DNA of 33,839 bases from Myxococcota bacterium (GTDB lineage Bacteria; Myxococcota_A; SURF-8; G963663525): contig CAXXVK010000050.1 in assembly GCA_963676915.2 (NCBI GenBank), positions 1 through 33,839 of the forward strand, in the 5' to 3' direction. Below the pieces are notes generated by a model that was given only the letters and a program-made list of their open reading frames with translations, was not told where the DNA came from and did no database searches. Positions 1 to 33,839 of this stretch are shown here, piece by piece. A program made the translations under genes and the position numbers. How positions within the stretch are numbered: position 1 is the first letter of the stretch; each line of letters begins with the position of its first letter.

Positions 1-1
1 A

Positions 2-1459
2 AATATTTCCGGCGGGGAACGACACAAGACCGTTTATTGTTTCGATGGTGCGGAGGATGTCAGCAGCGCCGGGGTAGAACATTTGGTCTTTACCGCACCT
101 GCCGACGATACGTATACCTTGGTTATCGATGCTGCGCAGATGTCGACCCATGGGACCGCCGATTACTCGCTTCGGAGACTGACTCCCGACGATCCGCTAG
201 CCGGTGGAACACCTGCCTATGTGGCGGGGGATGATGGCTATGTGGTGTTGGGTGCCGAGGCTCTGGACTGGTACGAAGCCCGTGTCACCTGTGAAAGCGG
301 ATCGGAAGCACTGGGTATGGAAACCGTGATGGATGACGACCGGTTGGGACGTATACAACAGGCTTTCCAGAGCGTAGGTAATGTCGCTGTCTGGACGGAT
401 CTCAACGACCGTGCCGTGGAAGGTGAGTTCCACCATAGTGATGAATCCGCCGTATACGGAGGTTACCCGTTAGAGCAGTCCATCGAAAACAACGGAGAAA
501 GCCAATCTTTCGTTTCTCTGTCTTTGGGAAATGAGTCTGCATGGATGTGCCGTTCTTGGGATGGTGAGGACGTTTATCCATTGTGCCGTAGGGATTTCGA
601 TATGGAGTGTACGGATATCGTCACCTCGCTGACGTTATCTCAACTGGAGGAAGGCGAACAGTGGATCGACTCTAAACGCAGCTTTTTCGGGAGTCTGCTG
701 ACTCCGAAAATCAATGCGGATTGCGGTGAAGCATCTCCGCTTGGTGTGGGTTCTGAGCAGTTGATCCGTATCGTTCCCCAAGGGGGAGAAAACCTGGAAG
801 TCAAATTGCTTGGGTATTCTTTCGACGCTCTGTTGGCCGTCGTGCCCGGATGCGATAGCTCGATGCAGACCTGCCTTGCCAAGGCGGACGAAACGCTTGC
901 GGCAGGGATGGAAACCGTGCATTTCACAGCCGAAGATTCCCGGCCTGTGTTTGTCGTAATGGATACGAAGGCTCGAAACACTTCGGGAAGCTGGCAGGTG
1001 ATGGCGAGGCTCATGCATTCGGAGGCTGCCACAGGAGAAACCTTTACGATTGGCGAGTCGGAATATCTGTTGGGAAGCGAATCCATGTTCTGGCTTTCGG
1101 CTTTGGATGCCTGCCGTAATTGGGGTGGAGATCTGGCCGCGCCGTCCACGACAGCGGAGCGGGATGCTTTGCTGGTCGAGCTGGCTTCTCGGGTTCCGGC
1201 TTATCGGCAGGTATGGAGCGGTTTGACCGACAAGCCGTTCTTTACCGAACCGGATGTGGCCGAGGACGACCCCTGGAACGATCGTTTGAGTTGGACGAAC
1301 GGAGAAACGTACGATCCTTCGGTGCACTTAACCTATACTCATACCGACGATAAAGATTGCATGGTGTATTACTATCTCAGTTCAGGCGAGTGGAAGGATA
1401 TAGCGAAAAACTGCGAAGAGGACAGCGATCACAAAGCCTTGCCGCTTTGCGAGCGTTGA
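2..1459 (+). CDS. Large extracellular multidomain protein, 5'-truncated by the window; PPC-like beta-sandwich modules and a C-terminal C-type lectin-like domain
   Basis: Frame is open from base 2 (NISGGERHKTVYCFDGAEDVSSAGVEHLVFTAP...), so the true start lies upstream. The C-terminus has the CTLD pattern: YLL..SMFWLSALDACRNWGGDLA..(W)SGLTD..LSWTNGE..DCMVY..GEWKD..CEE..LPLCE. Confidence 0.7.
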   Translation, partial: NISGGERHKTVYCFDGAEDVSSAGVEHLVFTAPADDTYTLVIDAAQMSTHGTADYSLRRLTPDDPLAGGTPAYVAGDDGYVVLGAEALDWYEARVTCESGSEALGMETVMDDDRLGRIQQAFQSVGNVAVWTDLNDRAVEGEFHHSDESAVYGGYPLEQSIENNGESQSFVSLSLGNESAWMCRSWDGEDVYPLCRRDFDMECTDIVTSLTLSQLEEGEQWIDSKRSFFGSLLTPKINADCGEASPLGVGSEQLIRIVPQGGENLEVKLLGYSFDALLAVVPGCDSSMQTCLAKADETLAAGMETVHFTAEDSRPVFVVMDTKARNTSGSWQVMARLMHSEAATGETFTIGESEYLLGSESMFWLSALDACRNWGGDLAAPSTTAERDALLVELASRVPAYRQVWSGLTDKPFFTEPDVAEDDPWNDRLSWTNGETYDPSVHLTYTHTDDKDCMVYYYLSSGEWKDIAKNCEEDSDHKALPLCER

Positions 1460-1501
1460 CCTGAAGGTGTTCTCGAAAGAATCATCATTTCACGATAGAA
1501 G

Positions 1502-1530
1502 TTGACTTGCAGCGTCAAACCCTCCAGAAT
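1502..1530 (+). promoter_or_regulatory. Putative sigma70 promoter of the lipoprotein array, with a TTGAC-N7-GTCAA palindrome over the -35
   Basis: TTGACT (1502-1507), 17-bp spacer, CAGAAT (1525-1530). Inverted repeat TTGAC ttgcagc GTCAA at 1502-1518. SD AGGAGG at 1542-1547 precedes ATG 1558. Confidence 0.45.
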
Positions 1531-1557
1531 AATCCTATTCTAGGAGGAGTTGTCTGC

Positions 1558-3066
1558 ATGTTGCGATTTGTCGTATCTACCGTCATTTTCGTAAAAACCG
1601 GCGTGTGCCTGTGGTTGTTGGTTTTATTCGCCATACTGGCAGGATGCGCCGATGCGGGTGGTGTTGCCATGGTACTCGTTCCGGGGGATTCTGTAGAGAT
1701 TCCAGAGGTTTCGCAAACCGATGACGATTCGGATATAGCGGAGAGCTTTCCCGATGAGGACGGAATAAACATCCCTCCCGCCGATCCCGATGAGGAAGAT
1801 ATCCCGCAAGAAATCACGGATGAAGACGAATCCGAAATGGACGAAGATGAGCCGGATTTGGATGAAAATGAACCGGAGAATGACGAAGCGGAAGTGGAGG
1901 AGGATGCCGAACCGCCGTTGATCGAGTACAACTTGTTTCCGTTTGCCGGTGTGCGGGTCGAGCCTTGTGAACGTGAAATGGGACGTACTAACATAGACAA
2001 AAACAACGCGGTGTGGAGCGATGGAGAGGGGCTTACCTGGTTCGGAGCGTTAAACGGGATTTGGATTTATAACAAGGAACCTTCTCCATCGCTGCATTGT
2101 GACGAAGAGGTGGGAGAAAAGGTTGTCTGTCTCGATGGTCGCCGAGTCGGAGACGAAACCGAGCTTTGGGCCGGATTTGCACGGGGAAAAGTTGGACGAT
2201 GGCGAAATGGGGGCTGGCATTTCGAGACGGTTCCTGAAGCTATTCAAGATGAGGTTGTTACGGGAGACGACGCAGAGGAATTGGAAGAATGGCAGGGGAT
2301 GATCTGGGCTTTGGACGTGCATGAAGACGGCACGTTGGCAGTGCAGGGACCGCTTGGCCTGGCGTTGCGAGATCCATCAGGAGTCTGGATGGTCGCCGAT
2401 TGTCTCGGCGTAGATTGGGGTATGCCTGTTGCATCGGATACGACGTACTACCTGAAAATCGATCATCTTCCGTTCGTCGGTCTACGATGGATGGAGGATC
2501 GGCTACTCGCCGGTGCGAATCGAACGGTGGTGGCTATCGACAAAAATTCAGGAACCTGCGAAGCGATTTGCACGACCGACGAGGGCCAGCTTGCAGTCGC
2601 TCCGGGAAGAACGGACCGGGTGATTGTTGGCAGGAGTGTGCAGGGGGGGCACGATTACCGCGGTCCTTGGGCGACCATTTACAATTATACTGGAAAGGTT
2701 GGAGAATGCCATAATGGCATTTGGAGAGAATCGACAGAAATCGATGACGAAGTATCCACTTTCTTCGATTTGAATACAGGACTGTTTGTTGTTGAAGGGT
2801 CGGCTCGTATAGGGATAAGAACCTATATCGGTTGGGTACAGATATGTATTATTCGAGTTGGTTTACACTATTTTCATGCATTTCATGAAACAACTCGAAA
2901 ATTTGCTGATGAATTTTTTTCGTCAAATTACTGTAATGGGCTTGGTTTTAATCCATATCCTGGTGTAGGTGCATCGTTCGGATTACGCCAAAACCTCTGG
3001 TTCGACGAAGAGGAAAAACACGGTTGGTACTCTTTCGGACCAAGCCGAATCAAACTGAACCGTTGA
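1558..3066 (+). CDS. Polymorphic lipoprotein, copy 1 (lipobox LAGC, acidic linker, probable beta-propeller body with variable C-terminal half), 502 aa
   Basis: ATG 1558 follows AGGAGG. Hydrophobic signal ends in LAG|C, followed by an Asp/Glu-rich stalk. Clear paralog of 3142..5537 and 5612..7111. Ends QNLWFDEEEKHGWYSFGPSRIKLNR. The fold is inferred from beta-strand repeats such as TWFGALNGIWIY, ELWAGF and IWALDVHEDGTLAV. Confidence 0.8.
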   Translation: MLRFVVSTVIFVKTGVCLWLLVLFAILAGCADAGGVAMVLVPGDSVEIPEVSQTDDDSDIAESFPDEDGINIPPADPDEEDIPQEITDEDESEMDEDEPDLDENEPENDEAEVEEDAEPPLIEYNLFPFAGVRVEPCEREMGRTNIDKNNAVWSDGEGLTWFGALNGIWIYNKEPSPSLHCDEEVGEKVVCLDGRRVGDETELWAGFARGKVGRWRNGGWHFETVPEAIQDEVVTGDDAEELEEWQGMIWALDVHEDGTLAVQGPLGLALRDPSGVWMVADCLGVDWGMPVASDTTYYLKIDHLPFVGLRWMEDRLLAGANRTVVAIDKNSGTCEAICTTDEGQLAVAPGRTDRVIVGRSVQGGHDYRGPWATIYNYTGKVGECHNGIWRESTEIDDEVSTFFDLNTGLFVVEGSARIGIRTYIGWVQICIIRVGLHYFHAFHETTRKFADEFFSSNYCNGLGFNPYPGVGASFGLRQNLWFDEEEKHGWYSFGPSRIKLNR

Positions 3067-3072
3067 AAAACG

Positions 3073-3110
3073 GGACGATACACAAAGTCGCTACGAAATT
3101 TTATTCGTGG
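3073..3110. repeat. 38-bp post-gene motif, copy 1 (diverged)
   Basis: GGACGAtacacaaAGTCGCTACGAAATTTTATTCGTGG. Shares the GGACGA...AGTCGCTACGAAATTT..ATTCGTGG frame with copies at 5544 and 7119. Confidence 0.8.
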
Positions 3111-4528
3111 AAAAATCCTGTAAGAACAGAGGGTGTTCTGTATGTTGCGAACCGTTGTTTCCGTAAAAACCGGCATGTGCCTGTGGTTGCTGGTTTTATT
3201 CGCCATACTGGTGGGATGTACCGATTCGGGTGGCATCTTCATGGTATTCGATCCGGGGGATTCTGTAGAGATTTCAGAGGTTTCGCAAACCGATGACGAT
3301 TCGGATATAGCGGAGAGCTTTCCCGATGAGGACGAAATAAACATCCCTCCTGCCGATCTCGATAAGGAAGATATCCCGCAAGAAATCATGGATGAAGACG
3401 AATCCAAAGAGGACGAAGAGGAGAACGAGCCGGATTTGGATGAAATGGAACCGGAGAGTGACGAAACGGAAGCTGAGGAAGACATCGAGCCGCCGTTGGT
3501 CGAGTACAGCGTGTTTCCCGATTCAGAGGTGCAGATTGAACCTTGCTTACGTGATCGGACTCATTCTTCCATGCACATAACGAATGCTGTATGGAGCAAT
3601 GGTGTAGGACGAACCTGGTTCGGAGCTTACAACGGTATTTGGATTCATGACGAGGAGCCTTCTCCGCTATTGCATTGTGACGAAGAAGTCGGAGAAAAGG
3701 TAATTTGCCTGGATGGTCGCCGTGTCGGAGACGAAACCGAGCTTTGGGCCGGATTTGCGCGGGGCAAAGTCGGACGATGGCGAAATGGGGTCTGGCATTT
3801 CGAAACGGTTCCCGAAGAGATTCAAGATGAGGTGGTAGAGGATGACGACGTAGATCTGGAAGATTGGCAAGGAATGATCTGGGGATTGGCCGTACACGAA
3901 GATGGCACGTTGGCTGTCCAGGGACCGCTTGGTTTGGCCTTGCGCGATCCGTCCGGCGTTTGGAGTGTTCCGAGTTGTCCCGATGTAGATTGGGGGATGC
4001 CGAAAGTAGAGTACCTTAAAGAGTTTGGTACTGCACACTACATTGATCGACCGCCTTTTGTTGGATTGCGTTGGATTAATAATGCAGTATATGCAGGCGC
4101 ATTACAAAAATTATATGCCATCGACCTTGAAACAGAAGTTTGTAGTTTGGCCTGTTCTGCCGACGATGGTCAACTTGCAATCTTGCCGAGTCGAACCAGT
4201 CGGATGCTCGTTGGAAAAAGCATAATTACTCCAGAATTTCCAATGGCTGATTGGGAAAATTCCTATCATGCTACCAAATACGTTGGAGAGTGCCTTGGCA
4301 ATGCCTGGCATCGCATATATGTAAATGAATCCGATCCGGATGATGATGTTGAAATGTCTTCGTCAAGCGATTTGATTTCAGGAATATTCCTTGCGTTTGG
4401 CGCAGTCAAGGGTGGAATCAGTTTTATGTTTACTCCTGAATGTCGGTATTTCACATACGCCAATTATCGTTATATGGGTGAACTCCATGATTTTTGCTAT
4501 CGGGATGACAAATTAGCACCATATTCTA

Positions 4529-5395
4529 GACAGTGTCGACACGAGAAAACGATTTATCTGGACAAAATCCTCGGCTTCTCGATATATTTCTATTTACTAG
4601 AATATATCGAGAGGAATTACCATGGAAGCTGCCTACCATCGTCACGATATTTCCGATCACGTATGGAATCTCCTGGAACCCCATCTACCTGGACGCTCCG
4701 GCGAGTGGGGAGGCGTGGCGGAAGACAATCGACGATTCATCAATGCTGTTTTCTGGATTCTGCGTACCGGTGCGCCGTGGCGTGACCTACCCCCGGATTA
4801 CGGTGGCTGGAACAACACGAACCGTCGTTTTTGCCGATGGCGCGACAAGGGAATCTGGGAGAAATTGCTTGAGATCCTCATTGACGATCCCGACTACGAA
4901 TGGTTGATGATCGACGCCAGCCACGTCAAAGTGCATCCTGACGCCGCAGGAGCGAAGGGTGGCAATCAAGCGATGGGCCGTACAAAAGGGGGCTCAACAG
5001 TAAGATACATTTGGCCGTGGATGCGCATGGTAATCCAGTCCGAGCGATTGTTACAGAGGGTACCCGAGCAGATTGCAAGGAAGCTTGCGCATTGATCGAA
5101 GGAATCGACGCCGAGTATTTATTGGCTGATCGCGGCTACGATACGAACGTGATCCTTGAAAAAGCCGAAAACGCGGAGATGGTGGCAGTCATTCCTCCGA
5201 AAAAGAATCGGAAAGTTCAACGACCATACGATAAAGAGCTTTATCGTGTTCGACATCTGGTCGAAAACGCTTTTCTGAAACTGAAACGATGGCGAGGAAT
5301 CGCTACACGATACGCAAAAAACGCGGCATCTTTCCTCGCAGCCGTTCATATCAGATGTCTCGCTCTCTGGCTTGATATCTCGTGACGACACTGCC
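4529..5395 (+). mobile_element. IS5-family insertion sequence (IS427-like, two-ORF), 867 bp
   Basis: Terminal inverted repeats GACAGTGTCGACACGAGA (4529-4546) and TCTCGTGACGACACTGCC (5378-5395) match at 16/18. Flanked by a TA duplication (4527-4528 and 5396-5397). Encodes a DDE transposase. Confidence 0.95.
4622..5385 (+). CDS. IS5-family transposase, OrfA (4622..) and OrfB (..5385) joined by a probable programmed -1 frameshift
   Basis: OrfA has RRFINAVFWILRTGAPWRDLP..YGGW..RRFCRW..GIW and IDASHVK. OrfB has LADRGYD, VIPPKKNRK and YRVRHLVENAFLKLKRWRGIATRYAK. Slippery AAAAGGGGG at ~4984-4992; a -1 shift gives the canonical GRTKGG-LNSKIHLAVDAHGNP. Confidence 0.92.
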
Positions 5396-5543
5396 TAAGA
5401 CACTTAATTTCACTTCAGGGGGTGGTTTGCAAGTTCATTGCACATCCTCTGCATTAAATCACAATCTCTGGTTTGACGAAGAAGAGGAACACGGTTGGTT
5501 TTCTTTCGGACCAAGTCGCATCAAGCTGAACCGTTGAAAAACG

Positions 5544-5581
5544 GGACGAGCGAAGCGAGTCGCTACGAAATTTATTCGTGG
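5544..5581. repeat. 38-bp post-gene motif, copy 2
   Basis: GGACGAGCGAAGCGAGTCGCTACGAAATTTATTCGTGG, identical to 7119-7156. Confidence 0.85.
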
Positions 5582-5611
5582 GAAAGCATTTTGACAACAA
5601 GGGTACCGTGC

Positions 5612-7111
5612 ATGTTGCAAGCCATCGTTTCCGTAAAAACCTGCATATACCTGTGGTTGCTGGTTTTATCCGCCATACTGGCGGGATGCACCGATGCGGG
5701 TGGTGTAGCCATGGCACTTGTTCCGGGGGATTCTGTAGAGATTCCAGAGGTTTTGCAAGCCGATGACGATTCGGATATAGCGGAGAGCTTTCCCGATGAG
5801 GACGAGATAAACATCCCTCCCGCCGATCCCGACGAGGAAGATATCCCGCAAGAAACCATGGATGAAGACGAATCCGAAATGGACGAAGATGAGCCGGATT
5901 TGGATGAAAATGAACCGGAGAGTGACGAAGCGGAGGTGGAGGAGTATACCGAGCCGCCGTTGGTCGAGTACAGCGTGTTTCCCGATTCCGAGGTGCAGAT
6001 TGAACCTTGCTTACGTGATCGGACTCATTCTTCCATGCACATAACGAATGCTGTATGGAGTAATGGTGAAGGACGAACTTGGTTCGGAGCTTACAACGGT
6101 ATTTGGATTCATGACGAGGAACCTTCTCCGCTATTGCATTGTGACGAAGAAGTCGGAGAAAAGGTAATTTGCCTGGATGGTCGCCGCGTTGGTGGCGAAA
6201 CCGAACTTTGGGCAGGATTTGCACGGGGTAAAGTCGGACGATGGCGAAATGGGGTCTGGCATTTCGAAACGGTTCCTGAAGCGATTTTGGACGACGTAGC
6301 AGTCGTAGATGGTGTGGAGAATCTGAAAGATTGGCAAGGAATGATCTGGGGATTGGCCGTACACGAAGACGGTACGTTGGCTGTCCAGGGACCGCTTGGT
6401 TTGGCCTTACGCGACCCGTCCGGCGTTTGGAGTGTTCCGAGTTGTATCGATGTAGATTGGGGGATGCCGGAAATCATAGAAAATGATCATCACGGATTAT
6501 ATCCTCCTTTGGATCGACGACCTTTTACAGGGCTTAGTTGGGTTGGGGATACTTTGCATGTTGGTGCTTGGCAGGCAATATTCAAGATCGATAAGAATTC
6601 TGGATTATGTGAGAAGTCGTGTACGACCGGAGTTGGTAATATTGTCGTAATACCAAGTAGAGCGGATAGAGTACTGGCAATCCATTTACAAGGAGAGATT
6701 GCTCCTTATTCTTCGCTAGGGTCGCATTTGTGCGGAGGTCGAGCGAAAGTCTTTGGTGAATGTCGGGAAGGTACATGGTCTGAGGTGGAACGCCAGGTTA
6801 TGGGTGGAAGTATTGCGGCAATGGATTTACAGACGGAATTGTTTTATGCAGTAGGTATTGTTGGTAGTCGGTATGTTTGGCCAATTTGGGAATATTATTG
6901 CACAGTGGGTAATTGGGTGGTTTACAAGGGGGAAAGAATTCAGAGCAATCATGATTCTTTATTATGGACCTATTGTAGTCTTCATGGCTGGGTATCTACC
7001 ATTGACCTTTGTCATGCCAATTCAGCTCTTGGTCAAAACCTCTGGTTCGACGAAGAAGAAAAACACGGTTGGTACTCTTTCGGACCAAGTAGGATAAAAA
7101 TAAATCGCTAA
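5612..7111 (+). CDS. Polymorphic lipoprotein, copy 3 (lipobox LAGC), 499 aa
   Basis: ATG 5612 aligns with the starts of copies 1 and 2 (MLQAIVSVKT vs MLRTVVSVKT). Same architecture. Ends QNLWFDEEEKHGWYSFGPSRIKINR. Confidence 0.8.
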   Translation: MLQAIVSVKTCIYLWLLVLSAILAGCTDAGGVAMALVPGDSVEIPEVLQADDDSDIAESFPDEDEINIPPADPDEEDIPQETMDEDESEMDEDEPDLDENEPESDEAEVEEYTEPPLVEYSVFPDSEVQIEPCLRDRTHSSMHITNAVWSNGEGRTWFGAYNGIWIHDEEPSPLLHCDEEVGEKVICLDGRRVGGETELWAGFARGKVGRWRNGVWHFETVPEAILDDVAVVDGVENLKDWQGMIWGLAVHEDGTLAVQGPLGLALRDPSGVWSVPSCIDVDWGMPEIIENDHHGLYPPLDRRPFTGLSWVGDTLHVGAWQAIFKIDKNSGLCEKSCTTGVGNIVVIPSRADRVLAIHLQGEIAPYSSLGSHLCGGRAKVFGECREGTWSEVERQVMGGSIAAMDLQTELFYAVGIVGSRYVWPIWEYYCTVGNWVVYKGERIQSNHDSLLWTYCSLHGWVSTIDLCHANSALGQNLWFDEEEKHGWYSFGPSRIKINR

Positions 7112-7118
7112 AAAACTA

Positions 7119-7156
7119 GGACGAGCGAAGCGAGTCGCTACGAAATTTATTCGTGG
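7119..7156. repeat. 38-bp post-gene motif, copy 3
   Basis: Identical to 5544-5581 and marks the right end of the array. Confidence 0.85.
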
Positions 7157-7211
7157 AAAATTGCAATGCCGTTTTCTTCGCAAATCCGGGAAAATCCATG
7201 AAACAAGTGGG

Positions 7212-7778
7212 TTATTCCTCGTTTTTTCGGAAGTCCTCCCGCAGCAGATCCATGATCACCTCATCTCGCCATTGTCCACCGATGTAGCGGTGTCGACGAA
7301 GGCGGCCGACTTCTTGAAAGCCTACTTTGGTATACGCTCGGTGGGCGCGGTGGTTGAAGTCCCAATGGTAGAGGATGATTTTGTGCAGATTGAGGCTGTC
7401 GAAACCGTAGCGGACCAGCATTCGCATGGCTTCGGTGCCGAATCCGGCGTTCCAGTATGGTTTTCCGATGAAAATCCCCAGCGTGGCGAAATGATGCCGG
7501 GGGTCGATGTCCATCAAGCTGGTATTACCGATCAAAACCTTTGGATTTTTTTGCCAGATTGCGCAATGAACCGTCTTTGCCGGGTCGGCGTTGACCATTT
7601 CTTCGAGGAAAGCTTTTTCTTTTTCCAGGGTGATCGGTTTGTGCCAGAGCAGGAAATTGGCGGTTTCCTCGTCGTTGATCCAGCGGGCATACAAGGGGGC
7701 GTCTTCCGAACGCACCGGGCATAAATCTATCTTGTCACCGGCCAGAAATACCGGAGGGTGGGACGATTGAACGTTCAT
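7212..7778 (-). CDS. GNAT family N-acetyltransferase (RimJ/RimL/SpeG-like)
   Basis: LIGNTSL..ID..H..ATLGIFIGKPYWNAGFGTEAM..YGFDSLNLHKI.L...N.RA.RAYTKVGFQEVGRLR..YIGGQWRDE..M.LLR. Confidence 0.9.
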   Translation of the reverse strand: MNVQSSHPPVFLAGDKIDLCPVRSEDAPLYARWINDEETANFLLWHKPITLEKEKAFLEEMVNADPAKTVHCAIWQKNPKVLIGNTSLMDIDPRHHFATLGIFIGKPYWNAGFGTEAMRMLVRYGFDSLNLHKIILYHWDFNHRAHRAYTKVGFQEVGRLRRHRYIGGQWRDEVIMDLLREDFRKNEE

Positions 7779-7844
7779 GGTTTGATCCTGATAATAACCT
7801 GTCGAATCGACACTGCTGAATCGACAAAAACCGCGTCGAGTCGA

Positions 7845-9494
7845 TCAGAATTGGATGACAACCTCGTTGCCGGTGCTCTGCTGTCCTCCGCCACCGTCGC
7901 TGCCGCAAATGACACCTGCACCGCACAAGGCTCCTGCCGTCGCTCCACCGGCCACGACGACACCGACGATGGTCCATAGCCACCAGGCCTTGTACAAGGG
8001 CGTTTCGTCGTCTTCCAACTCGGTGATTTCCTCTTCGACGACGGGAGCCACATAGTTGGGCGTCCAGCGCGTGGCGTTGGAAAACAGCCGGTCGAGATGT
8101 TCGTTAACGGCGGAAACAAGGTTGGTTTTTCGTAAGTTGTGCCGTTTTTGCAAAGCACGATGCCGACCTTTGTCGGGGATCTCGTTACCGTATTCATCCG
8201 TACCCAACGAACCTTTTTTGGCTCGCATGTCGTAATAATACGCCTTGATGTTCATATCGCCATCGTCCATGCCGACGCGCATCAGCAGCAGGCGATAGCT
8301 TCGGACCACTTTGCTCAGGCGAGCGACATTGGTAAACATTTCGGCATGCTCGAACTTCTTCTGCATCGCCTTGACTTCGCTGATAAAGGGATAGTACTTT
8401 GCCACCTGTTGCAGATCGACGGGTAATTCTTTGGCGATCCCTTTATAAATCGTGCTCTTCGTACGGTAATCTTTGTAACCGTCCATGCTGACTTTGATCG
8501 AGTGCTCACCTACGGGAAGATCTCCGATTTCCAGTGGCGTAAGTCCTTTGAACTGCCCGTCTACGAAGACTTCCAACCCTCTCGGTTTCGACTCGGTGAT
8601 TTTCAACGTGCCCATTTCCATTTCTTCCATGGACTTGCCGGTTTCTTCGAAAACCTTGCGTACGTCGGCGTTATCCAACATGGGAGGCTCGGCTTTGGGA
8701 TCGAAAGACAGCATGTTGCGGAACGCCTCTTCGGCCTTTCTTTTCTGTTTGGCCAGAATCATCGAGGTTCCCTGGTAGCCGTAGGCTTTTGCGCTTTGGG
8801 TGCGGTATTCGACGAACTCCAACAAGGGCTGGCAGGCAAGAGCCGTTTCACCGAATTGTTTGGCCGCCTTGGAGTATTCCTCGTCCTCGAACGATTGCAT
8901 GGCGGCTTTCATCTTCTTTTCGATCTTTTCCGCTTCGCTTTTTTCATTGACGGTGGAACGATCTTTTAACGCCAGATTGGTTGGAACGAGGCGAAGTTTG
9001 GAGTTTGTTCGAAGCCATGAGCGGGCCGTGATGCGCACTTGGGCGGCGGCTTCGTCACTGAGGCGATCCTCGGACATGACAACGAGAATGACCTTTTTTC
9101 CACCTTTAACGCCCGGTTGGAAGGTAGATTGATCCAACGGAGGAAGAATGTATTCTTCGTATTCTTCCTCGGCTTCGTCTTCCTCGTCATCTTCATCATC
9201 CGAAACGGTGGCAGGCTGAGAGGCGGGTTTTTCCTCGGAGGCCTCGTCTTCGGCGTCCTCCTCATCCTCGTCTTCTTCCGCTTCGTCCTCGTCATCCACT
9301 TCGTCTTCATCCTCCTCGGCCTCGTCGCCGAGAAGTTCATCGTCGTCCATTTCGAGAAGGTCGAGGGCGTCTTGCGCCTCCGCTCGCTGAACGAACCCGA
9401 TTCTCAAAAGATCGAGATTGAGGAATTGCACCAACAAGACGATCTGCATCCACGTGAAAAACCGCCAAAAAGGACTGCTTTTGAGCCTGATCAT
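7845..9494 (-). CDS. PEGA domain-containing membrane/secreted protein with acidic stalk, TPR-like helices and C-terminal TM segment
   Basis: PEGA motif GTLKITESKPRGLEVFVDGQFKGLTPLEIGDLPVGEHSIKVSMDGYKDY. C-terminal PLYKAWWLWTIVGVVVAGG. N-terminal signal ending AEA. Start uncertain (ATG 9494 or TTG 9509). Confidence 0.8.
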   Translation of the reverse strand: MIRLKSSPFWRFFTWMQIVLLVQFLNLDLLRIGFVQRAEAQDALDLLEMDDDELLGDEAEEDEDEVDDEDEAEEDEDEEDAEDEASEEKPASQPATVSDDEDDEEDEAEEEYEEYILPPLDQSTFQPGVKGGKKVILVVMSEDRLSDEAAAQVRITARSWLRTNSKLRLVPTNLALKDRSTVNEKSEAEKIEKKMKAAMQSFEDEEYSKAAKQFGETALACQPLLEFVEYRTQSAKAYGYQGTSMILAKQKRKAEEAFRNMLSFDPKAEPPMLDNADVRKVFEETGKSMEEMEMGTLKITESKPRGLEVFVDGQFKGLTPLEIGDLPVGEHSIKVSMDGYKDYRTKSTIYKGIAKELPVDLQQVAKYYPFISEVKAMQKKFEHAEMFTNVARLSKVVRSYRLLLMRVGMDDGDMNIKAYYYDMRAKKGSLGTDEYGNEIPDKGRHRALQKRHNLRKTNLVSAVNEHLDRLFSNATRWTPNYVAPVVEEEITELEDDETPLYKAWWLWTIVGVVVAGGATAGALCGAGVICGSDGGGGQQSTGNEVVIQF

Positions 9495-9600
9495 CGAACT
9501 CTCCACCAAAAAGTCAGGAAATTCTATAGGAAGGTTACAACGATAAATTAGGCGATGCCAGCTTTTTTTAGGTTCAACGCGGAATTGGGAGGAATGGTTG

Positions 9601-11586
9601 TTACCACAACACCTTCACATCTTGTTGAAGCAGGATGTAAAAAGCCGCTGACCACATGAAATTCGGAGCACCGATTCCTTCCCCTGTTTGTGAATTGTAA
9701 TACTCATAGGTGGTTTCATGGGCAGCAATCATGGAAAGGGTATGCTCTTTTAGTTTCGTGGCTTGTTCCGTCAGTCCATAGCGTTCGAGACCCCATATGG
9801 CAAAGGCATTGGTCACCACCCAGACCGGACCCCGCCAGTAATTTTCAGGCTCGTAAACGGAACTGTTCGGCGATGCCGTCGGCAGCATGAAAGGGGTTGC
9901 AAACAGCGCTGGATCGTCAAGCTTCGTGGCGACGGTTGCGGCCTGATCTTCGCTGGCGACTCCTGCGAAAAGCGGCATAAATGTAGCGGGAGAGACGATA
10001 GAAGTCGGCTGGTTGTCTGCAATCGTCAGGTCGAAAAACATTCCTTCTGGTTCATTCCAGAATTCGTCACGAATCTTAGCGGCTAGCTCTTCCGCTTCTT
10101 TGGTCCACTGGTCCTGCTCTTCGGACAAACCCAGTTTACCCGCCATGATCGCCAATAGGCGGGCATCCATAACCAACCAGCAGGCAAGATCCACGGCTTC
10201 TACTGGACCGTTATCCCAACGGGGCGATGTGTCCCAGCCACTGTCCGTACCTTCCCATTCGCACAAGCCGTCCTTGTCGGAATCTTTGTTGGAATAAAAC
10301 CACTCATGATTGGCTTTGAAGGCAGAATAGTCCTCGGCCAGATTCTTCTCGAAGGTCTCATCGGTTTGAGCCAGAAGCAGAGACGCCCAGGTGAGGAGGG
10401 CCGGAGGCTGCGTGCCTGGATTGATGCTGTCGAACCAGATTTCGCGGGAAAGGTGCCCATCTTCAAGAGGTTGGGAAACGAACAAATCGATCTGACTTCG
10501 TGCAAGTTTGCGTGCCTGAGAGCCGCCGTTGAGCAACGTCAAAGCATGAAACGCCGAGTCCCAAAGCCACACCCCTCGAAAATAATGCCGTTTGCTGGGA
10601 GTGATCGCCTCGGTTTTCCAATAACCGACAGGAGAGACCACGTTTTCCCAGAACAGATACCAGGCGTTGGCATAATCTTGATCCTCAAGCTTGTCCGTCT
10701 GGGGTGCTTCTCCCATCCATTGACAGACATCCCACTCTGCGGCTTGGATGAGGCTCGGAAAATCCTGCGTCTCGTAGCTTTTGATGGAAGGCTCGTTGTT
10801 TTCCGACAGGTTCACGGTAAGCAGCCACTCTTTGGCAGCATTTTTTTCAAGTAGATAGGAAAAAGACCATTTTTGCTCGCTTGGATCTACCGTCACGGAA
10901 TCCGGTTCGGGAAAAGGACGCAATGCGACGTTCCAGGTAACGGGTGTCGGATCGCTCCAGAGGTTGGCATATTGGTCGGACAACGTAAGGTCCAAGCCGC
11001 CGTTGGCGGCGTTCTCGATGGTGCCGCCAATCGTTTCAAGGGCGCTTTTGCCTACAAACTCGATTGTTACATCCTCGGGACCGTTTTGTGCGGAAAGATG
11101 AATTACAAGCGTGTTGTCATCCGCGTAAAGCGATGTTTCTACAAGGGAAACGGAACCACAGGAACTGCGTCGCTCAAGAACCGCTCCTCGCCATTCATGA
11201 CTTTCCAGTCGACATTTTTCCGAAGCGATCTGCACTTCCAAGAGCGGATCGAGAATCGGCCTGAAGATGTCGAAATGAGACATGAAGTCCGAATACTGAC
11301 GCCAGTACAATGCTGCGGGGCTAAATGTTGCGTCATCTCCTGTATCGGTCTGGTCGAACCAGAGATAGGATTGCGTGCCTTTTCGGGCAAGGAGTCGTTT
11401 CGAAGTAGGGATTTCGGGAAATCTGCCGAAGGGGCAATCTTCCGTCTCCAACTCATTTTCGAGCCAATCCGTATCCCCCTCGTTAGATGGGTTTGTGGAA
11501 TTGGATGCAGAATTTCCGTCACAGGAAGTAAAAAACAACAAAGAAAACAACAAAGTAAGTGTCAAAGAAATCGTAATTATTTTCAA
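9601..11586 (-). CDS. Lipoprotein glycoside hydrolase, (alpha/alpha)6 GH63/MGH1-like (trehalase/glucosidase-like)
   Basis: Lipobox FTSC. Motifs YFRGVWLWDSAFH, TQPP, DSGWDTSPRWD, YWRGPVW, YEYYNSQTGEG, FMWSAA. TTG start overlaps the upstream stop (TTGA). Confidence 0.85.
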   Translation of the reverse strand: MKIITISLTLTLLFSLLFFTSCDGNSASNSTNPSNEGDTDWLENELETEDCPFGRFPEIPTSKRLLARKGTQSYLWFDQTDTGDDATFSPAALYWRQYSDFMSHFDIFRPILDPLLEVQIASEKCRLESHEWRGAVLERRSSCGSVSLVETSLYADDNTLVIHLSAQNGPEDVTIEFVGKSALETIGGTIENAANGGLDLTLSDQYANLWSDPTPVTWNVALRPFPEPDSVTVDPSEQKWSFSYLLEKNAAKEWLLTVNLSENNEPSIKSYETQDFPSLIQAAEWDVCQWMGEAPQTDKLEDQDYANAWYLFWENVVSPVGYWKTEAITPSKRHYFRGVWLWDSAFHALTLLNGGSQARKLARSQIDLFVSQPLEDGHLSREIWFDSINPGTQPPALLTWASLLLAQTDETFEKNLAEDYSAFKANHEWFYSNKDSDKDGLCEWEGTDSGWDTSPRWDNGPVEAVDLACWLVMDARLLAIMAGKLGLSEEQDQWTKEAEELAAKIRDEFWNEPEGMFFDLTIADNQPTSIVSPATFMPLFAGVASEDQAATVATKLDDPALFATPFMLPTASPNSSVYEPENYWRGPVWVVTNAFAIWGLERYGLTEQATKLKEHTLSMIAAHETTYEYYNSQTGEGIGAPNFMWSAAFYILLQQDVKVLW

Positions 11587-12986
11587 TGGTTTTGCCGTTT
11601 CTTAGAAGAACCTACACACATAGGATCACTTTCGTACCAATCCAATGTGCAGAGATCGAACACTACCAAATCATCTTGGGGACTCCGCCATCGCGTGTCA
11701 AGATACAAAACCCAGCGTCCTGAAATTCGTGGTTTTAATTGCAATAAATTTGTTTCTGCAATCGGCCTCGCTTCTCTTCGTTCCAGGTCGTACAACCAGA
11801 TATCAGAGTTGAAATAGTACCCAAAAGAATCTCTTCCTCCATTGCGAAAATCAGTCCAAACTACGCGAGATCCGTCGATATCGGGATAGGTTTTTTGATG
11901 GGGTTGGGGATCTATGGTTATTCTTTCATTTGAAAAAAGGTTGTAAGCTCTTAAAATAGATTCCCCGTTCGGATTTAGAGTTCCGAGGAAAAGATCCGAA
12001 ATCCATACAATCCAATTTCCCGAAATCGCTGGATCTCCAGTATAGCCTTTAGTTTCGTTAATTTTTTTCAATGAGGATGAATCATGAAGATCTATAAGCA
12101 TAACATCTGTATATTCATTGCTATAGTTTCGAATCCAAACAATTTTCTCATCTGAAGTTCGGGCAAGGCAGTCTGAGGTTGAACTTGAAGACGTTTCAAT
12201 ACTTTTTAACGTTCCATCCGCAATGTTGTAATAGTAAAGATCCGGAGCAAATTCAATCCACACAATCCAATTTCCGTGCATGTCCAGATAATCACCAACA
12301 TCTGTCGGATAACGAATTTCACCGGATGATATATTATAAAGCAACAAATCTTCCCGATTTTCTGGATCTCTATGGATAAGGCGTGTATTGCAAGCAACTG
12401 TATCTTTATACACCGTTGGGTAGACACAATCGTATTCCGAATCAGGAAATTCCTTGATTTCGCATGTGCCGCACGGAAGTTTGCAGATATGCATTTTCCA
12501 ATCGTCATCACAGAATACCACAGTGTTTTCGTGGATATCGTAATTGATGAACGGCATATCGATGAAATCCCCATCCGTGGTCAATCGTATTTCTCCCGGT
12601 AAAAGTAAAGGATCATCTTGTGGTTCGCATTCTTGTGGGATACCTTCTTCGACAGGTTCTTGCTCTATTGGGAAATCTGATTCTTGATCGCACAAGTCCA
12701 AGTCTTCTGTTTCAGAAATATTCTCATTGTTGGGTGTTTCAGTTGATATACAAATGGCGTGATTGTCTTCGAGGATGCATTCATCTGGAAAACAGTCCAC
12801 ATCTCCACAATTATTCGAGGGAGAAAAATTTCCCTTTGTTTCCTCTCCAGCACAGGACAAACTAACGACGACAAGGAAAATTAACGGTCCAAGCTGAAGA
12901 AATGTGAGCAACTCTGTATGATTTAGGAGTACTTTCACCGTTTGTTCTGCTTTGGGTTTACACGAAGTCGAGTGCCATTCCTTCAT
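11583..12986 (-). CDS. Putative lipoprotein with TolB-like/surface-layer-type beta-propeller repeats
   Basis: Hydrophobic stretch ending SLS|C. Repeats PAISGNWIVW, PDIDGSRVVWTDFRNG..DIWLYDL, PRISGRWVLYLDTR..DLVVFDL. AT-rich. Start codon uncertain. Confidence 0.7.
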   Translation of the reverse strand: MKEWHSTSCKPKAEQTVKVLLNHTELLTFLQLGPLIFLVVVSLSCAGEETKGNFSPSNNCGDVDCFPDECILEDNHAICISTETPNNENISETEDLDLCDQESDFPIEQEPVEEGIPQECEPQDDPLLLPGEIRLTTDGDFIDMPFINYDIHENTVVFCDDDWKMHICKLPCGTCEIKEFPDSEYDCVYPTVYKDTVACNTRLIHRDPENREDLLLYNISSGEIRYPTDVGDYLDMHGNWIVWIEFAPDLYYYNIADGTLKSIETSSSSTSDCLARTSDEKIVWIRNYSNEYTDVMLIDLHDSSSLKKINETKGYTGDPAISGNWIVWISDLFLGTLNPNGESILRAYNLFSNERITIDPQPHQKTYPDIDGSRVVWTDFRNGGRDSFGYYFNSDIWLYDLERREARPIAETNLLQLKPRISGRWVLYLDTRWRSPQDDLVVFDLCTLDWYESDPMCVGSSKKRQNH

Positions 12987-13056
12987 TATTGGACGATCTG
13001 GTTATCGAAAAAGTATATTTCTTTGCAAAGTATTTCCATCAATCTACAAAGATTAC

Positions 13057-14472
13057 CTAAGAATTTTCAGCACGTTTGAGTGCTTTTCGCAGACCCGAGG
13101 GGGTGATCCCCAGCAAGTGGGCGGCAGCGTTTTTGTTGCCTTCCGTTCGCCGCAAGGCTTCTTCGATCAGCAGTTTCGGTGCTTCGCTCAATGTCGGTAA
13201 CGTTTCAAAGAGAGAAAACGGCGACTCGGCCGATAGTTCCTGCGGGGAGGCCGATGGTGCTTCTCGATGCTTGGAAATGTGCTGGTGAAACGTGTTGAGT
13301 GAGAGCATTCGGCTTTTGTGAGAACTGACCGCTTCGTAAACGATGCTTTCCAACTCCCTGATATTACCGGGAAAATTGTAGTGCTTCAGTACTTGATAGA
13401 CTTCTTTGGGGACCGTTGGCTTGGGTTTGTCCAGCGCATCGGCGGATTTTTGCAAGAAATGTTCGACAAGTAACGGGAGGTCGTCCAGGCGTTTTCGTAA
13501 CGGTGGGATGTCGATGGCGTGAGTCTGGAGACGGTAATACAGATCGGCTCGAAAACGTTCTTCTCGCTGCAAGGACAACAGATCCCGGTTGGTGGCCGCT
13601 ACGATCCTTGCGGAAGATGTTTTAGGGTCGTCGGAGCCGATCGGCAGGTATTCATTTTCTTGCAGCAAACGGAGTAACTTAACCTGGCTCGGATGCTGTA
13701 AGTCACCGATTTCATCGAGGAAAAGAGTCCCGTTGGCGGCGGTTTCGATCAGACCTGCCCGAGGACGATCCGCGCCGGTAAACGCACCTTTGATATGACC
13801 GAACAGGGTGTCGGAAAACACGTTGTCATCCAGACCGGCGGCGTTGACGGCTACGAAGCGGCCTTTGCGTCCCGAGGCTTCGTGAACCGCCCGAGCCATA
13901 AGTTCTTTACCGACCCCGGTTTCTCCCGTGATCAATACCGGACGATTGGAAGGCGCCACGGTTTCGATATACCGGAAAATGGACAACATTGCGGTGTTTC
14001 GGGAGACGATCGATTCGAACCATTCCGGGTGATCGATTTTGTTGTCCATCACCCGTTGACGAAACGAAAAGTATTCCGTTCTCAACTCGCTTAGTTCAAT
14101 GGCACGCAAAACGCAGGAAATCAGCCGAGCGCTTTCGAAGGGTTTGACCAGGTAATCGAACGCTCCGGTCTGAATGCAGCGGATGGCGGTGTCCATGTCG
14201 CTTTGGCCGCTCACGACGATGGCCGGAGTCTGAGGTTGCTCCGCCATGATGATTTCCAGCAGCTTTTCCCCTGGAAGATGCGGCATGGTCAGATCCAGAA
14301 GGATTACGGAAAAGGAGTGCTTGCGAATCCAGTCTGCCGCTTTTCGGCTGTCCTGTTCGGCAATTACGGGACTGATATTGGCGGAGCGCAACAGCAATTC
14401 CATCGATTCGAGGACGATCGGTTCGTCATCGACCAAAAGGATGGGCCAGGTCATGTTCTGAGCGGTGTTCAT
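13057..14472 (-). CDS. Sigma-54-dependent response regulator (NtrC/AtoC family: REC-AAA+-Fis HTH)
   Basis: ILLVDDE..LLDLTMP..GAFDYLVKP; Walker A GETGVGKE; GAFTGA; FLDEIGD; RIVAATNRDL; FRADLYYRL; FPGNIRELE; AAHLLGIT. Confidence 0.95.
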   Translation of the reverse strand: MNTAQNMTWPILLVDDEPIVLESMELLLRSANISPVIAEQDSRKAADWIRKHSFSVILLDLTMPHLPGEKLLEIIMAEQPQTPAIVVSGQSDMDTAIRCIQTGAFDYLVKPFESARLISCVLRAIELSELRTEYFSFRQRVMDNKIDHPEWFESIVSRNTAMLSIFRYIETVAPSNRPVLITGETGVGKELMARAVHEASGRKGRFVAVNAAGLDDNVFSDTLFGHIKGAFTGADRPRAGLIETAANGTLFLDEIGDLQHPSQVKLLRLLQENEYLPIGSDDPKTSSARIVAATNRDLLSLQREERFRADLYYRLQTHAIDIPPLRKRLDDLPLLVEHFLQKSADALDKPKPTVPKEVYQVLKHYNFPGNIRELESIVYEAVSSHKSRMLSLNTFHQHISKHREAPSASPQELSAESPFSLFETLPTLSEAPKLLIEEALRRTEGNKNAAAHLLGITPSGLRKALKRAENS

Positions 14473-14565
14473 ACTTTCTTTGTACCAAATCGGGCGAAAT
14501 CCTCCAACTTATTCCCACGTAGTGATGGTGGACGAAAGATTCGATTGAATCGGCACAAATCAAGT

Positions 14566-15270
14566 CTATCCCAATTTTTTGGCTTGCAAATACCTGGAAT
14601 GAATTCCCCGCTTGTCGAAATTTTTTTCAAACAGCGTTTGCGGCAGATCGTCGGACCATTCGCTGTTTTGCCAGTCGTGTGTTTGACGAGTCAATTGGTA
14701 GGGGGATTGGCCGAAAAGTTCCAAAGCTTCCTCGAAATATTCGAGGTGATCCGTTTTGAACTCGACCTTTGCATCCGGCTTGAGTACGCCTGCCATTTTC
14801 TGCACGAATTCCCCGGTGACCATTCGTCGGTAGCGGTACCTTTTGCGCTTTGACCAGGGATCGGGAAAGAACAGAAACAGTCCGTCCAACTCATTGCTAT
14901 CAAACAGCCACTCTGGATAATTCGCATCGAAGCGCAACAGGCGGATGTTTTCCAGTCCCATGGTATCGATACGTTTCAAGGTCTTGAACAATCGCTTGAA
15001 TTTCAACTCGATACCGAGGAAAAACCGGTCGGGATGACGTTCGGCCTGATCGGTGAGGAAATGCCCGAGTCCCGTGCCGATCTCCAGAAAAAGTGGCCGA
15101 TTTTCGGTGATTTGGCTCCACGTTCCTTTGTTCGCCATGGCCTGAAGAGGATGGACGACGAACCGTTCGTATTCCATCAAACGGTCGAGGTAGGGATTGG
15201 TTTTGCAATATCCTTCTTCATCGTAGAAGGGGCGAAGTGGAGCAGGGGGCTTTTGTCGCTGTTTAGCCAT
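14566..15270 (-). CDS. trmB: tRNA (guanine-N7)-methyltransferase
   Basis: LEIGTGLGHF, FLGIE, NIRLLRFDA, FFPDPWSKRK..RRM, FKTDHLEYF, TLFEK. Confidence 0.92.
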   Translation of the reverse strand: MAKQRQKPPAPLRPFYDEEGYCKTNPYLDRLMEYERFVVHPLQAMANKGTWSQITENRPLFLEIGTGLGHFLTDQAERHPDRFFLGIELKFKRLFKTLKRIDTMGLENIRLLRFDANYPEWLFDSNELDGLFLFFPDPWSKRKRYRYRRMVTGEFVQKMAGVLKPDAKVEFKTDHLEYFEEALELFGQSPYQLTRQTHDWQNSEWSDDLPQTLFEKNFDKRGIHSRYLQAKKLG

Positions 15271-15420
15271 AATATGTACCGCGATTCGGGAAATAATCCA
15301 GTTCTATCGGAAGGCACTCATAGCATTAAGTATGGGTTATAGAAAAGAAAAATGTATCCGGTCTATCAAAACCGTTCCGGTGAAAGTCGTGGAAAAACGG
15401 AATGGAAAAATGAAGGGCGA

Positions 15421-15460
15421 TCCGGCAAAATCTTGACTTTTTCCGGCAAGTGAACATGAT
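15421..15460 (+). promoter_or_regulatory. Putative sigma70 promoter with a direct repeat flanking the -35
   Basis: TTGACT (15433-15438), 16 bp, CATGAT (15455-15460). TCCGGCAA repeated at 15421 and 15442. Confidence 0.35.
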
Positions 15461-15514
15461 CGAAATGTGATTTTCCGTTCCGAATCAGATACTTGGAATT
15501 CGAGGAGTATGCGG

Positions 15515-15871
15515 ATGCCCAGTCTCGCCGAAAAAATCCTGAAAATGGTCGATCAGGGCATCAGCCTTTACAAATCCAATCTTCCGGGAATCGATTTATC
15601 CGGGAAAAATCTTCGTGGAGCCGATTTTTCCTTTTCGAATCTTCGTGGAGCCGACCTGAGCGGTTGCAACCTGATTTGCGCCAATTTCGAAAATGCCGAT
15701 CTCACAGACTGCAATTTGAAAGATGCCGACCTGCGGTACGCCAATCTCACGCAAACCGTTCTCGACGGTACCGTACTGGATGGAATCGAAGATTTGAGCG
15801 AAGTCACCCAGCTCAAGCCGCGAAAACCCAAAGAGAAAAAGACGGCATCGCCTCCGAAAAAGAGCGAATGA
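15515..15871 (+). CDS. Pentapeptide repeat protein
   Basis: SNLPG-IDLSG-KNLRG-ADFSF-SNLRG-ADLSG-CNLIC-ANFEN-ADLTD-CNLKD-ADLRY-ANLTQ; basic tail. SD GAGGAG at 15502-15507. Confidence 0.9.
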   Translation: MPSLAEKILKMVDQGISLYKSNLPGIDLSGKNLRGADFSFSNLRGADLSGCNLICANFENADLTDCNLKDADLRYANLTQTVLDGTVLDGIEDLSEVTQLKPRKPKEKKTASPPKKSE

Positions 15872-15877
15872 ACAACG

Positions 15878-15905
15878 AAAAAAGCGGGATGAAATTCCCG
15901 CTTTT
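15878..15905. terminator. Bidirectional intrinsic terminator between convergent genes
   Basis: AAAAGCGGGA-tgaaat-TCCCGCTTTT, a perfect 10-bp stem with A/T tails. Confidence 0.8.
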
Positions 15906-15935
15906 CATTGCGTGTTCAAGTGGAAATCGAATGAA

Positions 15936-17447
15936 TCAGTAGTCGATTTCTTCCAGCATTTCGTGGATTTGACTCACTCGGTAGCCATCTGGATATTTAT
16001 CGAGGTAGCGTTGAGCGTAGCGCTTTGTTTCGGCAAAAAGACCGGCGGTGAAGTAACTGCTAGTCAAAGAAAACAAAGCTTCTTCGTATAGGCTGCCTTC
16101 TGGATAGCGGTCCAGGTAGAGTTTCCAGACCTGTCGGCCTTTATCTTTTTGACCCAAACGGTCATGCAACAGTTGTCCACGGCGATACAACGCTTGGGGG
16201 GATAACGTGCCTTTGCGGTCCAGTTGCTCGGCTTTTTCGAATCCGGCGAGCGCATCTTCATAACGTCGATCGGCAGTAGCGACTTCGGCGGAGAAAAAGG
16301 CGATTTCGCTTTTCAGCCGTGCTTCGGCAGGAAGACGGGTCGCCCGGTCAAGCGTACGGGCGGCGAGACCGAGTTTACGGGAGCGGAATTGTTCGCGTGC
16401 TTCGGCCAGCAGTTTTCCAGCACTTGCCTGGGGTTTGAGAAGTTCGGGAGAAAGCACTGGTGCAGGGGTATGTCGTTCGTCGGGAAGTGTAGATAAAAGA
16501 TCCGTGATTTCAGGAACATCCGACAAGGAAAGCACCTCGATGCCTCCCTCGGAGTTTAGACGAATTCCATTATGGGAGGAGACGTAAATAGGTTGTCCCT
16601 CTTCAGAATCCGGAATGTGTACTGCGACTTTGCCTTTTTGCACCACCACCACCGTTTCCCCGGTGACGTTTTCCCGCCAGACGGCAAACTGTGTACCTTT
16701 GACAACAACAAGAGCTTCATCCGTTGCTACGGAGAAACGGCGGTCTTTGGTAAGTTTGTCGATGGAAAGGGCGACCATTCCGGAAGAAAGCTCTAGGACA
16801 CTGCTTTTTTCCTTACGGTCGAAATGTATTTCCGCGCCACGGGCGGCTTTGGGATCGGGACGAAGGAAGAAAAAGCCGAGATCGTCCACTTCGACATCCA
16901 GGTTTCGGTTGCTGGCCAAACGGACGCGGGAACCGGCCAGAAACGCTTCAGCCGTATCGTTTTCGTCGAGAAGTTCGGCAAAAGAATCGGAAGGTTCGGG
17001 AGCGGGATCGGTCAGCGTAGGCATGACATCTTCCAGCTCGGCAACCATATTCGGTACGGGGTTGGGATCATCGAACTGAACGTGAACCGGACCGAAGAAG
17101 AACACTGCAACGGCAAAAGCCGCCGCCGCTGCCATGGGACGCCAGCCTGTATATAGGTACTTGAATAACGGGATGATCCCACGGTTTTTCTCAAAGGATT
17201 CGGACACGTTATACAGGAATTGGCTACGAGCCTGAAACATTTCATGGCGAGTCGGTGAAGACTGCCACGTCTCGACAGGTAGCGTGCAAAGCGAGTGAAG
17301 ATATTGATATCGCTCGAATTCTTTGGTGCATTGCTCGCAATGATCGAGGTGCTCCTGCAATTCGGGAGGAGTTTCCCCGCCGTTTTGCTGCAACAATGCG
17401 TCGAAGTCGGTCAAGCGGTAGTGCGTATGGGTTGTGTTGCGGCTCAT
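15936..17447 (-). CDS. Anti-sigma factor: ZAS zinc-finger motif, TM helix, FecR domain, C-terminal TPRs
   Basis: HLDHCEQC (HxxxCxxC). TM AAAAAFAVAVFFFG. FecR strands LELSSGMVAL..FSVATDEALVVVKGTQFAV..VVVQKGKVAV. TPR-like ALYRRGQ..WKLYLDRYPEG..YLDKYPDG. Start is ATG 17447 or TTG 17465. Confidence 0.85.
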   Translation of the reverse strand: MSRNTTHTHYRLTDFDALLQQNGGETPPELQEHLDHCEQCTKEFERYQYLHSLCTLPVETWQSSPTRHEMFQARSQFLYNVSESFEKNRGIIPLFKYLYTGWRPMAAAAAFAVAVFFFGPVHVQFDDPNPVPNMVAELEDVMPTLTDPAPEPSDSFAELLDENDTAEAFLAGSRVRLASNRNLDVEVDDLGFFFLRPDPKAARGAEIHFDRKEKSSVLELSSGMVALSIDKLTKDRRFSVATDEALVVVKGTQFAVWRENVTGETVVVVQKGKVAVHIPDSEEGQPIYVSSHNGIRLNSEGGIEVLSLSDVPEITDLLSTLPDERHTPAPVLSPELLKPQASAGKLLAEAREQFRSRKLGLAARTLDRATRLPAEARLKSEIAFFSAEVATADRRYEDALAGFEKAEQLDRKGTLSPQALYRRGQLLHDRLGQKDKGRQVWKLYLDRYPEGSLYEEALFSLTSSYFTAGLFAETKRYAQRYLDKYPDGYRVSQIHEMLEEIDY

Positions 17448-17461
17448 AACAGATTCCCGAA

Positions 17462-18082
17462 TCAAGGTTTAGAGATCGAAGTAAAATACTCGTTGTGTTC
17501 CATTTTTTTCCAAAACATCTTGCGTGCCTGATGCAATCGCGACCAGACAGCCTGGACGGAACAGTCAAGAATTTCGGCGATTTCCGCCGAACCCATCTGT
17601 TCCATTTCCGCAAGGACATACACCTGCCTCAATTTCGGAGGCATGGAATTGACAACATCGTATACTTTGACAAGCGCTTCACGGTCGAGCAGATCCTTTT
17701 CACTTGAAGGGTGCGTCGTGTCTACAACAACCGTGCCTTCGAACAGGCTGTTTCGATCGTCCCGGCGGACTTTCTGCCGCAGGTACTGATTCGAGACGTT
17801 CATGCAGATCCTGAATACCCAGGATGTGAACTTGGCCTGCCCTTTGAAGCTTTTCAACGAACGAAAAATTTCCATCAGCGCTGTTTGCACAACATCTTCG
17901 AGTTCTGCCGTACCAGGTCCGAGGAACCGGGCCATCATCCGACGCACGACCGGGTAGGTCATGGCGAAAAGCCGATCCAGTGCGGCGCGTTCACCGCGTC
18001 TGCACCGCCTCAACAACTCCGGGTCTGGGTTGTCGTCTCGGGTGGTATTCCCTTTTGAAGCAATCAGCAAACTCAAAAACAT
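17462..18082 (-). CDS. ECF (sigma-70 group 4) RNA polymerase sigma factor
   Basis: Region 2: EDVVQTALMEIFRSLKSFKGQAKFTSWVFRICMN. Region 4: MPPKLRQVYVLAEMEQMGSAEIAEILDCSVQAVWSRLHQAR. Confidence 0.95.
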   Translation of the reverse strand: MFLSLLIASKGNTTRDDNPDPELLRRCRRGERAALDRLFAMTYPVVRRMMARFLGPGTAELEDVVQTALMEIFRSLKSFKGQAKFTSWVFRICMNVSNQYLRQKVRRDDRNSLFEGTVVVDTTHPSSEKDLLDREALVKVYDVVNSMPPKLRQVYVLAEMEQMGSAEIAEILDCSVQAVWSRLHQARKMFWKKMEHNEYFTSISKP

Positions 18083-18147
18083 CGTGGCGCTCCCTGAAAT
18101 TCACCCTATAGGTTGATCTTCTTCGGGAATCCTTGCATTTTTTTTAT

Positions 18148-19284
18148 TTATTTTAACCAATCCATGGCCATACCCAGTTTCAGGGTCATTCCGAAGGTTG
18201 GTTCGAGGTACAATCGCTCACCCAGAGCGGCGTATTCCTGACCTCTGGGGGTCCAGAACAGCGAGTAGTTGGCGAACATCGAAATCTGATCGGTAAACAG
18301 GTAATGGTACCCTGCGGAAAGCCCCATGCCGATGACAGTTCGATGCACCTTGCTTTCTTTCAACATGCCGCTGGGATCTTCGAGCCTGAGACGGCTGTAG
18401 CGTGCCTGGGCATTGACTTCCATGTACAATTCCTGTCCCTTGGATTCCCAATAATATCGCCCACCTGCAAAAACGGGAATGGACAGAAAGTCGATGTCGT
18501 AAATTTCGTGATCGATGCCGAAAGGTGGGTAGATTTCCGTCCCGACCAACATGGCGAAAGGAGGAGCGGCAGAGTAAACGGCTGTCATTCCGAAGCCGAT
18601 ACGGGCGTTTTTTCCACTTGGCATCCATGCGCCGGAGGCGGCGAATTCCGTTCCGAATTTCGCCAGAACGACCCGTTTTCTCGGCAACAATTGAGCGGTC
18701 AATTCCACCGGTTGGGTTTCGTTTTCTATGGCGGGTTGTTCGGTAGCAGGGTAGGGCGCTTCCGGTGATGGCATGTCCTGCAAGGCGGTCAACAGGTTGC
18801 CCCAGATCGTGGCCCATAAGGGAGCCAGCGTCATTGGGTCGCCATCGATGGGTACGTCCCGCTCGACCCAGTATTGGGGATATCCGGGAACGGTAGCGAA
18901 AAGGGCGGGTTGGTCATCCCGGCGGAAAAATCCCACCACGACCAGAATGCTTGGGTTGTCGATACCTTGTTCCAGGATGCGACGAATGTTGCAATAGCAG
19001 TCATCGGAGATTTCCCAGGCGATGGCATCGAACGGTCGTTCAAGATGCTGTGCCAGATAGTACATGGCTTCGGAACTGATTTTCTCGGCACGTTTTTCGG
19101 GAGGGCGGACCCATAGCAATGTAAATGTCTCACCCGATGAAAAATCGAGAACAGGGGCAGGGGGAGGAGAAGTCTCCTCCGCAACGACATCACCGAGAAA
19201 AGTGAACCATATACCCGCAAAAATGGTTAAAAACCGTAGGAACAAAAACGTCCTCGGCGGTTTATGGTTCGGACTCTCGTTCAT
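18148..19284 (-). CDS. Secreted protein with probable C-terminal outer-membrane beta-barrel
   Basis: Signal peptide, Pro-rich linker, alternating amphipathic strands (IPVFAGGRYYW, GMGLSAGYHYLF, GMTLKLGMAMDW). Confidence 0.55.
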   Translation of the reverse strand: MNESPNHKPPRTFLFLRFLTIFAGIWFTFLGDVVAEETSPPPAPVLDFSSGETFTLLWVRPPEKRAEKISSEAMYYLAQHLERPFDAIAWEISDDCYCNIRRILEQGIDNPSILVVVGFFRRDDQPALFATVPGYPQYWVERDVPIDGDPMTLAPLWATIWGNLLTALQDMPSPEAPYPATEQPAIENETQPVELTAQLLPRKRVVLAKFGTEFAASGAWMPSGKNARIGFGMTAVYSAAPPFAMLVGTEIYPPFGIDHEIYDIDFLSIPVFAGGRYYWESKGQELYMEVNAQARYSRLRLEDPSGMLKESKVHRTVIGMGLSAGYHYLFTDQISMFANYSLFWTPRGQEYAALGERLYLEPTFGMTLKLGMAMDWLK

Positions 19285-19323
19285 CTGGTCCCATTGGGCA
19301 AAGGATCGGCTAGCCTGGGTTCT

Positions 19324-20262
19324 TTATGAATTTTCCGGGCTAACTTGGGGAACTTCTTTTTCGCCGAACACGCGGTTCCAGAAGGTTGTCAAAACCCACA
19401 CGACAGCCGCGCCGAAAGAAACGAAAAGTAGTGCCCCGGTCAATAGCGTCTGAATTTGGAAACAAAGGTTCGCCACCACTTGCCAGATTGTGGAGGACAA
19501 CCATCCCATGGCTGCCAGTATAAAGCAGACGGCCAAAAGCGCAAATGAAAGCACGATTCCAGGCCACCACGCAGTTCGCATGTCGCTTGGTGAGGGCGAA
19601 AGATGGGAGCCGACCGAGAGGAGAACGTAGAGGTAGAAAAAGAATTCGAAATCCATCGTCTCTGCGGCGCGGACGAGTTCGGACACGAATCGGCCGGTGC
19701 TGTCGAGTAGAGAAGAATAGAATAGGTGCAAAATTCCAAGTGTTTCCAGTGGGTTGACGAACTTTTGCGGTTCGGTTTGCAGCAATTGTGGGTAGAATTT
19801 CCAACTTACGAAGTAAATCACCAGCGATCCGCCGACGAAAGGAGCGAGCGAAATCAAAAAGTTACCGGGAATTCGCTGGTACCAGCTTTTTGGATCGTAG
19901 GCATGATCCACCCACCCCAAAGAGAGGTTTCTTGAATCCGGTTTGAAAAGCGCGAAATCGACGATTTTATGTCGTGCCAGAACGCAGGCGAGGTAGTGGC
20001 TGTATTCATGGACTGGGGTGCCGATCCATGCGGTGGCTAGTACACCGGACCAACCAAAACTGCGGTACAATCTATAATTGATGAATTTTCCCAGGAAATA
20101 CAAAAGAGTACAGATCACAGCAAGCGGAAGCAGACAAGTTATACCAAGCAGTAAAATACTGTTCGACGTATCCGCTAACCAGACGAGTATCCGTACGGTG
20201 GTGTGATCCATGATTTCGAAACGTCCCAGAGTCCGTAAACAATATATTGAATATTGTACCAT
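19324..20262 (-). CDS. Polytopic membrane protein with HExxH motif (M50-like/zincin putative metallopeptidase)
   Basis: IGTPVHEYSHYLAC, LGWVDH, FLISLAPF, SHLSPSPSD; several TM helices. Start may be ATG 20211. Confidence 0.65.
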   Translation of the reverse strand: MVQYSIYCLRTLGRFEIMDHTTVRILVWLADTSNSILLLGITCLLPLAVICTLLYFLGKFINYRLYRSFGWSGVLATAWIGTPVHEYSHYLACVLARHKIVDFALFKPDSRNLSLGWVDHAYDPKSWYQRIPGNFLISLAPFVGGSLVIYFVSWKFYPQLLQTEPQKFVNPLETLGILHLFYSSLLDSTGRFVSELVRAAETMDFEFFFYLYVLLSVGSHLSPSPSDMRTAWWPGIVLSFALLAVCFILAAMGWLSSTIWQVVANLCFQIQTLLTGALLFVSFGAAVVWVLTTFWNRVFGEKEVPQVSPENS

Positions 20263-20433
20263 GGATGTTTCTTAAAATCGATAACTATCTCATTTTTCTT
20301 GCATTTGAATGCTTTTCAAGCAGGGGAACAGTCTCATTTATAGACTGAATCCACAAAGACGGAGCCAATTTTAAACGGAATTCTCCTCTAAGAAATATGT
20401 AGGATTCTACAATTTCACGACCTACGAAAGGCG

Positions 20434-21720
20434 CTAGTCCGGTATAGGTTCCAGGTCGTTTTCTCCAAACGCTTTTAAATGCGCTGGATGAACGCCGGGG
20501 CATTGTTTGCGCCAGCGACATTGGGCGCAGGGTTCGGGATGAACCAGACCGAAATCCTCTAAATCCTCTTTGAAAGGACGTTGGGCTACGGCTTCGCGGC
20601 AGTCTTGCGGGTATCCGCAGGGAGGAAGTCGACCGATGATAAACGGCTGGTTGTTTTGGCAGAGGTCGTCCAGCTTGCGTAACTCCTGAAACGATGGAGA
20701 TAACTCCCCGTAACCCCAGCCGTAGCCTTTGTCGGGAAACCACAGTCCGACGAAGTATTCCCAGCCCTTTCCTTCGCAGATTCGCGCCGTTTCGAGAAAG
20801 TCGTGAAGGTTCTGGCGCATCAGGGGTAGGTTGAGTTGGAAGGCGACGCCGTTTTTCTCCAGGTTTTCAATAGCTTTGAGCAAAACGGCCAGTGCTCCCG
20901 ATGTTTGCACGATACCATCGTAAGTAGCAGCGTCGAAACTATGTAGTGGCAGGAAGACTTTGTCCAGACCGGCTTCGGCCAGTCGGGCGACGTGCTCATG
21001 GTCTTGCAGTCCGCTACCTGGAGCTTGTACCTCAACTCGTTGAAAACCGGCATTTTTTGCTCGCTGAATGGTTTCTTCGAGATAGGGATTCAATGTGGCA
21101 TCGGGGCCGTGAATCAACAGGGTAGTGTTGAGGGAAGCCTGCCGTTCGATCCAGCCGAAATTCGGACGTGTCAGTGCGTTTGGAGCCAGTCGTTCCGAGA
21201 TCGACAAATGTAAGTCGAACGCCGCTTGTTTCCAACGATGAAAACGGGAGAATTTCTGCCGGTAGTGATCCTGACACAGCAGGCAACGTCGGCCACAGCG
21301 GGAATGAAGCGAAATCTCGGCCCGACCTTCCGGGGGGCGGGATAAATCGTTGAAATTCTTGATATCCGGCGTGCGTGCTGTTTTCGGCAATTTTCCGGCG
21401 AAAAGCGTTTTGGGAGGTTTGGGCGTATCTTGGGATACGAGGCTTACAAGGAGCGCTGCATAGCTTTCGGGAGGCTGCACGGTGGTGTCGTCGGGAGGGT
21501 TGCGCAAGATACTGAAATCCACATAGTTTCCGGTGACATCCGACGTACCATGACCGCCGGGTCGCACTTCGATCCAGACTTTTTCGTTGTCTCGGAGATA
21601 AACCAACAGAAAGCGGTTGGGTTCCTCTATCACTCGTTCGAGATCCCAGCCATCGATTCGAGCGTTCAAGCCTACATCTCGTATCCAGGCCATCGATTCG
21701 GAAATGTTGTTTTCACGCAT
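20434..21720 (-). CDS. Radical SAM protein with C-terminal CxxC-x5-C motif (HxsC-like architecture)
   Basis: CGRRCLLC (CxxxCxxC). LAEAGLDKVFLPLHSFDAATYDGIVQTSGA..KAIENL. C-terminal PCAQCRWRKQCPGV..HL..FG...L.P. Confidence 0.75.
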   Translation of the reverse strand: MRENNISESMAWIRDVGLNARIDGWDLERVIEEPNRFLLVYLRDNEKVWIEVRPGGHGTSDVTGNYVDFSILRNPPDDTTVQPPESYAALLVSLVSQDTPKPPKTLFAGKLPKTARTPDIKNFNDLSRPPEGRAEISLHSRCGRRCLLCQDHYRQKFSRFHRWKQAAFDLHLSISERLAPNALTRPNFGWIERQASLNTTLLIHGPDATLNPYLEETIQRAKNAGFQRVEVQAPGSGLQDHEHVARLAEAGLDKVFLPLHSFDAATYDGIVQTSGALAVLLKAIENLEKNGVAFQLNLPLMRQNLHDFLETARICEGKGWEYFVGLWFPDKGYGWGYGELSPSFQELRKLDDLCQNNQPFIIGRLPPCGYPQDCREAVAQRPFKEDLEDFGLVHPEPCAQCRWRKQCPGVHPAHLKAFGENDLEPIPD

Positions 21721-23206
21721 GTAAGTTTCGGTCCCTGCCGAAAGTCTGGACCAGTCCTTTCAGCATTTCTATAGCCGCGTTATCGAATTGACCTTGCATC
21801 AGTTTCCAGCGCCAGTTGTTTTCAATCGTTCCGGGAATATTGATCCGGCAGGAAGAGTCCATTCCGAGCACATCCTGAATGGGAACGATGGCCAGTTTCG
21901 CCACGGATGCAAAAGCCAGCCGCATCATATGGTAATGACAGAATCCTCCATCCGTGGCGGTAACTCGCCGGAAATAATCGCGTTCTTTCTCGGTGGCGGT
22001 GGTGTACCAGCCGACGGTCGTGTCGTTGTCGTGGGTTCCGGTATAGACGACGCTCTGCGGTTCGTGATGGAAGGGCAGGTGCTCGTTTAAGCCGTCGGAA
22101 GCGAAGGCGAATTGAAGCACACGCATGCCGGGTAATGACCATCGTTTGCGCAAAGCGGTTACTTCTTTCGTAATGATTCCAAGGTCTTCTGCTATAAACG
22201 GCGCGTCGCCCACCTCTTTTTTAACGGCATCGAAAAAAGTATCTCCCGGTCCTTTCACCCATTCGCCGTCTTTGGCCGTTTCCGCTTCGACGGGTATTTC
22301 CCAATACGATTCGAACGCCCGGAAATGATCGATGCGCAGGCAATGTACGAGGCGCAGGTTTCCACGCAAGCGAGAAATCCACCAACGAAAGTTTTCGTTT
22401 TCGTGGTGTTTCCAGTCGTAAACCGGTGTTCCCCAACGTTGACCGTCCTCGGCGAAGAAATCCGGTGGAACCCCGGAGACGACCGTGGGTCTTCCTTGTT
22501 TGTCGAGTTTGAATTCCTGGGGATGCGCCCAGACATCGGCGCTGTCTCGGGCGCAGTAAATCGGAAGATCGCCGATCAGTCCGATACCGTTTTGCTCCGC
22601 CGCTTCCCGTAATGCGTCCCATTGTTCGAAGAAGCGAAATTGCAGATACTGTTGATGCAGGATCTCGTCGTTATAACGTTTACGAAATTCCACCAAAGCG
22701 TTGGCGTCGCGAGTGCGGAGGTCTTCCGGCCAATCCCACCACGGAGACAAATTCTGCGTTTCGCGAATGGCGGCGAACAAGGTCCATTCGTCGAGCCATT
22801 TTGCTTCTTTTGCGACAAATTCATCCAAACCCGCACGATTTCGTCCCGAAAGAAAAGTCTGGCTGGCTTTTCTCAAAAGGTTTTGACGATTGCGGGCGAT
22901 GCCCTCGTAATCGATGATCGAACGTTCCTCGGTTCGTGCCGAATCCAGGTCTTTTTTATCGAGATCCCCCGTTTCGCAGAGTGTATCGAGGGAAATCAGC
23001 CACGGCGATCCGGCCCAGGAGGATTGTGCAACGTAAGGGTTGCCATCCGGTGACGGTCCCAGCGGCAGAATCTGCCACCAGCTTTGGCCACTTTGCTTAA
23101 GAGCATCTAAAAAGGCATGAGCTTCGCAACCCAGATCACCGATGCCGTTGGGACCGGGAAGACTGGCGATGGGAAGCAGGATACCGGCGGAACGTTCGAA
23201 CTTCAT
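21713..23206 (-). CDS. malQ: 4-alpha-glucanotransferase (amylomaltase, GH77)
   Basis: RSAGILLPIASLPG..GIGDLG, WQILPLGP, IGDLPIY..DSADVW, GVPPDFF..GQRWG.P.YDW, RIDHFRAF, IAEDLG, YTGTHDNDT, RINIPG..NWRW. Confidence 0.96.
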   Translation of the reverse strand: MKFERSAGILLPIASLPGPNGIGDLGCEAHAFLDALKQSGQSWWQILPLGPSPDGNPYVAQSSWAGSPWLISLDTLCETGDLDKKDLDSARTEERSIIDYEGIARNRQNLLRKASQTFLSGRNRAGLDEFVAKEAKWLDEWTLFAAIRETQNLSPWWDWPEDLRTRDANALVEFRKRYNDEILHQQYLQFRFFEQWDALREAAEQNGIGLIGDLPIYCARDSADVWAHPQEFKLDKQGRPTVVSGVPPDFFAEDGQRWGTPVYDWKHHENENFRWWISRLRGNLRLVHCLRIDHFRAFESYWEIPVEAETAKDGEWVKGPGDTFFDAVKKEVGDAPFIAEDLGIITKEVTALRKRWSLPGMRVLQFAFASDGLNEHLPFHHEPQSVVYTGTHDNDTTVGWYTTATEKERDYFRRVTATDGGFCHYHMMRLAFASVAKLAIVPIQDVLGMDSSCRINIPGTIENNWRWKLMQGQFDNAAIEMLKGLVQTFGRDRNLHA

Positions 23207-23218
23207 TGATTTTCCATG

Positions 23219-23244
23219 AAAAAAGGGGCGACAAGCGCCCCTTT
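23219..23244 (-). terminator. Intrinsic terminator after eno
   Basis: Minus strand reads AAAGGGGCG-cttgt-CGCCCCTTTTTT. Confidence 0.85.
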
Positions 23245-23264
23245 CATTAACGGTTCAGGTCGCT

Positions 23265-24548
<1,284 letters not shown>

Positions 24549-24601
24549 TTACCCCTCTTCAATTGTGGGCGAGTAGCAAATCAGGAGTGCTTTTTACTCC
24601 A

Positions 24602-24853
24602 TCATCCTTTTCTACGAATCTTTCTTCTACCCGACAGGTTACGGGCCGAGCGGCGCTTCGTTGCCTGTTCGGACATCGTGACTTTTCCGTTGGCGATTTC
24701 TCGCAAAGCCACTGTTCCTTCTTTGTTTTTCGGATAGTTGACGAGTGCCTCATCGCCTTCGAGAAGCATTTTGGTCCGTTTGGACGCCATGTGAATCAGC
24801 ACGAAACGGTTGTTCACTTTTTCAAGGCAATCTTCAATCGTAACTCTGGCCAT
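24602..24853 (-). CDS. rpoZ: RNA polymerase omega subunit
   Basis: MARVTIEDCLEKVNNRFVLIHMASKR..L....NK..VALREIA.G. Confidence 0.95.
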   Translation of the reverse strand: MARVTIEDCLEKVNNRFVLIHMASKRTKMLLEGDEALVNYPKNKEGTVALREIANGKVTMSEQATKRRSARNLSGRRKIRRKG

Positions 24854-24890
24854 ATTGCATACCCGTCGGTTCAAGTACTAAGGACGAAAC

Positions 24891-24919
24891 ATCATAATGA
24901 CATCGAACGCAAGTTGCAA
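24891..24919 (-). promoter_or_regulatory. Putative sigma70 promoter for rpoZ(-eno)
   Basis: Minus strand TTGCAA-17 bp-TATGAT, about 37 nt upstream of the rpoZ ATG. Confidence 0.55.
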
Positions 24920-24990
24920 GCGAAAATGCAGGAACTCGCCGGGAATTTCAAGGAAAAATCTCGTTTTTTTCAATATTTTTCCCATTTCGA

Positions 24991-26142
24991 TCATCTATTG
25001 AGTCTATCTTCAACGCTTTTGTGTTTGTGGTTCGGTTTTCCCAACCAGCCTTTTTTTCTGAAATAAAGAACCATTCCCAAAGCCATGGCAGACATAAGAC
25101 CCAGAACCAAAGGATAACCGAACCTCCAGGAAAGCTCCGGCATGTTCCAGGGAGACGTTTTCGCGTCGAAGTTCATGCCGTACAGTCCAGCAATGAAACC
25201 AAGTGGAATAAAGATGGTGGCGATCAGGGTCAGAAGACGCATGACATCGTTCATGCGGTTACTCAGACCCGACATGTAGACGTTGACCAGCTCTGTGGCG
25301 ATTTCGCGGTAATGTTCAATAAGATCGATGACTTGTAAGACGTGGTCGGAACAGTCGCGCAAGAAGGGCAGTGTATCTTCTTTGAAATAATCCACATCAC
25401 CCCTAAGCAGCGGTTGAAAGACATCGCGAAGCGGCCAGACGGTTCGCCGTATCGCCGCAAGATCGCGTTTTACCTTGTAGATTTGCGCCATGGTGTCTTC
25501 GTCCCAGGAATTCAGGGACTCTTCTTCGAGGGCTTCCAGACGGTCGCCGTAGGTTTCCAGCAAAGGAAAATTATGGTCCACGATCGAATCGAGCAGAGCG
25601 TAGGCTAAGTAGTCCGCGCTGCTACGAATGCGACCTTTGCCTTTGCGAAGCCGTTGCCGTGCGCCGTCGAACGCATCGTTTTCGCTTTCCTGGAACGACA
25701 GCACGAAGTTTTCGCCCAGAAACAGGGAAATCTGTTCGGAATGCAGCCGGTCACGCCAACTATTGTATCGAGCAACGAGGAACAGGATGTCGTCGAACTC
25801 CTCGATTTTAGGACGTTGGCTGCTGTTCAGCACATCTTCCAAGGCCAGGCGATGAAGCTGGAAAATTTCTCCCAGTTTGCTCAGTGTGTCGAGGTCACCC
25901 AAACCGGAAACGTGAACCCAGCTTGCAGGCCATTTTTTCCGCAATTCCGGTATTTCTTCGGGAGCTGTCACGCTGCGTTCTTCAACATTTTCGTCACCGG
26001 TTTCGGGAGAAAAGCCGAAAAATCGGATGGTCGTACGGGTGGCGTCCGGAGCGGTTTGCAACGTACCGGGTGCTTCCCCCGGATGGACGGGGCGAGAGGC
26101 TCCTCGAAATCGATCGAACGAGCGAGGAAATTTTCGTGCCAT
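24991..26142 (-). CDS. corA: Magnesium/cobalt transporter CorA
   Basis: LHRLALEDVLN..QRPKIEEF, N.RMNDVMRLLTLIATIFIPLGFIAGLYGMNF, MPELSWRFGYP, YFRKKGWL. Confidence 0.95.
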   Translation of the reverse strand: MARKFPRSFDRFRGASRPVHPGEAPGTLQTAPDATRTTIRFFGFSPETGDENVEERSVTAPEEIPELRKKWPASWVHVSGLGDLDTLSKLGEIFQLHRLALEDVLNSSQRPKIEEFDDILFLVARYNSWRDRLHSEQISLFLGENFVLSFQESENDAFDGARQRLRKGKGRIRSSADYLAYALLDSIVDHNFPLLETYGDRLEALEEESLNSWDEDTMAQIYKVKRDLAAIRRTVWPLRDVFQPLLRGDVDYFKEDTLPFLRDCSDHVLQVIDLIEHYREIATELVNVYMSGLSNRMNDVMRLLTLIATIFIPLGFIAGLYGMNFDAKTSPWNMPELSWRFGYPLVLGLMSAMALGMVLYFRKKGWLGKPNHKHKSVEDRLNR

Positions 26143-26155
26143 GGAATGTCTCCCG

Positions 26156-27043
26156 TCAGGCGATGTTTCGTAGGTTGTCCAGTGCGCGGGTTACCGGTGG
26201 ATCGAAATGGACATCCACCTGCGGGAAGGCGATGGTAATGCCCGCATCCTTGAAAGCGAACCAGATGGCTTTATTTAGTTCCGAGATATAGTAGCGTCGC
26301 CGCCAGGGGCTGGGCAGCGCCACCCAAAGGGCGAAATCAACGGAAGAACTGCCGAATTCCGTCATGTGTACCGAAGGCTCTTTGCTTTTGACGCGCCACG
26401 GTAGGTTTTCCACGATGTCGGTTAGAACATCGATCACCTTTTTCATGTCCGAATCATAGGTAACGCCCACTTTTGTGCCGATCCAGTAGAATTCGTCTTT
26501 GAAGGTAAGGTTTTTCACGTTGCCTTGGGACAGGATGGAATTCGGAATGATGATATCCTCCTCAAGCAACGTTCGGCCCACCGTGGTGCGAATTCCCATT
26601 TCAATGACCTTGACGATGGTGCCGTCCACTTCGAGGATGTCGCCGGGTTTGATGCTGCGTTCCACAAGCAGAATGATGCCTGAGACGAAGTTCTGTGTCA
26701 CGTTCTGCATGGCGAAGCCGACGGCGATGGCAAACACGGCACCAGCGGCGAACAGCGCGTTCATGTTGATCCCGACGGTCTGAAGGGCGATTCCCAGACC
26801 GACGAACATGATCAGGTAGTGCATCAAACGCAGAAGTGCGGCAAGCGTCCCTTGTTTGTTCTCGAATTTTTTATGCAAAGCCTTCTTGAGAACGCGTTGC
26901 AGCAGAAACGAGGCAAATAGCGCCAATATCGTTATTAGAACGAATGTAAACAGAGACAATAGCGTTACCTCTGTACCCGCAAGGGTAAACAGAGGTTTGG
27001 TAAGCCAATGATTCGCCCATAGAGAAATGGTTTCCTGCGTCAT
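26156..27043 (-). CDS. mscS: Small-conductance mechanosensitive channel (MscS family)
   Basis: GAVFAIAVGFAMQNVTQNFVSGIILLVERSIKPGD, IIIPNS, VGVTYDSD, EFGSSSVDF, GITIAFPQVDVH. SD AAAGGAG precedes ATG 27043. Confidence 0.92.
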   Translation of the reverse strand: MTQETISLWANHWLTKPLFTLAGTEVTLLSLFTFVLITILALFASFLLQRVLKKALHKKFENKQGTLAALLRLMHYLIMFVGLGIALQTVGINMNALFAAGAVFAIAVGFAMQNVTQNFVSGIILLVERSIKPGDILEVDGTIVKVIEMGIRTTVGRTLLEEDIIIPNSILSQGNVKNLTFKDEFYWIGTKVGVTYDSDMKKVIDVLTDIVENLPWRVKSKEPSVHMTEFGSSSVDFALWVALPSPWRRRYYISELNKAIWFAFKDAGITIAFPQVDVHFDPPVTRALDNLRNIA

Positions 27044-27397
27044 GTATGGTTCTCCTTTCACACAGCTTGCCTTAATATATCGTCAATTGGACAGAGTAGT
27101 TCGTTTTACGAAATGTCTGGTCCATGGATTGATCGCGCTTTGGAAAATTCATCCACTATGAAAAGGTAAACAAAGATCCACCAAAAGGCAACGTTTCCGG
27201 TCGGACGAGAATAGGAGCCATTGTACAAAGACAAAGGATAAACTTGCGTGTCCGACCATCTTTCTTCTAGAATACTAACGTGATCGGTGAAACGATGACG
27301 AGATCGATAAAGTGCTTTCGTTCCATCGTTCCTTTTCGCAACTGAATTCGTGGTTTGATACTACTACATCGTTATTTTCATTGATTCGAGGAGAATC

Positions 27398-27427
27398 ATG
27401 TTCCGTATCTGTCGGCGAAAAACCTGA
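27398..27427 (+). CDS. Putative 9-aa leader peptide MFRICRRKT
   Basis: SD GAGGAG (27388-27393) followed by aatc-ATG, 150 nt upstream of the Fe-S enzyme gene, then a 10-bp hairpin at 27437-27459. Confidence 0.35.
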   Translation: MFRICRRKT

Positions 27428-27502
27428 ACGGAAATCGTTGAAATCCGTGGGATTTCGACACGAACTATCAATCGCGAGTCTCCGTAACCCGCCGATTTTA
27501 AC

Positions 27503-27545
27503 CCTTCATGCGCGGGCGAGGAGATCGCCTCAACTCGCATGGAGG
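27503..27545 (+). promoter_or_regulatory. Hairpin sequestering the Shine-Dalgarno of the DCCP-like gene
   Basis: CCTTCATGCG (27503-27512) pairs with CGCATGGAGG (27536-27545) over 10 bp with one G-U. The 3' arm contains the GGAGG SD. Confidence 0.45.
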
Positions 27546-27549
27546 AATC

Positions 27550-28839
27550 ATGAGCGAACAACCTGTGGATTATCGCCCGATGTGGACCGAACTGGGTCTG
27601 GATCTGGATAAGCACGACGCGTTGCTGTCAGTGCTGGGCCAGGCGTATCAGGATCTGTATCTGTCCCAGAAAAACCGTCCGGAAGGCATGGCGTATTTCG
27701 ATTTCGTGATGAGCGAGGTCCACGGCCTTCGTATTCAGGAACTGATGAACGCCAAAAAGGAAGGCCGCCTCGTTGTCGGCTCCTTCTGTGTGTTCGTCCC
27801 CGAGGAACTGATCCTCGCCGTAGACGGCGTTTCGGTGGGACTGTGTGCCGGAGCAGAATTCGGTCTGGAAGCCGCCGAGCGTTACGTGCCTCGTAACACC
27901 TGCTCGTTAATCAAATCCGCCTTTGGCTTTGCTGCCGAAAAGGTGTGTCCATACCTCGCTGCTTCCGACATCGTGGTTGGGGAAAATACCTGCGACGGCA
28001 AGAAAAAGAGCTACGAAGCCTTTGCCGATCTCGTAAACGGCTTTTACGCCATGGATCTTCCCCAGGTAAAAAGCGAAGCGGGCCGGGAGCTGCTGAAAAC
28101 GGAATTCTTGCGGTTCACAAAGCTGTTGGAGGAACGCTCGGGCAAAGCCATTACCGTCGAAAGCCTGAAAAAAAGCATCGAAACGGTCAATGCCAAACGT
28201 CGCGCCATGCATCGCCTGGCGGAGTTGCGAAAAGGCAATCCTTCCCCGGTTTCAGGCATGGATGCCCTGTTGATCAACCAAGTGTTTTTCTATGACGATC
28301 CCGTGCGCTTTACCGCCTCCGTCGAAAAAATCAACGACGAGTTGCAAGACCGCATTCTCAACGGCAAAGGCGTCGTCGAGAAAGGCACGCCGCGAATCGT
28401 CGTGTCCGGTTGTCCGATGGCGGTTCCCAACTGGAAAGTACACAGCATCGTCGAAAGCTCCGGCGCGGTGGTGGTTGGGGATGAATCCTGCGTCGGCGAA
28501 CGCGGAACCCAGAACCTTACGGATGCCTCGGGAGACAGCGTGGAAGCCCTCATCGATAATCTTGTGGATCGCTATTTCGAGATCGACTGCGCGATTTTCA
28601 CACCCAACCCGAAGCGGCTGGAACACGTCAAAGAGATCCAGAAGAAAACGGATGCCGACGGCGTATTGCATTACGGTTTGCAGTTCTGCACGCCTTACCA
28701 GATGGAATCGATGCCGTTTGAAAAGAATCTTGAAGAGGCAGGGATTCCCGCATTGCGAATCGACACGGATTACAGCCAAGAGGATGTCGAGCAGATCCGT
28801 ACGCGGATTGAAGCGTTTATCGAAAGGATCAAATCGTGA
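27550..28839 (+). CDS. Double-cubane cluster protein (DCCP)-like / 2-hydroxyacyl-CoA dehydratase family Fe-S enzyme
   Basis: N-terminal MWTELGLDLDKHDALL..NRPEGMAYFD.V.SEVHGLRIQEL, as recalled for DCCPs. Cys motifs SFCVFVPEE, GLCAGA, PRNTCSLIKS, GENTCDGKKK, SGCP, DESCVG, IDCA, QFCTPY. C-terminal DTDYSQED.EQIRTRIEAF.E. Confidence 0.88.
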   Translation: MSEQPVDYRPMWTELGLDLDKHDALLSVLGQAYQDLYLSQKNRPEGMAYFDFVMSEVHGLRIQELMNAKKEGRLVVGSFCVFVPEELILAVDGVSVGLCAGAEFGLEAAERYVPRNTCSLIKSAFGFAAEKVCPYLAASDIVVGENTCDGKKKSYEAFADLVNGFYAMDLPQVKSEAGRELLKTEFLRFTKLLEERSGKAITVESLKKSIETVNAKRRAMHRLAELRKGNPSPVSGMDALLINQVFFYDDPVRFTASVEKINDELQDRILNGKGVVEKGTPRIVVSGCPMAVPNWKVHSIVESSGAVVVGDESCVGERGTQNLTDASGDSVEALIDNLVDRYFEIDCAIFTPNPKRLEHVKEIQKKTDADGVLHYGLQFCTPYQMESMPFEKNLEEAGIPALRIDTDYSQEDVEQIRTRIEAFIERIKS

Positions 28840-29579
28840 CGGCGCGTGTTGCGGGAATCGATATCGGATCGCGTACCATCAAGCTCGTGGTGTCCGATGA
28901 GAGTCGGATCGAGCGGCAGGAGGTTCGTCCCAATTCTCACGATCCTATCGCCGTTTGTCGCGAACTTCTCAACGGGGAAAGCTACGATCGTCTTGTTGCG
29001 ACGGGCTATGGACGGCACCTTTTCGAGCAATACTACGATTGTTCGGTGGTGACGGAAATCAAGGCCGTTTCGCTGGGTACCCGTGCGCTTTTTCCTGAGG
29101 CTCGAACCGTGTTGGACATCGGCGGGCAGGATACCAAGTGCATTTCCCTCGATGACGCCGGGCGCATGACGAAGTTCGAAATGAACGACAAATGCGCGGC
29201 GGGAACGGGGAAATTCCTCGAAGTGATGGCAACGGCTCTGGGATACACGATGGGTGATTTTATCGGAGCGGCCCGAAATGCGGAACAATCCAGGAAAATC
29301 AACGCCATGTGTACGGTTTTTGCCGAAAGCGAGGTAATCGGTCTCGTAGCCAGGGAAACACCCCGTGACGAATTGGCCCGTGGACTACACGAGGCGGTTG
29401 CCAATCGAGCGGCGGCGATGGCGAAAAGGCTGTCTTTGAAACCCGATATCGTGTTTTGCGGTGGTGCGGCGAAAAACACTTGTCTCGTCGAGTTGTTGCA
29501 AGAACGTCTCGGACAACCGTTAAGTGTGGCAGATGATACTCAGATTGTCGCTGCATTGGGTTGTACGTTGGTTTCCTGA
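28836..29579 (+). CDS. ATP-dependent activator/reductase (HgdC/BadF-like ASKHA [4Fe-4S] ATPase; DCCP-R-like)
   Basis: GIDIGSRTIK, ATGYGR, LDIGGQDTK, MNDKCAAGTGKFLE, AMCTVFAESE. GTGA overlap with the upstream gene. Confidence 0.93.
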   Translation: MTARVAGIDIGSRTIKLVVSDESRIERQEVRPNSHDPIAVCRELLNGESYDRLVATGYGRHLFEQYYDCSVVTEIKAVSLGTRALFPEARTVLDIGGQDTKCISLDDAGRMTKFEMNDKCAAGTGKFLEVMATALGYTMGDFIGAARNAEQSRKINAMCTVFAESEVIGLVARETPRDELARGLHEAVANRAAAMAKRLSLKPDIVFCGGAAKNTCLVELLQERLGQPLSVADDTQIVAALGCTLVS

Positions 29580-29607
29580 CCGGTTCGGACTGGAAAAAAA
29601 ATTGAAC

Positions 29608-29718
29608 AACTTCCGAAAAATCGGAAGTTTGGGGAAAGGAACGCGTGAAACGAACCTCCCCAGGATCGCTTCGTCCCCTAGCGTTCCATCGTTAAGCGCG
29701 TTTCCTTTCCCCTTTTTT
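29608..29718. other. Structured intergenic element: 9-bp hairpin plus ~82-nt rod-like hairpin with T-tract (terminator and/or sRNA)
   Basis: AACTTCCGA-aaaa-TCGGAAGTT (29608-29629). GGGGAAAGGAACGCG (29631-29645) pairs with CGCGTTTCCTTTCCCC (29697-29712), followed by TTTTTT. Confidence 0.55.
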
Positions 29719-29737
29719 AATGCGTACAGTGAATGAA

Positions 29738-30082
29738 TCAGTCGTTTTCGTCCGGACGTCGGCGAGCGCTTTTAATTTGGCTGCGGTGTTTTTTGGCTTC
29801 CAGACGTCGGCGTTTTTCGGCTTTCGGGGTTCGAGTGGAGATACGGGGTTCCGGTTCTTTCGCCATCTCTTCAAGACGTTCGTACATGCGGTTATACGCT
29901 TCTTCGAGGTTTTGGCTCTGGCTTCGTCGTTCGGTTGCCAAAACAACGGTGTTCGTCTGCAGGTGGGTTAAGCGCACACCCGTTTCTCGACGGTTGCGGT
30001 GTTGTCCGCCTGGACCACTGGCGCGGATGAACTCTACCCGGCATTCCTTTTCCAACTCTTCTCTAAGATCCTCGGGGATCAT
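29738..30082 (-). CDS. Peptidyl-tRNA hydrolase domain protein, ArfB/YaeJ-like ribosome rescue factor
   Basis: FIRASGPGGQHRNRRETGVRL, ERRSQSQN, basic tail PRISTR..AEKRRRLEAKKHRSQIK..R. SD AAAGGAG precedes ATG 30082. Confidence 0.85.
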   Translation of the reverse strand: MIPEDLREELEKECRVEFIRASGPGGQHRNRRETGVRLTHLQTNTVVLATERRSQSQNLEEAYNRMYERLEEMAKEPEPRISTRTPKAEKRRRLEAKKHRSQIKSARRRPDEND

Positions 30083-30314
30083 CGTTCTAAAACTCCTTTT
30101 CGTGTCCGAAAAATAAGGGCTGGAACCATTGCACAGATTATTGAAAAAATCCACCAACAATTTTCGTGGCACAAAGTCGAACGATTTCAACGATATCGAC
30201 GTATTTTATATATTCAATACAAACATTCTGATGCTTCGTTTGTCAAGATTACCTGAAAAATGCCGACTAATATAAGTGCGCCGGGAGTACGGGTCTGCTT
30301 GTGAAGGGAGTAAC

Positions 30315-30707
30315 ATGATGCAGAATAAACGGAAGAACAAACGGATTCAAATCAAGGAATGTTTGGAAATCGAAATCGATATGCATTCCGAATCCAATTT
30401 CTACACCGGTTTCGTCACCAACATTTCCTCGGGAGGAATTTTCGTGGCGACCTACGAGCCGGAATCCGTTGGAGTGAAGATTCCCATCAAATTCAATCTC
30501 CCCAATCATGATGTAGATATCAACACTACCGGCGAAGTCCGATGGAGACGAGAATTCAACCCCTGGTATCCGCGTACCCAACCCGGTATGGGCCTTAAGT
30601 TCATCGATCTTCAGTCGAGGGATCAGCAGGCTATCAACGAGTACCTCAATTCCATTCGAGAACCCTATTTCTATCCCGAGGAAGAACTTTCCACGGGTTC
30701 CGATTGA
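30315..30707 (+). CDS. PilZ domain protein (Myxococcales TIGR02266-like)
   Basis: RxxxR (RKNKR), NISSGGIFVAT, GEVRW.R, PGMGLKF.DL. The c-di-GMP-binding motifs are intact. Confidence 0.88.
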   Translation: MMQNKRKNKRIQIKECLEIEIDMHSESNFYTGFVTNISSGGIFVATYEPESVGVKIPIKFNLPNHDVDINTTGEVRWRREFNPWYPRTQPGMGLKFIDLQSRDQQAINEYLNSIREPYFYPEEELSTGSD

Positions 30708-30717
30708 TCCAAAGTAT

Positions 30718-30753
30718 AAAAAAACGCGCCTAAACAATACTGTTTGGCGCGTT
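30718..30753 (-). terminator. Intrinsic terminator between convergent genes
   Basis: AACGCGCC-t-AAACA-atac-TGTTT-GGCGCGTT with an upstream A-run (a T-tract on the minus strand). Confidence 0.7.
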
Positions 30754-30780
30754 GCAGTTTCTAAAGCGGTATAGATGCCG

Positions 30781-31608
30781 CTATTTCTTCTTCATGGGCA
30801 TTGGCGGAGTCGCCGGTGCAACCGGTGCACCAGCGGGAGGCGCGGACATCCCGGCCGGTCCCTGGTCTCCCATGCGCTCCTGAACCATCTGCATCAGTTC
30901 CATCATGGTTTTCTTGGCATAGGTTTTCGGTGGCTGGAACGTGTCGGCGGCAAGCTTCTTTTGTTCCAACTTGGTGATCGTGATCGTCACCTGCGGACGA
31001 ACTGCCGTCGCGTTGAGTTCGATTTTCAGCGGGTAGCCTTTTTGATAAATCTTCTTGAAACCGTCGAAAATTCCGGCCATCATCGGGTTCGCGCCCATCA
31101 TGCCGATAAATTTTTTGTAGGTTTCGATCAGTTCCTTGTCTTTGATTTGATCGCTGACCCAGAACGTTGCATCCGGTTTTCCGTCGTGCAGCAAAACGAG
31201 TTTCGTTACCGGATAGCCGGAAACTTCGGCGTGCTCGTTGGTTTCTTCGACGGTAAAGCGTCCCTTTACGTCGGGTTGTTGCTGCATCATTTCGATGGTT
31301 TGCTGCATCCGGGCCTGCATTTCGGACAGTTTGTTTTCCACGTACAGCTTTTGCTGGTGAGACACGTTGATCAGCAGATCCTTGTCCCAGTCGAGGATCA
31401 ACGAGGTCTGTAGCGAATCCGCATCGGAGCGCATCCGGTTTTTCTCGATGAAGATCGTGGTTTTTTCAACATGACCCTGGACCTTGTCTTCCTGGGAGAT
31501 GACCCAGCCTGCCTCGGCGGGTGCAAGTGCCGAAAATGTCAGGAAAACGAAAGCGAAAAAGATCGTAAGTCGGCTAGTGGTTCGGTTCACGGGAATTCCT
31601 TTCATCAT
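30781..31608 (-). CDS. Secreted DUF4412-like protein
   Basis: Signal peptide ending AEA. TTIFIEKNRMRSD..LILD.DK..INVSHQQKLY, ETNEHAEVSGYPVTK, FWVS, GYPLK, FQPPKTY. Pro-rich tail. Confidence 0.65.
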   Translation of the reverse strand: MMKGIPVNRTTSRLTIFFAFVFLTFSALAPAEAGWVISQEDKVQGHVEKTTIFIEKNRMRSDADSLQTSLILDWDKDLLINVSHQQKLYVENKLSEMQARMQQTIEMMQQQPDVKGRFTVEETNEHAEVSGYPVTKLVLLHDGKPDATFWVSDQIKDKELIETYKKFIGMMGANPMMAGIFDGFKKIYQKGYPLKIELNATAVRPQVTITITKLEQKKLAADTFQPPKTYAKKTMMELMQMVQERMGDQGPAGMSAPPAGAPVAPATPPMPMKKK

Positions 31609-31636
31609 CGTATAAAATTCGGAAACGAAGTGGTTT

Positions 31637-33839
31637 TCATTGTCGGTCGAGATACAAGCGCCAGATGTTCAGCCGTCCTTTGTTACGAGCTGTATCATCA
31701 TGGAACATCAGTTTCCAGGTGCCTTTGGCGGCTTCACCGGTGAAATCGTCCAGCGAACCCGGACCGCTGACACTGGAAAGCAGGTCGTAGATCGTCACGA
31801 GGTTAGTTCCTGACTTGTTCTTCAATAGTGTAACTTGAGTGCCCGAGGGGCTTTCCAGAATGAATTCAAGCTCTTTCACCTGTGGATGGGTGATCGAAAT
31901 GGCCACGTTGACATCCGCCACGGTGAAATCTTCGACCACTTCAATGGTGCTTTCAATCCAGTTTTCGGCGTCGTTGTCGGTGATGTAGATCGGGAATTCA
32001 TCCGTTGACACGAAGATTTCGCCCGGCACTGCCGTAGTGACGTTGATTTCCACGATTCCTGGCGGCACCGTTGGATCGGGAACTTCAGCGAGAATGTAGG
32101 TCAATCCATTGTGTACGGCTCCGCTCGCACGGATCAGCCCTGTAGTGAATACGGTGGCGACATCTTCATCCAGCGAACGCCAGGTGATGAAATCGGAACC
32201 TAAGTTCGGTTCGTAGTCGGTATAGCCTTCGTCGAACACGCCCTGAGCATAGGCCCGAACCGTGCGGTTGGGGAAGATCGTCACGCTTTCGGGATCGATG
32301 GCAACTTTATCAAGTCCCACGACGATAACTTCGTAAGGACCGGTGCGTTCCTCGTTGTATGCCGAGGGGGAACGGGCCACTTTCATCCGGTAACGTCCGG
32401 TGGTTGGGCAGGTGAAGACCAAGGCTGGATCGTCCGAGCCACCGCCCCGTCCGTCGTTGGAATCCAACTCGGTAATGCCGTCGAGATCCAGAACCCAAAG
32501 CTTGGATTCGAGGTCCGATACTACGTTGTCCGTGCGGACTTCAAGCAGCAGCACTTGATCCTGAACGCAGGGGAAACGGTAGTAGACTTCTTCATCCACG
32601 TAAAGAATCCGACCTTCCTGGCGAGTGGGGATGTCGAGCGAATACTCGGTCGGTCCCAACTCGATCTCGAATTCCATCGGACCCACCGTGTTGTTGCTTC
32701 GGTCGGCTTCGAAAAGTTTCCGTGACCAGTCCGCTACGAGAACGGCCGAATACGAACCCCGAGCCGCCTTTGGGAAGGTAAATTCGACGTTGGCGAGTTC
32801 TCCCGGATCGAGAGCAGCCATGCTTTTTTCAGCGTAAGGGGTTCCGCCTCCGTTGGGGTCTTCCTCTTCGGAAAGGTACGCGCCTATCGAGAAACCGCCC
32901 GATTCGACCATTCCAATGTTGCGCACCGTGGCTGTGAGTATCAGGGTGTTGGTTTCGACATCGTACGAGCGAGCGAAGTTGTAAAGGGAAAGGTCCGTGG
33001 GTGTCGAGGAAGCAGGAGAAATTTTCAGAGTAAAATCACCCGCTTGGTCGTTATAGCTGTCTACGGCGATGTAGAATCGTCCGTCGCGGGGAGCGGTGAA
33101 ACTGAATTCGTCGGTATCTCCTGCACAGCATTCGTCTGCTCCGGCTAGGCAGGAATCGGGCAGGCTGTCGCAATCCTCGAACAAGTATACAGCCGGGTCG
33201 AAGTGTTCGGTCAATGGAGTAACTTTCACTCGCACGCCTTGTCCTTCAGTCAGATCGATGGCGTACACCGCGTCGAGGCCGGAGGTAATGACGGCTTCTT
33301 CCGTTGCTTGATTCCAGCAATGGCTATCGGTTTCCAGTAGATTTTCGCGGTCCAGCGTGCTGCCTTCGATCAATTGATTAAGCCCTACAACCTGTGCTGC
33401 GCCGCAGGCGGACGAGCAGCTTCCCTCGTTGCAACGCATACTTCCACGGCAGAGTTCGGCCAGAGTGTAGCGGATACCAAGTTCGTTGCATTCAACGACA
33501 TTGCCTTCTTCGCAGGTGATTTGCCCGGCATCGCAAATGTAGGGGTAGCAATCGTCACGGTAACAGATTTCATCGTCGGCACACAATACGCGAGTATAGC
33601 CTTCTCCATCGTTGTTACAGATTTTCAGCTTGCGTCCTTCGGCATAACAGGCACGGGTTCCAGGTACGCAGAATTCTTCGGAATTTCAGGCCATTCGGGT
33701 TCCAACTCGGGTTCCGGTTCGGCTTCTTCTTCCTCGAATTCCGCAGGTTCTTCTTCAGCCTCGTCGATGTCTGCCGGATGTCGGTGGTTTCTTCCTCCAA
33801 CTCAATCGTTTCTTCTTCTTCGTCAAACGATTCGTCGGG
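31637..33839 (-). CDS. Large secreted multidomain protein (acidic stalk, Cys-rich repeats, PPC-like, CARDB, PPC, Ig-like, proprotein-convertase P domain); 5'-truncated, with two apparent single-base frameshifts near 33777 and 33681
   Basis: CARDB: DLSL..LTATVRNIG..SGGFSI..ALDPGE..FEADRSNN. P-domain: VADVNVAISITHPQVKELEFILESPSGTQVTL..LDDFTGEAAKGTWKL..D..GRLNIWRL. The main frame stays open up to 33685, and acidic coding continues in shifted frames to the window end. Confidence 0.75.

What the first reader, a model, noticed from the sequence alone, without database searches (positions are those of the whole stretch)
1558..7156. Tandem array of constant-variable-constant lipoprotein cassettes: candidate surface-diversification system
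Seen: three head-to-tail ~1.58-kb units. Each encodes a lipobox, an acidic stalk and a highly similar region up to DWGMP, then a ~190-aa segment that keeps only a sparse skeleton (DxxPFxGLxW..GA..ID..C..C..G..P.R..GEC..W..DL), then a near-invariant 25-aa tail (xNLWFDEEExHGWxSFGPSRIKxNR) and a shared 38-bp DNA motif. Variable segments are 2428-2988, 4003-5459 (minus the IS) and 6470-7033. Divergent DNA between two homology blocks is the layout that lets whole binding surfaces be swapped by recombination. Inference: a family of stalked beta-propeller receptors or adhesins under diversifying selection (prey, kin or phage recognition), with the conserved tail closing the propeller onto the conserved N-half. 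I do not recognise it as a named family.
Basis: partly seen in the sequence, partly recalled or inferred. Interest (0 to 1): 0.85.

Follow-up and report, generated by a model that had tools for sequence, protein, structure and literature searches.

The report
Tandem mosaic propeller lipoprotein genes
Three neighbouring genes (one broken by a jumping element) and a fourth elsewhere encode lipid-anchored seven-bladed propeller proteins of an unnamed family, and recombination has kept their ends alike while one sector stays very different; this looks like an unusually clear case of gene-family evolution, with no sign of a switching machine.

Summary
Window 1558-7156 carries three head-to-tail paralogs: c1, c2 (split by an 869-bp IS) and c3. 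A fourth copy, c4, lies on another contig. Each has a lipobox, an acidic linker of about 85 aa and a 385-aa domain that AlphaFold models as a 7-bladed beta-propeller. No Pfam or NCBIfam model matches, but a family profile reaches Reg_prop (PF07494) sensor propellers at blade level. The family is rare: about 30 clusters among 1.8 billion representatives, and 7 of the 10 genomes held for this Myxococcota order.

Silent-site divergence changes sharply along the genes. For c2 against c3 it is 0.07, 0.16, 0.65 and 0.38 (signal peptide plus linker, constant core, variable part, tail). c1 resembles c2/c3 at its 5' end and c4 elsewhere. So the copies are recombinant mosaics, and paralog pairs in three other genera show the same pattern.

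I found no silent cassettes, no template repeat and no recombinase. dN/dS is not significantly above 1, although a 57-aa segment has pN/pS of 1.4 against 0.22 for the rest.

Best reading: an ordinary tandem paralog family with gene conversion and a poorly constrained, probably ligand-specific sector. It is not shown to be a programmed diversification system. Ligand and location are unknown.

The parts
1558..3066 (+). c1: intact paralog, 502 aa. Signal peptide with lipobox Cys at residue 30 (nt 1645-1647), acidic linker about 1648-1908, propeller domain 1909-3063.
1909..2427 (+). c1 constant part of the propeller: N-terminal strand plus blades A-C, up to the DWGMP motif.
   Evidence: (dN/dS 0.04-0.12)
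2428..2988 (+). c1 variable sector (blades D-F). 28-35% aa identity to c2 and c3, 77% to c4.
2812..2982 (+). Hot segment within the c1 variable sector (c1 residues 419-475). Against c4 there are 30 nonsynonymous and 6 synonymous changes. AlphaFold leaves it unmodelled (pLDDT below 50).
2989..3066 (+). c1 conserved C-terminal tail (three predicted strands) and stop codon.
3067..3141 (+). c1-c2 spacer with a degenerate copy of the intergenic hairpin motif.
   Evidence: (D6)
3142..4528 (+). c2, 5' part (462 codons), up to the IS insertion point. Lipobox Cys at residue 26.
4529..5397 (+). IS5/IS4-type insertion sequence (DUF4096 and DDE_Tnp_1 ORFs in two frames), including one TA of the target duplication. 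Six identical copies in the genome.
5398..5537 (+). c2, 3' part: end of the variable sector, the conserved tail and the stop codon.
5544..5582 (+). Intergenic 39-nt motif after c2, with a predicted 7-bp hairpin.
5612..7111 (+). c3: intact paralog, 499 aa. Variable sector 6470-7033.
7119..7157 (+). Intergenic 39-nt motif after c3 (1 mismatch to the copy after c2). Marks the 3' end of the repeated unit.

Best explanation
The locus is a tandem expansion of a lineage-restricted, unnamed family of lipid-anchored proteins. Each has a lipoprotein signal peptide, a D/E/P-rich linker of about 85 aa, and a single 7-bladed beta-propeller whose blades are distantly related to the Reg_prop ligand-sensor propellers.

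Shown: the four copies in this genome are recombinant mosaics. Gene conversion or unequal exchange has homogenised the stretch that runs across each unit junction (tail, spacer, signal peptide, linker), and in c2/c3 the whole N-terminal half. The sector made of blades D-F descends from much older divergence.

Inferred: that sector, and above all a 57-60-aa segment before the tail, is weakly constrained or under diversifying selection. Once it had diverged, it no longer had the homology that conversion needs. The paralogs therefore keep one scaffold with different binding sectors, and each probably recognises a different ligand in the envelope or outside the cell. I see no dedicated switching machinery. 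All copies are complete genes with their own start and lipobox, and c2 was recently inactivated by an active IS.
For: Architecture and fold: pLDDT 73.5, pTM 0.79, 32-sequence alignment; Z about 21 to 7-bladed propellers over model residues 1-385.

Kinship: a profile of 13 domains found 178 proteins at E<=1e-3. About 30 of these are full-length relatives of 400-570 aa. The rest are mostly proteins of 1000-1600 aa, hit 7-11 times at profile positions about 70-120. Of 7 of those scanned, 5 carry PF07494 Reg_prop. The nearest ESM Atlas clusters are Reg_prop clusters, scores 0.92-0.94.

Purifying selection: core dN/dS is 0.04-0.12.

Mosaicism:
- Fraction of 4-fold silent sites differing, given as signal peptide plus linker / core / variable / tail: c2-c3 0.07/0.16/0.65/0.38; c1-c2 0.10/0.50/0.64/0.22; c1-c4 0.45/0.29/0.22/0.42.
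- Maximum chi-square breakpoints: c1 resembles c2/c3 left of codon 89-138 and c4 to the right (chi2 197-247, 0 of 1000 permutations as high). c2 and c3 are alike left of codon 300 (chi2 26-53, 0 of 1000).
- The same sharp local drops occur between paralogs in G003, G004 and G007.

No machinery: the variable segments match only the four genes. No recombinase or reverse transcriptase lies in the window. The genome's two reverse transcriptases sit on other contigs. No gene neighbourhood is conserved across the 10 loci examined.
Against: No ligand, location or expression data exist. The lipobox was read by eye against a recalled pattern; no predictor was run. The hot segment has pN/pS 1.42 between the closest pair, and its ratio of nonsynonymous to synonymous changes (30:6) differs from the rest of the domain (49:67; Fisher p=1.7e-5). 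That fits diversifying selection as well as relaxed constraint. The 3' block does carry exact runs of 24-38 nt between copies, so exchange on both sides of the variable sector is mechanically possible. That such mosaics recur in four genera could mean sector exchange is itself selected. Tail counts are small: 2/9, 2/7 and 3/8 sites.
Confidence: 0.55

Rival explanations
1. Adaptive cassette exchange. The variable three-blade sector is repeatedly swapped between paralogs or strains by homologous recombination in the conserved N-half and in the tail plus spacer. Selection for a changing surface receptor (phage escape, prey or kin recognition) drives the swapping.
For: The constant-variable-constant layout holds at silent sites. 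Breakpoints lie at the constant/variable boundary near codon 300. Exact 24-38-nt runs lie 3' of the sector and 60-71-nt runs lie 5'. The same mosaic occurs in paralog pairs of G003, G004 and G007. The hot segment has pN/pS 1.42. The family was not found in the one congeneric genome held (96% complete), and the array site differs there.
Against: There is no reservoir of silent or partial cassettes. Every copy is a complete gene. No recombinase is nearby. pN/pS is not significantly above 1 (p=0.5). Elsewhere in the variable part dN/dS is 0.27-0.49. The variable sectors are saturated at silent sites, so any exchange was ancient or came from unsampled donors. Surface exposure is unknown.
Confidence: 0.2
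2. A periplasmic tethered propeller, not a surface receptor. The acidic linker lets a lipoprotein anchored in one membrane reach across the periplasm, and the propeller acts as a scaffold or binding partner there. The variable segment is a structurally unconstrained insertion that drifts neutrally.
For: The long disordered acidic linker follows directly on the lipid anchor. Unrelated lipoproteins of the same genus have the same kind of linker; the hits in G001 cover only residues 10-116. The hot segment is unmodelled by AlphaFold and is poorly conserved and rich in indels across the family. Its pN/pS of about 1 fits neutrality.
Against: One to five divergent paralogs per genome and patchy presence (7 of 10 genomes) are unusual for a core envelope component. 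Four nearly invariant cysteines suggest a stable, disulfide-bonded extracytoplasmic domain but do not tell where it sits.
Confidence: 0.2
3. An enzyme of the propeller lyase/lactonase type whose substrate pocket lies in the variable half.
For: Virginiamycin B lyase (2z2n) is among the top structural matches (Z 21.2, rmsd 3.0, 257 aligned). One Reg_prop protein hit by the profile also matches the SGL and Vgb_lyase Pfam models (P0053).
Against: That match is tied with dozens of non-enzymatic WD40 propellers. No enzyme family matches by sequence. No invariant polar residues stand out; the nearly invariant columns are Cys, Trp, Phe, Pro and Gly.
Confidence: 0.05

Closest known systems
Reg_prop (PF07494) beta-propellers, e.g. 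periplasmic sensor domains of hybrid two-component systems
   Same: Blade-level sequence similarity: the family profile hits such proteins 7-11 times each, with E down to 3e-18. The nearest ESM Atlas clusters are Reg_prop clusters. Both have a 7-bladed propeller.
   Different: The Pfam model itself does not match any of the 3 window copies at E<=0.1 or 8 of 8 family members scanned at E<=0.01. There is no Y_Y_Y, kinase or receiver domain. The protein has a single propeller, a lipid anchor and an acidic linker. Solved sensor kinases (3ott, 3va6) score only E=0.23 by sequence.
PorZ-type N-terminal propeller (PF21544)
   Same: Listed on 28% of members of the best Atlas cluster; a lead only.
   Different: Not tested by alignment or structure here. 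No type IX secretion C-terminal domain was seen in the window copies.
Multigene surface-protein families with segmental gene conversion (Neisseria pilE/pilS, Borrelia vlsE; recalled, not from a call)
   Same: A variable segment lies between conserved blocks, and silent-site evidence shows segmental recombination.
   Different: No silent, promoterless cassettes. Each copy is a full gene with its own leader. Four copies, not tens. No single expression site.
Myxococcus TraA polymorphic kin-recognition receptor (recalled, not from a call)
   Same: A Myxococcota envelope protein whose variable domain sets specificity; an analogy only.
   Different: As I recall it, TraA has a different variable-domain fold and a different anchor. 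No homology was tested here.
Generic 7-bladed propellers (WD40 proteins, COPI beta-prime; virginiamycin B lyase 2z2n)
   Same: Fold: Z 19.6-21.8, 242-268 residues aligned.
   Different: 6-14% sequence identity. The matches are tied with one another and say nothing about function.

Membership tests
Pfam PF07494 Reg_prop | Match to the Pfam HMM at or above its gathering score | tested here: not met
   0 families at E<=0.1 for c1, c2 and c3. 0 at E<=0.01 for 8 of 8 family relatives scanned.
Pfam PF07494 Reg_prop | Detectable blade homology to bona fide Reg_prop proteins | tested here: met
   The profile of A2 hits proteins of 1000-1600 aa in 7-11 stretches. 5 of the 7 non-family hits scanned carry Reg_prop, two of them with HisKA, HATPase_c and Response_reg. 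Atlas clusters score 0.92-0.94.
Pfam PF07494 Reg_prop | Beta-propeller fold | tested here: met
   AlphaFold models. Foldseek and VIA-align give 7-bladed propellers.
Bacterial lipoproteins (signal peptidase II substrates) | N-terminal hydrophobic leader ending in a lipobox with an invariant Cys | tested here: met
   LAGC (c1, c3), LVGC (c2) and AGGC (c4) follow a basic, then hydrophobic leader. Relatives carry similar boxes. The pattern was judged by eye against a recalled consensus; no predictor was run.
Bacterial lipoproteins (signal peptidase II substrates) | Lipidation and membrane or surface location | not testable with these tools
   Needs experiment.
Cassette-based antigenic or phase variation systems | Archive of silent partial cassettes that donate to an expression site | tested here: not met
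   tblastn and blastn of the three variable segments against the 5.18-Mb assembly (90.8% complete) hit only c1-c4.
Cassette-based antigenic or phase variation systems | Variable segment flanked by conserved DNA usable for recombination | tested here: met
   The 5' block is about 880 nt with exact runs of 60-71 nt. The 3' block is about 137 nt with exact runs of 24-38 nt. Silent divergence is lower in the flanks than in the centre.
Cassette-based antigenic or phase variation systems | Variants detectable within a population | tested here: inconclusive
   One run was laid, held only as short contigs at low depth. No joints were seen.
Diversity-generating retroelement targets | Template repeat similar to the variable region, plus a nearby reverse transcriptase | tested here: not met
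   No second copy of any variable segment. The two RVT_1 genes lie on contigs C25 and C29, not C50 or C55.

The most novel reading that the evidence does not exclude
An uncultured Myxococcota order carries a receptor family in which a three-blade sector of a lipid-tethered propeller is a swappable specificity module. Recombination in the conserved N-half and in the tail/spacer block moves whole sectors between paralogs and strains. A 57-aa hot segment evolves under diversifying selection driven by phages, prey or kin.
Probability: 0.18. Interest if true: 0.65.

Novelty: new variant of a known kind. Interest (0 to 1): 0.4.

Why it matters
It defines an unannotated, rare envelope-protein family in a poorly known group of Myxococcota: lipobox, acidic tether and a Reg_prop-like 7-bladed propeller. 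It also gives a clean natural example of segmental concerted evolution, in which the unit junctions and the scaffold are homogenised while one sector stays divergent, and this recurs in four genera. If the variable sector is a ligand-specificity module, the family would be a handle on how these bacteria recognise things outside the cell. If not, it is an ordinary paralog expansion that deserves a domain model in the family databases.

Tried and rejected
- Word-indexed protein search: only the window's own 3 proteins.
With c1 alone, 56 pattern hits, none a relative.
- PDB sequence search with the profile: nothing significant, best E 0.035, to antibody chains.
- NCBIfam: no model for 6 of 6 family proteins at a meaningful score.
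- Promoter and terminator scan of 1400-7300: 9 promoter-like sites against 6.3 +/- 2.5 expected, and 2 terminator-like sites against 5.5 +/- 2.3. This is no better than chance, so transcription units are unknown.
- Sequencing runs: one run holds the stretch (share of sampled words 0.88). Laid, it gives only short contigs, no joints and no IS-free allele. Its 'other letters' and loose ends near 5813-5911 look like cross-mapping of c4. It gives no verdict on alternative cassettes.
- Conserved neighbourhood: 38 neighbours of 10 loci were scanned and no partner recurs.
- Synteny with the congeneric genome G001: only GNAT plus PEGA (2.4 kb, 74% nt identity) is shared. The adjoining DNA encodes an FGE-sulfatase-like protein and a PALP enzyme instead of the array.
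- DGR and shufflon-type mechanisms rejected.
- NG86 dS of the tail looked saturated, but this rests on about 20 sites. The 4-fold-site count and the exact runs contradict it, so I dropped my interim reading that the tail is conserved only as protein.
- Literature: two full-text searches returned nothing relevant, going by the listings only.
- Earlier scan notes: none near this place or like this sequence.
- I could not map variable residues onto a face of the model, because model coordinates are not readable in the script box.
Full report
OBSERVATION

The window holds three head-to-tail units. The repeat finder returns three copies of every block, with spacings of 1572-1584 nt and, across the IS, 2464-2471 nt. 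The ORFs are c1 (1558-3066, 502 aa), c2 (from 3142) and c3 (5612-7111, 499 aa).

c2 is interrupted at 4529-5397 by an insertion sequence. Its two ORFs match DUF4096 (3e-25) and DDE_Tnp_1 (3.6e-15). Leaving out these 869 bp (element plus one TA) restores an open frame of 508 aa that ends in the family tail. The same 869 bp occurs 6 times at 100% identity in the assembly. The insertion is therefore recent and the element is probably active.

A fourth complete paralog, c4, lies at G000:C55:12696-14165(-), next to a tyrosine-integrase gene.

A 39-nt spacer motif follows c2 and c3, with 1 mismatch between the two copies. It is degenerate after c1, absent after c4, and found nowhere else in the genome at up to 8 substitutions. 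It folds into a 7-bp hairpin with no T-run. I found no evidence that it has a function of its own.

WHAT THE PROTEINS ARE

Each copy has three parts:
- a basic, then hydrophobic leader ending in a lipobox (LAGC, LVGC or AGGC);
- about 85 residues rich in D, E and P;
- a 385-aa domain.

No Pfam family matches c1-c3 at E<=0.1. None matches 8 of 8 relatives at E<=0.01. NCBIfam has no model either.

A word-indexed search of 5.8 billion proteins found only the window's own products. A profile of 13 domains (alignment A2), scored against 1.84 billion cluster representatives, found 178 proteins at E<=1e-3, 50 at E<=1e-10 and 25 at E<=1e-30. About 30 of these are full-length relatives of 400-570 aa with the same leader, acidic linker and domain layout. 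The 10 I looked up are metagenome-only, unnamed, and have 1-3 member sequences each.

The remaining hits are mostly proteins of 1000-1600 aa, matched 7-11 times at profile positions about 70-120. Of the 7 such hits I scanned, 5 carry Reg_prop (PF07494), and two of those have histidine-kinase and receiver domains. The ESM Atlas agrees: the nearest clusters are Reg_prop 'ligand-binding sensor' clusters, with scores of 0.92-0.94.

AlphaFold2 on a 32-sequence alignment gives pLDDT 73.5 and pTM 0.79. The 13-sequence run gave 64.7 and 0.74. The strands group as follows:
- an N-terminal strand (residues 4-9);
- blades A (34-65), B (74-107), C (134-162), D (192-248) and E (256-295);
- an unmodelled stretch (297-358, pLDDT below 50);
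- three tail strands (363-384).

Structure searches return 7-bladed propellers over the whole model: Z 19.6-21.8 with 242-268 residues aligned, and Foldseek E about 1e-6 to 1e-7. All these matches are tied and generic.

I infer from the strand count that the tail strands and the N-terminal strand form the closing blade. I could not read the coordinates to confirm it. Four cysteines are nearly invariant across the family, which fits an extracytoplasmic domain.

DISTRIBUTION AND CONTEXT

The order is represented by 10 genomes. Seven have the family at E<=1e-5: 4, 5, 3, 2, 2, 1 and 1 matches per genome, where matches need not equal copies. The one congeneric genome held (96% complete) has none. 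There only the neighbouring GNAT and PEGA genes are syntenic, and different genes occupy the array's place.

A record title returned for a same-order genome labels it a Myxococcota MAG. An earlier scan note on this genome says the same.

Neighbours of 10 loci share nothing. The window's other genes are housekeeping or regulatory, apart from a C-type-lectin protein upstream. G002 also has a tandem pair.

MOSAIC EVOLUTION

Nucleotide identity, measured in 30-codon windows, changes abruptly along the genes:
- Signal peptide plus linker: c1, c2 and c3 are 81-98% alike; c4 is 36-65% alike at the 5' end, rising to about 90%.
- Codons 121-165: c2 and c3 are 92-97% alike, c1 and c4 81-83%, and the cross-pairs 59-72%.
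- Codons 166-290: all pairs are 66-98% alike.
- Codons 291-495: c1 and c4 are 75-97% alike; every other pair is 23-61%.
- Tail: 70-88%.

The cleanest measure is the fraction of third positions that differ at 4-fold codons with the same amino acid. The four regions are signal peptide plus linker, core, variable part and tail:

c2-c3: 2/28, 12/75, 15/23, 3/8
c1-c2: 3/31, 30/60, 18/28, 2/9
c1-c3: 3/33, 33/61, 19/24, 2/7
c1-c4: 9/20, 21/73, 16/73, 5/12

A single duplication history cannot give a ten-fold range of silent divergence within one gene pair.

Maximum chi-square tests place a break in c1 at codon 89-138. To the left it resembles c2/c3 and to the right it resembles c4 (chi2 197-247; 0 of 1000 permutations as high). 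They place a break between c2 and c3 at codon 299-300 (chi2 26-53; 0 of 1000).

In a tandem array the tail of one unit, the spacer, and the leader and linker of the next unit are contiguous. The homogenised DNA is therefore best seen as one junction block of about 0.5 kb, and c2 and c3 additionally share their N-terminal half.

Paralog pairs in three other genera show the same kind of sharp local drop:
- G003: 97-98% nt identity with pS 0.00, then 43-54% with pS 0.64-0.79, then 73% in the tail.
- G004: 91-100% over most of the first 220 columns (one window 88%), 49-62% in a short C-terminal stretch, 86% in the tail.
- G007: about 90% in the N-terminal half, then 32-55%.

Family-wide, domain positions 241-360 are the least conserved and the richest in indels, and the tail is conserved again.

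SELECTION

The constant core is under strong purifying selection (dN/dS 0.04-0.12) and the linker under weak constraint (0.6-0.9).

The variable part is saturated for most pairs. For the young c1-c4 pair it gives dS 0.30, dN 0.13 and omega 0.44.

Within it, c1 residues 419-475 (window 2812-2982, the stretch AlphaFold cannot model) carry 30 nonsynonymous and 6 synonymous changes, giving pN/pS 1.42. That is not significantly above 1 (p=0.5). The ratio does differ strongly from the rest of the domain, which has 49:67 (Fisher p=1.7e-5). The tail has 0 nonsynonymous and 7 synonymous changes.

I picked this window after seeing the sliding scan, so it is a lead, not a test.

MECHANISMS CONSIDERED

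No extra full or partial copy of any variable segment exists in the assembly. That excludes a silent-cassette archive and a DGR template repeat, within the limits of a 90.8%-complete assembly. The genome's two reverse transcriptases are on other contigs. The repeat finder showed no inverted repeats bracketing a promoter. The one public run that holds the locus is available only as short contigs and shows no alternative joints, so it gives no verdict.

Exchange on both sides of the sector is mechanically possible. Exact runs reach 60-71 nt in the 5' block and 24-38 nt in the 3' block. Whether 24-38 nt is enough for efficient recombination in this organism is unknown.

VERDICT

The mosaic structure is genuine recombination, not only uneven constraint.

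What is not shown is that this is a system for diversification. The data fit ordinary tandem-paralog dynamics at least as well: duplication, junction-centred gene conversion, and a fast-evolving sector that has escaped homogenisation.

I put the ordinary reading at 0.55, adaptive sector exchange at about 0.2, a periplasmic non-receptor role with neutral variation at about 0.2, and an enzyme at about 0.05. Function, ligand, location and expression remain open.

Noticed in passing
window 4529-5397: IS5/IS4-type element with DUF4096 and DDE ORFs in two overlapping frames (probably a programmed frameshift; that is my inference). Six 100%-identical copies on contigs C6, C50, C59, C60 and C74 (two copies), so it is probably currently active.
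   Followed up: partly
window 2-1459: ORF truncated at its 5' end by the contig edge, with a C-type lectin domain at its C-terminus (Lectin_C, 1.5e-9). It lies directly upstream of the array, so another probable secreted binding protein sits beside the propeller genes.
   Followed up: no
window 7845-9509 (-): PEGA-domain protein with its own long acidic D/E stretch. Long antisense ORFs over such acidic linkers are common here and can mislead ORF callers. The acidic-linker architecture is shared by unrelated lipoproteins of the genus; the hits in G001 cover only the linker.
   Followed up: partly
L040:10213-11406 (G000:C55): A tyrosine integrase (Phage_integrase, Arm-DNA-bind_3) lies about 1 kb from c4, so the fourth paralog may sit at the edge of an integrated element.
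   Followed up: no
L013 (G003:C1, 762-aa ORF) and L020 (G002:C11, 764-aa ORF): Longer family members carry an extra N-terminal module ahead of the propeller. In L013 this is a Cys-rich segment; a neighbouring gene of a third G003 copy has an Lcl_C domain. The propeller is therefore used as a module in larger lipoproteins.
   Followed up: no
L054:12797-13726 (G001:C2): In the congeneric genome, an FGE-sulfatase-like gene and a PALP enzyme occupy the place next to GNAT-PEGA. This flank is a variable region between the two genomes.
   Followed up: partly
window 20434-21720 (-) and 27508-29579 (+): A radical-SAM protein, and a 2-hydroxyglutaryl-CoA dehydratase D-component with its BcrAD/BadFG-type activator. 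These are markers of anaerobic metabolism in the same window.
   Followed up: no
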